DNA of 64,000 nt, taken from positions 832,001 through 896,000 of the forward strand of contig OZ219815.1 of assembly GCA_964291235.2 (NCBI GenBank), written 5' to 3'. Positions 1-64,000 of this stretch are shown piece by piece. How positions within the stretch are numbered: position 1 is the first letter of the stretch; each line of letters opens with the position of its first letter. The notes beneath the pieces are model-generated. The model was given only the letters and a program-made list of their open reading frames with translations. It was not told the DNA's origin and did no database searches. The translations under genes and the position numbers were made by a program. The stretch comes from Vicinamibacteria bacterium (GTDB taxonomy: Bacteria > Acidobacteriota > Vicinamibacteria > Marinacidobacterales > Marinacidobacteraceae).

Positions 1-639
1 CAGCCGGTACTGCGCCAGGTCCCTTCCGGCCTCCTTCGCGACGAGCCGCGGGGCTCCGCCGTAGAGGAGGCCCGCCGGCTCCGCCACCTTGTCTTTTTCC
101 TGGCCCGTCCCGGAGCGGTAGCGGAAGGCCACCTTGTGCTGCGTCAGGATGGCCTTCCGAAGCGGCGCGGTCACGTTCTCCTTCGCCGGCACGTGCGGGC
201 CCGGCCGGGAGGCGATCCCGAAGGCATCGGTGATCGCCTCGACGTCGGTGTCCGTGTGGGACGCCAACTGGAGCTCCTCCATCGCCCCGTGCACCTTGCT
301 GCGAAGATCCGTCAGGCGGGCGGCCTCGTCCGACATGTTCTCCCGCTCGAGGGCCTTGACCGCGGCGTCCAGCGCCGCCATTTCCTCGGCCGCGGGTTTC
401 TGGGTCTTGAACCCGCGGACCCACTTGTTCTGGGTGGCGTCCAGCCAGAACTGCTTCTCGCCGGAGTCGATCTTCCCTTCCTTCAAGGCGTCCCCGAAGA
501 TTCGCTTCGCCTCGGCGATCCAGCGAAGGGCGGTACGCCGGTTGATGTCCTCCGTCCGCTCGAGGTCCCGGTAGGTGATCCGGGTCCCGCTCAGCAATTT
601 GCGGAAAAGGGTCGCGGTGCGCTCGATGGAACTGGCCAT
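1..639 (-). CDS. HTH-WYL domain transcriptional regulator (3' end runs off the window)
   Basis: Not in the ORF track; translated by hand from ATG at 639, with AGGAGA RBS. N-terminal HTH-like segment (ITYRDLERTEDINRRTALRWI) and WYL-like segment (LRKAILTQHKVAFRY...KVAEPAGLLYGGAPRLVA...QYRL). Frame is open to position 1. Confidence 0.75.
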   Translation of the reverse strand, partial: MASSIERTATLFRKLLSGTRITYRDLERTEDINRRTALRWIAEAKRIFGDALKEGKIDSGEKQFWLDATQNKWVRGFKTQKPAAEEMAALDAAVKALERENMSDEAARLTDLRSKVHGAMEELQLASHTDTDVEAITDAFGIASRPGPHVPAKENVTAPLRKAILTQHKVAFRYRSGTGQEKDKVAEPAGLLYGGAPRLVAKEAGRDLAQYRL

Positions 640-694
640 TAGACTCTCCTTGCGGTTGCCGTCGCGGGGCGGGTTGGCCCTGCTTCCCGATCAG

Positions 695-767
695 TGCGAC
701 AAATATTGACTCAATGAAACCCGGGATGCAAACGCGAGTGTCTTGTCCGGATCGGATACCAGGACAC
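695..767. promoter_or_regulatory. Divergent promoter region with palindromes (possible operator)
   Basis: ATTGACTCAAT palindrome at 705-715 contains a TTGACT -35-like hexamer; imperfect inverted repeat GTGTCTTG (738-745) / CAGGACAC (760-767). Lies between the divergent WYL and BCCT genes. Confidence 0.35.
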
Positions 768-2359
768 AATCCGGCATATCCTGGTGCCCTTCCCGTCCGT
801 TTGGCGTGGATTCCGGCGTGACGAAAGCAGCTCCGGGCCGCTATCAGGCAGGCCGCGACAACATCCGTCCCTTCGGCCTCGATATCCACAACCCGGTCTT
901 CGTGGTCTCGAGCCTCACCAGCATCGCTTTCGTCGCCGGGGCGCTCCTGTTCCGGGACGCCGCGGGGGGCGTCTTCGAGGCGCTCTACGCCTGGCTGACC
1001 TCGACGTTCGACTGGATGTTCATGGCGGCCGCGAACGTCTTCCTTCTCTTCTGCCTGGCGCTGTTGCCCACGCGCCTGGGCCGAATTCGCCTGGGCGGCC
1101 CGGACGCCAGACCGGAGTACTCCAACTGGTCGTGGTTCGCCATGCTGTTCGCGGCGGGGATCGGGATCGGCCTGCTGTTCTTCGGCGTGGCGGAGCCGGT
1201 CACCCATTTCCGGAATCCGCCGCTCGGAATGGAGCCCGCCGAGAGCCTCGCGGTCGCCGGCACCCTCTACCACTGGGGCCTGCATGGATGGGCCATCTAT
1301 GCAGTAGCGGCGCTCGCGCTCGCCTTCGCCGCCTACAACCTCCGACTGCCGATGAGCCTGCGGTCGGCCTTCTACCCGGTGCTGGGCGACTGGGTGTGGG
1401 GCCGCTTCGGCCACCTCGTGGACATCCTGGCGGTGTTCGCCACGGTCTTCGGACTGGCGACCTCACTCGGCCTGGGCGTCGAACAGATGGTGGCCGGGCT
1501 GAACCATCTATTCGGCGTCCCCGCGACGGATCTGACCGCGATACTCCTGATCGCCGTCATCACGGCGGTCACGCTGGCCTCCGTGATCCTGGGCATGGAC
1601 CGGGGCGTCAAGCGCCTGAGCCAGGCCAACATGGCCCTCGCGCTGCTGCTGCTCGCCTTCGTGCTGGCCGCCGGACCGACCCTCGAAATCCTCATCGGGT
1701 TCGGCCGGAGTCTCGGCCGCTATCTCGCCGTCATCGGACCGCTCAGCAACTGGGTGGGCCGGGAAGATCTCCATTTCCTGCATGACTGGACCATCTTCTA
1801 CTGGGCGTGGTGGCTCTCGTGGGCGCCCTGCGTCGGCATGTTCATCGCCCGGATCTCGCGCGGCCGGACCGTGCGCAGCCTCGTCGGCGGCATGCTGGTG
1901 ATCCCGCTGCTGCTCGAGACGCTCTGGTTCAACACGTTCGGCGGAACGGGGCTGGCGCTCCACCTCGGCGGACAGCCCGGAATCGTCGATGCGGTGCAAA
2001 ACGGGCAGCCGGAACTGGCGCTCTTCAGGATGCTCGAGCTGCTGCCGCTCGCCGGAGTCACCTCGTTCGTCGCCATCGCCCTGGTGATCGTCTTTTTCGT
2101 CACCTCGTCCGATTCCGGGACGCTGGTGATCGACACCATCACCGCCGGCGGCAAGGTGGACGCCCCGGTCGTGCAGCGCGTCTTCTGGTGTTCGTTCGTG
2201 GGGATCGTCGCCATGACCCTGCTCGTCAGCGGGGGGCTGCGGGCGTTGCAGACCGCCGCCCTCACCACCGGCTTCCCCATCACGGTCATCCTGGTCGCGT
2301 TGTGTTACAGCGTGTGGAAGGGGCTGCGCACCGCCGGGACTACGGTCCCTTCGAAGTAG
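743..2359 (+). CDS. BCCT family (betaine/carnitine/choline) transporter
   Basis: SWFAMLFAAGIGIGLLFFGVAEP, HWGLHGWAIY, WTIFYWAWWLSWAP.GMFIARISRGRT and FFVTSSDSG motifs; true start may be downstream of 743. Confidence 0.95.
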   Translation: MSGSDTRTQSGISWCPSRPFGVDSGVTKAAPGRYQAGRDNIRPFGLDIHNPVFVVSSLTSIAFVAGALLFRDAAGGVFEALYAWLTSTFDWMFMAAANVFLLFCLALLPTRLGRIRLGGPDARPEYSNWSWFAMLFAAGIGIGLLFFGVAEPVTHFRNPPLGMEPAESLAVAGTLYHWGLHGWAIYAVAALALAFAAYNLRLPMSLRSAFYPVLGDWVWGRFGHLVDILAVFATVFGLATSLGLGVEQMVAGLNHLFGVPATDLTAILLIAVITAVTLASVILGMDRGVKRLSQANMALALLLLAFVLAAGPTLEILIGFGRSLGRYLAVIGPLSNWVGREDLHFLHDWTIFYWAWWLSWAPCVGMFIARISRGRTVRSLVGGMLVIPLLLETLWFNTFGGTGLALHLGGQPGIVDAVQNGQPELALFRMLELLPLAGVTSFVAIALVIVFFVTSSDSGTLVIDTITAGGKVDAPVVQRVFWCSFVGIVAMTLLVSGGLRALQTAALTTGFPITVILVALCYSVWKGLRTAGTTVPSK

Positions 2360-2370
2360 GGGGAATCCAG

Positions 2371-3456
2371 ATGGCAATGCCGCCCGGAAGCGACACCGGA
2401 CAGATTTCAGCACATCCCCTCATCCTGCTGGGGATGGGGAACGTGCACCGCGAGCTGCTCGGGATCCTGGCCGCGAAGGCGGAAAGCCTCGCGGACCGCT
2501 ACGGGGTGACGTTCCCTGTCGTGGCCTGCGCGGACCGCAGCGGTTTCGTCCGCGGGCCGGACGCCGAGGGAGGCCGCATCGCGGCCGGCGCCCTGCTGGC
2601 CGCCAAGGCCGCCGGGGGGAAGGTCCGGGACGTCCCCGGCGCGGAGGCGGTCTCCCTCGAGGAGGCGCTCGCCCTCGCCGGGCCGCGCGGCATCCTGCTC
2701 GACGCCGCCTCGATGGACGTGGAAACCGGGGGAATCGGGCTCCACGCCGCCCGGGCGGCACTCGCTTGCGGAGTCTCGGTGGTCTTCGCCAACAAGTCGG
2801 CGATCGCGCTCGCCTTCGACGAAATCGAAGCGCTCGCCCGCGAGAACGCCGCCGGACTCGGCTGGAGCGCCACCGTCTGCGGCGGGCTCCCGGTGGTGAA
2901 CGCGGGCCGGCGGGACCTGGTGTCGGCGGAGTTCCGGCGGCTCCGGGGCGTCTTCAACAGCACGAGCAACCTGGTGCTGGGCCGGATGGCCGAAGGGTTG
3001 ACCCTCGAGGACGCGGTCCGCGAGGCCCAGCGACGGGGAATCGCCGAGACGGACCCTACGAACGACCTGAACGGCACCGACACCGCGCTCAAGCTGCTGA
3101 TCCTGGTGCGCACGGTCATGCGCCGGGCTGCGTCCCTCGCGGACGTGGACCGCACCGGGATCGAGGCGGCGCCCGAGCCGGCCGCGGACGAAGTGGTCCG
3201 GCTGCTCGGCGAAGCCGTGCCCGACGGGGATTCCGTGCGGATGACCGTTTCGCCGGTGTCGGTGCCCCGGACGAGCTTCTTCGGCTCGCTCGGGACGCTC
3301 GACATGGCGGTGGAGTGGGAGACCGACCTGTTTGCGACCCAGCGGCTGATCAGCACCGAGGGGGACGCCATTCCCACCGCCGCGGCGGTGCTCCGAGACG
3401 CCGTCCACATCGCCTGCGGCACCCCCGCGGGTCCGTCGGTCCGGCCTGTCGTTTAG
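2371..3456 (+). CDS. Homoserine dehydrogenase-like protein
   Basis: C-terminal part of ORF 1807..3456 from ATG 2371; LLGMGNV, VVFANK, ATVCGGLPVV, GVFNSTSN, AQRRGIAETDPTNDLNGTDTALK. Confidence 0.85.
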   Translation: MAMPPGSDTGQISAHPLILLGMGNVHRELLGILAAKAESLADRYGVTFPVVACADRSGFVRGPDAEGGRIAAGALLAAKAAGGKVRDVPGAEAVSLEEALALAGPRGILLDAASMDVETGGIGLHAARAALACGVSVVFANKSAIALAFDEIEALARENAAGLGWSATVCGGLPVVNAGRRDLVSAEFRRLRGVFNSTSNLVLGRMAEGLTLEDAVREAQRRGIAETDPTNDLNGTDTALKLLILVRTVMRRAASLADVDRTGIEAAPEPAADEVVRLLGEAVPDGDSVRMTVSPVSVPRTSFFGSLGTLDMAVEWETDLFATQRLISTEGDAIPTAAAVLRDAVHIACGTPAGPSVRPVV

Positions 3457-3481
3457 GCCTGTCGCTTAGGATCGGGAATTC

Positions 3482-4759
3482 ATGACGGCCCGCAAGATCT
3501 CCCGCCGCCAGGCGCTTGCCGCCGGGCTGGCCGGCGCGGGCGCCGCCGCGGCGCTCGGCGGCTGCGGGGACGGAGCCGGTGAGTCGCCGGAAACGCCAGC
3601 CGCCGGAAGCCAGGCCGCGCCCCAGCCGGGACGGGGAGTCCGCGCGGTGGTGGTCGGCGCCGGCGCCTTCGGCGGCTGGACGGCGCTCGAGCTTCTGCGG
3701 CGGGGGGCCGAGGTCACGCTGGTGGACGCCTGGGGCCCGGGGAATTCCCGGGCTAGCTCGGGCGGCGAGACGCGGGTGATCCGCGCCACCTACGGTTCCG
3801 ACCGCATCTACTCCGAGATGGTGGTCCGGGCGCTCGAACTCTGGAAGGAGGCCGGCGAGCGCTGGAACGACCGGCTCTTCTTCGAAACCGGGGCGCTCTG
3901 GATGAGCGACGGGGTCGATCCCTACGCGACGGACTCGGTCCCGATCCTCACCGACCTCGGCGTTCCGTTCGAGGAACTCACCGGCGAGGAACTCGGCCGG
4001 CGCTACCCCCAGATCAACCCGGAGGGGATCGCCTACGCGCTCCACGAGAAGAGCGCGGGATATCTCCTCGCACGGCGCGGCTGCCAGCGGGTGCTGGAGG
4101 GCTTCCTCGCCGAGGGCGGCGAGTATCGCCAGGCGAAGGCGGCCGCCGGGACCATGACGGACGGGGCGATGCGGGATGTCCGCCTGGCGACCGGCGAGAC
4201 GATCCCAGCGGAGCTCTTCGTGTTTGCCGGCGGGCCCTGGCTCGCGGAGCTCTTTCCGGGTTTCGACCCGCCGCTCGTGAGCCCCACCCGGCAGGAGATC
4301 CTCTATTTCGGCACCCCGCCCGGCCGTCCCGACCTGACGGACGCCGAACTGCCGGTCTGGGTGGAGACGGGAGCCAGCCTTTTCTACGGAGTTCCGGGCA
4401 GCAACTACCGCGGCTTCAAGGTGGCGGACGACACCCGCGGGGCGCCGTTCGACCCTACCGGCGGGGACCGCACCCCTTCGCCGGAGGCCATCCGGACGGG
4501 GCGGAGCTACATGGAACGCCGCTTCCCGGCGATGCGGGAGGCCCCGCTGATCGAGGCGCGGGTCTGCCAGTACGAGCAGAGCGCCGACGGGCACCTGATC
4601 GTGGATACCCATCCCGAGGCCGAAAACGTCTGGATCGCCGGCGGCGGATCGGGCCACGGCTACAAGCTCGGCCCGGCGCTTGGGGAGATGCTGGCGGCGC
4701 AGGCGCTCGGCGAGCGTGCAAAGGAGCCCTTCTTCGGGCTGGACCGGTTCGCCGGGTGA
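3482..4759 (+). CDS. FAD-dependent oxidoreductase, monomeric sarcosine oxidase-like, Tat lipoprotein
   Basis: SRRQAL twin-Arg plus LGGC lipobox; VVGAGAFG; ASSGGETRVIR; RVCQYE; GGSGHGYKLGP. Confidence 0.88.
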   Translation: MTARKISRRQALAAGLAGAGAAAALGGCGDGAGESPETPAAGSQAAPQPGRGVRAVVVGAGAFGGWTALELLRRGAEVTLVDAWGPGNSRASSGGETRVIRATYGSDRIYSEMVVRALELWKEAGERWNDRLFFETGALWMSDGVDPYATDSVPILTDLGVPFEELTGEELGRRYPQINPEGIAYALHEKSAGYLLARRGCQRVLEGFLAEGGEYRQAKAAAGTMTDGAMRDVRLATGETIPAELFVFAGGPWLAELFPGFDPPLVSPTRQEILYFGTPPGRPDLTDAELPVWVETGASLFYGVPGSNYRGFKVADDTRGAPFDPTGGDRTPSPEAIRTGRSYMERRFPAMREAPLIEARVCQYEQSADGHLIVDTHPEAENVWIAGGGSGHGYKLGPALGEMLAAQALGERAKEPFFGLDRFAG

Positions 4760-4763
4760 TCGC

Positions 4764-6029
4764 ATGACGAAACGGATTTCACGCCGCGAGGCGATCACTG
4801 CCGGGCTCGCCGGCGCCGCCGCGGGCGCGCTGGGCGCCTGCGGGAACGGAGCCGGCGGACCCGAAACGCCCGTGGCCGCACCCACCGAGAGCGCTCCCCA
4901 GACCGGAAGCGGGATCCGGGCCGTGGTCGTCGGGGCTGGCGCTTTCGGCGGCTGGACGGCGCTCTGGCTCCGTCGCGCCGGCGCGGAGGTGACGCTGGTG
5001 GACGCGTGGGGGGCCGGCAACGCCCGCGCGAGTTCGGGCGGCGAGAGCCGCTTGATCCGGGCCTCCTACGGACCGCGCCGGATCTACAGCGAGATGGTGG
5101 CCCGCGGGCTCCAGATCTGGAAGGAGCACGAGGCGCGCTGGGACGACCGGCTGCTCTTTCCCATCGGCATGCTGCGGATGAGCAGCGGCGAATCCGAGTA
5201 CGCGAAGGCGGCGGTGCCCATCCTCAGAGAACTCGGACTCACGGTCGAGGAACTCGACGGTGACGAGCTCGCGCGCCGCTTCCCCCAGATCAACCCGGAC
5301 GGCCTCTCCTACGGGGTGTTCGAAAAGGATGCCGGCTACCTGCTCGCCCGCCGCGGCTGCGAGCGGGTGCTCGATGCGTTCGTCGCCGAAGGCGGCGCCT
5401 TCCTCCGCGCCGAGGCGTCGCCGGGGGAGACCTCCGGCAGCGGGATGCGGGACATCCGCCTCGCCGACGGCAGCACCGTCGAGGCCGACGTGTTCGTGTT
5501 CGCCTGCGGGCCCTGGCTCGCGAAGCTGTTCCCGGAGTTCGATCCGCCGCTCGTCCAGCCCACCCGGCAGGAAGTCTTCTACTTCGGCCCGCCGGCGGGC
5601 CGCGCCGACGTTACGGAGGACGAGTTCCCGACCTGGATCGACCAGGGCCCGTTCTACGGCGTCCCGGCGACCCGCTTCCGCGGCTTCAAGATCGCGGACG
5701 ACCGGCGCGGCGCGCCCTTCGACCCCACGACCGGCGACCGCACGCCGTCAGCGAAGGGCGCCCGGGAGGCGCGGGAGTACATGGAGCACCGCTTCCCGGG
5801 GATGCGGGGCGCCCCGCTGATCGAGGCGCGGGTCTGCCAGTACGAGCAGAGCGCCGACGGGAACCTGATCGTGGACACCCACCCGGAAGCGGACAACGTC
5901 TGGATCGCCGGGGGCGGGTCCGGCCACGGCTACAAGCTGGGCGCGGCGCTCGGGGAAATGCTGGCCGGACAGGCGCTCGGGGAGCGCGAGAAGGAGCCCT
6001 TCTTCGGGCTGGCGCGGTTCGCGGGCTGA
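4764..6029 (+). CDS. FAD-dependent oxidoreductase, sarcosine oxidase-like paralog, Tat lipoprotein
   Basis: ATG 4764; SRREAI plus LGAC lipobox; same motifs as the upstream gene, with long near-identical stretches. Confidence 0.88.
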   Translation: MTKRISRREAITAGLAGAAAGALGACGNGAGGPETPVAAPTESAPQTGSGIRAVVVGAGAFGGWTALWLRRAGAEVTLVDAWGAGNARASSGGESRLIRASYGPRRIYSEMVARGLQIWKEHEARWDDRLLFPIGMLRMSSGESEYAKAAVPILRELGLTVEELDGDELARRFPQINPDGLSYGVFEKDAGYLLARRGCERVLDAFVAEGGAFLRAEASPGETSGSGMRDIRLADGSTVEADVFVFACGPWLAKLFPEFDPPLVQPTRQEVFYFGPPAGRADVTEDEFPTWIDQGPFYGVPATRFRGFKIADDRRGAPFDPTTGDRTPSAKGAREAREYMEHRFPGMRGAPLIEARVCQYEQSADGNLIVDTHPEADNVWIAGGGSGHGYKLGAALGEMLAGQALGEREKEPFFGLARFAG

Positions 6030-6059
6030 CCGCCGGCGCGGCGCCGGTCTCGCGGCGGC

Positions 6060-7322
6060 CTAGACCAACCCGCGGATCACCCCCAGCAGCCGGTCCACGT
6101 CGTCGCGGCTGTTGAACATCCCCACGCCGGCGCGCAGCAGTTGCCCTTCCTCCTGGAAGGTGATCGCCACGCCCTCGTCGGCGAGCGCCTGGCTGAGCCG
6201 CTCGTGATCGAGTCCGTGGTGGAAGCTGACGATGGCGGACGGGTTCTTCGGCGGGGTGAACATCCGCATCCCGAGCGCCGCGGCGCCCTCCCGCAGGGCG
6301 CCGGCGAGCGCGTGCGTGTGCCCGGCGATGCGATCGACCCCGACCTGCCCGACGAACCCGAGCGCGGCGTCCATCGCGGCCACCGGGCCGTAGGCCGGGC
6401 TTCCGTATTCGAGCTTTTCGGCGCTGGTCTTGAGGCGGTAGCGGTGTCCGGGCAGCGACTCGGCGACCTGGCGATGCCCGTGCCGGTCGGCGGTCATCCA
6501 GTCCAGGTGCTCGCGGCGCACGTAGAGGGGCGCGCAGCCGAAGTCCGCGTGCAGCCACTTGTAGCCATTGCCGCAGGCGAAGTCGACCTTCTCCTGGTGG
6601 AGGTTGGTCGGGACGTTGCCCCACGCCTGGATGGCGTCGGCGAAGAGGTAGCCACCGTGCGCGTGGACGAGGTCGGCCAGCTCGGGCAGGTCGTAGCGGA
6701 AGCCGTTGCGGTTCGACACCCACGCCACGCTGAGCAGCCGCGTCCGGTCGTCGGTCCGCGCGGCGTAGTCGTCCACCGTCACGACGCCGTCCCGTGAGGG
6801 GACGATCCTCAGTTCGACCCCGGCCCGGCGCTCGAGTTCGCGGTAGAGCACGAAGGTGGTGACGAAGTGCAGTTCGTCCACCACCACGTTGTCGCCCGCC
6901 CTCCAGTCCATCGCGTTTACGACGACGTTCTCGCCCCCGCTGGTGGCGTAGAGGAAGGCGATCTCGTCCTCGTCGGCGCCGAACAGGCTGGCGAAGCGGG
7001 TCCGCGCGCTCGCCACCGCCTTGCCGCCCGCCGCGCCGTCGCGCCGCCGCATCTTGTTGTCCGCGTACTCGTGCAGGGCGTCGCGGACGGGCAGCGGCAG
7101 CGGCCCCACCGCGGCATTGTTGAGATAGGCCAGTTCCTCGGTGACCGGGAAGCTGGACCGGATGCCGAGCGGATCGGTCGGGCTCGGGCTGGCGCCGGGC
7201 GCACCCGGCTGGCGGGATCCGGCAGCCGCGCTGGCGCCGGGAAGCGCGGCCAGTCCGGCGGCCGCGGTGGTCTGGAGGAAGCGTCGTCGATTCCAGGGAC
7301 TGCGGGGTTCGTTCGGCTTCAT
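6060..7322 (-). CDS. Class V PLP-dependent aminotransferase family protein with Tat signal
   Basis: ATG 7322 with GAGGAG RBS; NRRRFL Tat motif; YLNNAAVGP, DAIQAWG, GYKWL (PLP lysine). Confidence 0.88.
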   Translation of the reverse strand: MKPNEPRSPWNRRRFLQTTAAAGLAALPGASAAAGSRQPGAPGASPSPTDPLGIRSSFPVTEELAYLNNAAVGPLPLPVRDALHEYADNKMRRRDGAAGGKAVASARTRFASLFGADEDEIAFLYATSGGENVVVNAMDWRAGDNVVVDELHFVTTFVLYRELERRAGVELRIVPSRDGVVTVDDYAARTDDRTRLLSVAWVSNRNGFRYDLPELADLVHAHGGYLFADAIQAWGNVPTNLHQEKVDFACGNGYKWLHADFGCAPLYVRREHLDWMTADRHGHRQVAESLPGHRYRLKTSAEKLEYGSPAYGPVAAMDAALGFVGQVGVDRIAGHTHALAGALREGAAALGMRMFTPPKNPSAIVSFHHGLDHERLSQALADEGVAITFQEEGQLLRAGVGMFNSRDDVDRLLGVIRGLV

Positions 7323-7408
7323 GAGTCTCTCCTCAATCGGTATCGATCGGATCGAGTGTACGTCCGCGCGCCCGCGCCCTTCGACAACGGAAATCGGCGT
7401 CCCCAACG

Positions 7409-7442
7409 AAAAAAGGGGCGCCGGCCCGAAAGCCGGCGCCCC
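7409..7442 (-). terminator. Rho-independent terminator of the TonB-dependent receptor gene
   Basis: 11-bp stem GGGGCGCCGGC/GCCGGCGCCCC followed by T6 on the minus strand, ~20 bp after the stop at 7461. Confidence 0.85.
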
Positions 7443-7460
7443 CCGCGCGTCACGACGCGA

Positions 7461-10349
7461 TCAGAACTCGATCCGGACCCCCACCCGGAAGACCCGCGGG
7501 TCGAGAATCGCGATGATCTCGTTGTAGCGGGAACCCCCGATCGTCCGGTAGTTGAGCACGGTCGAGCTGTTGACCAGGTTGAACCCGTCGAACAGCAGGG
7601 CCATGGTCGCCCCTCCCGGGATGTCGAACGACTTCTCGGCGCGCATGTCGAAGATGCCGACGTTCGGTGCGCGGTCGTTGTAGCCGTCGGGCATCACCCG
7701 CTCGGTTCCGGCGTTCGGCAGCCGGACGCTGACGCGGCGGCCCGTCAGGTACCCGCTCTGGAGCTTGTAGGAAGCGCTCACCCCGACGTCGTAGGGGAAG
7801 ATGTAGCGCGCCACCAGCTTGTAGTTCCAGTAGGTGGTGTCGATCGGCCCCAGCCGGAGCGACTGGTTCGCCCGCCACTCGTAGGTCGTGCCCTCCACGA
7901 AGTCGAAGCGGGCGGCGGCCCGCACGCTCCCGGAGGACGTGGTCCTCATGTAGGCGTTCGCCCAGGTGTGCAGGAACGAGGTCAGGAACATCCAGCGATC
8001 CGCGAACCGGCGGTTCAGGGCCACCTCGACGGTGTGGTAGTTCCCGTCCGGATCCGGCAGCCCGTAGGCGCCCGGGTTCACGTACTGGCGATCCTCGGGA
8101 ATTCCGGGCTGCCGGTCCGTGAGCTGGATGGTCTGGTCGTCGCCGGTTCCCGCCACGTTGTCCGGCCCGCGGTCTTCCCAACTGTAGGGAACGCCGTAGG
8201 CGAAGGCGCGGTTCAGGTCCACGATCCCGTAGCCGTTCCGGGAGTTCTTGTGAACGTAGGACGCCCGGAAGGAGAAGTTGTCGGCGATCTGCTGCTCGAA
8301 GTGGGCCGACATCTCATGCCCGTAGGCGTTCTTCAGGTTCGGGTCCACGGTCACGAACCCGGCGCCGCCGAGGGTTCGGAGCTTGTCCCCCAGTTCCGGC
8401 GAGTCGGCAAGGCCGCCGCTCGGCCCCGGGTCCAGAACCCGGTTCCCGTTCAGGTCGTTGAACCCGTACCGGAACGCCGCCTGGCCCACCGGGTTCTCGT
8501 CGTCCACGATGGTGGTGCTCGGGTTCCAGTAGAAGCGGCCGAAGAAGAGCTTCAGCACCGTCTCGCCCTCGCCCGTCACGTCGAACGCGGCGCCGAGGCG
8601 CGGCCCGATGTTGGAGAGCGTCAGGACATCGCGCTGCGACACCTCAAGCGCCGGGAAGATGTCCGAATGGGTGGGCGAGAGGGAGTTTTCCGGCCAGCCC
8701 ATCTTGTAGCGGTCGAAGCGGAAGCCGAGGTTCAGCGTCAGCCGGTCGTTGAGGGTCCACGAATCCTGCCCGTAGAACGCGGTGAGGAAGATGTCGTTGA
8801 TGCCGGTGTTCGGGGTGTTGTAGATGTCCACCTCGCTGGGGACGCCGTCCACGTCGCGGTAGAAGATGTCCTCCGGCTGCATCCGCAGGAACTTGCGGCG
8901 CTCCCGGTAGATCTCGGTGCCGATCTTCAAGGTGTGCTGTCCCGCCAGATCGTCCGCGAAGTAGGTCAGGTTGCCGGAGATCTGCGGCTTGGTGACGTTG
9001 CGGAGGTGGTAGTAGTTGTTCGCGTTGGTGAGGTCGCCGGTGTTCACCTCGAGGCGGCCGGCCGGCAGGCCCTCGACGCTCTCCGACTTGGTGGCGGTCG
9101 GGAAGAGCGGGAACTGGTTGATCCAGTGGCTGAGCTGCAGGTTCAGGAAGAGCTTGTCGGTGAGCACGTTCGTGTACTCGAACTTCATCGGCTTGTTGAC
9201 CGAGCTCTGGTACCAGGCTGCTTCCAGGGGCACTGAAGGACCGAGGTTGCGCTCCGCCTGCAGCTTGGTGCGCCGGTTGAAGAAGCCGATCAACTGGCTG
9301 GAGTCGGTGAGCTGGTAGGTCGCCTTGGCGGTCCAGTTGCCGAGCTGGGTGGTCGCCGGATCCGGGTTGCCGATGGTGAGCTTTTCCTGGTGGTTCAGCC
9401 GGTAGCCGCCGTAGAACCAGGCCTTGCCCGGATAGAGCGGTCCGCCGATGCCGATGTTGATGTCGCTCTGGAGGGTGATCGGGTTGCCGGCTTCGAGGCC
9501 GTCGCCTCCCGCCTTGTAGGGACCCTGCGTCCCGCCGCCGGTCCGCAGCGCATCCGGGACGTTGTCGCCGACCGTCGAGTCGTTCTCGAAGTCCACGTAG
9601 ATGTCACCGCCAAAACGGTCGCCGCCGGACTTGACCGTGAGGTTGAAGAAGGCGCCGAGCCCATGGGTCTCGCCCATGTTCCCCGAGCCGCCGAGCTGGA
9701 AGTCCTCGAAGCTGCCGTAGTCGAAGTAGCCCGCGTTCCCCGAGGTCGTCTCGGTCACGTTGATGCCCTCGAGCAGGGTCCGGTGCTGGTCTCCGAAGCC
9801 GAAGGCCTGGAACCCGGTCTGGGTTCCGGTGTGGGACCCGCCCACGTCGTAGCCCTCCATCTGGAAGCCGGGGGCCTGGGCCATCGCCGCCCAGATGTCC
9901 CGGGCGTTCGGGATGTCCTCGAGGAGTTCCTCGGTGAAGTTCACGCCGGTGGCGGTGGTCTTGACGTCCACCACCGGGGCTTCCCCGGTGATGGTGATCG
10001 TCTCTTCGAGACCGCCGACCTCCAGGGTGGCATTCACGGTGAGGGTGGTGTTCAGGGTCATCTGGATGTTCTCCCGAACGACGGTGCTGAAACCGCCGAG
10101 GGAGAAAGTGACCGAATAGACCCCGGTGGGCAGCGCCGGGAACGCGTAGGTGCCCTGGCCGCCGGTGACCGCCACCTGGTCCTGGATCATCGCCGGACTC
10201 GAGGCGGTGACCGTGACGCCGGGAAGCACCGCCCCGGTCGCGTCGCTCGCCGTCCCGACGATCCGGCCTCTGAGTTCCTGCGCGCCGGCCGGAACGGCCA
10301 GCGCGAGCGCGACCCCGAGGATCGCGAACCTGGTAAATCGTGAGCGCAT
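7461..10349 (-). CDS. TonB-dependent receptor with N-terminal carboxypeptidase-regulatory-like domain (Oar-like)
   Basis: ATG 10349 with GGAGGTG RBS; signal peptide; GTASDATGAVLPGVTVT; beta-barrel pattern; C-terminal PRVFRVGVRIEF. Confidence 0.92.
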   Translation of the reverse strand: MRSRFTRFAILGVALALAVPAGAQELRGRIVGTASDATGAVLPGVTVTASSPAMIQDQVAVTGGQGTYAFPALPTGVYSVTFSLGGFSTVVRENIQMTLNTTLTVNATLEVGGLEETITITGEAPVVDVKTTATGVNFTEELLEDIPNARDIWAAMAQAPGFQMEGYDVGGSHTGTQTGFQAFGFGDQHRTLLEGINVTETTSGNAGYFDYGSFEDFQLGGSGNMGETHGLGAFFNLTVKSGGDRFGGDIYVDFENDSTVGDNVPDALRTGGGTQGPYKAGGDGLEAGNPITLQSDINIGIGGPLYPGKAWFYGGYRLNHQEKLTIGNPDPATTQLGNWTAKATYQLTDSSQLIGFFNRRTKLQAERNLGPSVPLEAAWYQSSVNKPMKFEYTNVLTDKLFLNLQLSHWINQFPLFPTATKSESVEGLPAGRLEVNTGDLTNANNYYHLRNVTKPQISGNLTYFADDLAGQHTLKIGTEIYRERRKFLRMQPEDIFYRDVDGVPSEVDIYNTPNTGINDIFLTAFYGQDSWTLNDRLTLNLGFRFDRYKMGWPENSLSPTHSDIFPALEVSQRDVLTLSNIGPRLGAAFDVTGEGETVLKLFFGRFYWNPSTTIVDDENPVGQAAFRYGFNDLNGNRVLDPGPSGGLADSPELGDKLRTLGGAGFVTVDPNLKNAYGHEMSAHFEQQIADNFSFRASYVHKNSRNGYGIVDLNRAFAYGVPYSWEDRGPDNVAGTGDDQTIQLTDRQPGIPEDRQYVNPGAYGLPDPDGNYHTVEVALNRRFADRWMFLTSFLHTWANAYMRTTSSGSVRAAARFDFVEGTTYEWRANQSLRLGPIDTTYWNYKLVARYIFPYDVGVSASYKLQSGYLTGRRVSVRLPNAGTERVMPDGYNDRAPNVGIFDMRAEKSFDIPGGATMALLFDGFNLVNSSTVLNYRTIGGSRYNEIIAILDPRVFRVGVRIEF

Positions 10350-10613
10350 CAGACACCTCCTGAGGTGAACGAGGATTGCCATCCTTCGGGGTGAATTCTC
10401 GGCCAGTATAGGGACCGCCCGGAAACCGGCGCAAGCGCAGCTTTGTAGCGGCCTGTAACGCCAGATTTGGCCCGGATGGACCCGGGCGGCGCCCGCGTTC
10501 GCCGGGCCTCGGCCCGCCGCCGGCGGTCGGCGTTTTCATCGGAACCCCGCATGCGGGGCCGGGAGCTGTTGTAAGCTGCGGGGCAACGATTCGATATGTG
10601 TAAGGACTGTGAA

Positions 10614-11216
10614 ATGAATGTTCGAAATGTAGGGGCGGCGGCGACTGGGATCAGAGCGCTGTGTGTCTATTGCGGCTCGTTGAACGGGCGCGACCCGGAG
10701 CTCGAAGAGTTCGCGCACGCCTTCGGTTCCGCCTGCGCCGCGCGCGGCATTGAACTCATCTACGGCGGTGGCGGGGTGGGCCTGATGGGCACCGTGGCGC
10801 ACGCGGCGCTCGAGAACGGCGGACGGGTGGTCGGCATCATTCCGCGTTCCCTGATGGAGCAGGAACTCCCCTTCTCCTGTGTGACAGAACTTGTCGTCGT
10901 GGACAGCATGCACGAGCGCAAACAGAAGATGTTCCAGCGCGCCGACGGCTTCGTCTCGCTACCGGGAGGCTTCGGCACCCTCGACGAAACGATCGAGATG
11001 ATCACCTGGCGGCAGCTCGGCTACCACGACAAACCGATCGTGCTGGCGAACCATCGCGGCTATTGGGATCCGCTCCTGTCGCTGTTCGACCACATCGTCG
11101 CCACGGGTTTCGCCCCGGCGGGCGCACACAACCTCTACACGGTCGCCGATTCCATCGACGGAGTCTTCGATCGGCTGACGATTGGGAGGGCGGCGCCCAT
11201 CCGCGCCACCGCGTAG
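10614..11216 (+). CDS. LOG family protein (TIGR00730 Rossmann fold)
   Basis: CVYCGS, YGGGGVGLMG, MHERKQKM, PGGFGTLDE signature. Confidence 0.93.
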   Translation: MNVRNVGAAATGIRALCVYCGSLNGRDPELEEFAHAFGSACAARGIELIYGGGGVGLMGTVAHAALENGGRVVGIIPRSLMEQELPFSCVTELVVVDSMHERKQKMFQRADGFVSLPGGFGTLDETIEMITWRQLGYHDKPIVLANHRGYWDPLLSLFDHIVATGFAPAGAHNLYTVADSIDGVFDRLTIGRAAPIRATA

Positions 11217-11265
11217 CGGCCACCGGACCGCGCATCGCCGCTGGCGAAGGAGCGCGGGGAGCGTA

Positions 11266-11292
11266 GGAGCGCCGGCCTCCAGGCCGGCATCG
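11266..11292. repeat. REP-like hairpin
   Basis: GGAGCGCCGGCCTCCAGGCCGGCATCG; same family as the other intergenic copies. Confidence 0.8.
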
Positions 11293-11472
11293 TCCGCCAC
11301 CGGCGGGCGAAATCGCATCCTCTCAGCCGCGGCGAACGCGGGCGCGTTTACTGGTAGCCTCGGCGGGAATCGAGCCCGGACATCCGGAACTCGGAGTCTC
11401 TGCTCAAAAAGCGCGTAGGGTGCGCGCCGCAGAGTTTCCGACTTGATCGGGGGATGGGCCCAAGGAGGAGGA

Positions 11473-12693
11473 ATGTCTCGCAAAGACGACTTCGGGCGAG
11501 CGGGAGTGCGGCGCTCTTTGAAACTGCTTCGCGCTGCCTGCGCGACCGCCATCGTCCTGGCCGCGTGCGGCGACGGAACTTCGCCGACCTCCGTTCGGCC
11601 TGCCGCCCCGGCCGCCCCGGCGACCCCGACCACCCCCACCGCTCCGGTGAACATTGGCTTCCTGGTCTCGGGCGACCGGACGTATCCGAACGGCGGAATG
11701 ATCGCGGTGGACGAGGCCAACGCAAGCGGCGGGCTGTTGGGCCGTTCCGTCGAGCTGATCGTCCGGTCCGGCCTGGAAGAAGCGGCGCCGGCGGTAGCCG
11801 CCGCGGAGGCGCTGATCCTCGACGACGAAGTGGTCGCTCTCATCGGCCCCAATCGCTCGGCGCACGCAATCGAGGTAGGGGCTGTCGCCCAGCATCACGG
11901 CGTACCGATGATCACGACGGCGGCCACGAATCCAAGCGTGACGGCGGCGGGCGACCTGGTCTTCATGGCCGCCTTCACCGACCAATTTCAGGGGGGCGTC
12001 GTGGCCGGGTTCGCCTTCGAGACGCTCGGAGCGATGACCGCCGCGGTCCTTACCCAGCGCGGCGAGGTGTACAGCGAGGGGATCGGGGAGTTCTTCGTCA
12101 ACCATTTCCGGCGCCTGGGCGGGACGGTCGTCGCCGATCAGTCCTACGAACCCGGGACGACGGACTTCGCCGCGCACTTGACAGCCATCGCAGCCGGGGC
12201 TCCGGCGGTGCTGTTCATGCCGGGCCCGGTGGCAGAAATCGTTCTTCTGACCGCCCAGGCACGCGCCCTGCCGCTCCACGATGCCGCCGGGGAGCCGACC
12301 GTGTTCCTGGGGGCCGATGCCTGGGACAACCCGGCGCTCCTGGAGAACGAGCAGGCCTCCGTGGAGGGCAGTTTCTTCAGCGCCCAGTTCTCGCCGGACA
12401 CGGACGAACCGACGGCGCGCGCGTTCGTCGAGGCATATCGAGCCAAGTACGGGATCCCCCCCACCGGCGGCGATGCAGTGAGCTACGACGCGGTCCGGTT
12501 GTTCCTGCTGGCCGCGGCTCGCGCGGGCAGTCTCGACGCCGACGCCATCCGCCAAGAACTCCTGGCTACCGAGCAATACGCCGGAGCAACCCGCATTTCT
12601 CACTACAACGACGATCGCCAGCCGACCAAGAGCGCGGTCATCATGACCATCGAGAACGGTGTGAAGCGGTTCTACCAGCAGGTGGACCCGTAG
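11473..12693 (+). CDS. Branched-chain amino acid ABC transporter substrate-binding lipoprotein (LivJ/K-like), no permease nearby
   Basis: AGGAGG RBS; LAAC lipobox; AVDEANASGGLLGRSVEL, ALIGP, TDFAAHL, YDAV. Confidence 0.9.
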   Translation: MSRKDDFGRAGVRRSLKLLRAACATAIVLAACGDGTSPTSVRPAAPAAPATPTTPTAPVNIGFLVSGDRTYPNGGMIAVDEANASGGLLGRSVELIVRSGLEEAAPAVAAAEALILDDEVVALIGPNRSAHAIEVGAVAQHHGVPMITTAATNPSVTAAGDLVFMAAFTDQFQGGVVAGFAFETLGAMTAAVLTQRGEVYSEGIGEFFVNHFRRLGGTVVADQSYEPGTTDFAAHLTAIAAGAPAVLFMPGPVAEIVLLTAQARALPLHDAAGEPTVFLGADAWDNPALLENEQASVEGSFFSAQFSPDTDEPTARAFVEAYRAKYGIPPTGGDAVSYDAVRLFLLAAARAGSLDADAIRQELLATEQYAGATRISHYNDDRQPTKSAVIMTIENGVKRFYQQVDP

Positions 12694-12713
12694 CCGACCA
12701 CTCAGCCGCACGG

Positions 12714-13178
12714 CGCAACGGCACGGGAACGCCGGCCTCCAGGCCGGCACAGCCCCGCGAAGCGGGGCGGCGGGACGGACCCCCCAGCGCCAGGATGGTT
12801 CTCCTCTCGGCGTGGACCCCACCAGCGTTGGTGTCGCAAAGGCAAGGGAACGCCGGCCTCCAGGCCGGCACAGCCCCGCGAAGCGGGGCGGCGGGACGGA
12901 CCCCCCAGCGCCAGGATGGTTCTCCGCTCGGCGTGAACCCCACCAGCGTTGGTGTCGCAACGGCACGGGAACGCCGGCCTCCAGGCCGGCACAGCCCCGC
13001 GAAGCGGGGCGGCGGGACGGACCCCCAGCCCCAGGATGGTTCTCCTCTCGGCGTGCACCCCACCAGCGTTGGTGTCGCAAAGGCAAGGGAACGCCGGCCT
13101 CCAGGCCGGCACAGCTCCGCGAAGCGGGGCGGCGGGACGGACCCCCCAGCGCCAGGGTGGTGCTCCTCTCGGCGTGCA
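12714..13178. repeat. Tandem array of ~3.8 copies of a 120-121-bp REP-containing unit (BIME-like)
   Basis: Units start at 12714, 12835, 12956 and 13076; each has GCCGGCCTCCAGGCCGGC and a GCCCCGC-GAA-GCGGGGC hairpin. Confidence 0.93.
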
Positions 13179-13374
13179 GCAGCCAACGGGAAAGAGCGGG
13201 AATTGTTCGGCCGGGCTGTCGAGCACCGGTTCGAGTGTCCGGGGGTCGACAACCGCGGCAGATCCATAGTTCACTACCGATCTGCCGCGTCCGCTGGAAG
13301 AGATCGAGACAGACAGTCCATCAGGTCGAGAGGGAGATCGTGGCGATACCGCGGGAGGAGGTGAGCGTATGAAT

Positions 13375-13487
13375 ATGTCGGCAGTTATAGCCATCTGCCG
13401 TCAATTTGATTCACATGACCGCGCCGCGCTACCCTCGCCGAATGGCTGGATCAAAACGTCGGCATTCAAAGATATCTGCCGACATTT
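13375..13487. promoter_or_regulatory. Two palindromic operators upstream of / overlapping the start of abiEi
   Basis: TGTCGGCA-N12-TGCCGTCA (13376-13403) and CGTCGGCA-N12-TGCCGACA (13457-13484): same core, same 12-bp spacing. Confidence 0.7.
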
Positions 13488-14098
13488 CGGAGCAGCCATC
13501 CGGCCTGACCGCCTCCGGTGTGCAGCGTCTCGGGGGGACCACCTTCTTTCGCGCCCGAGATGCCGCCGAGCGGGGTATCCATTCGCGGGCGCTGCGGGCC
13601 ATGGTGGACGGAGGAGACGTCGAGCGCGTGGCCCGCGGCCTCTACCGCGTCACGCAAGCCGAACTGACGGAGCAGTACACCCGCGCTGCCGTCTGCGCGC
13701 GGGTTCCAGACGCCATCATCTGTCTGCTGACGGCCCTTAGCGTCCACGAACTCGGCACCCAGCTTCCGCGCAAGGTCTGGATCGCCATTCCCCACAAGGC
13801 CCGCGCGCCTCGCGTTCCGGAGCTGCCGATCCGGGTAGTCCGCTTCTCCGGGGTCTCACTGCGTTACGGGATCGCTGACACGACCTTCGACGGCGTTCCT
13901 GCCCGCATCACGACTCCGGCGCGTACCGTCGTGGACTGCTTCCGTTTCCGGCGGCTGTTCGGCATGCACGTAGCGCTCGAAGCGCTGCGGGAAGCTCTCT
14001 ACGACCGAAAGGCCACCCCCGACCAGATCTGGCGAGCGGCGGAAACATGCCGCGCCAAAGCGCTCGTCGGCCCGGCTCTGGACGCGTTTTCGGCATGA
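13415..14098 (+). CDS. abiEi: Type IV toxin-antitoxin antitoxin, AbiEi family
   Basis: VERVARGLY, ICLLTALSVHEL.TQLP, ITTPARTVVDCFRFR; ATGA overlap with the toxin gene; start uncertain. Confidence 0.9.
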   Translation: MTAPRYPRRMAGSKRRHSKISADISEQPSGLTASGVQRLGGTTFFRARDAAERGIHSRALRAMVDGGDVERVARGLYRVTQAELTEQYTRAAVCARVPDAIICLLTALSVHELGTQLPRKVWIAIPHKARAPRVPELPIRVVRFSGVSLRYGIADTTFDGVPARITTPARTVVDCFRFRRLFGMHVALEALREALYDRKATPDQIWRAAETCRAKALVGPALDAFSA

Positions 14099-15027
14099 CG
14101 CCTACGCGGGAGATTCGGAACGTGCCGGCGTCGGTTCGCCAGCGCCTCCTTAATCTCAGCCGTACCGGCGCACTCGACTTTCAAGCCGTGCTCGATCGGT
14201 ACACATGCGAGCGCTTTCTCTACCGGCTTTCGATCTCACCCGAGATGGACCGATTCGTCCTCAAGGGCGCGGCGCTCTTCCGAGTGTGGGACGGGAAGGA
14301 GGCGCGGCCAACCCGGGATATCGACCTCCTGGACATCTGGTCCGGCGACCGGGCGCCAATTCGCGCCTCCCTCGAGGCTATCTGCCGTGTTCCCTGCCCC
14401 GAGGACGGAGTCGTCTTTGATCCGGCAACCATCCGGATCACCAACATCCGCGACGAGCAGCCTTACGGCGGGGTGCGCGCGCAGATCCAGGGCCGCCTGG
14501 GCCAGGTGCGGCTACCCCTTCAGATCGATATCGGCTTCGGCGACATCATCACGCCGGACCGCGCAGAACGAGACTACCCGACCCTCCTCGATCTCCCGGC
14601 GCCCCGTCTCTGGACATACCCGCCGGAGACCGTGGTCGCCGAGAAGCTGCACGCCCTCGTGGAGCACGGCGCCAGGAACACCCGAGTGAAGGATCTATGG
14701 GACTTGGCCCGCCTCGCTCGTCGCTTCGCATTCGACGGAGAGGTTCTGCGGACCGCAGTCGCCCGAACCTTCCGGCAGCGCGGGACCTCGTTTGGGAGCG
14801 AAAGGCCGATCGCACTGCTCCCGTCTTACTACAAAGACGCGACACGCGAGCGGCTCTGGCGGGGACTGCGACGCGCGATGGATGAGGGCGCCGACGGCCC
14901 GGTCAGGCTCGTGGATGTGGGCGTGGAGCTGTTGCGCTTCCTGGGGCCGATCTGCGACAGCCTGATCGAGGCGCGGCCGTTTACCCCGACTTGGCCCGCC
15001 GGCGGGCCGTGGCGATCGGGAGTTTGA
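14095..15027 (+). CDS. abiEii: Type IV TA toxin, AbiEii/AbiGii nucleotidyltransferase
   Basis: ERFLYRLS, FVLKGA, RPTRDIDL, QIDIGFGD, ETVVAEKLHA, NTRVKDLWD. Confidence 0.92.
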   Translation: MTPTREIRNVPASVRQRLLNLSRTGALDFQAVLDRYTCERFLYRLSISPEMDRFVLKGAALFRVWDGKEARPTRDIDLLDIWSGDRAPIRASLEAICRVPCPEDGVVFDPATIRITNIRDEQPYGGVRAQIQGRLGQVRLPLQIDIGFGDIITPDRAERDYPTLLDLPAPRLWTYPPETVVAEKLHALVEHGARNTRVKDLWDLARLARRFAFDGEVLRTAVARTFRQRGTSFGSERPIALLPSYYKDATRERLWRGLRRAMDEGADGPVRLVDVGVELLRFLGPICDSLIEARPFTPTWPAGGPWRSGV

Positions 15028-15034
15028 CCGGGCG

Positions 15035-15115
15035 CGCTCCTCCATCAGATCGCGCGCCTTCTGGATGCTCTCCCGCGGGAGCCGATCGCCTCTCCTTCCT
15101 CCCAGGTCCACGATG
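15035..15115 (-). repeat. Degenerate duplicate of an internal fragment of the amidohydrolase gene (16109-16183)
   Basis: ~40-bp identical core TCCATCAGATCGCGCGCCTTCTGGATGCTCTCCCGCGGGA at both places, with degenerate flanks. Confidence 0.9.
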
Positions 15116-15136
15116 CGCGGGTTCGGACCTGTTCAT

Positions 15137-15152
15137 GGACTATATTTAGTCC
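15137..15152. promoter_or_regulatory. Palindromic operator of the type II TA operon
   Basis: GGACTA-TATT-TAGTCC, ~25 bp upstream of the antitoxin ATG. Confidence 0.6.
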
Positions 15153-15176
15153 GCTCTGTCCGCAGGGAGGCGCCTC

Positions 15177-15452
15177 ATGTCGCTGTCCGATCAGATCAAG
15201 CCGATCAGTTATCTGAAGGCTCACGCCGCCGAGATCATCCGCACGCTCGGGGACCGGCCGGAGCCGTTGATCATCACCCAAAACGGCGAAGCCAAGGCCG
15301 TCGTGCAGGACATCGCCAGCTATGAGCGGATGCAGGAGACCGTGGCTTTGCTCAAGATGCTGGCGCTCGGAGATCGTCAGATCGAAGCTGGCCGGGTGCA
15401 GCCCGCTGCTGAGGTGATCGCGCGGCTTCGGGAGCGCCCACGGGCGGACTGA
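15177..15452 (+). CDS. Phd/YefM family antitoxin
   Basis: IKPISYLKAHAAEII...PLIITQNGEAKAVV; overlaps the toxin start. Confidence 0.92.
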   Translation: MSLSDQIKPISYLKAHAAEIIRTLGDRPEPLIITQNGEAKAVVQDIASYERMQETVALLKMLALGDRQIEAGRVQPAAEVIARLRERPRAD

Positions 15453-15778
15453 TGCCGTTCGCGGTTCAACTGACCGATGACGCCGTCCGCGACCTGGAAG
15501 AAATCGTTGACCACATCTCCCGGCAGGACGCACCAGGCAGCGCGGACTATGTGCTGGGCCGGATCGAGCAGGCCATGCAGGCGCTCTCCGCCCTCCCCGA
15601 ACGCGGCAGCTATCCGCGGGAACTCCTGGAGCTGGGGATTCGGGAATACCGGGAAGTGCTCTTCAAGCCGTACCGGATCATCCACCGCGTGATGGGAGAC
15701 GGGGTGTACGTCATGGTGATCGCGGACGGGCGCCGCGACCTGCGGGCGTTGCTGGAGCGGCGCCTGCTGGATGGGTAG
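15452..15778 (+). CDS. RelE/ParE family toxin
   Basis: LTDDAVRDLEEIVDHI, LPERG, PYRIIHRV, IADGRRDL. Confidence 0.92.
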   Translation: MPFAVQLTDDAVRDLEEIVDHISRQDAPGSADYVLGRIEQAMQALSALPERGSYPRELLELGIREYREVLFKPYRIIHRVMGDGVYVMVIADGRRDLRALLERRLLDG

Positions 15779-15795
15779 CCGGCCGGCCTCCGCCC

Positions 15796-17046
15796 CTACG
15801 GGGCCTTGACCACCTTCCCATCCCGCATCACGAACCGGACGTCCTCCATCACCCGGACGTTCTCGAGCGGATCTCCTTCGACCGCAATCAGGTCCGCCGC
15901 GTAGCCGTCCGCGATCCGGCCGATCTCGTCTTCGAGGCCGAGCGTCCGCGCCGCGACCGTCATCGCCGACCGCAGTGCGTCCGTCGGGCTCAACCCGATC
16001 CCCACCATCACCGCGAACTCGCGGGCCGCGGTCTCGTGCGGGAAGATGGTGTCCGAGCCGAAAGCCACCGGCGCCCCGGCGGCGAACGCCGCCCCGATGC
16101 GCCGGTCACGCTCTTCCATCAGATCGCGCGCCTTCTGGATGCTCTCCCGCGGGAAGCCGATCGCCTCGCCCTCCTCCACGATGTAGTTCATGACGTAGAG
16201 GGTCGGCACCATCGGGACGCCGCGCTCCTTGAAGAGCCGGATGCCTTCCTCGTCCACGAGCGTCGCGTGCTCCACGGAGTCCACGCCGGCCCGGAGCGCG
16301 GTGATGATCCCCGGCGCGCCGTGGGCGTGGACCGTGATCTTCTTCTTGTGGCGGTGCGCCTCCTCGACCGCCGCGCGGACCTCTTCCTCGGTGTAGGTGC
16401 TGACGTTCGGGTCGTCGCCCGCCGACATCACCCCGCCGGTCATCATCAGCTTGATCCAGTCGGCGCCGTACTTGAACTCCCGCCGGATCTCGAGGCGGAG
16501 CCCCTCCGGCCCGTCGGCGATCCGGGTGGGCGTCTCGATGTGGAGATCCGCCATCAGGTTGTTGAAGTCCCCGTGGCCGCCGGTGGCCGAGATCGCGTGC
16601 GGCGCGATGAGCAGCCGCGGCCCGACGTGCTGGCCGCGGTTGATGGCGTGCTTCAGGTCCACCGTCCCGTAGAAACCATCGAACTCGCCCGGCGTCCGGA
16701 GCGTCGTGAACCCGGCTCCCAGCATCTTTTGGGCGTTCGCCAGCGCGTCGAGCGCGCGCGCCGCGCTCGAGCGGGTGATGTCGATCGCGGTCAGGGTGTC
16801 CGGATTGATCGTCAGGTGCGCGTGCAGGTCGATCAGTCCCGGGAGGCAGGTATAGCCCGAGAGGTCCACCAGCTCGCCGGCGTCCGGAGGTCCGGAAACG
16901 ATCCGCCCGTCCCGGACCACGATGTCCCCGGCGCCACCCATGGCGTCGCCGTCGAAGATCGCTCCGCAGCGGAGCACCGTGTCCTGCGCAAACGCGGTCG
17001 CTCCCAAAAAGAGCGCCGCCAGAAAAACCACCGCCAATCGCGTCAT
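15796..17046 (-). CDS. Secreted amidohydrolase family protein (Xaa-Pro dipeptidase-like)
   Basis: ATG 17046 overlaps the upstream stop; signal peptide; LPGLIDLHAH, TGGHGD, GADWIK, VHAHG, SVEH, FGSD. Confidence 0.9.
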   Translation of the reverse strand: MTRLAVVFLAALFLGATAFAQDTVLRCGAIFDGDAMGGAGDIVVRDGRIVSGPPDAGELVDLSGYTCLPGLIDLHAHLTINPDTLTAIDITRSSAARALDALANAQKMLGAGFTTLRTPGEFDGFYGTVDLKHAINRGQHVGPRLLIAPHAISATGGHGDFNNLMADLHIETPTRIADGPEGLRLEIRREFKYGADWIKLMMTGGVMSAGDDPNVSTYTEEEVRAAVEEAHRHKKKITVHAHGAPGIITALRAGVDSVEHATLVDEEGIRLFKERGVPMVPTLYVMNYIVEEGEAIGFPRESIQKARDLMEERDRRIGAAFAAGAPVAFGSDTIFPHETAAREFAVMVGIGLSPTDALRSAMTVAARTLGLEDEIGRIADGYAADLIAVEGDPLENVRVMEDVRFVMRDGKVVKAP

Positions 17047-18734
17047 GCCGTTGCCTCCGCCATGCTGCAGCGCCGCGGGTCCCCGCAGGCGCGCCGAATT
17101 CCGTCCTCGCCGATGTGAATCCCCTCGAACGAGCCGTGGTGCCAGTTCCAGGGGTTGACCACGTCGAAGTTGATGCCGCGCGCGGCCGCCTCGTCCCGGA
17201 CCTTCTCGGGGAAGTCCGCCTCGATGAGCACCGCGCCGGGGATGGTCAGCGACGGGCCGCCGAACCGCGGCCGGTTCACCGAATCCGCTACCGGCACCCC
17301 GAACTGGAGCACGTTGAGGCTGTTTTGGAGGACGTTCTGGAGCAGGCTGACGCTCGGCGAGCCGGAGGCCATCACCGGCCGGTCGCCCTGGAACAGGATG
17401 TTCGGCGCCACGTAGGCCGAGATCCGGTGCCCGGGCTTCGGCATCACCCGCAGGAAATGGGCGCCCGCCGCGCAGATGCTCACCCCCTCGGCGAAGAGGC
17501 CGTTGCTCCACGGGTAGGACATGCACGAGTGAAGGATGGTCGAGACGTTCCCGGCGGCGTCCACCACCGTCACGTGGTTGCTTCCGGCCGGCGGGGGCGG
17601 CTCGCCGGCGCCCGAGACCGGATGCCCCATCTGGAGCAGGTCGAACCGCATCCGCGCGTAGTCCTTGGAGAGGATCGTTTCGAGCGGCAGCGGGTGGCTC
17701 TCCGGGTCGTTCTGCCGGCCGCCCTCGGAATAGACGAGGTGGCTGATCCGGACCATCTGGAGCAGGCTCTCGGCCGACTCGGTCGGTGGCCCGAGCCCTT
17801 CCAGATCGAGGAACTCCAGCATGTGGAGCATTTCGATGATGTGGGTGCCGCCGTTATCGGGCGGTGGTGACCCAGCGATCTTCAGGTCGCGGTACGACCC
17901 CCACGCCGGCTCCTGCCAGCGCGGCTCCCAGCGCTCGAAGTCGTCCGGGGTCAGGACGCCGCCCGCCGCCTGGACGATCTCGCAGACCCTCTTCGCGAAG
18001 TCGCCCCGGTAGAAGTAGTCGTTCCCCTCCTCGGCCAGCCGCTCCAGGGTGTCGGCGGCCTGCTTCTGGTAGAGCATCGCGCCGGGACGCGGGATGGCGT
18101 TCCCGTCGAAGAAGATCTCGCGGCCGGCGGCGGTGCGGCCGATCTTCTCGGACTGGATGAAGACCTCGCCCCATAGGAACGGATGCATCTCGAACCCGTC
18201 CCGGGCGTAGGCGACCGCGTCCGCCATCAGTTCCTTGCGGGGGAGCGAACCGTGGCGGTCGTGGGCCGCCTCGAAGCCGCCCCACCAGCCGGGCACCGCC
18301 ACCCCGCGCCCGCCGGCGAGGTCGTGCACGCCGTAGCCGGGGAGCGGCGCCATCGGGGTGTTCACGTTGCCGTTGACGTAGGTGGTCTCGCCGGTCGCCT
18401 GGTCGAAATACATCTGGGAGAGACAGCCGGTGATGGTGGTCATGTGCGGCTCGACCACGGTCTGGGTGATCGAGGCGGCGAGCGCCGCGTCGCAAGCATT
18501 GCCGCCCTTTTCGAGGATGTCGATGGCCGCGCGGGTGGCGAGCGGGTGCGAGGTGATCGCCATCCCGCCGGCGCCCTCGGCCGGGGCCTTCTGGCCGAAG
18601 TGGGCGAGCTCGACGAGCCGCCGGCGTTCCGCGGCGTCGGGGGCGGCGGCCACCCGTGAGGCGGGGATCGCAGCGCCGGCGAGGCCGGCGGCGGTGGTTC
18701 CAAGGAATGTTCGGCGGGATGTCGGGACTCTCAT
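17043..18734 (-). CDS. Gamma-glutamyltransferase family protein with Tat signal
   Basis: True start at ATG 18734 (MRVPTSRRTFLG); GGNACDAALA, VAVPG, ARDGF, FYRG, PPPDNGG, SNHVTVVDAAGN. The upstream part of ORF 17043..19982 is repeat read-through. Confidence 0.88.
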   Translation of the reverse strand: MRVPTSRRTFLGTTAAGLAGAAIPASRVAAAPDAAERRRLVELAHFGQKAPAEGAGGMAITSHPLATRAAIDILEKGGNACDAALAASITQTVVEPHMTTITGCLSQMYFDQATGETTYVNGNVNTPMAPLPGYGVHDLAGGRGVAVPGWWGGFEAAHDRHGSLPRKELMADAVAYARDGFEMHPFLWGEVFIQSEKIGRTAAGREIFFDGNAIPRPGAMLYQKQAADTLERLAEEGNDYFYRGDFAKRVCEIVQAAGGVLTPDDFERWEPRWQEPAWGSYRDLKIAGSPPPDNGGTHIIEMLHMLEFLDLEGLGPPTESAESLLQMVRISHLVYSEGGRQNDPESHPLPLETILSKDYARMRFDLLQMGHPVSGAGEPPPPAGSNHVTVVDAAGNVSTILHSCMSYPWSNGLFAEGVSICAAGAHFLRVMPKPGHRISAYVAPNILFQGDRPVMASGSPSVSLLQNVLQNSLNVLQFGVPVADSVNRPRFGGPSLTIPGAVLIEADFPEKVRDEAAARGINFDVVNPWNWHHGSFEGIHIGEDGIRRACGDPRRCSMAEATA

Positions 18735-18785
18735 GCGGGAACCTCTGGGACGGGCGAACCTACCAAACCAACGGAGCGGCGCTCG

Positions 18786-19009
18786 GTTGGCTGGAGCGCC
18801 AGCCTCCAGGCTGGCATCGCCCGCGCAGCGGGCGAAACTCCCAAACCTGATCCTGCCGGATGGGGCCGCCGCCGAGCAGGGTGGCGCTGCGCCACTCCCG
18901 GGCTTGTACGACAATGCGCCGTCGCCGTTTGGGTTGGCATCTTCCGGGACGACTAAGTCTGGGAGTTTCGCGGCCGGCGGCCGCGATGCCGGCCGGAGGC
19001 CGGCGCTCC
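18786..19009. repeat. ~224-bp REPIN-like element, copy A
   Basis: Inverted REP hairpins at both ends; inner IR GCGAAACTCCCAAAC (18832) / GTCTGGGAGTTTCGC (18957); near-identical to copy B. Confidence 0.9.
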
Positions 19010-19021
19010 AGCGGACCCGAG

Positions 19022-19777
19022 CACCTGTCGATAACGCACCCGGCGGAACCGAACATTTGTCGATAACGCACTCGGCGGAACCCAACACCTGTCGATAACG
19101 CACCCGGCGGAACCGAACACCTGTCGATATCGCACCCGGCGGAACCGAACACCTGTCGATAACGCACTCGGCGAAGCCGAACACCTGTCGATAACGCACT
19201 CGGCGGAACCGAACACCTGTCGATAACGCACTCGGCGGAACCGAACACCTGTCGATAACGCACCCGGCGGAACCCAACACCTGTCGATAACGCATTCGGC
19301 GGAACCGAACACCTGTCGATAACGCATTCGCCGGAACCGAACACCTGTCGATAACCCACCCGGCGGATCCGAACACCTGTCGATAACCCACCCGGCGGAA
19401 CCCGAACACCTGTCGATAACCCACCCGGCGGATCCGAACACCTGTCGATAACCCACCCGGCGAAGCCGAACACCTGTCGATAACGCACCCGGCGGATCCG
19501 AACACCTGTCGATAACGCACCCGGCGGATCCCGAACACCTGTCGATAACCCACCCGGCGGATCCGAACACCTGTCGATAACGCACCCGGCGGAACCCAAA
19601 CACCTGTCGATAACGCACCCGGCGGAACCCAACACCTGTCGATAACGCACCCGGCGGAACCCAACACCTGTCGATAACGCACCCGGCGACGCCGAACACC
19701 TGTCGATAACGCACCCGGCGGAACCCAACACCTGTCGATAACGCACCCGGCGGAACCGAGCACCTCTCGATAACGCA
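19022..19777. repeat. Tandem array of 23 full plus 1 partial 32-33-bp units, consensus CACCTGTCGATAACGCACCCGGCGGAACCGAA
   Basis: Counted by eye: units at 19022, 19054, 19086 ... 19729, partial at 19761; three 33-bp variants; no unique spacers. Confidence 0.97.
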
Positions 19778-19795
19778 GTCGGTGCAACAGTCCCT

Positions 19796-20020
19796 GTTGG
19801 CTAGGAGCGCCAGCCTCCAGGCTGGCATCGCCCGCGCAGCGGGCGAAACTCCCAGACCTGATCCTGCCGGATGGGGCCGCCGCCGAGCAGGGTGGCGCTG
19901 CGCCACTCCCGGGCTTGTACGGCAATGCGCCGTCCCCGTTTGGGTTGGCGTCTTCACGGACGACTAAGTCTGGGAGTTTCACGGCCTGCGGCCGCGATGC
20001 CGGCCGGAGGCCGGCGCTCC
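19796..20020. repeat. ~225-bp REPIN-like element, copy B
   Basis: Direct repeat of 18786-19009 with a small number of substitutions. Confidence 0.9.
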
Positions 20021-20025
20021 GGTCC

Positions 20026-21354
20026 CTACTCCGGAGGCTCCGGCATCGCCCAGGCCGCCTCCACCGGGAACCCGTCCTTCCACACCGCGGCGATCGCGGT
20101 GCTCAGGCTCAGGTCGCTTTCGAGGTCCCCGGCGACCAGCAACAGGTCGGCGATCCGGCCGCGCTCCAGCCGTCCCCGATCCTCGATTCCGAAGGCATCC
20201 GCGGCCTCGCCGGTGGCGGCCGCCAGCGACTCCGCCGCACTCAATCCCGAACGCTGGAGAAGCCGCAGCTCGCCGTGCACCGAGATCCCGAAGCCGGTCC
20301 CCGGGTTCGGGGCGTCGGTCCCGGCGAGAATCCGCACCCCCGCCACGTGGAGCCGGCGGACGCTCTCGACCGACGCCTCGCTGGTTCCGACCGGTCGCGG
20401 GAACGTGCCCGAAAGCGTCTCGCGCTGCACCGCCGACACGTGCTCCGCCGGCGTCTCCGCCAGCAACTCCGGCCCCATCGACTCCCCCGCCGCCGCGACT
20501 CGCACCGAGAGCGTCGGGATCACGAACACCCCCGCTTCGGCGAAGCGCGCCGCGTCCTCCTCGGAGATGACCTCGTCCCCCCAGACGTGGACAAACCCGT
20601 CAATCCCCATCTCGAGCGCGGCGAGCGCGTGCTCGAGCGTGCTCACGTGGATGACCGCGAGCAGCTCCTCGGCGTGAGCGGCCTCGATGACCGCCGCGAT
20701 CGTCTCGCGGTCGAGCGTCGGGATGACCGCCCCGAAGGTGCTGCCGTCCTCCCAGATGATCTTGATCCAGTCGGCGCCCTCTTCCTTCCGCGCGCGGACG
20801 AAGGCCGGCGCCTCCTCCGGATTCGTCAGCGTCTCCACCGGGACGCCGAACTGGGTACCGTGCCCGTCGGGCGCGGTAGCGACGTTGCCCGCGGAAAAGA
20901 GATCGGCCTCGTCGCCGCGGCCGAGCGCCTCCCGGGCCGGGCGCTTGTTGGCCGCGAGCGCCGGGGCCGTGAACTGATCGAACACCGTGGTCACCCCGAA
21001 GCGCAGGGAGTCGGCCAGCGCCATCCCGTAGGTGTGGGTGTGGGCGTCGATCAGTCCCGGCAGCAGGGTGTGGCCGCGGCCGTCCACGCGAGGCAGGCCC
21101 GCGGGGAGATCCAGCCGCTGCCCGACGGCCCGGATCCGTCCGTCCTCGACCCAGACGTCCCGGTGGGGCCGGAACTCCTCCCCGTCGAACACGGTCACGT
21201 CCACCACCGCGAAATCGGTCTCCGGGAGCGGCCCGCCCGGCGGGTCCGCCGGTTCCGGTACCGGTAGCGTCATGAGCAGGCCCACGAACACCGCAACCCC
21301 CACTGCGGCGATCAGCGGGTCGCGGCGCCAGAGGATGCGCTCGGCAGGAGTCAC
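20026..21354 (-). CDS. Amidohydrolase family protein with N-terminal membrane anchor
   Basis: Probable GTG at 21354; LLPGLIDAHTH, GADWIK, VIHV, FVHVW, LAGTDAPN, GRIADLLLV. Confidence 0.85.
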   Translation of the reverse strand: MTPAERILWRRDPLIAAVGVAVFVGLLMTLPVPEPADPPGGPLPETDFAVVDVTVFDGEEFRPHRDVWVEDGRIRAVGQRLDLPAGLPRVDGRGHTLLPGLIDAHTHTYGMALADSLRFGVTTVFDQFTAPALAANKRPAREALGRGDEADLFSAGNVATAPDGHGTQFGVPVETLTNPEEAPAFVRARKEEGADWIKIIWEDGSTFGAVIPTLDRETIAAVIEAAHAEELLAVIHVSTLEHALAALEMGIDGFVHVWGDEVISEEDAARFAEAGVFVIPTLSVRVAAAGESMGPELLAETPAEHVSAVQRETLSGTFPRPVGTSEASVESVRRLHVAGVRILAGTDAPNPGTGFGISVHGELRLLQRSGLSAAESLAAATGEAADAFGIEDRGRLERGRIADLLLVAGDLESDLSLSTAIAAVWKDGFPVEAAWAMPEPPE

Positions 21355-21359
21355 GTCGC

Positions 21360-22139
21360 TCACCGCCCGGAGAACCGCCGGAGTCCCACGGCCGCCGCCA
21401 CCAGGCAGATCGCGGTCTGCCCGCCCAGCAGCACGAGATGGAGCCACAGCGGCCGGCCCAGATCGAGGTCGATCACCTTCAGCGCCAGTTGGCCCAGGTG
21501 ATAGGCGGGAAAGGCGATGGCGATGTCCTGCAGGAAGCCCGGAAGCATGTAGATCGGGACCCACAGTCCCGAGATGAGCGACATGCCGATGAAGACGAGG
21601 TTCACGATCGCTACCGCGGCCTGTTGCTTCGCCCACGCCCCCATCGCCAGCCCGATGGCGCTGAACGGCAGCACCCCCGCGAGGATGATCCCGGCGAGCG
21701 CGAACCACTGCCCCCGGTAGAGCTCGACTCCCGCGACGAAGCCAGCCAGGAGAAACAGCGCGAGCACCACCACGGCGCCGAAGATGGCCGCCGTCCCCAC
21801 CCGGGCGCACAGGTAGGCGCCGGCGGGCATCGGCGTCGTGCGCTTCAGCAGGAGGGCGCCGGTGTCGCGCTCCTGAGCGAGTCCCACCCCGAAACCGAAG
21901 AGCGACGGAGCGAGGACGCCGAAGACACCGTAGGTCGCCAGCATGTAGGTCGGCGCCGCGAGCGACTGGCCGCCCGACTGGAACACCACGGCGAAGAACA
22001 GGTAGAAGAGCACCGGGAAGAGCAGCGTCGGGATGGCGAACGCCGGCAGCCGCAGCGAGCTCAGGAACTGGAACCGCGTCTCCAGCAGGGTGATCCGCAG
22101 GTGCCAGAGGAAGCCGCGGCGCGCGGTGGTGGCTGTCAC
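21360..22139 (-). CDS. ABC-2 type transporter permease
   Basis: About six TM segments; ERDTGALLLKRTTP; ISGLWVPI..LP. Confidence 0.9.
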   Translation of the reverse strand: MTATTARRGFLWHLRITLLETRFQFLSSLRLPAFAIPTLLFPVLFYLFFAVVFQSGGQSLAAPTYMLATYGVFGVLAPSLFGFGVGLAQERDTGALLLKRTTPMPAGAYLCARVGTAAIFGAVVVLALFLLAGFVAGVELYRGQWFALAGIILAGVLPFSAIGLAMGAWAKQQAAVAIVNLVFIGMSLISGLWVPIYMLPGFLQDIAIAFPAYHLGQLALKVIDLDLGRPLWLHLVLLGGQTAICLVAAAVGLRRFSGR

Positions 22140-23057
22140 TTACGCGTCTCCCGCCCCACCGTCGCCGGTAAGCGCGAGGAACGCCTCCTCGAGTCCCACA
22201 CCGACCACCGTCAGGTCCTTGAGGTCCGGGTCGAGCGCGAACATCCGGCGGAGCAGCGCCTCCGGCTCGGCGCTCACGATCTCGAGATGCTGGCCCTTGG
22301 TCTCCACCCGGGCGGCCTCGGGGAAGGAACGCGCGGTTTCGGGACCGATGCTCGTGACAGAGCGCACCACGCGGCCCGAGGTGCGCGACTTGATCTCCTC
22401 CGGGCTCCCGGCGGCGATCAGCCGCCCCCGGTGGATCACCGCGATCCGGTCGGCGAGCGCGTCCGCCTCCTCGAGGTAATGGGTGGTGAGGACGGCGGTG
22501 CGTCCGGCCGCCTTCAGCCCCCGGATCTCGTCCCACAGCCGGCGGCGGCCGTCGAGATCCAGTCCGGCGGTCGGCTCGTCGAGGAACACGAGTTCCGGAT
22601 CGCCAGCCAGCGCCAGGGCGAACATCACCCGCTGCTTCTGCCCGCCGGAGAGCTTCCCGTAGCGCCGGTCCTTGAGTTCCTGGAGGCCCGCCATTTCCAG
22701 GAGGCGCGCCGTCGGTAGGGGCGAGGGGTAGTAGGCGCGGAAGAGCGCCAGGTGCTCCGCCACGGTGAGCGTCTCCGGAACTCCGGAGATCTGGAGCATC
22801 GCGCCGCGCCGCAGGCGGACCTCGGCGGCGTCCGGGGCGCGCCCGAAGACGCGGGCGGCCCCGGACTGCAGCGGCAGCGTGCCGAGGAGGAGGCTGACCG
22901 CGGTCGTTTTCCCGGCGCCGTTCGGTCCGAGCACCGCGAGCACCTCGCCCTCCCGGACTTCCAGATCGAGCCGGTCGAGCGCCAGGACCTCGCCGTAGCG
23001 GTGGCTCACGCCGGAGAGGTGCGCGAGGCCGGAGCGGGGTGTCGGGGCGGGTGGCAA
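22140..23057 (-). CDS. ABC transporter ATP-binding protein
   Basis: GPNGAGKTT, LSGGQKQR, LVFLDEPT, TTHYLEEA. Confidence 0.96.
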   Translation of the reverse strand: MPPAPTPRSGLAHLSGVSHRYGEVLALDRLDLEVREGEVLAVLGPNGAGKTTAVSLLLGTLPLQSGAARVFGRAPDAAEVRLRRGAMLQISGVPETLTVAEHLALFRAYYPSPLPTARLLEMAGLQELKDRRYGKLSGGQKQRVMFALALAGDPELVFLDEPTAGLDLDGRRRLWDEIRGLKAAGRTAVLTTHYLEEADALADRIAVIHRGRLIAAGSPEEIKSRTSGRVVRSVTSIGPETARSFPEAARVETKGQHLEIVSAEPEALLRRMFALDPDLKDLTVVGVGLEEAFLALTGDGGAGDA

Positions 23058-23188
23058 GGCGGTCGAGGCCCGTCAGAATGGTTTCACGGCGGCCCCGGTC
23101 CCTTGAATACGCGTGCGTAACGCCGGTATTACGCGATCCCGGTTTCCGGCCTCGCTAGAATCGCGCCCCCTCGGAAGACGAACCAAGC

Positions 23189-25510
23189 TTGGCGATCAGA
23201 ACCCAGACCATCGGCGACCGGGTAAAGCGGCGCGAAGACCCGCGGCTGGTCACCGGCCAGGCGCTCTACACGCCGGACATCCCGCTGCCGGACGCCCTCC
23301 ACCTCGCGGTCGTGCGGAGCCCCTACCCGCACGCCGAGATCGTCTCGATCGAGACCGAAGAAGCCGCCGCCGCGCCGGGCGTGGTGGGCGTCTTCACCGC
23401 GGCCGACATCCTGCCGACGCTCAAGAAGCCCTTCCCCGTGGCCCGGGCGCCGGATGGCGGCGCGTTCACCGAACTGCACCTGCCGCCGCGGTGGGCGCTC
23501 GCCGACGGCAAGGCCCTCACGGTCGGCGATCCGGTGGTCGCCGTCGTCGCCGAAACGGCGGCGCAGGCCGTGGACGCGGCGGGGCTGGTCTTCGTGGACT
23601 ACCGGGACCTCCCGGGAGCCGGCGACTCGAAGGCGGCGCGCGCCGAGGGCGCCGAACTCCTCTACTCCGAGGTGGCCGGCAACCGGGCGTTCGTGTGGGA
23701 ACTCCATCCCGAGGGGGCCCCGGAGGCCGCGACCGGCGAGGTCGAGGTTTCGCTCGATTTTCGGATCCAGCGGCTCATCCCGAGCGCCATGGAACCGCGG
23801 GCGGTGGCCGCGCGGGTGGATGGCGACCGGATCACCATGTGGACCTCCACCCAGTCCGCGCACCGGGTGAAATCGAGCGTGGCGCGCATCCTGGGTATTG
23901 ACGAGGAACGCGTCCGCACGATCGCCCCCGAAGTGGGCGGCGGCTTCGGCGCCAAGGCGAACCTCTACGCCGAGGAGATCCTGGTCCCCTGGCTCGCCCT
24001 GAAGCTCGGTCGGCCGGTCCGCTGGTTCGCCACCCGGACCGAGGACTTCCAGACCACCACCCACGGGCGGAACCTCTTCGTCACCCTGGGCGTCGCCGCG
24101 GACCCGGACGGCCGCGTCCGGCACTGCGACGTGGAAGTGCTCTACGACTCCGGCGCCTACTTCAGCCGGCCGGGACCCACCACCCCGTCGCTCACCGGGG
24201 CCATGATCGTCGGGCCCTACGACATCCGCTCCGCCCACGCGCGCGCCGAGGGCGCGTTCACGAACACCGCCCCGAACGAGCCCTACCGGGGCTCGGGACG
24301 GCCGGAGGCCACCTACCTGATCGAGCGGGCGCTCGACGTGCTCGCCGGCCGGATCGGGATGGACCCGGCCGAAATCCGCCGGCGCAACCTGATCCCGCCG
24401 CACAAGTTCCCCTACCGGACGGCGACCGGCCTCACCTACGACAGCGGCGAGTACGAAAAGGCGCTCGACCTGGCGCTCGAGGCCGGCGACTACCAGGGCC
24501 TGCGCGCCGAGCAGGCGCGGCGGCAGGCCGAGGGCGGCAAACCGCTCGGCATCGGACTCGCCTGCTACGTCGAGATCTGCGGGTTCGGTCCCTGGGAGGC
24601 CGGGGGCGTCACGATTGAATCGGATGGCTCGGTCACCGTCCGGAGCGGGACCTCGCCGCACGGGCAGGGACACGAGACCGCGTGGGCCCAGATCGCCGCC
24701 GCACAGCTCGGCGTCTCGCTCGACGACGTGACGGTGCTTCACGGCGATACCGACGAATGCCCCCGCGGCATCGGCACCTTCGGGAGCCGGAGCGCGCCGG
24801 TGGGCGGATCGGCGATCTTCAACAACGCCGAGACCGTCCGGGAGCGCGCGAAGGAGCTCGCCGCGCGCCTGCTGGAAGCGGCCGCCGAGGACATCCGCTT
24901 CGAAGAGGGCCGGTTCTTCGTCGCCGGTTCGCCGGCCCGCGCCGTGGGCTGGTCCCAGATCGCGGCCTTTGCCTATTCGTCAGATGCCCCGGAAGACGCG
25001 GCCGCCGCTCTCACCGCCGACGTGGACTTCAAGCCGCCCGCCGAGACCTTCCCCTTCGGAACGCATCTCTGCGCGGTCGAGATCGACCCCGATACGGGGC
25101 AGGTCACGATTGTTCGCTACATCTCGGTGGACGACTGCGGCAAGGTCATCAACCCGCTGCTCGCCGAGGGACAGGTGCACGGCGGGCTCGCCCAGGGGAT
25201 CTCGCAGGCGCTCTTCGAAGACGCCGTGTACGACAAAGAGGGCAACCTGCTCACCGGCACGCTTCTCGAGTACGCCGTCCCGCGGGCCGACATGCTGCCG
25301 TCCTACGAGCTGCACCGCACCGTGACCCCAACCCCGGTGAACCCCCTCGGCGTAAAGGGCATCGGGGAGGCGGCGACCATCGGTTCCACGCCGGCGGTCG
25401 CGAACGCGGTCATGGACGCGCTCCGCCCGTTCGGGGTGGAGCACCTCGATACGCCGCTCACGCCCGAGAAGGTCTGGCGCGCGATGCGCGGCGGCGGATC
25501 GGGCGACTGA
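23189..25510 (+). CDS. Xanthine dehydrogenase family molybdopterin-binding subunit (CoxL form II-like)
   Basis: KRREDPRLVTG, VGGGFGAK, PYRGSGRPEA, GQGHET, GQVHGGLAQG, KGIGEA. Confidence 0.93.
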   Translation: MAIRTQTIGDRVKRREDPRLVTGQALYTPDIPLPDALHLAVVRSPYPHAEIVSIETEEAAAAPGVVGVFTAADILPTLKKPFPVARAPDGGAFTELHLPPRWALADGKALTVGDPVVAVVAETAAQAVDAAGLVFVDYRDLPGAGDSKAARAEGAELLYSEVAGNRAFVWELHPEGAPEAATGEVEVSLDFRIQRLIPSAMEPRAVAARVDGDRITMWTSTQSAHRVKSSVARILGIDEERVRTIAPEVGGGFGAKANLYAEEILVPWLALKLGRPVRWFATRTEDFQTTTHGRNLFVTLGVAADPDGRVRHCDVEVLYDSGAYFSRPGPTTPSLTGAMIVGPYDIRSAHARAEGAFTNTAPNEPYRGSGRPEATYLIERALDVLAGRIGMDPAEIRRRNLIPPHKFPYRTATGLTYDSGEYEKALDLALEAGDYQGLRAEQARRQAEGGKPLGIGLACYVEICGFGPWEAGGVTIESDGSVTVRSGTSPHGQGHETAWAQIAAAQLGVSLDDVTVLHGDTDECPRGIGTFGSRSAPVGGSAIFNNAETVRERAKELAARLLEAAAEDIRFEEGRFFVAGSPARAVGWSQIAAFAYSSDAPEDAAAALTADVDFKPPAETFPFGTHLCAVEIDPDTGQVTIVRYISVDDCGKVINPLLAEGQVHGGLAQGISQALFEDAVYDKEGNLLTGTLLEYAVPRADMLPSYELHRTVTPTPVNPLGVKGIGEAATIGSTPAVANAVMDALRPFGVEHLDTPLTPEKVWRAMRGGGSGD

Positions 25511-25543
25511 CGGCGCCGAGTTCGTTACCGACGACTCTTTGAC

Positions 25544-25756
25544 TTAGCCCCACTCCTCCCGGAGTGGTCGCTCCTCGGCGAGACCGTCGGTCGCGCGTCC
25601 TCGCCACATTCCGAATACCTCTGTTCGCCGCCGGTGCGTCTCCACGTACCGATCCACTGCCCGCCGGACGGCTTCCGCGCGCGAAATGCCCTTGTCCCGG
25701 CACAGCTCCGCCAAACGGTCGGCCTGCTCCTGGGGGAGCGAGATCGTTGTTCGCAT
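25544..25756 (-). CDS. Ribbon-helix-helix (CopG family) protein, VapB-like antitoxin with no adjacent toxin
   Basis: MRTTISLPQEQADRLAELCRDKGISRAEAVRRAVDRY...FGMW...LREEW, from ATG 25756. Confidence 0.75.
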   Translation of the reverse strand: MRTTISLPQEQADRLAELCRDKGISRAEAVRRAVDRYVETHRRRTEVFGMWRGRATDGLAEERPLREEWG

Positions 25757-25814
25757 GCCGTGGTTGGACGATAGCCGCGTTGGTACGACGATGCGCCACG
25801 CGGCCAGGAGCGCA

Positions 25815-26335
25815 AGGAGCGCCGACCTCCAGCCCGGGTTTCTCATACGTCCGCCACAGAGATCGACGCAGGATGGTTCCCGTCTCGGCGGGAACCCCAC
25901 CAGCCCTCGATGTCGCATGGGCACGGGAACGCCGATCTCCAGATCGGCACAGCCCGCCATAGGCGGGCGGCGGGACGGACCTGGTTGGCCGAAATGGCTC
26001 TCTCTCGGAGCGGATGCCGTGCGCGCGAGCGGCGAGGAACCGCCCGCGGCGCTCCGCTGCGCGGTGCCGGCCCACCGGGTGAACGAGCCCGAAGGTCAGC
26101 GTTCCCGGGCCCGTGGCACCACCAGGGCCTGCTGGGGTTCCCGCCGAGAGGGGACCATCCGGGCACGCGCGGGACCGGGCCGCCGCCCGCCCCCGGCGGG
26201 CTGTGCCGGCCCCCACCCGGAGAACTGGCCTGGAGATCGGCGTTCCCGTGCCGTGGCACCACCAAGGCCTGCTGGGGTTCCCCGCCGAGAGGGGACCAGC
26301 CGGGCTCGCTGGGCCGGCTGGAGGCCGGCGCTCCT
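25815..26335. repeat. Cluster of REP / 121-bp-unit-related repeats in both orientations
   Basis: GCACGGGAACGCCGATCTCCAGATCGGCACAGCCC near 25921; inverted copies at ~26095-26335; shares GGATGGTTC..CTCGGCG.GAACCCCACCAGC with the 12.7-kb array. Confidence 0.8.
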
Positions 26336-26339
26336 GGTG

Positions 26340-27275
26340 CTATGAACTCGGCGTCGGCTTGCCCGCGCCCTTGATGACCTCCATTGCTGTGGCGACAAAA
26401 CCTGACACGTCGGCGAGATTGGATGGCAGGATGATGGTGTTGTTCGTCCGCGCGAGGTTGCCAAATTCCGACACATACTGCTCGGCCACCCGGATCCGTG
26501 CGGAGTCGAGCCCGCCCGGGGTGGATATCGCCTCCCCCACCTGGCGAATCCCCTCGGCGGTAGCCGTGGCGACCGCGAGGATGGCCTGGGCCTCGCCCTC
26601 CGCTTCGTTGATCTGCTTCTGGCGCTGGGCTTCGGACTCCCGGATGACGCGCTGCTTGTCACCTTCGGCGCGGTTGATCTGCGACTCCCGGTGGGCCTCG
26701 GACTCAAGGATGGTGGCCCGCTTCTCGCGTTCCGCGCGCATCTGCTTTTCCATCGCGGCCAGCACATCCTGCGGCGGCGCGATGTCGCGGATTTCGTAGC
26801 GGAGGACCTTCACCCCCCACGGGTCGCTGGCGCGGTCCACTTCCTCGACCACGGACGCGTTGATCGTGGCCCGCTCCTCGAAGGTGCGGTCGAGGTCGAT
26901 CTTGCCGACCTCGCTACGCAGCGTGGTCTGCGCGAGCTGCGCAATCGCGAACCCATAGTCGCCAATGCCGTAGGAAGCGCGGCGCGCGTCCACGACTTGC
27001 AGGTAGAGCACGCCATCTACGGAGATCTGGACGTTGTCGCGGGTGATGCACACCTGCTGCGGAACGTCGATGGCACGCTCCTTCAGCGAATGCCGGTAGG
27101 CGATGCGGTCCAGAAAAGGCACCAACAGGTGGAAGCCGGCCTTGAGGCTGTCGTGGTAGCGGCCTAGCCGTTCGACCACGAACACCTGCTGCTGGGGCAC
27201 GACCCGGGCGGTGCGGAAGAGCGTGATCACGACGATCAACGCGATCAATCCCGCGATAATTTGAAATGGCGTCAC
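26340..27275 (-). CDS. SPFH/stomatin-like protein (QmcA/paraslipin)
   Basis: VVERLGRY, QVCITRDNV, QTTLRSEVG, KQMRAEREKRA. Confidence 0.93.
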   Translation of the reverse strand: MTPFQIIAGLIALIVVITLFRTARVVPQQQVFVVERLGRYHDSLKAGFHLLVPFLDRIAYRHSLKERAIDVPQQVCITRDNVQISVDGVLYLQVVDARRASYGIGDYGFAIAQLAQTTLRSEVGKIDLDRTFEERATINASVVEEVDRASDPWGVKVLRYEIRDIAPPQDVLAAMEKQMRAEREKRATILESEAHRESQINRAEGDKQRVIRESEAQRQKQINEAEGEAQAILAVATATAEGIRQVGEAISTPGGLDSARIRVAEQYVSEFGNLARTNNTIILPSNLADVSGFVATAMEVIKGAGKPTPSS

Positions 27276-27315
27276 AGACTTTTTCCTTTTTCAGCGGCTC
27301 CGCGGCAGCGGGGCG

Positions 27316-27735
27316 TCATTCCGGCTCGACAAACAGGGTGATTCCTTCCATCCGCGCCACCCGTACGCGGCCCCCGGCCTCGATCGGCTGGCCGGAGGCC
27401 GTGCGTGCGGTCCAGCGGGAGCCGCGGAACTCCACGTGTCCCGGCTTGTTCGGCAGGATTTCCGAAGCGGCCGTCCCGGTCTCTCCCACGAGCGAGTCGC
27501 TGCCGACCGGAGTCTTGTCCGCCGAAACCGTCAGACGCCGCCTTACGAAGAAGGCCGAAGCGGCAAGGACGGAGAAGACCAGGAACTGCGGCGCCAGGCC
27601 GGTCAAGCCGACGCCGGCCAGCAGGCCGACGATGATCGCGGCCATCCCGGCAAAGAGCAGCCAGAGCTCGCCTCCCGCCAACAACTCAAGCAACGCCAGG
27701 ATGGCTCCGGCCGCAATCCAGATCCACCAAGCCAC
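27316..27735 (-). CDS. NfeD family protein (YbbJ-like)
   Basis: Hydrophobic N-terminus; SLVGETG...GHVEFRGSRWTAR; canonical neighbour of SPFH genes. Confidence 0.88.
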   Translation of the reverse strand: MAWWIWIAAGAILALLELLAGGELWLLFAGMAAIIVGLLAGVGLTGLAPQFLVFSVLAASAFFVRRRLTVSADKTPVGSDSLVGETGTAASEILPNKPGHVEFRGSRWTARTASGQPIEAGGRVRVARMEGITLFVEPE

Positions 27736-27752
27736 GGACCGACTCTAGCCGA

Positions 27753-28367
27753 TCAACCGGCCGCCCAGAGCCCCGGGGCCTCGCGGTCCCCCGGGCTCTC
27801 GAGCCCCCAGGCGCGCCACCCCGGAACCTCCCGGCGCGCGAACAGCTCGATCTTGTTCTGCTCCGGGAACATCCGCTCGATCCGCCGCCGCACCTCCGCG
27901 GGTTTTTCGGAGTGCGCCCCCCGTTTCTCGTGGACCAGTTGCCGTTCGTTGCGCGCCCCGCGGGGCACCGGGATCCGGCCGCGCCGGAACACGAGGCACA
28001 GCTCGCACTGGCTCAGCGTGTAAAAGCCCGGGTTCACCCGAACCTTGTCCCAGACGAAGGCGACCGTCGCCCACGCGAATCCCCAGGACTTCCCGAGGTC
28101 GATCGCCTGGTCCAGATGCGGGCTCGTCGCCCACAGGAAGAGCAGGCTTTCATCCGCCGCGATGTCCGCGACCGGAAGCCGTTTCAGGTCATCCAGCGTC
28201 ACGGTGGGGTAGTGCCGGATCGCCCCGCCGGTGTCACCGCTCGCGGGCCCCGCGTGCTGCAGTTGGCCCTTGTAGTCCCAGGGCGGATCGGCGTAGAGGA
28301 TCGCGAAGCGCTCCGCCGGCAGCGGCGGGAACTTCGTTCCGCCCGTGGGCGACCCGTTGGGGCTCAA
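27753..28367 (-). CDS. MT-A70 family adenine methyltransferase
   Basis: ILYADPPW, LFLWAT, WGF...FVWDK, HSEKP, KIELFAR..GW..WG. Confidence 0.92.
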   Translation of the reverse strand: MSPNGSPTGGTKFPPLPAERFAILYADPPWDYKGQLQHAGPASGDTGGAIRHYPTVTLDDLKRLPVADIAADESLLFLWATSPHLDQAIDLGKSWGFAWATVAFVWDKVRVNPGFYTLSQCELCLVFRRGRIPVPRGARNERQLVHEKRGAHSEKPAEVRRRIERMFPEQNKIELFARREVPGWRAWGLESPGDREAPGLWAAG

Positions 28368-28385
28368 GGGTCGGCGCGCGCTCCC

Positions 28386-29543
28386 TCAGAGAGCCCGGGC
28401 GAAGTCGGCGATCAGGTCCTCCGCCGACTCCACCCCGGTGGAAAACCGCATGAGCCCCTCGTTGATGCCCATCTCCGCCCGCGCCTCGGGGGGAAGGCCG
28501 CTGTGGATGGCGGCAGCGGGCCGGACGATCAACGACTCCACGCCGCCGAGGCTCGCCGCCACGGTGGGCAGAGAAAGGCGTGATGCGAAGGCATCGGCCT
28601 CCTCACCCCCGCCCCCGTGCACGAACGCCAGCATGCCGCCGAACCCGCCGGCCAGCAGCCGGGAAGCGCGGTCGTGCTGGGCGTGGGACTCCAATCCGGG
28701 GTAGTGGACTTCGGCGATCTCGGGGCGGCCCTCAAGAAAACCCGCCAACTCCAGCGCGTTCGCCGACTGGCGCCGGACCCGGAGGCCGATGGTCTTGAGC
28801 CCGCGCTCGAGCAGCACGCAGGCGTGCGGATCCAGCGAACCGCCGAGGTGGTCGAGCGTCAGCTTGATCCGCCGCACCTGCTCCGCCGATCCCGAGACCG
28901 AACCCGCCACCAGGTCGTTGTGCCCGTTCATGTACTTCGTGCAGCTCTCCATCACCAGGTCGAACCCGAGTTCGGCCGGGCGGCAGAGCACCGGGCTCGC
29001 GAAGGTGTTGTCGATCATGGAGATCAGCCCGTTGGCGCGCGCGAATTCGACGACCGCCTCCAGATCCGCCATCTGGACCAGCGGATTCGTCAGCGTCTCC
29101 ACGTAGATCAGCCGGGTGGAGGGCGTCAGCGCCGCCTCCCAGGACGCCGGATCCTGCGGATCGATCTTCGTGTGGCCGATGCCCCAGCGCGGCAGGTCGT
29201 GCGCCAGCATGTTGGCGGTTCCGCCGTACACCACGTCCTGGACCAACAGGTGATCCCCCGCGCTCAGAAAAGTCAGCAGGGCCGACGAAATCGCCGCCAT
29301 GCCGCTGCCGGTGACCAGGGCGTCTTCAGCCCCCTCCAGCGACGCGATCCGGCGATGGAGCACGGCGTGGTTCGGGCTGTTCGAAAGCCGCAGGTAACCG
29401 ACGTCGTGGTACTCCTCGCCGTGGTACTCGAAGTTCGCGGTCTGGAATACCGGGGTCGAGACCGCGCCAAGCGGCCGGGGGTTCAGCGCCCCTTCGTGGA
29501 CGGCGCGGGTGTCGAGGCTCTGGGAACGATCTTCTTCGGACAA
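28386..29543 (-). CDS. Trans-sulfuration PLP enzyme (cystathionine gamma-lyase/synthase or methionine gamma-lyase family)
   Basis: SGMAAI, ETLTNP, DNTFASP, SCTKYMNGHND, SLGGVESL, RFSTGVE. Confidence 0.92.
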   Translation of the reverse strand: MSEEDRSQSLDTRAVHEGALNPRPLGAVSTPVFQTANFEYHGEEYHDVGYLRLSNSPNHAVLHRRIASLEGAEDALVTGSGMAAISSALLTFLSAGDHLLVQDVVYGGTANMLAHDLPRWGIGHTKIDPQDPASWEAALTPSTRLIYVETLTNPLVQMADLEAVVEFARANGLISMIDNTFASPVLCRPAELGFDLVMESCTKYMNGHNDLVAGSVSGSAEQVRRIKLTLDHLGGSLDPHACVLLERGLKTIGLRVRRQSANALELAGFLEGRPEIAEVHYPGLESHAQHDRASRLLAGGFGGMLAFVHGGGGEEADAFASRLSLPTVAASLGGVESLIVRPAAAIHSGLPPEARAEMGINEGLMRFSTGVESAEDLIADFARAL

Positions 29544-29557
29544 ACGGGACTTCCTTT

Positions 29558-29740
29558 AACAGCCTGTGGTGAAACGCACGTGAGCACCGAGACGAGTGAG
29601 GCGCCCGGGTGACAAGGCGCGTGAGAGAGGAATACCGAGTGTATTTCGAACGAAACGCAACGATGAGCGCCTCGCAGAGGCGCGGTTCAGCCGGGATGCA
29701 TCGCTCGTCGAATGCCGCGTGGGTTTCACCACAGGTTGTT
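29558..29740. mobile_element. MITE with ~18-bp terminal inverted repeats
   Basis: AACAGCCTGTGGTGAAAC ... GTTTCACCACAGGTTGTT; interior homologous to 55149-55382. Confidence 0.82.
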
Positions 29741-29752
29741 GACCACAGGCGG

Positions 29753-30136
29753 TTAGGAACGGGCGGGGACCGGCGCTTCGTAGGCGGCCGCCATCAGGGG
29801 ATTTTCGACCAGCTCCACGCGGATCACTCCCGAAAAACCGGCCGGAATCCGCCGCGCGAGTTCCCCGTGGACGTAGCGGCAGAGGAACTCGGTGGTCGTG
29901 TTCTCGCCGGGAAATACCTCGTCGAGGTCCGCGTAGCGAAGCGGGGCGAGCGCCTCGCCAAGCGCGTCCTTCGCCCAGGCGAGGTCGAGCAGCACGCCGT
30001 TTGCGTCCAGCTCGGGCCCGCGGAATTCCGCGGTCACCGCGTAGGTGGCTCCGTGGCGGTTCTGCGCCGGGCCGAAGAGCTCGCCGCGGAGCGAGTGGGA
30101 ACACATCACATGGTCGCGGACGGAGATGCTGAACAC
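29753..30136 (-). CDS. 6-pyruvoyl-tetrahydropterin synthase / QueD-like T-fold protein
   Basis: Probable GTG at 30136: FSISVRDHVMCSHSLRGELFGPAQNRHGATY...NTTTEFL...VELVE. Confidence 0.82.
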   Translation of the reverse strand: MFSISVRDHVMCSHSLRGELFGPAQNRHGATYAVTAEFRGPELDANGVLLDLAWAKDALGEALAPLRYADLDEVFPGENTTTEFLCRYVHGELARRIPAGFSGVIRVELVENPLMAAAYEAPVPARS

Positions 30137-30220
30137 TTGAGAAGGGGCTGCGGCGGGCGCCCGACTGTACCGCCAAGGCGCCCGCGCTCGAATCCGTACA
30201 CTCGCCGCCGGAGGAACCCC

Positions 30221-31057
30221 ATGACCGACCCGTCGTTCGATCCGATGCCGATCGCCGAAGAAATCATTGCCGCGCGCGCCGCTGGCGGGCGCCTTGCCCC
30301 CTTCAGCGGCCGCGTTTCCGGATTCGGCCTCGACGAGGCGTATCGGGTCGCGGGGATCGTGGCCTGCCGCCGGGCGGCGCGTTCCCCCGTGACGGGACGC
30401 AAGATCGGGTTCACGAACCCGGCGCTGTGGGAAAAAGCCGGACTGACCCATCCGGTGTGGGGGAACATGTTCGAGGAGACGGTGACCCGGACCGGACCCA
30501 GCGGGGAAGCTCCGACGATCTCCATGGCGGGATCGGTGGAACCGAAGATCGAGTGCGAAGTGGTGGTCGTGCTTCGGTCCGTCCCCGAAAGGGGTGACCG
30601 GGGAGCCGCGGTGGCCCGCCACGTATCCGAAATCGGCCTCGGCTTCGAGATCGTGGACTCGCCGTATCCCGGCTGGAACATGCGGCCGGCCGACGCGGTG
30701 GCGGCGGGTGGGATTCACCACGGGCTCGCGGTGGGGCCGCTGATCCGGGTGACCGACCCGGAGGCCACCGCGGCGGCAATGGCCGCGCTCGCCGTCTCGA
30801 TGACCCGGGCGGCGGCGACGGACGACCCGGCAGCCGGCGAGCACGTGGCCGACGGCGCGGGCCGCATGGTCCTCGGGAATCCACTAGATGCGGTCGGCGT
30901 GCTCGTGGAGATGGCCGCCGATCAGGGGACTCCGCTCGCCGCCGGCGAAGTCGTCACCACCGGATCGCTGACACCGCCTCTCCCGGCTGCCGCCGGTGAG
31001 GCGTACCGGGCGGTGGCTGGCGGAACCCTCCCGGCAGCGGCAGTAGTGTTACGTTAG
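30221..31057 (+). CDS. 2-keto-4-pentenoate hydratase / fumarylacetoacetate hydrolase family protein
   Basis: ATG 30221 with GGAGG RBS; GRKIGFTN, PKIECEV, FEIVDS, VLGNPL, GEVVTTGS. Confidence 0.88.
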   Translation: MTDPSFDPMPIAEEIIAARAAGGRLAPFSGRVSGFGLDEAYRVAGIVACRRAARSPVTGRKIGFTNPALWEKAGLTHPVWGNMFEETVTRTGPSGEAPTISMAGSVEPKIECEVVVVLRSVPERGDRGAAVARHVSEIGLGFEIVDSPYPGWNMRPADAVAAGGIHHGLAVGPLIRVTDPEATAAAMAALAVSMTRAAATDDPAAGEHVADGAGRMVLGNPLDAVGVLVEMAADQGTPLAAGEVVTTGSLTPPLPAAAGEAYRAVAGGTLPAAAVVLR

Positions 31058-31174
31058 ACACCTGCGGAGGCGGCAGCTGGAGCGCCGACGGTCGGGGCTT
31101 CACGCTGCAGCCCATCCGTATTCGAGCCGCGCCACCATGCCGACAACACCGCTCCGCGTAGGGGTGGGGTGACG

Positions 31175-32512
31175 ATGTCCCCGCTTCCGCGGCGCTCGCG
31201 CCCACCCCCGACACCGCCGTTGTTCCACGGCTACTTGCGGTCCATCAGTCGTCCGCACGACGTGTTCCTCAACATGTCGCGGGAATACGGTGACTTCGTC
31301 CGCTGGCGCGGCCTCTACGTTCTTTATTTCGTCAACCACCCGGACTTCGTGCGCGAGATCCTGTCGCCGGGCTCGGAGAGTTTCTCGAAGGACCTGCTGG
31401 ACTACCGCGTGCTGGCGACGTACCTGGGCTACGGGATGATCTGCGCCGACGGCGACGAGTGGCACCGGCAGCGCACTTCCATGCAGCCTTTCTTCGCGGG
31501 CTTGAATCGTTTCGATGACACGATCAACTCCTTCACGTCGTCGTTCCTCTCCAAATGGGAGAGCCGGGTCCACGGAGAGACAGTCTGGCTCGACCGGGAG
31601 CTGGACCACCTGACAGCTCAGATTGCGAGTACCACCGTGCTCGGCCAGGACTCCGATCGTGATTTCGAGAACCTCATCGCCGAACTTCCGGTACTCAACA
31701 AGACCACCCGGGATCCACGCTCTGTCCTCAGGCTCCAACCCTGGATTCCAACACGCCACAATTTGGCGATCAATCGCATCCGGAAGCAGACCGATCGTTT
31801 CGTTTACAAAGCCATCGCCGCTCGCCGCCGTGAAGAGTCCGGAGGCGATGACATCCTGAGCTGGCTCATCCATGCCGCCGAGGAAACCAGTTCACCCCGC
31901 GGGGATGAACAGATCCGTGACGAGGTCATTACGTTCCTGTTGTCGAGTCAGGTCCCCACCACCAACGCCGCAATCTGGACCTTGTATCTGCTCGCCGCCA
32001 ATCCCCGGATTCAGGATCAGCTGGCCGACAGCCTGACCGGGTCCCTGAAGGGCGCTCCGGCTACCGCCAGCGATCTTCTTCGGATTCCGCTGCTGAAACG
32101 GGTGGTCCAGGAATCGATGCGTCTCTATCCGCCGCTGTGGATCATTCCGCGCAAGGCCGAACGGGCGAGGGAGTTCGGCGGATTTCGTCTGCCCGCGGGG
32201 GCCTACGTCAGCGTGGTCCCGTACGCGCTTCATCGGCACCCCGAGTTCTGGCCGGATCCGGAACGTTTCGACCCGAACCGGTTCCTTCCCAGCAATGTCA
32301 AAAATCGTCACTTCTACTCCTATATTCCCTTTGGCGCGGGGCCGCGGACCTGCATAGGGGCGGGGCTCGCAATGCGCCAGGTGCAAATGATCCTGGCCCA
32401 GATCATCCAGCGGTTCAGGATACGGATGCCCAACGCGCATCCGGTGGATGTGCAGGGCGGCATCGCCCTCACGCCGCGCTACGGAATTCCGGCAACCCTC
32501 ACCCCTCGCTGA
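31175..32512 (+). CDS. Cytochrome P450 with atypical I-helix
   Basis: ESMRLYPP (ExxR), PERF, PFGAGPRTCIG heme Cys; I-helix reads LSSQVPT instead of AGHET. Confidence 0.92.
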   Translation: MSPLPRRSRPPPTPPLFHGYLRSISRPHDVFLNMSREYGDFVRWRGLYVLYFVNHPDFVREILSPGSESFSKDLLDYRVLATYLGYGMICADGDEWHRQRTSMQPFFAGLNRFDDTINSFTSSFLSKWESRVHGETVWLDRELDHLTAQIASTTVLGQDSDRDFENLIAELPVLNKTTRDPRSVLRLQPWIPTRHNLAINRIRKQTDRFVYKAIAARRREESGGDDILSWLIHAAEETSSPRGDEQIRDEVITFLLSSQVPTTNAAIWTLYLLAANPRIQDQLADSLTGSLKGAPATASDLLRIPLLKRVVQESMRLYPPLWIIPRKAERAREFGGFRLPAGAYVSVVPYALHRHPEFWPDPERFDPNRFLPSNVKNRHFYSYIPFGAGPRTCIGAGLAMRQVQMILAQIIQRFRIRMPNAHPVDVQGGIALTPRYGIPATLTPR

Positions 32513-32628
32513 TTCCGGGTAGCGCCGCCCCCCGCCGCGCGTGCTAGCGTAAGAGTGAGCATCAGGGAACAGAAAATGAGGCAGAAAGCGTTGACCTTCC
32601 ACGGCCTCGGGAGGGTCGTGGAGCGGCG

Positions 32629-33990
32629 ATGAGCGCGGCCGGCGGCAACGGGGACGACGGGAACGGCCGGCGTCCGCCGACCACCCCGCGGTTCTACCGC
32701 CTGCGGCAGGCTGCCCGGAACCCGCACACCACCATGCTCGAGATGCTCCGGGAGTACGGGGACCTCATGCGCTGGCGGGGTCTTTTGGACATGTACGTCG
32801 TGAACCACCCGGATCTCATCCGCCCGGTGCTGACGCAGGACTACCGCCACTACTCCAAGAACACCACCCACTACCGGATGCTCCGGCAGGTGATGGGGAA
32901 CGGCCTTGTCACGAACGACGGGCCGGACTGGGTCCGGCAGCGAAGGCTGATCCAACCGGCGTTCGCGAGCCGCCGGATTGCCCGTTTCGACGGGACGATC
33001 AACGCGCTGACCTCGTCCCTGCTGGCCCGTTGGGACGAGCGGGACCCCTCGGAGGCCGTCTGGATCGACCGGGAGATGAGCGAGCTGACCTTCGACATCG
33101 TCGGTGAGACGCTCTTCGGGCGCGACATCAAGGAGCACGCCCGCGAAATGGGGGAGATTCTCGATGTCGTCAACCTGTCCTCGAACGACCTGCGCTCGTT
33201 CCTGACCCTCTATCCCCGGATCCCCACGCCCTACAACCTCAAGTGGAGACGGGCCATGAAGCGCCTGGACGCCATCGTCTTCGGCCTCATGGCCGAGCGC
33301 GGACCGGGCGGGGACGACAGCGACGATCTCCTGGGCCGCCTCTTTGCGGCCCGCGACGAAGAGACCGGCAAGGGAATGAACGACCGGCAGATCCGGGACG
33401 AGGCCGTGACGCTGATCCTCGCCGGGCACGAGACCTCCGCCATGGCGCTCTCCTGGACGCTCTATCTGCTCGCCACGCATCCGGACATCGAGGACCGGCT
33501 CGTGGAGCATCTCGAGGCCAACCTGCACGGCGAACCAGCGGAGACGGACGACCTCCCCCGGCTCACCTACCTGAAACAGGTCGTGCAGGAAGCGATGCGC
33601 ATCTACCCCCCGGTATGGGGGTATGTGCGCCGCGCGGAAGAGGAAACGGAACTCGGCGGCTACGTGCTGCCGGCGAAGGCCTGGGTCGGGATCGAACCCT
33701 ACGCGCTCCACCGGCATCCGGAGTTCTGGCCCGATCCCGAGCGCTTCGATCCGGAACGGTTCGCGCCGGACCGCGTCCAGGCAAGGGACTTCTTCGCCTA
33801 TCTGCCCTTTGCGGCGGGACCCCGGACCTGCATCGGGGCCGGAATGGCGATGCTCGAAACCCAGTTGATCCTCGCCCAGCTCGTCCCGCGATTCCGGATG
33901 CGCGTCGTCCCCGACCATCCGATCGAGACCGAGGCCCTGGTGACGCTGAAACCGCGCCACGGGATCCCCGTCACCCTCAGCCGGCGCTGA
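32629..33990 (+). CDS. Cytochrome P450
   Basis: LAGHETS, EAMRIYPP, PERF, PFAAGPRTCIG. Confidence 0.96.
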   Translation: MSAAGGNGDDGNGRRPPTTPRFYRLRQAARNPHTTMLEMLREYGDLMRWRGLLDMYVVNHPDLIRPVLTQDYRHYSKNTTHYRMLRQVMGNGLVTNDGPDWVRQRRLIQPAFASRRIARFDGTINALTSSLLARWDERDPSEAVWIDREMSELTFDIVGETLFGRDIKEHAREMGEILDVVNLSSNDLRSFLTLYPRIPTPYNLKWRRAMKRLDAIVFGLMAERGPGGDDSDDLLGRLFAARDEETGKGMNDRQIRDEAVTLILAGHETSAMALSWTLYLLATHPDIEDRLVEHLEANLHGEPAETDDLPRLTYLKQVVQEAMRIYPPVWGYVRRAEEETELGGYVLPAKAWVGIEPYALHRHPEFWPDPERFDPERFAPDRVQARDFFAYLPFAAGPRTCIGAGMAMLETQLILAQLVPRFRMRVVPDHPIETEALVTLKPRHGIPVTLSRR

Positions 33991-34099
33991 CCCGACCTTC
34001 CAAACAAGTTTCCGCCCCTGCCAGCCGGTAGAATCCGGCCCCCGCTCCTGACGAGTTGTCCTGACGAGCGAGCCTCCCGGAAACACCGGGGCCTGAGCA

Positions 34100-35413
34100 A
34101 TGACCGAGCGAGCCACCGAATCCGACCTCGGCAACGTCTTCGTCTCCAACTACCCGCCCTATTCCCGCTGGAATCCGGACCAGGTGCCGGCTCTGCACGA
34201 AGTCCTCGGCGAGGCGCCGGGGCCGAATCCGGCCGACCTCGGGCTCTACCTGCACATTCCCTTCTGCCGGAAGCGCTGCAAGTTCTGCTATTTCCGGGTC
34301 TATACGGACAAGAACAGCAAGGAGGTCGAGCGCTACCTCGACGGGCTGGCGCGGGAAGTCGAGATCTACGCGGCCCAGCCGTTCCTGACCGGCCGGCCGC
34401 TCCACTTCGTCTATTTCGGTGGGGGCACCCCGTCTTTCATCAGTCCGAAGCAGCTCTCGGGGTTGGTGGTCCGGCTGAAGGACGCCTTCTCCTGGTCGGA
34501 AGTGGACGAAGTCGCCTTCGAGTGCGAACCGGGCACCCTGACCGAAGCCAAGGTCCACGCGATCCGGGGCATCGGCGTCACGCGGCTGAGTCTCGGCCTC
34601 GAAAACATGAACGACGAGATCCTGCGGGAGAACGGGCGGGCCCACACCACCAAGGAGATCCACCGTTGCATGCCCTGGATCCGGGAGGCGGACTTCCAGC
34701 AGGTCAACGTGGACCTGATCGCCGGGATGCTGGGCGAAACCTGGGAGCTCTGGCGCGACACGGTGCAGCAGACGATCGATCTCGACCCGGACAGCATCAC
34801 CGTTTACCAGATGGAACTGCCCTACAACACGGTGTACGCCAAGACGATCCTGGGAAGCGACACCGAGGCGCCGCTCTTCGCGAGCTGGCAGACTCGCCGC
34901 GACTGGCACGCCTACGCCTTCGAGCAGTTCGCGAACGCGGGCTACGAACCCTCAAGCGCCTATACGGTAAAGAAGGCGGGGCGCGGGGCGCGCTTCACCT
35001 ACCGTGACGCTTTATGGCGTGGCGCCGACATGATGGCGACGGGTGTGTCATCTTTTGGCCATCTGCGGGGAGTGCACTACCAGAACACTTCGTCCTGGGA
35101 CTCCTACCTGGAGGCGCTCGGACAGGGCTCGCTCCCCGTCGATCGCGCCCTCGCCACCTCTTCCAGGGAACGCCTGATCCGGGAGACCATCCTGCAACTG
35201 AAGCTCGGGCATCTGAACCCCGCCTACTTCCGCGACAAATTCGGGGTCGAGCTGACCGACGAGTTCGGCTCCGCGTTCGACAAGCTCGAGCGGGAGAGCA
35301 TGGTGACCCGCTACGGAGACAACATCCGGCTGACCCCACAGGGCCTCCTGCGGGTGGACTCCCTCCTTCCGGAGTTCTACGAACCCGAGAACCGGAACGT
35401 CGCCTACGTTTGA
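34100..35413 (+). CDS. HemN-like (class C) radical SAM enzyme
   Basis: YLHIPFCRKRCKFCYF (CX3CX2C), YFGGGTPS, RLSLG, NVDLIAG. Confidence 0.92.
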   Translation: MTERATESDLGNVFVSNYPPYSRWNPDQVPALHEVLGEAPGPNPADLGLYLHIPFCRKRCKFCYFRVYTDKNSKEVERYLDGLAREVEIYAAQPFLTGRPLHFVYFGGGTPSFISPKQLSGLVVRLKDAFSWSEVDEVAFECEPGTLTEAKVHAIRGIGVTRLSLGLENMNDEILRENGRAHTTKEIHRCMPWIREADFQQVNVDLIAGMLGETWELWRDTVQQTIDLDPDSITVYQMELPYNTVYAKTILGSDTEAPLFASWQTRRDWHAYAFEQFANAGYEPSSAYTVKKAGRGARFTYRDALWRGADMMATGVSSFGHLRGVHYQNTSSWDSYLEALGQGSLPVDRALATSSRERLIRETILQLKLGHLNPAYFRDKFGVELTDEFGSAFDKLERESMVTRYGDNIRLTPQGLLRVDSLLPEFYEPENRNVAYV

Positions 35414-35441
35414 CGGGGCTCGCGCGCCGGTTCCCACCCCC

Positions 35442-36689
35442 GTGTTTCGAGAGCCGCCGGATGTCGTCGTCATGGGCGGCGGGCCGGCCGGCAGCACCGT
35501 AGCGACGCTGGTCGCGAAACAGGGCTTCCGGGTCGCCCTCCTCGAACGCGAGAAGGAGCCGCCCTTCAAGGTCGGTGAGTCCCTGGTTCCTTACACCTAC
35601 GAGACGTTCGAGCGGCTCGGGCTCGTCGAGCGCCTGAAGGAAAGCCATTTCCAGAAGAAGCACAGCGTCCAGTTCTTCAGCGCTTCGGGACGCGGCTCGG
35701 CGCCTTTCTACTTTTCCGAGACCGACCCGCACGAGCGCTCCACCACCTGGCAGGTCCGGCGCAGCGAACTCGACGGACTTCTGCTGGAGAACGCGGTACA
35801 GCACGGCGCGGAGCTCCGGCAGGGCGTTCAGGTGCAGGACGTGCTGTTCCACGGAGACCGGGCGGTGGGAGTGAGAGCACGCGCACCGGAAGGCCCTCCG
35901 GTCGATATCTCCGCCCGGGTGGTGGTGGACGCCACCGGCCGGAGCGCGCTGATCGCCCGCAAGCTCGGTCTAAAGGTTTCCGAACCGCACCTGCAGAAGG
36001 TGTCGATCTTCAGCCACTTCCGCGGTGCGCAGCGCGATGCGGGCCTCGCCGAGGGGGCGACCCTGATCATGCATACCCGGAACCGGGACTCCTGGTTCTG
36101 GTACATCCCGCTCGCCGGCGACATCGTGAGCGTCGGGGTGGTGGGCGATCTCGACTACCTGTTGCCGCCGGGAAGTGACGCTCAGGCCCGCTTCGAGGAG
36201 GAGATCCGGAACTGCCCGGCGCTCGCGGAGCGGGTGGCCGGCGCCGAACAGACGATGCCGGTCCGGGTCGTGCAGGATTTTTCCTACTGCGCCGAGCGTA
36301 TCGCCGGGGACGGCTGGGTTCTCGTCGGCGACGCGTTCGCGTTCCTCGATCCCATCTACTCGACCGGGGTGTTGCTCGCGCTCAGGTCAGGAGAGTGGGC
36401 TGCTGACGCTATTTGTCATGGCCTGACGAACGATGACGTGTCCGGCGCGACCCTGGGCGCGTTCGGCGACGAGTTCATCGCCGGCATGCGCGCGTTTCGG
36501 AAGGTGGTGTACGCCTTCTACGACCGCCGCTTCAACTTTGCGGACTTTCTCAAGGCACATCCGGAATGCCGGCAGGGCGTGATCGACATCCTCTCGGGCA
36601 ACGTCTTCGGATCGGGCGTGGAGAGCATCTTCGGACCGATGGAAGCGATGGCCCGGTTGCCTGCGGACCGGAGCGTGGGCGCCGTCTGA
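35442..36689 (+). CDS. FAD-dependent oxidoreductase, flavin-dependent halogenase-like
   Basis: GGGPAGS, FKVGESL, WFWYIPL (WxWxIP), GDAFAFLDPIYSTGV. Confidence 0.85.
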   Translation: MFREPPDVVVMGGGPAGSTVATLVAKQGFRVALLEREKEPPFKVGESLVPYTYETFERLGLVERLKESHFQKKHSVQFFSASGRGSAPFYFSETDPHERSTTWQVRRSELDGLLLENAVQHGAELRQGVQVQDVLFHGDRAVGVRARAPEGPPVDISARVVVDATGRSALIARKLGLKVSEPHLQKVSIFSHFRGAQRDAGLAEGATLIMHTRNRDSWFWYIPLAGDIVSVGVVGDLDYLLPPGSDAQARFEEEIRNCPALAERVAGAEQTMPVRVVQDFSYCAERIAGDGWVLVGDAFAFLDPIYSTGVLLALRSGEWAADAICHGLTNDDVSGATLGAFGDEFIAGMRAFRKVVYAFYDRRFNFADFLKAHPECRQGVIDILSGNVFGSGVESIFGPMEAMARLPADRSVGAV

Positions 36690-36705
36690 GCCCGGCGCGA
36701 GTCCC

Positions 36706-38202
36706 TTGCAGCTCGGGGAGATCCTGCGGCTCGCCGCCCGGCGGTCGCCGCGGAAGACGGCGGTCGTCGCCGGGGGGCGGCGGCTCGACTTCGAGGAATA
36801 CGACCGACTGGCGAACCGGTTTGCGAACGTCCTGATCGGGGCGGGCGTCGGGCCCGGCGACCACGTCGCGAGCCTCATGTTCAACAGCCCCGACTACGGC
36901 ATCGTCCATTTCGGGAACGCCCGGGCGGGGAGCGTCCTCGTCCACATTCCGCCGCTCTATGCCGCGGCCGAGATCGCGGACATCCTGGCGCGTACCCGCC
37001 CGCGGGTCCTGGTGGTGGATGCGGCGGTCCGGGACCGGGTGGGCGCGGGGGTCCTGGACGCCGTTCCCAACGTGATGGTCGCGGGCGATCAAGCGTTTGG
37101 TGATGCACTGGCGGTGGCTTCCGATGATGCACCGGCTCGGGATATCGATCCCGCGGCGCCGGTCGCGATGACGTTCACGGGAGGCACCACCGGCGGGCCA
37201 AAGGGAGCGGTGGTCAGCCACCGGGCGCGCTACGTCTCCGCGAAGACCACGGCGCTCGAACACCAGGTGACGAGCGAAGACGTCGTCGGGGTCGTCACCC
37301 CTATGTTCCACGCGGTGGGGCTGATGATCTGGTACCAAGCCTCGATCCTCGCCGGCGCCACGGCGGTGATCTTCCGGAAGTGGGATCCCGCGGATTTCGT
37401 GGCGCAGACCGAGCGTCACCGGATCTCGTCGGTGTTCCTGGTCCCGGTCCAGGTGCGCGACCTGCTCCGCTCGCCGGCCTTCGACCGGGAACGGCTGGCT
37501 TCGCTCCGAAACATCGGGGTGGGCGGAGCGCCGACGCCGCCCGGTCTCATCGCGGAGTGCCGGGAGGCCCTGCCCGACTGTGGATACACGGATCACTACG
37601 GCCAGTCCGAGACCGGGCCCCTGACGATCCTGAAGCCCGGGGACACCGCGACGCACGCCGGCACGGTCGGCAAGCCGGCGGCGGGAGTGGATCTCCGGAT
37701 CGTCGATCCGGAGGGGAACCCGGTCCCTCCGGGCGCCATCGGAGAGCTGGTGACCCGCGGGCCCTACCTGATGGAGGGGTACTTCGGAAACGAGGACGAG
37801 ACGGCCCGCTACTTCCGGGACGGCTGGGGCTGGACCGGCGATCTGGCGACCGCCGACGAGGACGGCTACGTCACGCTGGTGGGGAGATCCCGCGAGGTAA
37901 TCATCTCGGGCGGCTTCAACATCTACCCCGCCGAGCTCGAGACGGCGCTCGGCGCCCACCCCGCGGTCGAGGACTGCACGGTCTTCGGCGTCCCGGACGA
38001 CCGCTGGGGCGAAGCCCCAGTCGCATACGTGGTGCCCGCCGTCGACGTCTCGGCGGACAAACTCATCGCCCACTGCGCGGACCAACTGGCCCGCTACAAG
38101 CGCCCCCGCGAGATCGTCTTCGTGGACAACATCCCCCGCACCCCGTCCGGCAAGGTCCAAAAGCCCCTCCTCCGCGCCGCCTACCTGAAGCTGGCTGAGT
38201 AG
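36706..38202 (+). CDS. AMP-dependent acyl-CoA synthetase / adenylate-forming enzyme
   Basis: FTGGTTGGPKG, YGQSETG, TGDL, IISGGFNIYPAE, SGKVQK. Confidence 0.93.
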   Translation: MQLGEILRLAARRSPRKTAVVAGGRRLDFEEYDRLANRFANVLIGAGVGPGDHVASLMFNSPDYGIVHFGNARAGSVLVHIPPLYAAAEIADILARTRPRVLVVDAAVRDRVGAGVLDAVPNVMVAGDQAFGDALAVASDDAPARDIDPAAPVAMTFTGGTTGGPKGAVVSHRARYVSAKTTALEHQVTSEDVVGVVTPMFHAVGLMIWYQASILAGATAVIFRKWDPADFVAQTERHRISSVFLVPVQVRDLLRSPAFDRERLASLRNIGVGGAPTPPGLIAECREALPDCGYTDHYGQSETGPLTILKPGDTATHAGTVGKPAAGVDLRIVDPEGNPVPPGAIGELVTRGPYLMEGYFGNEDETARYFRDGWGWTGDLATADEDGYVTLVGRSREVIISGGFNIYPAELETALGAHPAVEDCTVFGVPDDRWGEAPVAYVVPAVDVSADKLIAHCADQLARYKRPREIVFVDNIPRTPSGKVQKPLLRAAYLKLAE

Positions 38203-38208
38203 TCGGCA

Positions 38209-38490
38209 AGAGCGCCGACCTCCAGGCCGGCATCGCTCCCCCAGGGGAGCGAAACCGCGCATCGCCAGCCGCGCCGAAGCACGGGGACCGCTGGGAACGC
38301 CGGCCTCCAGGCCGGCACAGCCCGCCGCAGGCGGGCGGCGGGACAGCCCCCCAACAGCCTTCGCGTCACCGCAGGCACGGGAACGCCGGTCTCCAGACCG
38401 GCACAGCCCGCCGCAGGCGGGCGGCGGGACAGCCCCCCAACAGCCTTCGCGTCACCGCAGGCACGGGAACGCCGGCCTCCACGCCGGCAC
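38209..38490. repeat. REP cluster with 86-bp tandem units
   Basis: GGGAACGCCGG... units at 38293, 38379 and 38465, plus a REP at 38209. Confidence 0.88.
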
Positions 38491-38572
38491 CGCTCCCCGG
38501 AGCGGAGCGCTCACAAAATCCCTTCCCCCTCACGACGTGTCCCAGTCCACAATCCCCCCCAGGAGAACCCCT

Positions 38573-38971
38573 ATGCCATCCACCGTCGCTACCTTCCTCA
38601 TGTTCGAGGGCAGCCAGGCCGAAGAGGCCATGAACTTCTACGTCCAGGTCATTCCGGACAGCGAGATCCTGAACGTCCAGCGTCACGGCCCGGAGGGCCC
38701 CGGCCCCGAAGGCTCCATCTTCGTCGCCTCCTTCTCCCTCCGCGGCCAGGCGGTGATGGTGAGCGACAGCTACATCAGCCACGACTTCACCTTCACGCCT
38801 TCAATCTCTCTGTTCGTCACCTGCCAGAGCGAGGAGGAACTCACGGAGATCACCACCGCCCTCGCCGAAGGCGGCGAGTACCTGATGCCGCTCGACAACT
38901 ACGGCTTCAGCCGCCGCTTCGCGTGGGTGGTAGACCGCTTCGGCGTGTCGTGGCAGTTGAACCTGCCGTAG
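38573..38971 (+). CDS. VOC family / PhnB-like protein
   Basis: AGGAG RBS; TFLMFEG.QAEEAMNFY, FTPSISLFV, WVVDRFGVSWQL. Confidence 0.9.
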   Translation: MPSTVATFLMFEGSQAEEAMNFYVQVIPDSEILNVQRHGPEGPGPEGSIFVASFSLRGQAVMVSDSYISHDFTFTPSISLFVTCQSEEELTEITTALAEGGEYLMPLDNYGFSRRFAWVVDRFGVSWQLNLP

Positions 38972-39011
38972 GGGATCGAACAGCGACTAAGCCCGCCCGG
39001 GGATCAGTTCG

Positions 39012-39476
39012 TTATTCGCTTCCGAGTTCCTCCAGCTCGATTTTGTACCAGTCATCCGCAGGGTGAACGACTTTTGTTGCGCGGATCTCGAAAATCCAGG
39101 AGTCGTCCTCGTACGCTATTGCTTCCGGTGGACGAATCTCTGCACGCTCGGTGTTGAAGGTCTCATGCCATGTTCCGGCCTGCAACAAGTTTCTATGTGC
39201 TGCCATGAGGCCATCACTCACGCCCGTGACGAAATTGTCGAGATCGCCCTTCGCTTTGAGAGCCTTTTGGCGAGCTTCGGTGTCCAGCGTTTCCCATTCT
39301 GGAATTCCGACGTGAACGGTCAGAGTCAATCGGACTTTCCCAGTCAGTAACCCCTCGAGTTTCTTGTCAGCTTCGTCCCGGAGCTTAATCAGCCTTTTGG
39401 CCTGTTCCTTGTTAGCCCACATTGACCCCCTCACGCTCTTGTGCGGTGGCAAGCCAGCCACTTCGAAACCCGGCAT
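39012..39476 (-). CDS. Divergent RusA-like Holliday junction resolvase-fold protein
   Basis: AGGAGG RBS; GDLDNFVTGVSDGL...AYEDDSWI resembles RusA DxDNxxKxxxD..L...DD; visibly lower GC than neighbours. Confidence 0.55.
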   Translation of the reverse strand: MPGFEVAGLPPHKSVRGSMWANKEQAKRLIKLRDEADKKLEGLLTGKVRLTLTVHVGIPEWETLDTEARQKALKAKGDLDNFVTGVSDGLMAAHRNLLQAGTWHETFNTERAEIRPPEAIAYEDDSWIFEIRATKVVHPADDWYKIELEELGSE

Positions 39477-39539
39477 TCCTAGCCTCCTCCTAATCTAACG
39501 CCTAGTCGAGAGTGGCAGCAGAACGAGTGCAGCATCGCG

Positions 39540-40226
39540 TTAGAAATCCACCCCCACCGCGTTCGACAGAAACTTGACGAACGGCGCACCCCGCCGCGCG
39601 ATCCCGGCGAACCACTCGAGCAGATCGTCCCGCAGCGCCTCTTCCTCGGCGAAGCTGGTAACCGCCACGAAATCCTTGCGTTTCAGGTCCTCGACCAGGG
39701 GGTGGTTGGGGTCGTAGCCCCGTGGCGGCCGCTTCAGCGACTCTCCTTCCAGCTCGAATGTTTCGGTGAACTGCTGAGCCTTCGTGATCCGCGTCCAGTC
39801 GTCCTGCCCTTCATGGATCGCTTCGCGAATCTTCGTCACTGTCAGGCCGTCCGGCCGCCAGACGCCGCACGCGGCGAAGCAGATCCCCGGTTCGAGGTGG
39901 AGGTAAAAGCCCGGAGCGTGGGCGTCCTTGCCGGCGGCGTGGCGGAAATGCGCCCCGACGTTCGTCTTGTAGGGCGTTTTGTCCCGTGAGAACCGGGTGT
40001 CCCGGTAGATCCGGAAGAGTGAGCCCCCGTTCGCCCGCGGGTCGGCCACGAAGTGGGGGCTGATCTCGGCGAGTGGCGCCGCAAAGTCAGCGATGAACCC
40101 GAGCATCGGATCGCGCACGTCGGCCAGATAGCGCCCCTTGTTGGCCGCGAACCACTCGCGATCGTTGTTGTCCCGCAGGTCACGCAGAAAATCGAAGAGC
40201 GCACCTGCAATCGGCTGGGTCGTCAT
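39540..40226 (-). CDS. DUF2461 / TIGR02453 family protein
   Basis: NNDREWF, FRIYRDTRFSRDKTPYK, FYLHL, LKRPPRGY...DLKRK. Confidence 0.92.
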   Translation of the reverse strand: MTTQPIAGALFDFLRDLRDNNDREWFAANKGRYLADVRDPMLGFIADFAAPLAEISPHFVADPRANGGSLFRIYRDTRFSRDKTPYKTNVGAHFRHAAGKDAHAPGFYLHLEPGICFAACGVWRPDGLTVTKIREAIHEGQDDWTRITKAQQFTETFELEGESLKRPPRGYDPNHPLVEDLKRKDFVAVTSFAEEEALRDDLLEWFAGIARRGAPFVKFLSNAVGVDF

Positions 40227-40326
40227 GTACTGGCCTCTCCCGGTCGGTGGGCGCGGACGGTACCGCAGCAACGCCAGCCGTCAGATCGGCTCGCACCGTC
40301 GCGATAGCCTCCGCCCCACGGACCCG

Positions 40327-41478
40327 ATGCCGGACGCCGCTACCCCCGAGACCGCCGCCGAAACGCGGCCGGATCTCATCCGGCGCGCCGAAGTCCGCGT
40401 TCCCACGCGTGCGTTCGACGCCGACATGCGTTTTTTCATCGACGCGCTCGGCTTCCGGCTCGACCGCATCTGGCCCGCCGATGCGCCCGCCTTCGCGGCG
40501 CTCTCGGGACACGGGACGGCGATTCTGCTGGAACGGAGCACGGATCCGGACCCGGTGGCGCTCCGGCTCTACGCCGACGACCCGCAGCGGTTCGCGGACG
40601 GGGAGACCGAGCTGATCACCCCCGGCGGCCACCGGATTGCCGTCCAGGACGCGAATCCGCCGCTCCTCATTCCCGACGCGCAGCACGAACTGGTGGTGCG
40701 GCGGCTTGCGGACAGCGAGTCCTGGGTCATCGGCCGCGCGGGCATGCACTACCGCGACCTGCTGCCCGATCGCCTCGGCGGCGCCATCATCGCCTCCCAC
40801 ATCCGCATCGCCGACGCGGGACCGGTGGCCGACATGGTCCACTACCACACGGTCGGCTTCCAGCTCATCTTCTGCCACCGCGGCTGGGTGCGGCTCGTTT
40901 ACGAGGACCAGGGGCCTCCCTTCGTGTTGGGCGCCGGCGACTGCCTGATCCAGCCCCCGGAGATTCGGCATCGGGTACTCGAGGCCTCGGCCGGCGTCGA
41001 GGTGATCGAGATCGGCGTTCCCGCCGAGCATCTCACCAGCGTCGATCACGAGATGGAGCTGCCCACCCCGCACTTCCGCCCCGACCGGGAGTTCCAGGGC
41101 ACGAAGTTCGTCCTCCACCGGGAGGCGGAGGCGACCTGGGAACCCTGGCGAATCCCGGGCTTCGAGGCCCGCGAGACCGGGATCGGCGCGGCGACGAAGG
41201 GGGTCGCCGGGGTTCAGGTGGCGCGGCGCGTTCCGGGCGTCGAAATTCCGCCGACCCGTCACGACACGGACATCCTCTTCGGATTCCTGCGGACGGGGTC
41301 CCTGACACTGACCGCCGAGGGGCATCCGAGCCGGCCACTCACCGAGGGAGATGCCTTCGTGCTACCTCCGCGGCTCGCGGTCCTGATCGCGGAGCCGTCG
41401 GACGATCTGGAGATTCTGGAGGTGACGCTGCCCGCGGGGTTCGCGACCGAACGCATCGGAACGCGCTCCGCCCGCTGA
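40327..41478 (+). CDS. Cupin domain protein with N-terminal VOC-like region
   Basis: GRAGMHYRDL, MVHYH, GDCLIQPPEIRHRV. Confidence 0.82.
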   Translation: MPDAATPETAAETRPDLIRRAEVRVPTRAFDADMRFFIDALGFRLDRIWPADAPAFAALSGHGTAILLERSTDPDPVALRLYADDPQRFADGETELITPGGHRIAVQDANPPLLIPDAQHELVVRRLADSESWVIGRAGMHYRDLLPDRLGGAIIASHIRIADAGPVADMVHYHTVGFQLIFCHRGWVRLVYEDQGPPFVLGAGDCLIQPPEIRHRVLEASAGVEVIEIGVPAEHLTSVDHEMELPTPHFRPDREFQGTKFVLHREAEATWEPWRIPGFEARETGIGAATKGVAGVQVARRVPGVEIPPTRHDTDILFGFLRTGSLTLTAEGHPSRPLTEGDAFVLPPRLAVLIAEPSDDLEILEVTLPAGFATERIGTRSAR

Positions 41479-41510
41479 CCGATGCGGGTCTCGCGCTTCC
41501 GCTTCCACGC

Positions 41511-41538
41511 GATGCCGGCCTGGAGGCCGGCGGTCCCT
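41511..41538. repeat. REP-like hairpin (reverse orientation) between convergent genes
   Basis: ATGCCGGCCTGGAGGCCGGCGGTCCC. Confidence 0.75.
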
Positions 41539-41578
41539 TGCCTACCCGCCGCAGTGCCCGTTGCCGGTTCCCCAGGGT

Positions 41579-42337
41579 TCACCACACCCCGGGAATGAGG
41601 GCGCGGCGGTTCGGCGGGTAGTTCGGGAAGTTCTCGCGGTACCACCGGTGGTTACTGCGAGCCCGGGGCGCCAGGTTCGCGAACGTGAAGACCGCGAAAG
41701 CCAACCCGGCCGGTGACCACGTCGCGATCGCCCAGCCGGTCCACTCCAGGATTTCGCCGAGGTAGTTCGGACAGGAGACGCACCGGTAGGCTCCACCGTT
41801 CGGAACGCCATATCCTGTCGTCTCGGACTCCCGCAATCTGAGCAGGATCTTGTCGGCATGCGTGTTCACGGACATTCCGACGACAAACACCGCCACCCCG
41901 ACCACGAAACGGGGGTCCGTCAGCCACGACATCTCGTAGGGATCAATGTGTGAGACGAACCGCGCGTTCAGGTAGGCGTTCAGGATGTTGAAGAAGAACC
42001 CCGATCCGGCGACATAAAGTGGCATCCGGCGTCCGGAACGAATCCGGAGCGGGTAGATCAGCGTCCGGTTCACGTAGTGGACCTGCCACATCGTCAGGAA
42101 TACCAGCGGCACGACGTCCCACGCGTGCTGACCCCAGAAATAGACGAACCCGAAGAAGAAGACGGCCGGCGACTCCATGAGGATCCAGCCCGCCCTGCTG
42201 GAAACCGTCGGCCCCCAGCCGGCCCCCGCGTAGTGCCGCCCGTAGGGCGCCGGCCGGCGGAGCAGATAGAAGAACGTCACCACGGCCGCGCCGAGCAGCG
42301 CCCACACCAGGAAGCGGTGGACCTCGAGCTCCGTCAT
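41579..42337 (-). CDS. 3-oxo-5-alpha-steroid 4-dehydrogenase (steroid 5-alpha-reductase family)
   Basis: APYGRH, GWILMESP, HYVNRT, HADKILLRLR, VSCPNYLGEILEW, NLAPRARSNHRWY, RRALIP. Confidence 0.92.
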   Translation of the reverse strand: MTELEVHRFLVWALLGAAVVTFFYLLRRPAPYGRHYAGAGWGPTVSSRAGWILMESPAVFFFGFVYFWGQHAWDVVPLVFLTMWQVHYVNRTLIYPLRIRSGRRMPLYVAGSGFFFNILNAYLNARFVSHIDPYEMSWLTDPRFVVGVAVFVVGMSVNTHADKILLRLRESETTGYGVPNGGAYRCVSCPNYLGEILEWTGWAIATWSPAGLAFAVFTFANLAPRARSNHRWYRENFPNYPPNRRALIPGVW

Positions 42338-42338
42338 C

Positions 42339-43322
42339 TCAACCGGCCAGCTTGCCGTTCTCCTCAAGCCACCGATAGGCGTCCCGCACCGAATCCGGGG
42401 TTGGACGCGGGGCAAACCCGAGGCCCTTCTTTGCCTTGGCGTTCGATACGCGGACGTTGCCGGCGGCCAGGTGGTGGAGGGCGTCTGGCGTGTAGAGCGG
42501 GGGACGGCCCTGAAACCGATCCCAGGCCATCTGGAACGGTGCCCAGATGCGCGCGACCCCGATCGGACAGACGAACCCAGGGCTCCGCACGCCGGTCACC
42601 GCCTCCGCCAGGCTCGCCAGCTCCCGCACCGAACGCCAACGCCCCGAGAGAATGTAGTTCTCGCCGCGTCCGCCACGCGTCTCGGCAGCGAGAGCGGCCG
42701 CGGCGCCATCGCGCACGTCCACGCAGTCGAAACCGCCGGCGATCAGCGTTGGAACCTGCCGCCGGTGAAGATCCACGAAGAACCGGCCCACGTCGGTGGG
42801 GCCGCCATCGTACGGCCCGATGACGCCGGTCGGATTCAGGATCACCGCATCCAGCCCCCGGTGCACACCACGACGAATTTCGTCCTCCCCGTGCGCCTTC
42901 GAGCGGTCGTAGGCCGGCCGGCACAGCCCGCCCGACCCGTCACGCGTCTCGTCGAGCACCTCGTCGAGGGGAAACTGGTTGAAGGCGCGTATCGAGGAGA
43001 AGTGGATCAGGCGCCGCACGCCGCACTGCAGCGCGGCTTCGACCACGTTGCGAGTGCCCACCACGTTCGTGCTGCGCATTGCGTCCGCCATCCGGGGGTC
43101 AATGGAGACGAGCGCCGCCAGGTGATACACGACATCCGCTCCCCGAAACGCCGCCACCAGCGAGTCCCGGTCCAGGACATCGCCTCCGACCCATTCCACA
43201 CCGGGCTCTTCAAAGATCCCCGAGCGTTCGTGGAAGACCGCCCGAACGGGATCGCCGCGCTCCGCCAGGGCGCGCACGAGCACGCCTCCGATGTACCCGG
43301 TCGCCCCGGTGACCACTTTCAT
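42339..43322 (-). CDS. NAD-dependent epimerase/dehydratase (HpnA / 3-beta-HSD / DFR-like extended SDR)
   Basis: TGATGYIG, VYHLAA, YDRSK, NPTGVIGPYD. Confidence 0.9.
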   Translation of the reverse strand: MKVVTGATGYIGGVLVRALAERGDPVRAVFHERSGIFEEPGVEWVGGDVLDRDSLVAAFRGADVVYHLAALVSIDPRMADAMRSTNVVGTRNVVEAALQCGVRRLIHFSSIRAFNQFPLDEVLDETRDGSGGLCRPAYDRSKAHGEDEIRRGVHRGLDAVILNPTGVIGPYDGGPTDVGRFFVDLHRRQVPTLIAGGFDCVDVRDGAAAALAAETRGGRGENYILSGRWRSVRELASLAEAVTGVRSPGFVCPIGVARIWAPFQMAWDRFQGRPPLYTPDALHHLAAGNVRVSNAKAKKGLGFAPRPTPDSVRDAYRWLEENGKLAG

Positions 43323-43352
43323 CGCACTCGGCCGCCGGGTTGGGACGGTACT

Positions 43353-43850
43353 TCAGGTGGTCACGTTGTCAGCTTGCTGATCCCACTCCCGAAGAACCGC
43401 CACCGCCTCGTCTCCCAGCATCCGGCGCACGGGGACCCGGCGAGCCGGCGCGGGCAGCAGGAGCTCCTGAAGGAACGATTCGTAGCTGAGGCCGATGCGC
43501 TGCGCGTCTTCCGCCCGGCTGGCGTAGTAGATACGGCCCAGGCGAGCCCGGTAGATCGCGGCCAGGCACATGGGGCACGGCTCGCCGGACGCATAGATCT
43601 CGCAGCCCTCCAGCGAGACGGCGCCGAGCTTGGCGCACGCCGCGCGGATCGCGTTCAACTCCGCGTGCGCGGTCGGATCGTTTTCCGAGGTCACGGTGTT
43701 GTGCGCCTCGCCGACGACCTCGCCGTTCCTCACGATCACGGCCCCGAAGGGGAACCCGCGGCCCTCCCGGATCGCGCGGAGCGAAAGCGCGATGGCCCGA
43801 CGCATCGCTTGTTCGTGACTCAATCGATCTGCTTCTCTTTCTCTTGTCAT
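43353..43850 (-). CDS. Nucleoside deaminase (guanine deaminase, CDA family)
   Basis: PFGAVIV, DPTAHAE, EPCPMC. Confidence 0.9.
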   Translation of the reverse strand: MTREREADRLSHEQAMRRAIALSLRAIREGRGFPFGAVIVRNGEVVGEAHNTVTSENDPTAHAELNAIRAACAKLGAVSLEGCEIYASGEPCPMCLAAIYRARLGRIYYASRAEDAQRIGLSYESFLQELLLPAPARRVPVRRMLGDEAVAVLREWDQQADNVTT

Positions 43851-43921
43851 CTCATCGTTTAGGGTAGCGCCGGGCGCCCGGCGGGGGGGCTTCCTTCCCC
43901 GCAACACAAAGGAGGGAGCCG

Positions 43922-44935
43922 ATGCTGGACAGATTCGAGCGCTATCCGCTCACTTTCGGTCCGACACCCATCGAGCGGCTGGAGCGGCTGTCCGCCCACC
44001 TCGGCGGCGCCGTGCAGATCTACGCCAAGCGCGAGGACTGCAATTCGGGCCTCGCTTTCGGCGGCAACAAGCTGCGGAAACTCGAATACATCGTGCCGGA
44101 CGCCATCGCCTCCGGCGCCGACACGCTGGTCACGATCGGCGGCATCCAGTCGAACCACACCCGGCTGGTCGCGGCCACCGCCGCCAAACTCGGGATGAAA
44201 TGCCGGCTCGTGCAGGAGCACTGGGCGCCGTTCGACGACCTCCTCTACCACCGGGTCGGGAACATCCTGCTGAGCCGGGTGATGGGCGCCGAAATCGAAC
44301 TGGTGGACCAGGGCTTCGACATCGGTATCCGCGAGAGCTGGGAGCGGGCGATCGAGGACGTGCGAGCCAAGGGAGGAAAGCCGTACGCCATCCCGGCCGG
44401 CGCTTCCGTCCACAAGTACGGCGGACTCGGGTTCGTCGGTTTTGCCGAGGAAGTCCGGGCGCAGGAGGAAGAACTCGGGTTCCGGTTCGACGACATCGTG
44501 GTCTGCACCGTCACGGGATCCACCCACGCCGGAATGCTGGTGGGTTTTGCCAGGGACGGCCGCGCCAACCGGGTGATCGGCATCGACGCCTCGGCGACGT
44601 TCGACCGGACCCGCGCCCAGGTCATGGACATCGCCCGGAACACGGCGGATCTGGTGGAACTGGGGCGCGACCTCACGGACGAGGACCTCGTGCTGTTGTC
44701 GGCGTACGCCCACCCCGCCTACGGGGTCCCCTCGGACGAAACCAACGAGGCCATCCGGCTCACCGCCCGGCTCGAGGGCATGATGACCGACCCCGTGTAC
44801 GAGGGGAAGTCCATGCAGGGACTCATCGATCTCGTGAAGAAGGGCTACTTCCCCGCGGGGTCAAGAATCCTCTATGCCCATCTCGGCGGGGTTCCCGCCA
44901 TCAACGGCTACAGCACCATCTACCGCAACGGCTGA
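43922..44935 (+). CDS. acdS: 1-aminocyclopropane-1-carboxylate deaminase
   Basis: [21 protein letters not shown]; DPVYEGKSM and YAHLGG carry the Glu/Leu pair that separates AcdS from D-cysteine desulfhydrase. Confidence 0.93.
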
Positions 44936-44950
44936 CGCCAGGAGAACTCC

Positions 44951-45772
44951 ATGGCCAAACAACGCATCGGCTCCTACCTCGAGGTCGCACCCGGCATCGA
45001 CATCTACTACGAGGACGAGGGCGAAGGCGTCCCGCTGGTCCTCATACCAGGATGGACGTTCACGACTCAGGTTTTCGACCACCAGTTCGCCGCGTTCTCC
45101 GGCTCCCATCGGGTGATCTCGTTCGACCCCCGCAGCCACGGGCGCTCCACCGTGACCACCGACGGGAACAACTACGCGACCCAGGCCGCCGACCTGGCGA
45201 AGCTCCTCGATCACCTGCACGTAGAGAACCCCATCCTGGTGGGCTGGTCCACCGGATCCATGACGGCCTGGCACTACGTCCGCAGCCGGGGCACGGAGGG
45301 CGTGCGCGGGTTCGTTGCGATCGACATGCCGCCGCTCGGCATGAGCGAGGACCAAGGTGACTGGGTCGAAGGTTCGCTCCCCGAACTCGCCGGCTTCTTT
45401 CAGGCCGTCCAGACCTCCGCCGGCCAGCGCGGCGTCATCACCTGGTACGCCGACAACGTGATGATCGAGGGCGAGATGTCCCCGGAGCTCACGAAGTGGA
45501 TCGTTGAACAGTCACTCGCCACCCCGCCGCTCATGGCCGCCCACTTCCTCGCTGACGCCTGTTTCGGCAACTACCTGGACGAGGCGAAACAGGTGGATGC
45601 GGCCATCCCATCGCTCTTCGTGGTCGCGGAACACTGGTCGGAGAACGCCAGGACATTTCTTGACACACACTGCCCGAAGTCCCGGGTCGAGGTCTTCGGC
45701 GGGCACATGATGTTCTGGGAGTACCCGGAGCGTTTCAACAAACTGCTCGCGGAGTTCGCCGCGGCCCCCTGA
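44951..45772 (+). CDS. Alpha/beta hydrolase (non-heme haloperoxidase-like)
   Basis: DPRSHGRS, GWSTG nucleophile elbow, GHMMFWEYPERFN. Confidence 0.88.
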   Translation: MAKQRIGSYLEVAPGIDIYYEDEGEGVPLVLIPGWTFTTQVFDHQFAAFSGSHRVISFDPRSHGRSTVTTDGNNYATQAADLAKLLDHLHVENPILVGWSTGSMTAWHYVRSRGTEGVRGFVAIDMPPLGMSEDQGDWVEGSLPELAGFFQAVQTSAGQRGVITWYADNVMIEGEMSPELTKWIVEQSLATPPLMAAHFLADACFGNYLDEAKQVDAAIPSLFVVAEHWSENARTFLDTHCPKSRVEVFGGHMMFWEYPERFNKLLAEFAAAP

Positions 45773-45888
45773 GCCCGGCCGATTCGCTGCCGGCGCCCGC
45801 CACTAGTGCGCGCCGCGCGCCGCCGAGGTGATGAGCAGCAGCTTGCTCGATACGATCAGCAGCCCCGCGGAGAGGAGCGCCTCGTAGA

Positions 45889-46704
45889 TCACTGCCGCGG
45901 CTTCGGGTCCGCTTTCTTGCGGAGACGCCAGTCCGGCGGCCGCTTCACCGGCGGCCGGCTGGGCCGCAACTCGATCCGGCTGGCAAGCGCCTGGCTCCGC
46001 TGGAGGACCACCGCCAGAACCGCTTCGGCCACGTCTTCGGGGGACAGCTTCCACTCCGTGCCGTCCTCGGCGGAGCGCCCGGCGAACCCGGTCGCCACGC
46101 TGCCGGGCATGACGGTCGAAACCCGCACGCCGGCGTCCCGAAGGTCGAGCATCATCGCCTCGCTGAGGCCGACGAGCCCGAACTTGGAGGCGTTGTAGGC
46201 CGCGCCGCCCTTGAACGGGTGGCGGCCGGCGAGGCTCCCGATGTTGATGACGGTGGCGCCGGACGGCGCGTCGCGGTCGGCGCCCGCTCCCGCTTCGAGG
46301 AGGAGCGGCAGGCAGGCTTTCGTGACCCGGAAGACCCCGACGAGGTTCGTTTCCACAACCTTGCGGAAATCCTCGAGCGCCAGTTCCGGGGTGGGGTGAT
46401 AGATCCCGATGCCGGCGTTATTGATGAGGACGTCGAGTCGGCCGCAGCGGTCGCGCACGAAGTCGGCGAGCGCGGCAACGCTCGCGTCATCGGTGACGTC
46501 GCAGGCGACCCCGTGGGCGCGGGCGCCGGTGGGCGTTTCCGCGCCGAGCTCGGCGGCGGTGTCCTCCGCCGCCTGGCGGTTCCTCCCGGTCAGGACTACC
46601 TCGATGCCGGCGTCCAGCAGGAACGCGGCGACCGCGCGGCCGACGCCGCGGGTGCCGCCGGTAACGAGGGCGACCTGGCCGGTGAGGGGTTGGGACTCGG
46701 ACAT
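45889..46704 (-). CDS. SDR family oxidoreductase
   Basis: TGGTRGVG, NNAG, YNASK. Confidence 0.93.
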   Translation of the reverse strand: MSESQPLTGQVALVTGGTRGVGRAVAAFLLDAGIEVVLTGRNRQAAEDTAAELGAETPTGARAHGVACDVTDDASVAALADFVRDRCGRLDVLINNAGIGIYHPTPELALEDFRKVVETNLVGVFRVTKACLPLLLEAGAGADRDAPSGATVINIGSLAGRHPFKGGAAYNASKFGLVGLSEAMMLDLRDAGVRVSTVMPGSVATGFAGRSAEDGTEWKLSPEDVAEAVLAVVLQRSQALASRIELRPSRPPVKRPPDWRLRKKADPKPRQ

Positions 46705-46767
46705 CTTCGGCCGAGTGTACGGGGGCCTACCGCCGCCCGCGCCCCGCAATTTCGGCCCGGCCGAGGC

Positions 46768-47124
46768 TCATCCCGCGCGCGTCCCGTTGGGGACCGGACG
46801 TTCGGGAATCGCCAGCGCCGGCGGGATCCCGTCGGAATACCCCAGATCGAACAGCATCGCTTCCGACACCACGCCGGCCATTTTTCGCGGCGGCAGGTTG
46901 ACGATGAAGAGCGCCTGCAAGCCTTCGATCTCCTTCGGCTCTTCCCGTTCCTGCTTCATCCCGACAACCACCGTCCGGATCGCAAAACCCAGATCTATTT
47001 TCAACGCGACCAGCTTCCTGGACGCCGGGATGTCCGTCACTTCCAGGATCGTCCCGACCCGAATGTCGATCCGGGTCAGGTCTTCAAAACTGATCTCCTT
47101 CTTGGGAGGGGCGATCTCCGTCAT
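46768..47124 (-). CDS. tRNA-binding domain protein (CsaA-like)
   Basis: DIRVGTI, NLPPRKMAGVVSEAM, VPNGTR. Confidence 0.88.
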   Translation of the reverse strand: MTEIAPPKKEISFEDLTRIDIRVGTILEVTDIPASRKLVALKIDLGFAIRTVVVGMKQEREEPKEIEGLQALFIVNLPPRKMAGVVSEAMLFDLGYSDGIPPALAIPERPVPNGTRAG

Positions 47125-47140
47125 GCACACGGGTCCTTTC

Positions 47141-47851
47141 TCAACTGCGGAAGTGGCTCAGCGAACGTCGTTGCCGTCCGTCCGCATCGAAGTTGTCCGG
47201 CCGGAGCCAGGCGCGCTGCGCCTCCCGGATCGCCGGCCATTCGTCGTCGGTGATCGAGTACCACGCGGTGTCGCGGTTGCGGCCCTTGTAGTGGATCGCC
47301 TGGCGGAAGATCCCCTCGAACGTGAACCCGAGTCGTTCCGCCGCCCGCCGCGAAGGCGCATTCAACGCGTCGCATTTCCACTCGTAGCGGCGATATCCCA
47401 ACTCGAAGACGTGGGCCATCAGCAGGTGCATCGCCTCGGTGGACATCGGCGTGCGCTGCAGAAGCGGCGAGAGCCAGATGTATCCGACTTCGATGCTTCC
47501 CACCGCCGGCTGAATCCGCAGGTACGACCCGAACCCGCGGGCCTTGCCGGATGCCCTGTCCACGAAGGCGAAGGGGAGTCGGCCGCGTTCCGCGGCCGCC
47601 GCCCAAAGCCACCCGGTGAAGGAGTCGAGACTCTCGAACGGGCCGTCCGGCAGGTAGGTCCAGCTCGCTCCGGTGGCGTCCACCCGGCCGGCTTCAAACA
47701 GGTCGCGTGCGTGCGCCGCCGAGTCGAGCGGCTCGACGCGTACGAAGGCGCCCTCCATCGTGACGGGCGACGGCGCGGGCGGCGGGGTCCAGCCAGCGGG
47801 GAGAGGCTCCCCGATGGGCTGCCCGAGTTCGTTCGTCCGCGCCACCGCCAC
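47141..47851 (-). CDS. GNAT family N-acetyltransferase (RimJ/RimL-like)
   Basis: GSIEVGYI, LGYRRYEWKCDALNAPSRRAAERLGF, RDTAWYS. Confidence 0.9.
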   Translation of the reverse strand: MAVARTNELGQPIGEPLPAGWTPPPAPSPVTMEGAFVRVEPLDSAAHARDLFEAGRVDATGASWTYLPDGPFESLDSFTGWLWAAAAERGRLPFAFVDRASGKARGFGSYLRIQPAVGSIEVGYIWLSPLLQRTPMSTEAMHLLMAHVFELGYRRYEWKCDALNAPSRRAAERLGFTFEGIFRQAIHYKGRNRDTAWYSITDDEWPAIREAQRAWLRPDNFDADGRQRRSLSHFRS

Positions 47852-50800
47852 TAACGGGTCCGGATCGGATCCGCCGGGCGGGGCGGGAGCGGCCGGGGGT
47901 TCGCCTCGACGGCCGCCATCACCTCGGCGATGGCGCGCTCGAGCTGGGGGTCGCCCCCTTCGATGACGGATTTCGGGTCGTTCTCCACCTCGATGTCGGG
48001 GTCCACGCCGTAGCCCTCAATCACCCACTCGCCCTCGGCGGAAGCGAAGCCGAATTCAGGGACGTTCACCGACCCGCCGTCCATCAGGGTGCCGCGGTTG
48101 GTGATCCCGATGACGCCGCCCCAACTGCGCTTGCCGATCAGGGGACCCAGCCCGGCCTTTTTGAACATGGCGGGGAAGATGTCGCCGTCGGAACCCGAGT
48201 TTTCGTCGAGCAGGCACACGAGATGCGGCGGCGGAACCACGCCCGGATAGGTGCTCGCCGCCTCGCTGGTCCGCGAGTAGCCGAGCGACAGGGTCTCCCG
48301 GCGGAACCGCTCGATGAGCATCTGGGAGATGTTCCCGCCGCCGTTCCGGCGCACGTCCACGATCATTCCCTCGCGGCGCACCTGGCTGTAGTACCACTTG
48401 ATGAACTCGCGGATGCCGTTCGCGCCCATGTCGGGGATGTGCAGGTAACCGATCCGGCCGCCGGTCGCTTCCTCGACCCGCCGCCGGTTCGCCTCGATGT
48501 CGTTCAGGTAAATGAGCGGGTCTTCGTTGGCGACGGGCTGGAACATCACCTTGCGGGCGCCCTCGAAGCTGGGCGCGCCGTTCACGGTGAACTCGATCGG
48601 ACGGTTCGCCTTGTGGAGAAGCTGCCGGTAGGGGCTCTCGTCCTCGCGCAGTTCCACCCCATCGATCGCGAGCAGGTAGTCCCCCTCGGAAACGTTCACC
48701 CCGACCTCGCGGAGCGGCGAGCGGTAGCGCGCCTCCTCGTTGTGCCCCTCGAAGATCCGGGTGATCCGGTAGCGCCCCGCGTCCTCGTCCCAGGCGAAAC
48801 GCGCCCCCGGGAAGCCGGCGCCGGGACGGTCCGGGACCTCGAAGTCGCCTCCCTGGATGTAGGCATGCGAGACCTGGAGTTCCGCGATCATCTCGTTGAT
48901 CAGGTAGTTCAGGTCGGAGCGGTGCTCGACGTACGGCAGGAGCGACCGGTAGCGGGCGCGGAGGTCGTCCCAGTCGTGGCCGTGGAGGTTCTGGACGTAG
49001 AAGAAGTCGCGGAACCGCCGCCACACCTCGTCGAAGATCTGGGCCCACTCGGCCTTCGGATCCCGGTCCGCTTCGAGCCCGGCGGTGGAAACCGCTTTTT
49101 TGGATGACGCGGCGTCCGTTCCGATGTTGTAGCGGTTGAAGGAGTTGCCCTCGCGGGTTGCCACCGTTTTCCCGTCGCCGCTCACCGCGTACGCCGAGAT
49201 CCCGGTGGCGAGGGTTCCCGCCTTCCGCGCGTTCAGGTCAAAGACCCGGAGCTCCGGCGGGCTCGAGCCGCTCCGGCCGTAGAAGGGGGCGGCGGTCCGC
49301 GCGTAGAGCAGGAAGCCCTCCACCGCGGAGAGTCCCTGGTAGTTGTCCTCGTCCACCGGCACCCGCATCACCCGGTCCTGGAGGCCGTCGAAGGCGATCT
49401 CGATCGGAGCGTCTTCGGCGGCGGCGGCGTCAGCGTCGTCGCCGTCCGGTGCTTCGCCTTCCTCCTCGGGCGCCGGCTCCTCGTCGCTCTCCGGCGGGAA
49501 GAGATGGGGAACGTCGGGGCGGAGCGCCACCGCGTAGATCCCGCTCTCGCGGTCGAGCGCGTAGTTCCACTCGAAATCCGCGATCTGCGGTTGGAACATC
49601 CGGTCACTGATGTAGAAGAGGTAGTCCCCCTTCGCGCCCCAGGCCGGGGAAAACTCGTTGAAGTAGGGGCCGGTGACCCGCCGCAGCGCGCCGTCCCCCG
49701 CGGACCAGATGTAGATGGACGAGAAACCCACCGCATCGTTCAGGCTCATCGCCAGATGGCCGCCCCGGGGCGACCAGGCGTAGTCGTTCACCTGGCCGTG
49801 CCTCTCGTTGGCGATCTCGACGACCGTCTTGTCCGCGACGGTGACCACGAAGATCCGGCCCTCCTTGTCGCTGAAGGCGAGCTGGTCTCCGTCGGGGGAC
49901 CAGAGCGGGTTGTAGCGCATCGCCCGGCCGCGCTCGGTGAGCTGCACCGGCGCTTCGCCGCCGCCCTGGGCGACCACGTAGATCTCCTCTTCGCCGCTCG
50001 CGTCGGAGATGTAGGCGATCCGCGTCCCGTCCGGCGACCAGGCGGGCCATTTCTCGTGCGCCTCGGGGGTCGCGACCAGCGTCCGCGTCGCTCCCTTCTC
50101 CACGGGGGCCGAAAAGAGCTCACCCCGCGCCGCGAAGACCAGCCGCTTCCCGGTCGGCGAGATGTCGAAGTGCTCGATGTTCCCGGCAGCGGAAACGCGG
50201 GACGGACGGCTGTGCAGCCCGTCGGTGGGGACGGTGATCTCGATCGGCGCCGGCGCTCCGGCGCCGTTCGTGTCGAGAAGGTGCAGGGTCCCCGCCTGCT
50301 CGAAGACGATCCGGCCGCCGGCGTCGCTGCCCGGCCAGCGGAGGTCCCAGGTGTCCGAGTCCGTCCAGCTGCGTGTCTCGCCGGACCCGGTGTCGTAGGA
50401 ATAGAGGTTGTTGGTCCCCGAACGATCGGAGGTGAAGAAGATCCGGGAGCCGATCCACATCGGGTCCCGGTCGGAGCGCGGATCGTCGGTGATCCGGGTC
50501 AGTTCCCGGCTCGCCAGCTCGAACACGTAGAGGTCCTGCGCCCAGCCGCCGGCGTAACGCTTCCAGGCGCGGAAGTCCCGGAAGAGCGGCGAATACACGA
50601 CGCTGCCGCCGTCCGGCGACCAGGCGCCGCCCCCGGCGCGCGGCATCGGAAGGGCGCTCGCGAGGCCACCGCCCCGCGGGACCTCGTGGAGCCGTCCCTC
50701 GCCGACCCCGTTTCCGTCGCGAAGGGAGCGGAAGAGGATCCGCTCGCCGTCGGGCGACCAGTCATAGACGATGTTGTCGTAGCCCCAGCGGGTGGGAAGC

Positions 50801-51129
50801 GGCCCGGTGGCGGGGTAGAACGTCAACTGCTTGGGGACCCCGCCCCCCGACGGCATGACGTACACCTGTTCGTCGCCGTCGTACTGGCCGGTGAAGGCGA
50901 TCTCGCTGCCGTCCGGCGAGAAGCGCGCGAAGAGTTCCTGTCCGGGATGGGAGGTCAGCCGCACCGCGGCGCCGCCGGCGGTTGAGGCCGACCACAGGTC
51001 ACCCGCATAGGTGAAGACCACCCGGTCCCCATGGACGTCGGGGAACCGGAGCAGCCGGGTCTCGGCGACGGCGGGATTCGCGAACAACACGCCGCCGAGG
51101 GCGAACAGGATGGAAACGGGAATGCGCAT
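47851..51129 (-). CDS. Tricorn protease (S41 family)
   Basis: Signal peptide from ATG 51129; PD40 repeats (WSPDG); IGYLHIPDM, DVRRNGGG, GSDGD catalytic Ser, GKRSWGG. Confidence 0.95.
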   Translation of the reverse strand: MRIPVSILFALGGVLFANPAVAETRLLRFPDVHGDRVVFTYAGDLWSASTAGGAAVRLTSHPGQELFARFSPDGSEIAFTGQYDGDEQVYVMPSGGGVPKQLTFYPATGPLPTRWGYDNIVYDWSPDGERILFRSLRDGNGVGEGRLHEVPRGGGLASALPMPRAGGGAWSPDGGSVVYSPLFRDFRAWKRYAGGWAQDLYVFELASRELTRITDDPRSDRDPMWIGSRIFFTSDRSGTNNLYSYDTGSGETRSWTDSDTWDLRWPGSDAGGRIVFEQAGTLHLLDTNGAGAPAPIEITVPTDGLHSRPSRVSAAGNIEHFDISPTGKRLVFAARGELFSAPVEKGATRTLVATPEAHEKWPAWSPDGTRIAYISDASGEEEIYVVAQGGGEAPVQLTERGRAMRYNPLWSPDGDQLAFSDKEGRIFVVTVADKTVVEIANERHGQVNDYAWSPRGGHLAMSLNDAVGFSSIYIWSAGDGALRRVTGPYFNEFSPAWGAKGDYLFYISDRMFQPQIADFEWNYALDRESGIYAVALRPDVPHLFPPESDEEPAPEEEGEAPDGDDADAAAAEDAPIEIAFDGLQDRVMRVPVDEDNYQGLSAVEGFLLYARTAAPFYGRSGSSPPELRVFDLNARKAGTLATGISAYAVSGDGKTVATREGNSFNRYNIGTDAASSKKAVSTAGLEADRDPKAEWAQIFDEVWRRFRDFFYVQNLHGHDWDDLRARYRSLLPYVEHRSDLNYLINEMIAELQVSHAYIQGGDFEVPDRPGAGFPGARFAWDEDAGRYRITRIFEGHNEEARYRSPLREVGVNVSEGDYLLAIDGVELREDESPYRQLLHKANRPIEFTVNGAPSFEGARKVMFQPVANEDPLIYLNDIEANRRRVEEATGGRIGYLHIPDMGANGIREFIKWYYSQVRREGMIVDVRRNGGGNISQMLIERFRRETLSLGYSRTSEAASTYPGVVPPPHLVCLLDENSGSDGDIFPAMFKKAGLGPLIGKRSWGGVIGITNRGTLMDGGSVNVPEFGFASAEGEWVIEGYGVDPDIEVENDPKSVIEGGDPQLERAIAEVMAAVEANPRPLPPRPADPIRTR

Positions 51130-51338
51130 GGTGGATCTCCTGAAGCGGCGCAAGGGGAAAGGCGCGGCGCCCGCGCGCGGCGGGTCTCGTCTGTCCGAAC
51201 GGGCCGCGGCGGGAATCGCTCCGCAACCCGTACGGACTCCGGCGCCACAGCCTGTCACGTTACAGCCGTCACGCTTCGCGGCCCCCAAGATGGGGGCATA
51301 CACTCCACCTCCGTGTTGGCAGTGCCGGGAGGAAGCCC

Positions 51339-53042
51339 ATGACGCGCCTGCTGGCCCTGCTTCGCTCGGAGTTCCGCAGGGTCGTCCCCGCAGGGTACTC
51401 GCGATCCGACCTGACCACCGACCTCTCGGCGGGACTGACGGTTTCGGTGGTCGCCCTGCCGCTGGGCCTGGTGGTCGCGATCGCCGCGGGAGCGAGCCCG
51501 GACAAGGGCCTGGTCGGGATCATCATCGGCGGCGCGGTCATCGCACTCTTCACCGCGAGCCGCTTCCAGATCGGCGGTCCCACGGAGGCCTGCATCCTGA
51601 TCGCGGTGGTGGTCATCGAGATATTCGGCTACGAGGGCCTGCTCGCCGCGACCCTGCTGGCCGGGATTTTCCTGGTGGGGATGGCGATCTCCCGGGTCGG
51701 GATCCTCATCGAGGCCATGCCCCAGGCGGTGATCACTGGCTTCGTGACCGGGATGGGGCTGATCATCTTCACCGGACAGATCGTGCCCTTCTTCGGGCTA
51801 GCGGGCTCGGTGCACGCACACGAACACGGCGGCGCCGAACACTCCCACTCCTTCCTCTTCATCATCGAAGGCGTGGTCAGCCGGCTCGGCAACATCGAGA
51901 TGACCACGCTCCTGGTGGGCAGCGTTTCGCTGCTCGCAGTGGTGCTGACCAAACGGTATGCGCCGAGGCTGCCGTCCTATGTGATGGGCCTGCTGGCCGG
52001 CGCCCTCGTGACCGGCGTGCTCGGGCTGGAGGTGGCCACCATCGGCGGCACCTTCGGCGAGCTACCCAATCGCCTGCCGCTGCCCCTGATTCCGTCGCTC
52101 GACGAGTGGGTGGCGCTGATGCCATACGCGGTGGCCATCGCCTTCCTCTCGAGCGCCGAGTCCCTGCTCGCCGCCTCGATGGCGAGCCGTTCCCGCGGCG
52201 TTCCCAGCCGCCCCAACCGGGAGTTCACCGCCGTCGGTGTGGGGAACATCGCGACTGCGATCTGGGGAGGCTTCCCCGTGGGTGGGTGCGTGGCGCGCAC
52301 CGCGACGTGCCTCGCTGCCGGGGCGCGGTCCCCGCTGGCCGGTCTCTTCCACGCGATCTTCGTCGCGCTCTTCGTCCTGTTCTTCTCCTGGGCGCTCGAG
52401 TTCATCCCGCTCACCTCGCTGGCGGCGGTACTGCTGGTAGTCGCGAGCCGGATGGTCGAGGTGGACCAGATGCGGGTGATCTGGCGGGCCCCCATCGGGG
52501 ACCGGATCATCCTGCTCGGCACTCTCGGCACCACCCTCTTCTGGGATATCCGCTTCGTGCTGCCGGTCGGGCTCGCCCTCGGCGCCGTCATCTTCATCCA
52601 GCGCGTCTCGGGGATTTTCGAGGTGCGGCGCGGCGACGCGGCGCTCTTCGATTCGGAGGAGATGGTGCATACGCGACCCCTGCCCTTCCTGATGCCGGAC
52701 GGCGTCGAGATGTTCACCTTCCGGGGGGCTCTCTTCTACGGAACGGTGAGCAGCCTTTCGGACCTGCTCGCCCGGGCCGCTGACGAGCGGCCGGCCTGCG
52801 TCTTCGGAATGCGGAACGTGTACTTCATCGATCCGACCGCGTGCCTGCTGCTGCTGGACCTGGCCCGCAGCCTGCGCCGGAGCGGCACCACCTGCTACTT
52901 CTGGGGGATCCAGCCCGAGGTCGCGGAGGTCATGCACGCCACCGACTTCAAGCCGGAGGAGGGCATCTTCTTCTTCCCGGACGCCGCGAGCGCCGTGGAA
53001 GCCGCGAGCGAGCGCGCCGCCACGACGGGCGAGACCGCCTGA
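51339..53042 (+). CDS. SulP family anion transporter with STAS domain
   Basis: DLSAGLTVSVVALP, QIGGPT, GARSPLAG, C-terminal STAS (GALFYG...FIDPT). Confidence 0.92.
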   Translation: MTRLLALLRSEFRRVVPAGYSRSDLTTDLSAGLTVSVVALPLGLVVAIAAGASPDKGLVGIIIGGAVIALFTASRFQIGGPTEACILIAVVVIEIFGYEGLLAATLLAGIFLVGMAISRVGILIEAMPQAVITGFVTGMGLIIFTGQIVPFFGLAGSVHAHEHGGAEHSHSFLFIIEGVVSRLGNIEMTTLLVGSVSLLAVVLTKRYAPRLPSYVMGLLAGALVTGVLGLEVATIGGTFGELPNRLPLPLIPSLDEWVALMPYAVAIAFLSSAESLLAASMASRSRGVPSRPNREFTAVGVGNIATAIWGGFPVGGCVARTATCLAAGARSPLAGLFHAIFVALFVLFFSWALEFIPLTSLAAVLLVVASRMVEVDQMRVIWRAPIGDRIILLGTLGTTLFWDIRFVLPVGLALGAVIFIQRVSGIFEVRRGDAALFDSEEMVHTRPLPFLMPDGVEMFTFRGALFYGTVSSLSDLLARAADERPACVFGMRNVYFIDPTACLLLLDLARSLRRSGTTCYFWGIQPEVAEVMHATDFKPEEGIFFFPDAASAVEAASERAATTGETA

Positions 53043-53049
53043 ATTCACG

Positions 53050-54123
53050 ATGGAACGACGCACCTTTCTCGGCCTGATGGCCGCCTCCCTCGGCACGCGC
53101 CGTTCCTGGGCGCAGCAACCGCCCCGGAACCCGGCGATTGACGCCCTCTACGACCGCTCGGTGGTCATCGATTCGCTCGCGGTCGGCTACGAATGGGACG
53201 AGGTGGAGTACGACGCGATCGAGCGCTCGGGATACACGGGGATCCAGACCACCCTCCCGAGCGGAAACTTCCAGACCGCGGCACGGGCGCTCGCCGAGTG
53301 GAGGCAGCGGATTCGTGAGAACCCGGACAAACTGGTCCACGCCACCAAGGCAGCGCACATCGAGCGGGCGAAAGCCGAGGGAAAGATGGCTGTGGTGTTC
53401 GGTTTCCAGAACGCCACCATGCTGGAAGGCGAACTGCGGAACCTGGACCCGCTCTACGAACTCGGGACCCGCTGCATCCAGCTCACCTACAACTCCCAGA
53501 ACCGGTTGGGCAGCGGCTGCACCGAGCGGGTGGACGGCGGGCTCTCGGACTTCGGAGTCGAAGTCGTCGGGCGGATGAACGAACTCGGGATCATCGTGGA
53601 CCTCTCCCACTGCGGCCGGAAGACTTCGATGGACGGGATCGAGGTCTCCCGAACGTCCCCGGCGTTCACTCACACCTTCTGCGAGGCGATCTACAACGAT
53701 CATCCGCGCGCCAAGACCGACGAACAGATCCGCGCGATGTCCGACAAGGGCGGAATCACCGGCATCGCCAGCCTCGGCTATTTCGTCGGCCCCGATCCGG
53801 ACTCCTCGCTCGAGGACTACGTGAACCACATCATGCACGCGGTGGACATCGGCGGCATCGAGCACGTGGGCATCTCGACCGACCACGCGATCCGCGGTCT
53901 CCGGTCCTGGGCCACCCGCGAAAACTGGTATGAACCGCGGCTGAGGAACTTCAAGCCGAGCTACCGCGTGCGCTGGCCTCCCTTCATCGAAGGCCTCGAC
54001 GAGCCGGAGCGTTTCCGGAACGTCGCCCACTCCCTCGACCGGCGCGGGGTCGCCGAGGTGGACATCGCGAAGATCCTCGGCGGCAACTGGGTCCGCTACT
54101 TCCGGGACATCTTTGGCGGCTGA
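53050..54123 (+). CDS. Membrane dipeptidase (M19 family) with Tat signal
   Basis: ERRTFL; QLTYN, GIIVDLSH, HPRAKTDE, HVGISTD, KILGGN. Confidence 0.92.
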   Translation: MERRTFLGLMAASLGTRRSWAQQPPRNPAIDALYDRSVVIDSLAVGYEWDEVEYDAIERSGYTGIQTTLPSGNFQTAARALAEWRQRIRENPDKLVHATKAAHIERAKAEGKMAVVFGFQNATMLEGELRNLDPLYELGTRCIQLTYNSQNRLGSGCTERVDGGLSDFGVEVVGRMNELGIIVDLSHCGRKTSMDGIEVSRTSPAFTHTFCEAIYNDHPRAKTDEQIRAMSDKGGITGIASLGYFVGPDPDSSLEDYVNHIMHAVDIGGIEHVGISTDHAIRGLRSWATRENWYEPRLRNFKPSYRVRWPPFIEGLDEPERFRNVAHSLDRRGVAEVDIAKILGGNWVRYFRDIFGG

Positions 54124-55189
54124 ACCGGAGCGCCGGCCGTCAGACCGGCGCCGTTCGTCGGCCGGAGACGAAGCACGAGTCGCCAACCGCTTTCAAACAC
54201 GGCTGGATCGGGGTGGGATTCCCCAGCCCCTGATTCTCGACGGCGGCCTCGCGACCGAGCTGGAAGCCGACGGGTTCGACCTGAACCACCCGCTCTGGTC
54301 GGCGAAGGTGCTGATCGAAACCCCGGAGGCGGTCCGCGCCGTCCACGCCCGTTTTCTCGTGGCGGGCGCCGACTGCATCATCTCCGCCACCTACCAGGCA
54401 AGCTTCCCCGGCCTGGCTCGCTACGGACTCTCCGACAAGGACTCGGAGCGGCTGTTCCGATTCGCGGTGGAACTGGCGACCGAAGAACGCAACCGCTTCT
54501 GGCGCGATCCGGCAAACCGGGTCGGACGCCGGCGCCCGCTGGTGGCGGCGAGCGTCGGCCCCTACGGCGCATTCCTCGCCGACGGGTCGGAATACACGGG
54601 CGACTCCGTGATCGACGACGCCGGGCTCGCCGCCTTCCACTGGCGGCGGCTGGGGCTGCTCGCGCGGGCGGGCGCCGACCTGCTGGCGATCGAGACGATC
54701 CCGTCGGCGCGCGAGGGGCGCGTGCTCCGGCGCCTGCTCGAACGGCTCGAGAACGCGCCGCCGGCGTGGCTGTCCTTCACGTGCCGGGACGGAGCGCGCC
54801 TCTCCGACGGGACACCGGTCGAGGAAATCGCGGCGGATCTCGCCGACTGTGAGCGCCTCCACTGGATCGGCGTCAACTGCACCGCCCCGAAACACCTCGC
54901 TGCACTCCTCCCGAAGTTCCGGGCGGCGACCCGCAAGCCGGCGGTCGCCTACCCGAACGGCGACGGCCGCTGGGACCCGGTCCGGAAGATCTGGGAGACA
55001 CCAGCCGAAACGGCGGATTTGCCGACGCTGGCTCCCGAGTGGCGGCGCCTGGGAGCCGCCCTCATCGGCGGTTGCTGCCGGACGCGTCCGAAGGACATCC
55101 GCGGGATCCGCGCGGAGTTCCGCAGCCAGGCCGGTGTGGCGTCCGCCTCAGCCTGTGGTGAAACCCTTGTGAGTGGCCGAGACGGGTGA
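54113..55189 (+). CDS. mmuM: Homocysteine S-methyltransferase
   Basis: LDGGLATEL, LWSA, GPYGAFLADGSEY, GVNC, YPN, IGGCCRT; start uncertain; stop lies inside the downstream MITE. Confidence 0.9.
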   Translation: MAAEPERRPSDRRRSSAGDEARVANRFQTRLDRGGIPQPLILDGGLATELEADGFDLNHPLWSAKVLIETPEAVRAVHARFLVAGADCIISATYQASFPGLARYGLSDKDSERLFRFAVELATEERNRFWRDPANRVGRRRPLVAASVGPYGAFLADGSEYTGDSVIDDAGLAAFHWRRLGLLARAGADLLAIETIPSAREGRVLRRLLERLENAPPAWLSFTCRDGARLSDGTPVEEIAADLADCERLHWIGVNCTAPKHLAALLPKFRAATRKPAVAYPNGDGRWDPVRKIWETPAETADLPTLAPEWRRLGAALIGGCCRTRPKDIRGIRAEFRSQAGVASASACGETLVSGRDG

Positions 55190-55382
55190 GGCCCAGTTCT
55201 CCCGGTGGAGCCAGTTCTCCCGGTGGGGGCCCGGCTGACCAGGCGCGTGGGGGAGGAATACCGGGTGTATTTCGACCGAAACGCAACGCCGAGCGCCTCG
55301 TAGGGGCGCGGTTCGGCCGGGATGCATCGCCCGTCGAGCCCCCACCGGGAGAACTGGGCCTCGGGGGTTTTGCCACAGGCTG
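55149..55382. mobile_element. MITE, second copy (longer variant)
   Basis: CAGCCTGTGGTGAAACCC ... GGGTTTTGCCACAGGCTG; shares GAGGAATACCG.GTGTATTTCGA.CGAAACGCAACG with 29558-29740. Confidence 0.82.
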
Positions 55383-55816
55383 CCAAACGGGGATTCCGGG
55401 CCGGCCTGCCAACCCGAACAGGCTCCCCGAGGGGAGCGTCGGGCGCCGCGCGTGACACCGCAAACGTGCTGGGACGTCGCAATTGACGAATGTTCGGTGT
55501 ACCGTAGTACCGTCTGGTCCCGGAGGTGGATGCCTTGCTCAAGCAGCCAGTTGAACTCTGGCAACTCCGGCGGCGGCCATCGTCGGGAGTCATCAGCAGC
55601 ATCACGTCGAGATGGTCGAGGCGCTGACGACGCACGATCACGAAACTCCATGACCAAGACGACGGGCATCCTGCGGGACACGCGGCGCTGGAGGAAGAAT
55701 CCACGCCATCCGCGAAGATGTTGCCGGAATGGCGGGCCATTTTGGAACATGTTGACCCCCTTTCCAGGTGCCGCCGCGGATCCGCACGCACCGTGTGCCG
55801 GAGCCGGGAAAGGTAG

Positions 55817-56848
55817 ATGGCATTGACGAACGCAAACAGTCCCAACGCCGGTTCCCAGCTGCGGGGTCCAGCCCCTCCGGGCCACTCCGGCGACGATTAC
55901 CAGGATCCCTTCCAGGGCGACCCGGGCCGGTCCGAGAGTTCCGCTGCCGCGGGCAACCGAGGCCTGTGGATCGCGCTGGTTCTGATCGTCGGGTTCATGA
56001 TCGGCGAGGTCACCGCCGGCTTCCTGGCGGGCAGCCTGATCCTCCTCGCCCACGCGGGACACATGCTTGCGGACGGCGTGTCCATCGGGATCGCCCTGGT
56101 GGCGATGCGCTTCTCGCCCCAGTCAGCGACGGTGGAGCGGACCTACGGTTTCCATCGCACGGAAGTCTTCGCCGCCCTCGTGAACGCGCTGGTGCTGTGG
56201 GGGATTTCCGTCGCGGTGCTCTTCGAGGGATACCGGCGTCTCTCCGACACTCCGGAAGTCCAGGGTGAACTCCTGCTGATCGTGGGATCGATCGGTCTCG
56301 TCGTGAACATCTCGGCTGTCTGGCTCCTGCACGGGCCGGCACAGCGGAACGTCACGGTCCAGGGTGTGGTGCAGCACATGATCACCGACCTGCTGGGGTC
56401 GGTTGCGGTGGTGGTCGCCGGGGTGCTCGTCTGGGCGTTCGGCTGGCAGGTGGCGGATCCCGTCCTGAGCCTGCTGATCGGGGTCCTGATCCTGGCGAGC
56501 ACCTGGCGCCTGCTGTCCAAGGTCGTGCAGGTCCTTCTGGAGGGCACTCCGGAACACATCGACGTGTACGCACTCTGCTACCAGATCGAGCAGTTGGAGG
56601 GCATCACGCTGATTCACGACGTGCATTGCTGGACCCTGGCTCCGGGATACGACGCGATGACCGCGCACATTCTGGTGGAACCCGACTCCGGGTCGGGTGA
56701 CGGCCGTGATTCCCTGCTGGACAGCATCAGGGACATTGCCTACAAGGAATTCAACATCCACCACATCACGATCCAGCTCGAAACCGCAGCCGGCCGCTGC
56801 CTCGAAGCTCACCACGTCGGCCACCTGATGGCTACCGCCCGCGACTAG
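55817..56848 (+). CDS. Cation diffusion facilitator (CzcD/ZitB-like)
   Basis: AGHMLAD, TYGFHRTE, HMITDLLGS, IHDVHCW, HHITIQLE. Confidence 0.92.
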   Translation: MALTNANSPNAGSQLRGPAPPGHSGDDYQDPFQGDPGRSESSAAAGNRGLWIALVLIVGFMIGEVTAGFLAGSLILLAHAGHMLADGVSIGIALVAMRFSPQSATVERTYGFHRTEVFAALVNALVLWGISVAVLFEGYRRLSDTPEVQGELLLIVGSIGLVVNISAVWLLHGPAQRNVTVQGVVQHMITDLLGSVAVVVAGVLVWAFGWQVADPVLSLLIGVLILASTWRLLSKVVQVLLEGTPEHIDVYALCYQIEQLEGITLIHDVHCWTLAPGYDAMTAHILVEPDSGSGDGRDSLLDSIRDIAYKEFNIHHITIQLETAAGRCLEAHHVGHLMATARD

Positions 56849-56900
56849 GCGAACGGGTAGGCAGTGGCTCCTGAGGCCTAGTCAGCCGGAGGAGGGAGGA

Positions 56901-58166
56901 ATGCGAACGTCGGGTCCGCGAACGCTACTGGCTCTCGGCAGCCTTCTCCTGCTGCCGAACGCCGCCATCGGCCAGGAAGGCGTTCGTCGCGTGACTCTCG
57001 GCGAAGCTCTGCAGGAGTTCGTCGAGAACAGCCTCGCGTTGAAGATCGCCCGGTCGGAGGCCGCAGAGATCGCGGGGGCCGCGCGCCAGTCCCGGGTCTA
57101 TTCGAACCCGTCGCTCTCCTTCAGCCACGACGACCTCCACCACGACGACCCCGTGACCGGGACGGAGAGGTTCTGGGAACAGACCATCCAGTTCGTTCAG
57201 GAAGTCGAATGGCCCGCCCGCACCTCCGCGCGGCGCCGGGCGGCCACCCACACCATCAGCGCCAGCCGGGCCGGGCTGCGCGCCGAGTCGGTTGAGCTCG
57301 CCTTCGAGGTCCGCGAGGCCTACGCCGTGGCATGGTTTGCCGAGGAGGCGGAACGCACCGTAAGCGAGGCCGCCGAGGTGATCCGCAGGGTGGCGGAGGA
57401 CGCCGAGGCCCGCCTGGAGGCGGGAGACATCTCGGCCTACGAGACCCGCCGGCTACGCCTCGAGCGGGTACGAGCCGAGCAGGAGGTGGTGGACGCCGGA
57501 CTCCGGGCCCGCACCGCCCGAAGGCGTCTGGCCGCGCTCATCTCCCCCGGAACCGGAACGGAGGAGGTCGGTCCCTCGAACGGGCTTGATCGAATTCCAC
57601 CACCGGTGACCCGCGAAGCCGCGCTGGGCGCTCTCTCCGAGCGGCCGGATCTGGAAGCCGCGGCGCGAGAGCGGGACGCTGCCGAGGCCAGTGTGGAGGT
57701 AGCCAGTTTCGCCATGAGACCCGCCCCGGCCGTCGGCGTCGGATACCGGCATCATCTGGACGGATTCGCCGGCGCCGCTCTGAGCCTCGATGTGCCCCTG
57801 CCGGTGTTCGACAGGGGAAGGGGGACACAGGAGGAGGCGGCCGCCCGGAGTTCCGCGGCCGCCTATCGGCTGGATCTGAGGCGACGGCTGGCCGAGTACG
57901 ATCTGGTGGGCGCTGCGGATCACTACGCAGCCGGGCGGGCCCGCGTCGAAGCGGCGGTGGACGGGCTGCTGGCGGACGGCGAATTCGTCCTGTCCTCCGC
58001 GACCGCGGCGTATGCCGAGAACGAAATGACCCTGGTCGAACTGCTCGACGCGGCCGACGCGTTTCAGGGGGCCCGGCTCACGGCGCTGTCGCTGCAGTCC
58101 GACGCCTGGATCGGCTATTTCGACCTGCTTCGCGCCATGGGAAGGGGCTCGGAGGAGCAACCATGA
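56901..58166 (+). CDS. TolC family outer membrane efflux protein (CzcC-like)
   Basis: Signal peptide; RPDL, VPLPVFDR, AYAENEMTLVELLDA; operon position. Confidence 0.88.
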   Translation: MRTSGPRTLLALGSLLLLPNAAIGQEGVRRVTLGEALQEFVENSLALKIARSEAAEIAGAARQSRVYSNPSLSFSHDDLHHDDPVTGTERFWEQTIQFVQEVEWPARTSARRRAATHTISASRAGLRAESVELAFEVREAYAVAWFAEEAERTVSEAAEVIRRVAEDAEARLEAGDISAYETRRLRLERVRAEQEVVDAGLRARTARRRLAALISPGTGTEEVGPSNGLDRIPPPVTREAALGALSERPDLEAAARERDAAEASVEVASFAMRPAPAVGVGYRHHLDGFAGAALSLDVPLPVFDRGRGTQEEAAARSSAAAYRLDLRRRLAEYDLVGAADHYAAGRARVEAAVDGLLADGEFVLSSATAAYAENEMTLVELLDAADAFQGARLTALSLQSDAWIGYFDLLRAMGRGSEEQP

Positions 58167-59890
58167 CCGCCCGTGGAAAAAGCGCCCCGCATCATCACGC
58201 CTTAGCAGCCGGTGGAGACCCGGTTCCCTTCGAGGTCCCGGGAATGTGGGGCGCTTTCCCCACGGGACGGCGGAACGAAGCGCCGCGGGCGCTGGGTGGC
58301 GTCCCGCGGGGAATGCAACGAACCGCCGTTCACGGGTGGCTGCTCGCTTCGCTGATGAGCCTCGGGCTGGCAGGTTGCGGCGGCGCCGGGGAGGAGAGCG
58401 ACGCCGCTGTCTCGGCGCACGATCCCCACCCCGGCGGAGGACAGTTCACCGCGCGGTCCGGAGACATCGAGCTGTTCGCCCTGTACCCGCACCAGATCGT
58501 GGGCACCGAGAGCGAAGAGACCTGGGAGATCCACCTGACCTGGGTGGAAAGCTGGCAGCCGGTCGAGGACGCCAGGGTGACGCTCAACATGGTCGGGCCG
58601 ACCCGCACGGAGCGGCAGCTGGCCGCCCAGCCGGGCGTCCCGGGCGTGTATCTCGCGGTGCCCACGCTGCCGACCATCGGAACCTGGCGGGCTGCGTTTG
58701 CGGTGTCGGCCGACGGCCGGGAATACGCATTCGAGGCTCAGCCGTTCGAGGTTTTCGAGAGCGAGGAAGGGGTCGATCCGCATGCCGGGCATGACCATGA
58801 CGACCATGAGGGGCACGGCCTGCCGGGAGACGTGCACGAAGACGAGCCCGACGCGGGGCTGATCACCCTGGCCGTGGAAGAACAGTGGTCCATTCCTTTT
58901 GCGGTCGCCACCGCCGAGGAACGCGAAATCCCGGCCTCGTTTCCGGCCGCCGGTGAACTGGTAGCTCCCCCCGGAGGTCTCGTACACGTATCCGCCCCGG
59001 TCGCGGGACTCGTGCAGGTGGATGGCCCCCCGCTGGGACCCGGTGATTTCGTGCGGGCCGGGCAGGTTCTGGCTCTGATTGCACCCGTCCGCCTGGACAA
59101 CTCGTACGAGCGCACTCAGGCGGACGTGGCGGCGGCGCAACTCGAGGCCGAAAGGGCCGAGCGCCTTCTTGAGGCGGGCGCCATTCCCGCGCGCCGCCTG
59201 GAGGACGCGCGCCGTGAGCTCGCGGTCGCGGTCGCGGCCTTCGAAGCCATCCGGGGAGGCACGCCGGGAAACGTCGGTGATGACAATGCCGCTTCCGACC
59301 TCTACCGCGTGCGGAGCCCCATTGACGGGATGATCGCGGTCCGTGACGCCGCGCTCGGCGAGCAGGCGGAAGTGGGGGAACATTTCTTCACGATCGTGAA
59401 CACCACGACGCTCTGGTTCGTCGCCCGGGTTCCCGCCCGCTACGCGGCGGAAACCGGCCGGATCCGGGGCGCGTGGTTCACCGTCGAGGGAGGCGCGAGC
59501 CCCTACACGGTGAGCCGGGTGCTGTCCGTCGGCAGCATGATCGACCCGGAAAGCCGCACCCTCCCGGTCCGGTTCGCCGTCCCGAATTCCGACCGGGCCC
59601 TGAAGGTGGGGATGCTGGCGGAAGGACAGATCCTCATTGGCGATGCGGTGCGAGGCGCGGCGGTCCCAACCTCCGCGATCCAGGACGAGAACGGTCTCTC
59701 CGTCATCTACGTCAAGGTCACCGGAGACATGTTCGATCGCCGCGTAGTGGACATCGGCGCGTCGGACGGATCATGGACGCTGGTCGCCTCGGGGCTCGAA
59801 CTCGGGGAGCAGGTGGTCACCGAAGGGGCGTACCAGGTCAATCTGGCCGCCCTGGGCACCATCGAACCGTCCCATGGCCACGCTCACTGA
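58163..59890 (+). CDS. RND periplasmic adaptor (CzcB/CusB-like), His-rich
   Basis: LAGC lipobox (true start may be internal); HAGHDHDDHEGH; VRSPIDG; VVTEGAY; C-terminal HGHAH. Confidence 0.9.
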   Translation: MTARGKSAPHHHALAAGGDPVPFEVPGMWGAFPTGRRNEAPRALGGVPRGMQRTAVHGWLLASLMSLGLAGCGGAGEESDAAVSAHDPHPGGGQFTARSGDIELFALYPHQIVGTESEETWEIHLTWVESWQPVEDARVTLNMVGPTRTERQLAAQPGVPGVYLAVPTLPTIGTWRAAFAVSADGREYAFEAQPFEVFESEEGVDPHAGHDHDDHEGHGLPGDVHEDEPDAGLITLAVEEQWSIPFAVATAEEREIPASFPAAGELVAPPGGLVHVSAPVAGLVQVDGPPLGPGDFVRAGQVLALIAPVRLDNSYERTQADVAAAQLEAERAERLLEAGAIPARRLEDARRELAVAVAAFEAIRGGTPGNVGDDNAASDLYRVRSPIDGMIAVRDAALGEQAEVGEHFFTIVNTTTLWFVARVPARYAAETGRIRGAWFTVEGGASPYTVSRVLSVGSMIDPESRTLPVRFAVPNSDRALKVGMLAEGQILIGDAVRGAAVPTSAIQDENGLSVIYVKVTGDMFDRRVVDIGASDGSWTLVASGLELGEQVVTEGAYQVNLAALGTIEPSHGHAH

Positions 59891-59900
59891 CGGATCCGCC

Positions 59901-62900
59901 ATGGGTGGATCCGAACAGCGGGGCTTTCTCGACCACTTCGTCAGCGCTTCCCTCAAGAACCCCTTCCTGGCGCTCATCCTCGCCATGGGCCTCTTCGTGG
60001 GCGGCAGCTGGATCGCCGCCACGTTCCCGGTCGATGTCTTCCCCGACCTGACGGCTCCGACCGTCACGGTGTTGACCGATGCGCAGGGGCTGGCGCCGGA
60101 GGATGTCGAGGTAGCGATCACCTTCCCGATCGAAACGGCGCTGAACGGGGCGCTGGGGGTGCGGCGGGTCCGCTCGAGATCCGCCCACGGGATCAGCATT
60201 GTCTGGGCCGACTTCGAGTGGGGAACGGACATCTTCCTCGCCCGGCAGATCGTGAGCGCCCGATTGCAGGCGCAGGCGCTGGATCTTCCGGAAGGCGTGG
60301 ACCCGCCTGTGCTCGCGCCCGTCAGTTCGATCATGGGCGAGATCATGCTGGTCGGCTTGAGTGCGCCCGAACCGCGGCTCATGGAGGTCCGCACCCTGGC
60401 GGACTGGGTGGTGCGCCGCCGGCTGCTGGCGGTGCCGGGCGTCTCGCAGGTGATCTCCCAGGGCGGCGATGTCCGCGAATACCAGGTCCTGATCCATCCG
60501 CAGCGCCTGCTGGCCTACGAGGTGGGGCTCGAGGACGTGCTCGCCGCCACCGCGGGATCCAGCGAGAACGTGTCCGGAGGCCTCTACTGGACGAGCGGGC
60601 GTGAGGTTCTGGTTCGCGGGATCGTGCGCCCCGGCAATGCCGAAGACATCGCCCGGACCGTGGTGACGACGAGGGAGGGAATCCCGGTCCTGATCGAGGA
60701 TCTCGCGGACGTGCAGGTGGGTCCCAAGATCACCTACGGAACGGGGTCCGTGAACGCGGAACCCGCGGTGATCCTCTCGATCCAGAAACAGGCCGGAGCC
60801 AACACCCTGGAACTCACGGAGCGGGTAGAAGCCGAACTGGACCAGATCGAGGCCGTCCTCCCGGAGGGGATCACCCTGGAACGGGAGATCTTCCGGCAGG
60901 CGGACTTCATCTCGCTCGCGGTGGACAACGTGATCCTCGCGCTCCGTGACGGCGCCCTGTTCGTCATCGCCACGCTGCTGTTCTTCCTCTGGAACGTGCG
61001 CACGACCCTGATCTCGGTGGTCGCGATTCCCCTATCGCTCGCTCTCGCGATCATCGTGATGCGTGCTCTCGGCGGCACGGTGAACACCATGACGCTGGGC
61101 GGGATGGCGATCGCGATCGGGGCCCTCGTTGACGACGCGATCATCTTCGCCGAGAACGTCCATCGCCGCCTCCGTGACAACCGCCGGCGGCCGCGCGGTG
61201 AGCGCAGCGCCCCGCTGTCCATCATCAGCGGCGCCGCCAGCGAGATCCGGGATCCGATCCTCAATGCGACGTTGATCATCACGATCGTCTTCGTGCCGCT
61301 GTTCTTCCTTACCGGCGTGGAAGGGCGGATGCTCAAGCCCCTCGGCGAGGCGTACATCATCAGCATCCTGTCGTCGCTGTTCATCGCCGTGACCGTGACC
61401 CCGGCGCTGTGCTATCTGCTGCTCCCGAACGACCGCTCGATACGGCGCCAACGCGAACCGTGGCTGGTCCGCGGACTCGAGTTCCTCTACCGGTGGGTGC
61501 TCGACTGGGCGCTCCTCCGGTCCGGGAAGATGCTTCTCGCGTCGGCGCTGCTGCTGGCCGGGACGCTGGCGGTCGTTCCCACGCTGGGCCGGGAGTTTCT
61601 GCCGGAATTTCAGGAGGGCTCGCTGACGATCGCGATCATCGGAGTACCGGGTACCTCGCTCGACGAGTCCGACGAGACCGGCAGACGCGTGGAACGGAGG
61701 CTGCTACAGGTCCCGGGGGTGGTTTCGACGGCGCGGCGCACCGGCCGCGCCGAACTGGATGAGGAGGCGCAGGGCGCCAACGTCTCGCACGTGGAAGCCC
61801 AACTGGATCTCACCGGCCGGGAACTCGCCGCGGTCATGGCCGAGGTCCGCGAGCATCTTGCGGGGATTCCCGGAACCAGCATCACGGTGGGACAGCCGAT
61901 CGGCCACCGCATCGATCACATGCTTTCCGGGACGCGCGCCGCGATCGCGATCAGCATCTTCGGACCCGATCTGCGGGAACTGCGCAACATCGCGGGCCAG
62001 ATTGAGGCCATCGCCCACGACGTCCAGGGTCTCGTGGACGTCTCCGCGGAGCAGCAGGCCGAGGTGCCTCAGTTGCAGGTCCGGGCGAACCGCCGGGCTA
62101 TGGCCCGCTACGGCGTCACTCCCGGACACCTTGCGCAAGCCGTCAACGTCGCGATTCAGGGCGAGGCCGTTTCCATCGTGCGGGAGGGGGAGCGGACGTT
62201 CGATCTCCTGGTGCGCTACGCCGACGAGTACCGCACCGACCCGGAAGCCATCGGCAGCGCGCTGATGGCAACCCCCGCCGGGCCGATCGTGCCCTTGTCA
62301 CAACTCGCTTCCATCGTGAGGGCCATGGGACCGAACATGATCACGCGAGAAAACGTCCAGCGAAAGATCGTGGTCAGCGCCAACGTGGCGGAGCGCGACG
62401 TCATCGGGGCCGTCACCGAGCTTCAGGATCGGGTCGCGGCCGGACTGGACCTTCCGCCCGAGTACTTCCTCCAGTACGGAGGCCAGTTCGAGAGCGGCGA
62501 AGCTGCCAGCCGCCGCATCACCATTCTGTCGCTGTTCTCGGTCGGGGCGATCTTTCTGATCATGTTCCGCGCGTTCGGAAGCTTCCGGACGGCCATGTTC
62601 CTCATGGTGAATCTGCCGCTGGCCCTGACGGGCGGCATTGCCGCCGTCCTGCTGATCGGCGGCACCGTGAATGTCGCCACGCTGGTCGGCTTCATAACCC
62701 TGTTCGGAATCGCGGTCCGGAACGGGATGCTCCTCGTGAGCCGGTACCAGGACCTGTGCGCGGGCGGGATGCCGCTCCCCGAGGCCATCCGGCAGGGCTC
62801 GGTGGAACGTCTGAGCCCCATTCTGATGACCGCCCTGACCGCAGGCCTCGCCCTCATCCCGCTCGCGCTGGGGATCGGCGAACCGGGGAAGGAAATCCAG

Positions 62901-63038
62901 GCGCCACTTGCGGTCGTCGTCCTCGGCGGCCTGACCACCTCGACCGTGCTCAACATGATCGTCGTTCCGGCCCTGTTCCTGCGATACGGGCGAATGACGG
63001 TCGGAACCCCGTCCGAGACGCCGCAGCTTCCGGGATAG
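59901..63038 (+). CDS. Heavy-metal RND efflux permease (CzcA/CusA family)
   Basis: VDVFPDLT, GMAIAIGALVDDAII, RLSPILMT, PLAVVVLGG. Confidence 0.95.
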   Translation: MGGSEQRGFLDHFVSASLKNPFLALILAMGLFVGGSWIAATFPVDVFPDLTAPTVTVLTDAQGLAPEDVEVAITFPIETALNGALGVRRVRSRSAHGISIVWADFEWGTDIFLARQIVSARLQAQALDLPEGVDPPVLAPVSSIMGEIMLVGLSAPEPRLMEVRTLADWVVRRRLLAVPGVSQVISQGGDVREYQVLIHPQRLLAYEVGLEDVLAATAGSSENVSGGLYWTSGREVLVRGIVRPGNAEDIARTVVTTREGIPVLIEDLADVQVGPKITYGTGSVNAEPAVILSIQKQAGANTLELTERVEAELDQIEAVLPEGITLEREIFRQADFISLAVDNVILALRDGALFVIATLLFFLWNVRTTLISVVAIPLSLALAIIVMRALGGTVNTMTLGGMAIAIGALVDDAIIFAENVHRRLRDNRRRPRGERSAPLSIISGAASEIRDPILNATLIITIVFVPLFFLTGVEGRMLKPLGEAYIISILSSLFIAVTVTPALCYLLLPNDRSIRRQREPWLVRGLEFLYRWVLDWALLRSGKMLLASALLLAGTLAVVPTLGREFLPEFQEGSLTIAIIGVPGTSLDESDETGRRVERRLLQVPGVVSTARRTGRAELDEEAQGANVSHVEAQLDLTGRELAAVMAEVREHLAGIPGTSITVGQPIGHRIDHMLSGTRAAIAISIFGPDLRELRNIAGQIEAIAHDVQGLVDVSAEQQAEVPQLQVRANRRAMARYGVTPGHLAQAVNVAIQGEAVSIVREGERTFDLLVRYADEYRTDPEAIGSALMATPAGPIVPLSQLASIVRAMGPNMITRENVQRKIVVSANVAERDVIGAVTELQDRVAAGLDLPPEYFLQYGGQFESGEAASRRITILSLFSVGAIFLIMFRAFGSFRTAMFLMVNLPLALTGGIAAVLLIGGTVNVATLVGFITLFGIAVRNGMLLVSRYQDLCAGGMPLPEAIRQGSVERLSPILMTALTAGLALIPLALGIGEPGKEIQAPLAVVVLGGLTTSTVLNMIVVPALFLRYGRMTVGTPSETPQLPG

Positions 63039-63089
63039 CCCCCCAGGAACGACTCCGGAGCGTTTGTCAGGTGGGCGCCTCCCCGCTCA

Positions 63090-63111
63090 CGGGGGTTTTG
63101 CCACAGGCTGC
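63090..63111. mobile_element. Isolated MITE right end
   Basis: CGGGGGTTTTGCCACAGGCTGC, identical to 55362-55383. Confidence 0.7.
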
Positions 63112-63998
63112 TACGGGGTTCCAAGCTTGCGAAAGCGCTGGCGGTGGGTCCGGACGGTCATTGGCGTGCGGGCGCCGTCACGGAGCACGCCGAGCTCAAC
63201 CTCGTCCCCGGCGGAGACGTTCAGCCGCAGATAGACGAGACAGTCCGAGACCTCCGGGTCCGCCTCGACCCCGTCCACGGAGTAGATGACATCTCCGGCC
63301 CGGAGGTCGTGGAGCTTGAGCACCCCGGCGCGGGGGTTGACGCGGGTGACCTCACAGGCGAAGCCTTCGGGATCGAAGCCGAGGTCGCGCTTCCTCGCGT
63401 CGGCGAGCGGAGCGGTGGTCACGTGGGTCTGGGGATCGATCGACCAGAAACGGTGGGCGATGTCCGAAACCCACCACTGCGCCGGCAGTTCGATCGAGAG
63501 ATCAACCGGCCCGACCCCGGTTCGCTCGACGGTCAGGGAGAGGTGCGTGGCGGCCCGATCCAGACCGTCGTGGACGTAGAGCAGGTCGCCGAACGTCAGG
63601 ACCCGTTTCCCGGAGAAGTTCACGATGGCGTCGCCGGGGAGCAGTCCGGCGGCCATGGCCGCTCCCTCGGCGCGCTCGACCACGAGGCCCCGCGGCACCT
63701 CGAGGTGGATGCCGAGGTTCCGAATGTCGGGCGAGCGGAACATCTCTTGCCGCTTGTCCAGCGTTCCCTCCCGCTCCCTCGCGGCGGCCCGGTAGTCCCC
63801 GATCATGTGGCATTCGACGCAGCGCCCCCGCTGCAGTTGCTGCTCGCGCAAGCGCTGCAGGTCGCCGGGGAAGAAAGGCGGCGGCCGCCGAGGCGCCGGC
63901 AACTCCCCGGCGAGCCATCGCTCGTGCTCTCCGAGGCCCGCCCGGAGCGCGAGCGCGAAGCTGTCGAGATCCAGGTACGAGTCGGCCGAGACCGCGTC
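63111..63998 (-). CDS. PDZ-domain protein with CxxCH motif (Trx7/PDZ-like); 5' end beyond the window
   Basis: Frame open to the window edge (DAVSADSYLDLDSF...); CVECH; two PDZ-like segments (AGLLPGDAI, LRAGDVIYSVDG). Confidence 0.7.
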   Translation of the reverse strand, partial: DAVSADSYLDLDSFALALRAGLGEHERWLAGELPAPRRPPPFFPGDLQRLREQQLQRGRCVECHMIGDYRAAAREREGTLDKRQEMFRSPDIRNLGIHLEVPRGLVVERAEGAAMAAGLLPGDAIVNFSGKRVLTFGDLLYVHDGLDRAATHLSLTVERTGVGPVDLSIELPAQWWVSDIAHRFWSIDPQTHVTTAPLADARKRDLGFDPEGFACEVTRVNPRAGVLKLHDLRAGDVIYSVDGVEADPEVSDCLVYLRLNVSAGDEVELGVLRDGARTPMTVRTHRQRFRKLGTP

Positions 63999-64000
63999 GC

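Follow-up and report, generated by a model that had tools for sequence, protein, structure and literature searches.

The window, the whole 64,000-nt stretch of DNA analyzed here, contains a tandem array of 32-bp units enclosed by two long palindromic elements. In our best explanation, to which we give about even weight, this block joins two unrelated repeat classes: a genus-specific minisatellite array of ~32-bp period, acting as a phased recognition or flexible tract and as a landing pad, and a pair of REPIN-type flanks. To our knowledge, long tandem arrays are rare in bacterial genomes outside CRISPR and coding repeats. Here, an uncultured, sponge-type marine acidobacterial genus maintains 32-bp units by the dozens to hundreds at fixed intergenic sites. 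Such arrays break short-read assemblies, resemble CRISPR and could serve as symbiont strain markers. The family appears to be undescribed and, judging from the genomes compared, genus-wide in these sponge-type marine acidobacteria. No description of such arrays was found in literature on intergenic tandem repeats of sponge symbionts or Acidobacteria, or on IS21/IstB targets, and none was found under the name 'Marinacidobacterium'.

Anatomy of the array and its flanks

The array lies between two genes that are both on the minus strand, the co-directional arrangement given in a preliminary description of this DNA. One encodes gamma-glutamyltranspeptidase (GGT; ORF at 17043–18734; Pfam PF01019, E = 5.6e-74) and the other an amidohydrolase (ORF at 20026–22536, stop codon at 20026–20028; PF01979, E = 1.8e-19). 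The array itself, a type-B array that we call B1, occupies 19011–19777 on the plus strand. Tandem Repeats Finder reports a period of 32 and 23.9 copies, with 92% matches and a score of 1234, close to the ~23.5 spacer-less copies of 32 bp described earlier. Splitting by hand gives 24 units of 32–33 bp (21 of 32 bp and three of 33 bp). Each unit consists of a core, CACCTGTCGATAAC, followed by a variable half in which a CGGCG block is conserved. The splitting was anchored on part of this core, yet no unit was skipped, because the spacing stays at 32–33 bp throughout. One half of the unit had been called almost invariant, and the counts agree: in units of exactly 32 bp (20 of the 23 split for this count), mismatches affect 3 of 280 cells in the 14-bp core versus 30 of 360 at the other 18 positions (Fisher P = 1.6e-5). 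Variants do cluster in neighboring units, as had also been claimed. Adjacent units are more alike than in random order, with 154 of 10,000 permutations reaching the observed value. Array words are present in Logan contigs that derive from two studies (runs X1 and X2 of P1; run X5 of P2), and no contig crosses the whole of 19011–19777.

The left palindromic element (18786–19010, plus strand) starts 51 bp from the GGT start codon; its two REP-like hairpin ends, inverted relative to each other, enclose a middle part of ~100 bp. The right one (19797–20020, plus strand) is a direct copy, 96% alike, and ends 5 bp before the amidohydrolase stop codon. As a direct repeat, the pair comprises 217 nt at 18793–19009 and 19804–20020 (96% identity, spacing 1011); a search of the genome itself, which returned 150 matches to the flank element, widens it to 18786–19010 and 19796–20020. 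Each flank is an imperfect long palindrome; arms lie at 18809–18867/18936–18994 and 18785–18807/18995–19017. These data bear out the earlier reading of two nested-palindrome direct repeats of ~225 bp enclosing the array. Folded as DNA, the element reaches –82.4 kcal/mol (z = –6.3), and none of 200 shuffles folds as well. REPINs as long as these ~220-bp flanks are not known to have been described. We refer to the family of this element as E. Its ends are conserved over eight aligned copies, and the genome carrying the window (G000) contains 39 full-length places, or 185 when partial copies are counted too.

A RAYT gene was found elsewhere in this genome. The ORF (G000:C1:16193-16924; 243 aa) encodes a Y1 HUH transposase with an HVH motif, scores 32–33 bits against PF01797 (cut-off 23 bits) and has REP tandem arrays on both sides. 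The preliminary description was right in placing no cognate enzyme within the window. REP, BIME and REPIN elements with RAYT transposases (PMC3116915, PMC3337134 and PMC3333891) are among the closest known systems. Both flanks share with these the inverted orientation of REP-type hairpin ends, the dozens of dispersed intergenic copies and a REP-flanked RAYT gene in the genome; they are REPIN-type elements, as had been proposed. The array, in contrast, is no REPIN, being non-palindromic and lacking the REP hairpin. The flanks may be two REPIN-type copies from this genome's RAYT/REP system that either inserted at the edges of the array or arose by duplication across them.

A genus-wide family of 32-bp arrays

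G000 holds at least 11 arrays of the family, whose members share a period of ~32 bp, a core that is near-invariant within each array and a variable, G-rich half. The 14-mer core CACCTGTCGATAAC occurs 47 times in the genome (at most one mismatch), always in one of two arrays; the reversed control gave no occurrence. Besides B1, only B2 (G000:C2:1475385-1476151) has this core. Nine further loci carry sister arrays of ~32-bp period with cores CTCCGGTCGATATC, GAACATGTCGCAGTAGC or GCTACTAGTAGC. The difference between core and rest recurs, with mismatches of 2/266 versus 40/342 in B2, 0/434 versus 74/558 in A2 and 1/308 versus 51/396 in A3. Over the four arrays, core mismatch is 0–1.1% versus 8–13% for the rest, with P from 1.6e-5 to 4e-20. 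When the consensus units of B1 and B2 are compared by hand, all 14 core positions agree versus 9 of the 18 others. The 32-bp period is retained across core types with little shared sequence, and higher-order 64-bp periods are present. TA steps are frequent in arrays, at 3.6 per 100 bp versus 1.08 genome-wide, a density beyond the 99th percentile for windows of 700 bp.

The array site upstream of GGT is shared within the genus. Orthologues of this gene, at 91–93% identity, occur in 14 of the 15 other genus genomes, and in all 15 genomes holding GGT the site upstream carries 1 to ~40 array units. Arrays are called there by Tandem Repeats Finder in nine genomes; in the remaining six, 1–2 relic units were read by eye. 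Units at this site share one orientation across genomes, with cores of at least seven types, and the variation in copy number is between species. The position upstream of GGT is an old array site where core types have been replaced between species. In the 14 other genomes, no full copy of E was found upstream of GGT, and short REP-end matches occur there in G006 and G004 only. Arrays lie 60–100 bp upstream of a carbonic anhydrase gene in three genomes, and at this site as well as at fumC they are present in some genus genomes and absent from others. None of the 14 other genus genomes with fumC has the fumC-side array, indicating that arrays also arise at new sites; gene order around it differs in most relatives, so there are no clean empty-site boundaries. 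Orientation relative to flanking genes also varies: B1 is antisense and B2 sense, and type A runs sense near the carbonic anhydrase gene but antisense near GGT in G008.

A scan for pairs of the C/M-type unit pattern matched 14 of the 15 other genus genomes, none of 12 genomes from other genera of the family and none of 27 from the order's other families. Among the genomes searched, arrays of this kind were found only in the one genus. Core conservation between arrays of different genomes was left out of account, as most core positions had been set by the pattern used for scanning. Viral contigs gave no match to the array pattern. A single metagenome match to a type-B pair was a coding 33-bp repeat (PPPVDNGGSNP) and unrelated.

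Several known repeat systems invite comparison. MIRU-type minisatellites of mycobacteria consist of head-to-tail units at many intergenic loci per genome, with copy number varying by relative. The arrays here are alike in having units of tens of bases, one unit family at many intergenic loci and variable copy number. They differ in reaching ~40 units, in the near-invariant core that each array has of its own, in core turnover at a fixed site and in being preferred by an IS21-family element. Moreover, a unit of 32 bp is not divisible by three, so small in-frame ORFs like those of MIRU would not be expected. With at least 11 loci and copy numbers that vary between species, the array is a minisatellite (VNTR) without the small ORFs specific to MIRU. 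In sopC of F, parC of R1 and plasmid iterons, a protein-binding core is conserved in each direct repeat, and the repeats are phased at whole helical turns. The arrays resemble these in having direct repeats whose conserved, putative binding core recurs at approximately whole-turn phase, but they occupy many chromosomal loci and have many core types. Pfam detected no partition or replication gene near the type-A/B arrays outside the window (109 ORFs, up to 3.2 kb away), or among the five ORFs around the window array. CRISPR is matched in its ~32-bp repeat length and in a tandem layout that can fool repeat finders. However, the array units are contiguous, without spacers, and their variable half differs at few positions, so the array is not a CRISPR, as had been noted before. 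The window array is flanked by the GGT and amidohydrolase genes, and no cas family was detected in the 109 ORFs around the other arrays.

An IS21-family element within the arrays

One genus genome (G001) contains an element with an IstB gene (PF01695 IstB_IS21, E = 2.6e-76) and a gene for an IstA-like transposase of 469 aa with a Mu-transposase C-terminal domain. Its ends, TGTCAAGAGAC... and ...GTCTCCTACA, have the TGT...ACA form; by eye, one end has two 23-bp direct repeats, and 11 of 14 copies show 5-bp target duplications. By its IstA and IstB, its ends and its short target duplication, the element belongs to the IS21 family. Of the 14 full copies in G001, 12 lie inside 32-bp arrays, one in a REP array and one elsewhere. 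The 5-bp duplications fall at differing positions of the unit and hence represent independent insertions. The association extends beyond this genome. The end motif is present in all 16 genus genomes and adjoins arrays at most of the 21 loci inspected, and in G000 relic ends of the element abut five arrays (A2, A3, D and two of type C).

The varied insertion positions suggest that a structure or a bound factor may be recognized, not one sequence. In PMC11208146, IS21 is reported to show 'structure-based site selectivity', IstB bending the target into the shape of a half-coil where it meets a 'suitably flexible insertion site'. Should the preference prove structural, the arrays would provide a natural test bed for this selectivity and an example of safe-site targeting without sequence-specific recognition. 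Part of the preference could be survivorship in harmless DNA. REP-like DNA covers 28.5 kb of G000 versus 5.5 kb for arrays, ~five times more; provided that G001 is alike in this, the figures speak against survivorship as the sole cause. Some insertion sequences, such as IS1397 and ISPpu9, target REP sequences (PMC1525189, PMC12288879). Like them, the element here uses an abundant intergenic repeat as a preferred, harmless target; unlike them, it belongs to the IS21 family, its target is a tandem array and its insertion points vary within the unit.

Possible roles of the array

We prefer to read the arrays as putative protein-binding arrays, to which the invariance of the core and the fixed 32-bp phase point indirectly. 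The array at 19011–19777 is a type-B member of a genus-specific intergenic minisatellite superfamily, sitting at the old site upstream of GGT. Because variants cluster, 64-bp periods occur and one site holds 1 to ~40 units, we infer that arrays grow, shrink and homogenize by slippage and unequal exchange. Within an array, the 14-bp core remains almost constant while the other half drifts. The core may be a recognition or flexibility element placed every 32 bp, ~three helical turns. Its likeliest occupant is a sequence-specific DNA-binding factor, which would produce a regularly phased, bendable tract, and this same physical property would turn arrays into landing pads for mobile DNA. Against this explanation, no gene recurs beside the seven type-A/B arrays whose neighbors were scanned, and these scans gave no candidate for the binding protein. 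The nine or more core types in one genus would require several factors, or one adaptable factor. Biased homogenization, not selection, could also give the core its invariance.

In the preliminary description, the whole block was a REPIN-bounded mobile or excisable cassette, moved or released as a ~1.01-kb unit by recombination between the flanks or by RAYT action. The two flanks are direct repeats and mutual closest relatives (the copy ranking next has 87% similarity), they share ~7 bp (GTTGGCT) beyond the common boundary of the E family, the genome does have a RAYT, and homologous recombination can remove the DNA between any two direct repeats. Yet the same-core sister B2 has no E within 15.7 kb, none of the 10 other family arrays in G000 is enclosed by E (seven lack any E match within 1.8 kb), and 37 other full-length copies of E are without any array. 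More weakly, and for contigs only, outer flanks joined through a single element were seen in none from four runs. As units occupy the GGT site in 15 of 15 genomes, 14 of them without full E there, the array is resident and was not delivered by the flanks. The cassette reading fails on a test that the preliminary description itself had set, since elsewhere the arrays occur without these flanks, and we consider it extremely improbable. We see just as little chance that the array acts locally on GGT in cis, with operator- or enhancer-like sites beginning ~50–60 bp upstream of the start codon. The constant place and single orientation of the units upstream of GGT would suit such a role, as would the arrays close upstream of the carbonic anhydrase gene. 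But the core differs between species whose GGT is nearly the same, six genomes keep just the 1–2 relic units, the same unit types stand beside unrelated genes, and in G000 a 225-bp element lies between the array and GGT.

A neutral or selfish minisatellite, without cellular function, homogenized around its core and harboring IS copies that survive in harmless DNA, is a possible alternative that we rate as somewhat unlikely. Homogenization of this kind could proceed by conversion tracts or break sites centered on the core. The wide range of unit numbers at one site, the turnover of core types, the local clustering of variants, the presence or absence of arrays at the carbonic-anhydrase and fumC sites, the want of a recurring neighbor gene and that of a promoter, terminator or Rfam family all fit neutrality. 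They have to be set against the strong gap between core and rest, repeated in four arrays; the identity of the B1 and B2 cores at different loci while half of the other positions differ; a 32-bp period kept over core types that share little sequence; and the 12 IS copies in 32-bp arrays versus one in REP DNA (n = 14), the latter being the commoner DNA in G000. Rather less probable, and in our view very unlikely, is a repetitive non-coding RNA that acts as a sponge for a protein or small RNA or is cut into 32-nt units. Short conserved unit motifs could be bound as RNA, and by eye some type-C variable halves have short inverted repeats in which a few changes are G-U-compatible. Nonetheless, when stretches of four type-A or type-B units were folded, neither strand did better than shuffles (z = –0.86, +1.03, –0.98 and +0.57), 18500–20300 has no sigma-70-like promoter or intrinsic terminator, Rfam has no match in 18000–21000 or at five other array loci, and one array type can take either orientation to its flanking genes (types A and B). 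No RNA run with array words was found among seven public runs. Hairpin covariation in the type-C variable halves was dropped as support, being inconsistent by eye among units related by descent.

As a tentative idea, and an unlikely one, the arrays might be a bacterial counterpart of satellite DNA, maintained by the genus at fixed intergenic positions. Such phased tracts would either be occupied by one or several rapidly co-evolving sequence-specific proteins or be recognized through DNA shape alone. They would offer dedicated safe landing pads that IstB of an IS21-family element picks out by structure, and guiding insertions away from genes would benefit host and transposon alike.

Two specific candidates for the core were rejected. 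The reverse of the core, TTATCGACA, matches eight of nine positions of the E. coli DnaA-box consensus, but sister types do not fit. GC skew was too weak to place the origin and so to assess replication-strand bias of the arrays. A restriction-site decoy was discarded as well: the palindromic core hexamers GATATC, ACATGT, ACTAGT and GCATGC are not avoided in the rest of the genome (ratios 0.95–1.02). Hexamers that are avoided in this genome include GTCGAC (0.19) and CAGCTG (0.31).

The window array and its flanking elements

Tandem Repeats Finder (TRF) delimited the array at 19011-19777 (period 32, 23.9 copies, 92% matches, score 1234). It lies between two minus-strand genes, one for gamma-glutamyltranspeptidase (GGT, 17043-18734) and one for an amidohydrolase (20026-22536), and is flanked by left (18786-19010) and right (19797-20020) elements. 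These are direct copies of each other, 96% identical, with starts 1011 bp apart, which bears out the layout given in the preliminary description, a tandem array between two palindromic direct repeats. The GGT start codon is 51 bp from the near edge of the left element, and the amidohydrolase stop codon is 5 bp past the end of the right one. Manual splitting divided the array into 24 units. Across the 20 units whose length is exactly 32 bp, a 14-bp core (CACCTGTCGATAAC) was mismatched in 3 of 280 cells versus 30 of 360 at the other 18 positions (p = 1.6e-5). Adjacent units were more similar than in shuffled order, with only 154 of 10,000 permutations reaching the observed value. Hence the near-invariant half of the unit and the local clustering of variants, both noted earlier, hold up. 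In two studies, public runs gave contigs that contain words of the array; none of these contigs spans it. An AbiEii-type nucleotidyltransferase toxin gene (14047-15027; PF08843, E = 2.1e-43) lies 4 kb from the array.

Each flank copy is an imperfect long palindrome, with a predicted single-stranded DNA fold (-82.4 kcal/mol, z = -6.3) that none of 200 shuffles equalled. A search of the window's own genome (G000; 3.45 Mb, 2 contigs, 68% G+C) with the flank gave 150 matches. By blastn, full-length copies occupy 39 places in G000, including both window flanks, and the other 37 are 66-87% identical to the flank; full and partial matches together occupy 185 places. In an alignment of eight copies the ends were conserved and consisted of REP-type hairpins, one inverted relative to the other. 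On contig C1, a gene for a RAYT-type Y1 transposase (G000:C1:16193-16924; PF01797, 32-33 bits, cut-off 23), bordered on each side by REP tandem arrays of ~120-bp period, likely mobilises the REP/REPIN families of this genome. The dispersed copies, the inverted REP-hairpin ends and the presence of a RAYT assign the flanks to the REP/REPIN kind (PMC3116915, PMC3337134), and both flanks showed the REPIN features tested. Each is the closest relative of the other, and in the alignment ~7 bp outside the family boundary are common to both. This points to local duplication or gene conversion, rather than two independent insertions, as the origin of the pair.

The block had been read as a REPIN-bounded mobile or excisable cassette. 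Allowing one mismatch, the core 14-mer occurs at 47 sites in G000, all inside two arrays: that of the window (B1) and a second of 23.8 units (B2, G000:C2:1475385-1476151), between an S9 peptidase gene and fumC. B2 has no flank element, the nearest match being 15.7 kb off. None of the ten other G000 arrays is enclosed by the element: for three, a one-sided match lies 65-184 bp away, and for the other seven the nearest 1.8 kb contain none. Nor was a full element found upstream of GGT in any of 14 other genomes of the genus. Thus, the association of array and flank did not recur at other G000 arrays or at the GGT sites of other species, and the cassette interpretation is not supported. These data show that the block is composite, its array being resident and its two flanks copies of a REPIN.

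A genus-specific family of 32-bp arrays

Sister arrays in G000, detected by a genome-wide repeat scan and motif clustering, all have a period of ~32 bp, like the window array. The ten outside the window represent four core types, and several have a two-unit (64-bp) higher-order period. Besides B2, they lie at G000:C1:438278-440071, C1:1062295-1062640, C1:277313-277850, C2:423209-424220, C2:1510773-1510820, C2:870880-871000, C2:2024261-2024662 and C2:223800-224170. Type A (core CTCCGGTCGATATC) occupies five loci and reaches 35 units, type C (GAACATGTCGCAGTAGC) occupies three and type D (GCTACTAGTAGC) one. Units share a layout, in which a few bases precede a 10-14-bp core ending in TA.C or TAGC, followed by a G-rich half such as GGGATCGGCGG. 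A near-invariant core with a variable remainder was seen in every array tested; core versus remaining mismatches were 0/434 versus 74/558 for the type-A array A2, 1/308 versus 51/396 for A3, also type A, and 2/266 versus 40/342 for B2. Counted on consensus lines, units of B1 and B2 agree at 14 of 14 core positions and 9 of 18 others. The combined length of the 11 G000 arrays is 5.5 kb (0.16% of the genome). A small putative toxin-antitoxin gene pair, HicAB-like by eye (G000:C1:438440-438965), sits between two type-A arrays, A1 and A2; the one ORF of the pair that was scanned had no Pfam match.

Among the genomes searched, the exact type-B core is specific to G000: the exact core array was found in 0 of 60 relatives, and none of 400 genomes drawn from across the phylum contained a periodic GTCGATA pattern, which is a looser criterion. 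The C/M-type pair pattern was present in 14 of 15 other genus genomes (the sole miss is a 66% complete genome), and absent from all genomes scanned outside the genus, 12 from other genera in its family and 27 from other families in its order. A type-A/B pattern scan of 185,579 species genomes gave 36 loci. True arrays with a type-A-like unit account for 26; most have a period of 32 or 64-65, and a few have one of 31 or 33. Every one of the 26 is in a MAG record named Acidobacteria, Acidobacteriota, Vicinamibacteria or 'Candidatus Marinacidobacterium'. The array family is genus-wide, and the window array is a member of this genus-specific family. Matches of the scan in other phyla and in one Terriglobia record were 33-/66-bp repeats or no repeat, and the sole metagenome-scan match was an unrelated coding repeat.

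Orthologues of GGT, 91-93% identical, are present in 14 of 15 other genus genomes. TRF found arrays upstream of the gene in 9 of the 15 genomes that carry it, including G000; the remaining six have 1-2 relic units each at the same place, as read by eye. Orientation is constant and the core variable. The site holds type B in G000, type A (~40 units) in G008, one GGGTGCGATAAC unit and then 35 AACACCACGCATTAGC units in G001, 15 GGGTGCGATATC units and then GCATGCGTCTAT units in G013, ACATGTAGCACTAGC units in G003, G005 and G011, CTCCATGCACTAAC units in G010, and a further core type in G006. Upstream of a carbonic anhydrase gene, type A occurs in G000 and G008 and type C in G001, with short arrays ~1.35 kb away in two genomes and none in nine. 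The array upstream of fumC is present in G000 only (0 of 14 others). Comparison of these three sites indicates that arrays are long-lived at some sites and gained or lost at others, and that cores turn over. Within an array the core is under constraint, and from species to species it is replaced. In other genus genomes (loci L158-L162 and L166-L170), the DNA upstream of fumC holds a small divergent gene that is apparently ribbon-helix-helix and whose promoter region carries two direct TGCTAGCA(C) boxes; in G000 this gene is missing and B2 occupies the position.

An IS21-family element in and beside the arrays

A common 'trailer', made up of two direct repeats of 23-25 bp, closes several of the G000 arrays. 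The trailer motif occurs in 16 of 16 genus genomes, and in the sister species G001 it forms the end of a 2,461-bp element encoding IstB (PF01695, E = 2.6e-76) and an IstA-like transposase (example copy, G001:C17:50282-52742, equivalent to 1283-3743 of locus L086). Arrays of the 32-bp type, representing four core types, harbour 12 of the 14 full copies in G001; of the remaining two, one is in a REP array and the other in ordinary DNA. Target duplications of 5 bp accompany 11 of the 14, at differing positions within the unit, indicative of independent insertions. Flanks of the other three match one another crosswise by eye, which suggests recombination between IS copies or IS-mediated rearrangements in G001. 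A further 21 loci, from 11 genomes, were inspected, and at most of them the motif is within tens of bases of an array. No IstA homologue was found in G000. A relic module there (two IS-end repeats and one REP, with the same junction) sits beside four arrays, of types A, C, D and C (G000:C1:440076-440200, C1:277849-277980, C2:223640-223760 and C2:871006-871130), and an extra relic IS end lies between hipBA genes and array A3. These data show that mobile DNA accumulates in and beside arrays. An HTH_31 and HipA toxin-antitoxin gene pair (G000:C2:421575-423105) adjoins A3 on the inner side of the relic IS end, in a cargo-like position.

For IS21, PMC11208146 reports 'structure-based site selectivity', with IstB imposing a half-coil on the target DNA at a 'suitably flexible insertion site'. 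In G000, TA steps number 3.6 per 100 bp in arrays versus 1.08 genome-wide, beyond the 99th percentile of 700-bp windows, with about one per 32-bp unit. Survivorship could account for part of the 12-of-14 preference, and REP-like DNA makes up 28.5 kb, about five times the array coverage, these REP and array shares being those of G000, not of G001.

Possible basis of the arrays, and other repeats

Array length may change by slippage and unequal exchange. The core would be a phased recognition or flexibility element, recurring at 32-bp intervals (roughly three helical turns) and probably bound by a sequence-specific factor; the same property may attract the IS21-family element, and perhaps REPINs too. 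Such attraction of REPINs would explain the element at each edge of the window array. We give this combination of length turnover, a phased and probably factor-bound core, and attraction of mobile DNA an even chance of being right. The main rival, which we view as rather unlikely, is a functionless minisatellite subject to biased homogenisation. The array fits the broad kind of intergenic minisatellite families, the closest known case being the mycobacterial MIRU loci, yet the 32-bp arrays differ from this kind in their fixed 32-bp phase, array-specific invariant cores, core turnover at fixed sites and IS21 preference. An RNA role, raised in the preliminary description, found no support in folds, Rfam, promoter scans or orientation. 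The array also failed tests for CRISPR, since spacers are absent, and for a centromere or iterons, on linkage, since no partition or replication gene is nearby.

Insertion sequences that target REP sequences are known (PMC1525189, PMC12288879). Our literature search found no publication describing tandem arrays as targets of an IS21-family element or describing 32-bp arrays of this family, and no paper naming the genus 'Marinacidobacterium'. The array family and its link to the IS21-family element thus appear undescribed, and are testable.

Other repeats were seen in G000. The fabG-acpP spacer (G000:C2:716700-716900) contains a ~190-bp element whose 24-bp inverted ends, AGCAGCCTGTCGATAAAGT(G/C)ACG, resemble the type-B core. 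A tandem repeat of period 15/30 bp and ~36 copies (G000:C1:567308-568398) would encode, on the reverse strand, a lysine-rich KKA-type repeat, possibly a histone-like protein tail. Across the whole genome, the most avoided palindromic hexamers are GTCGAC (observed/expected 0.19) and CAGCTG (0.31), which hints at matching restriction systems.
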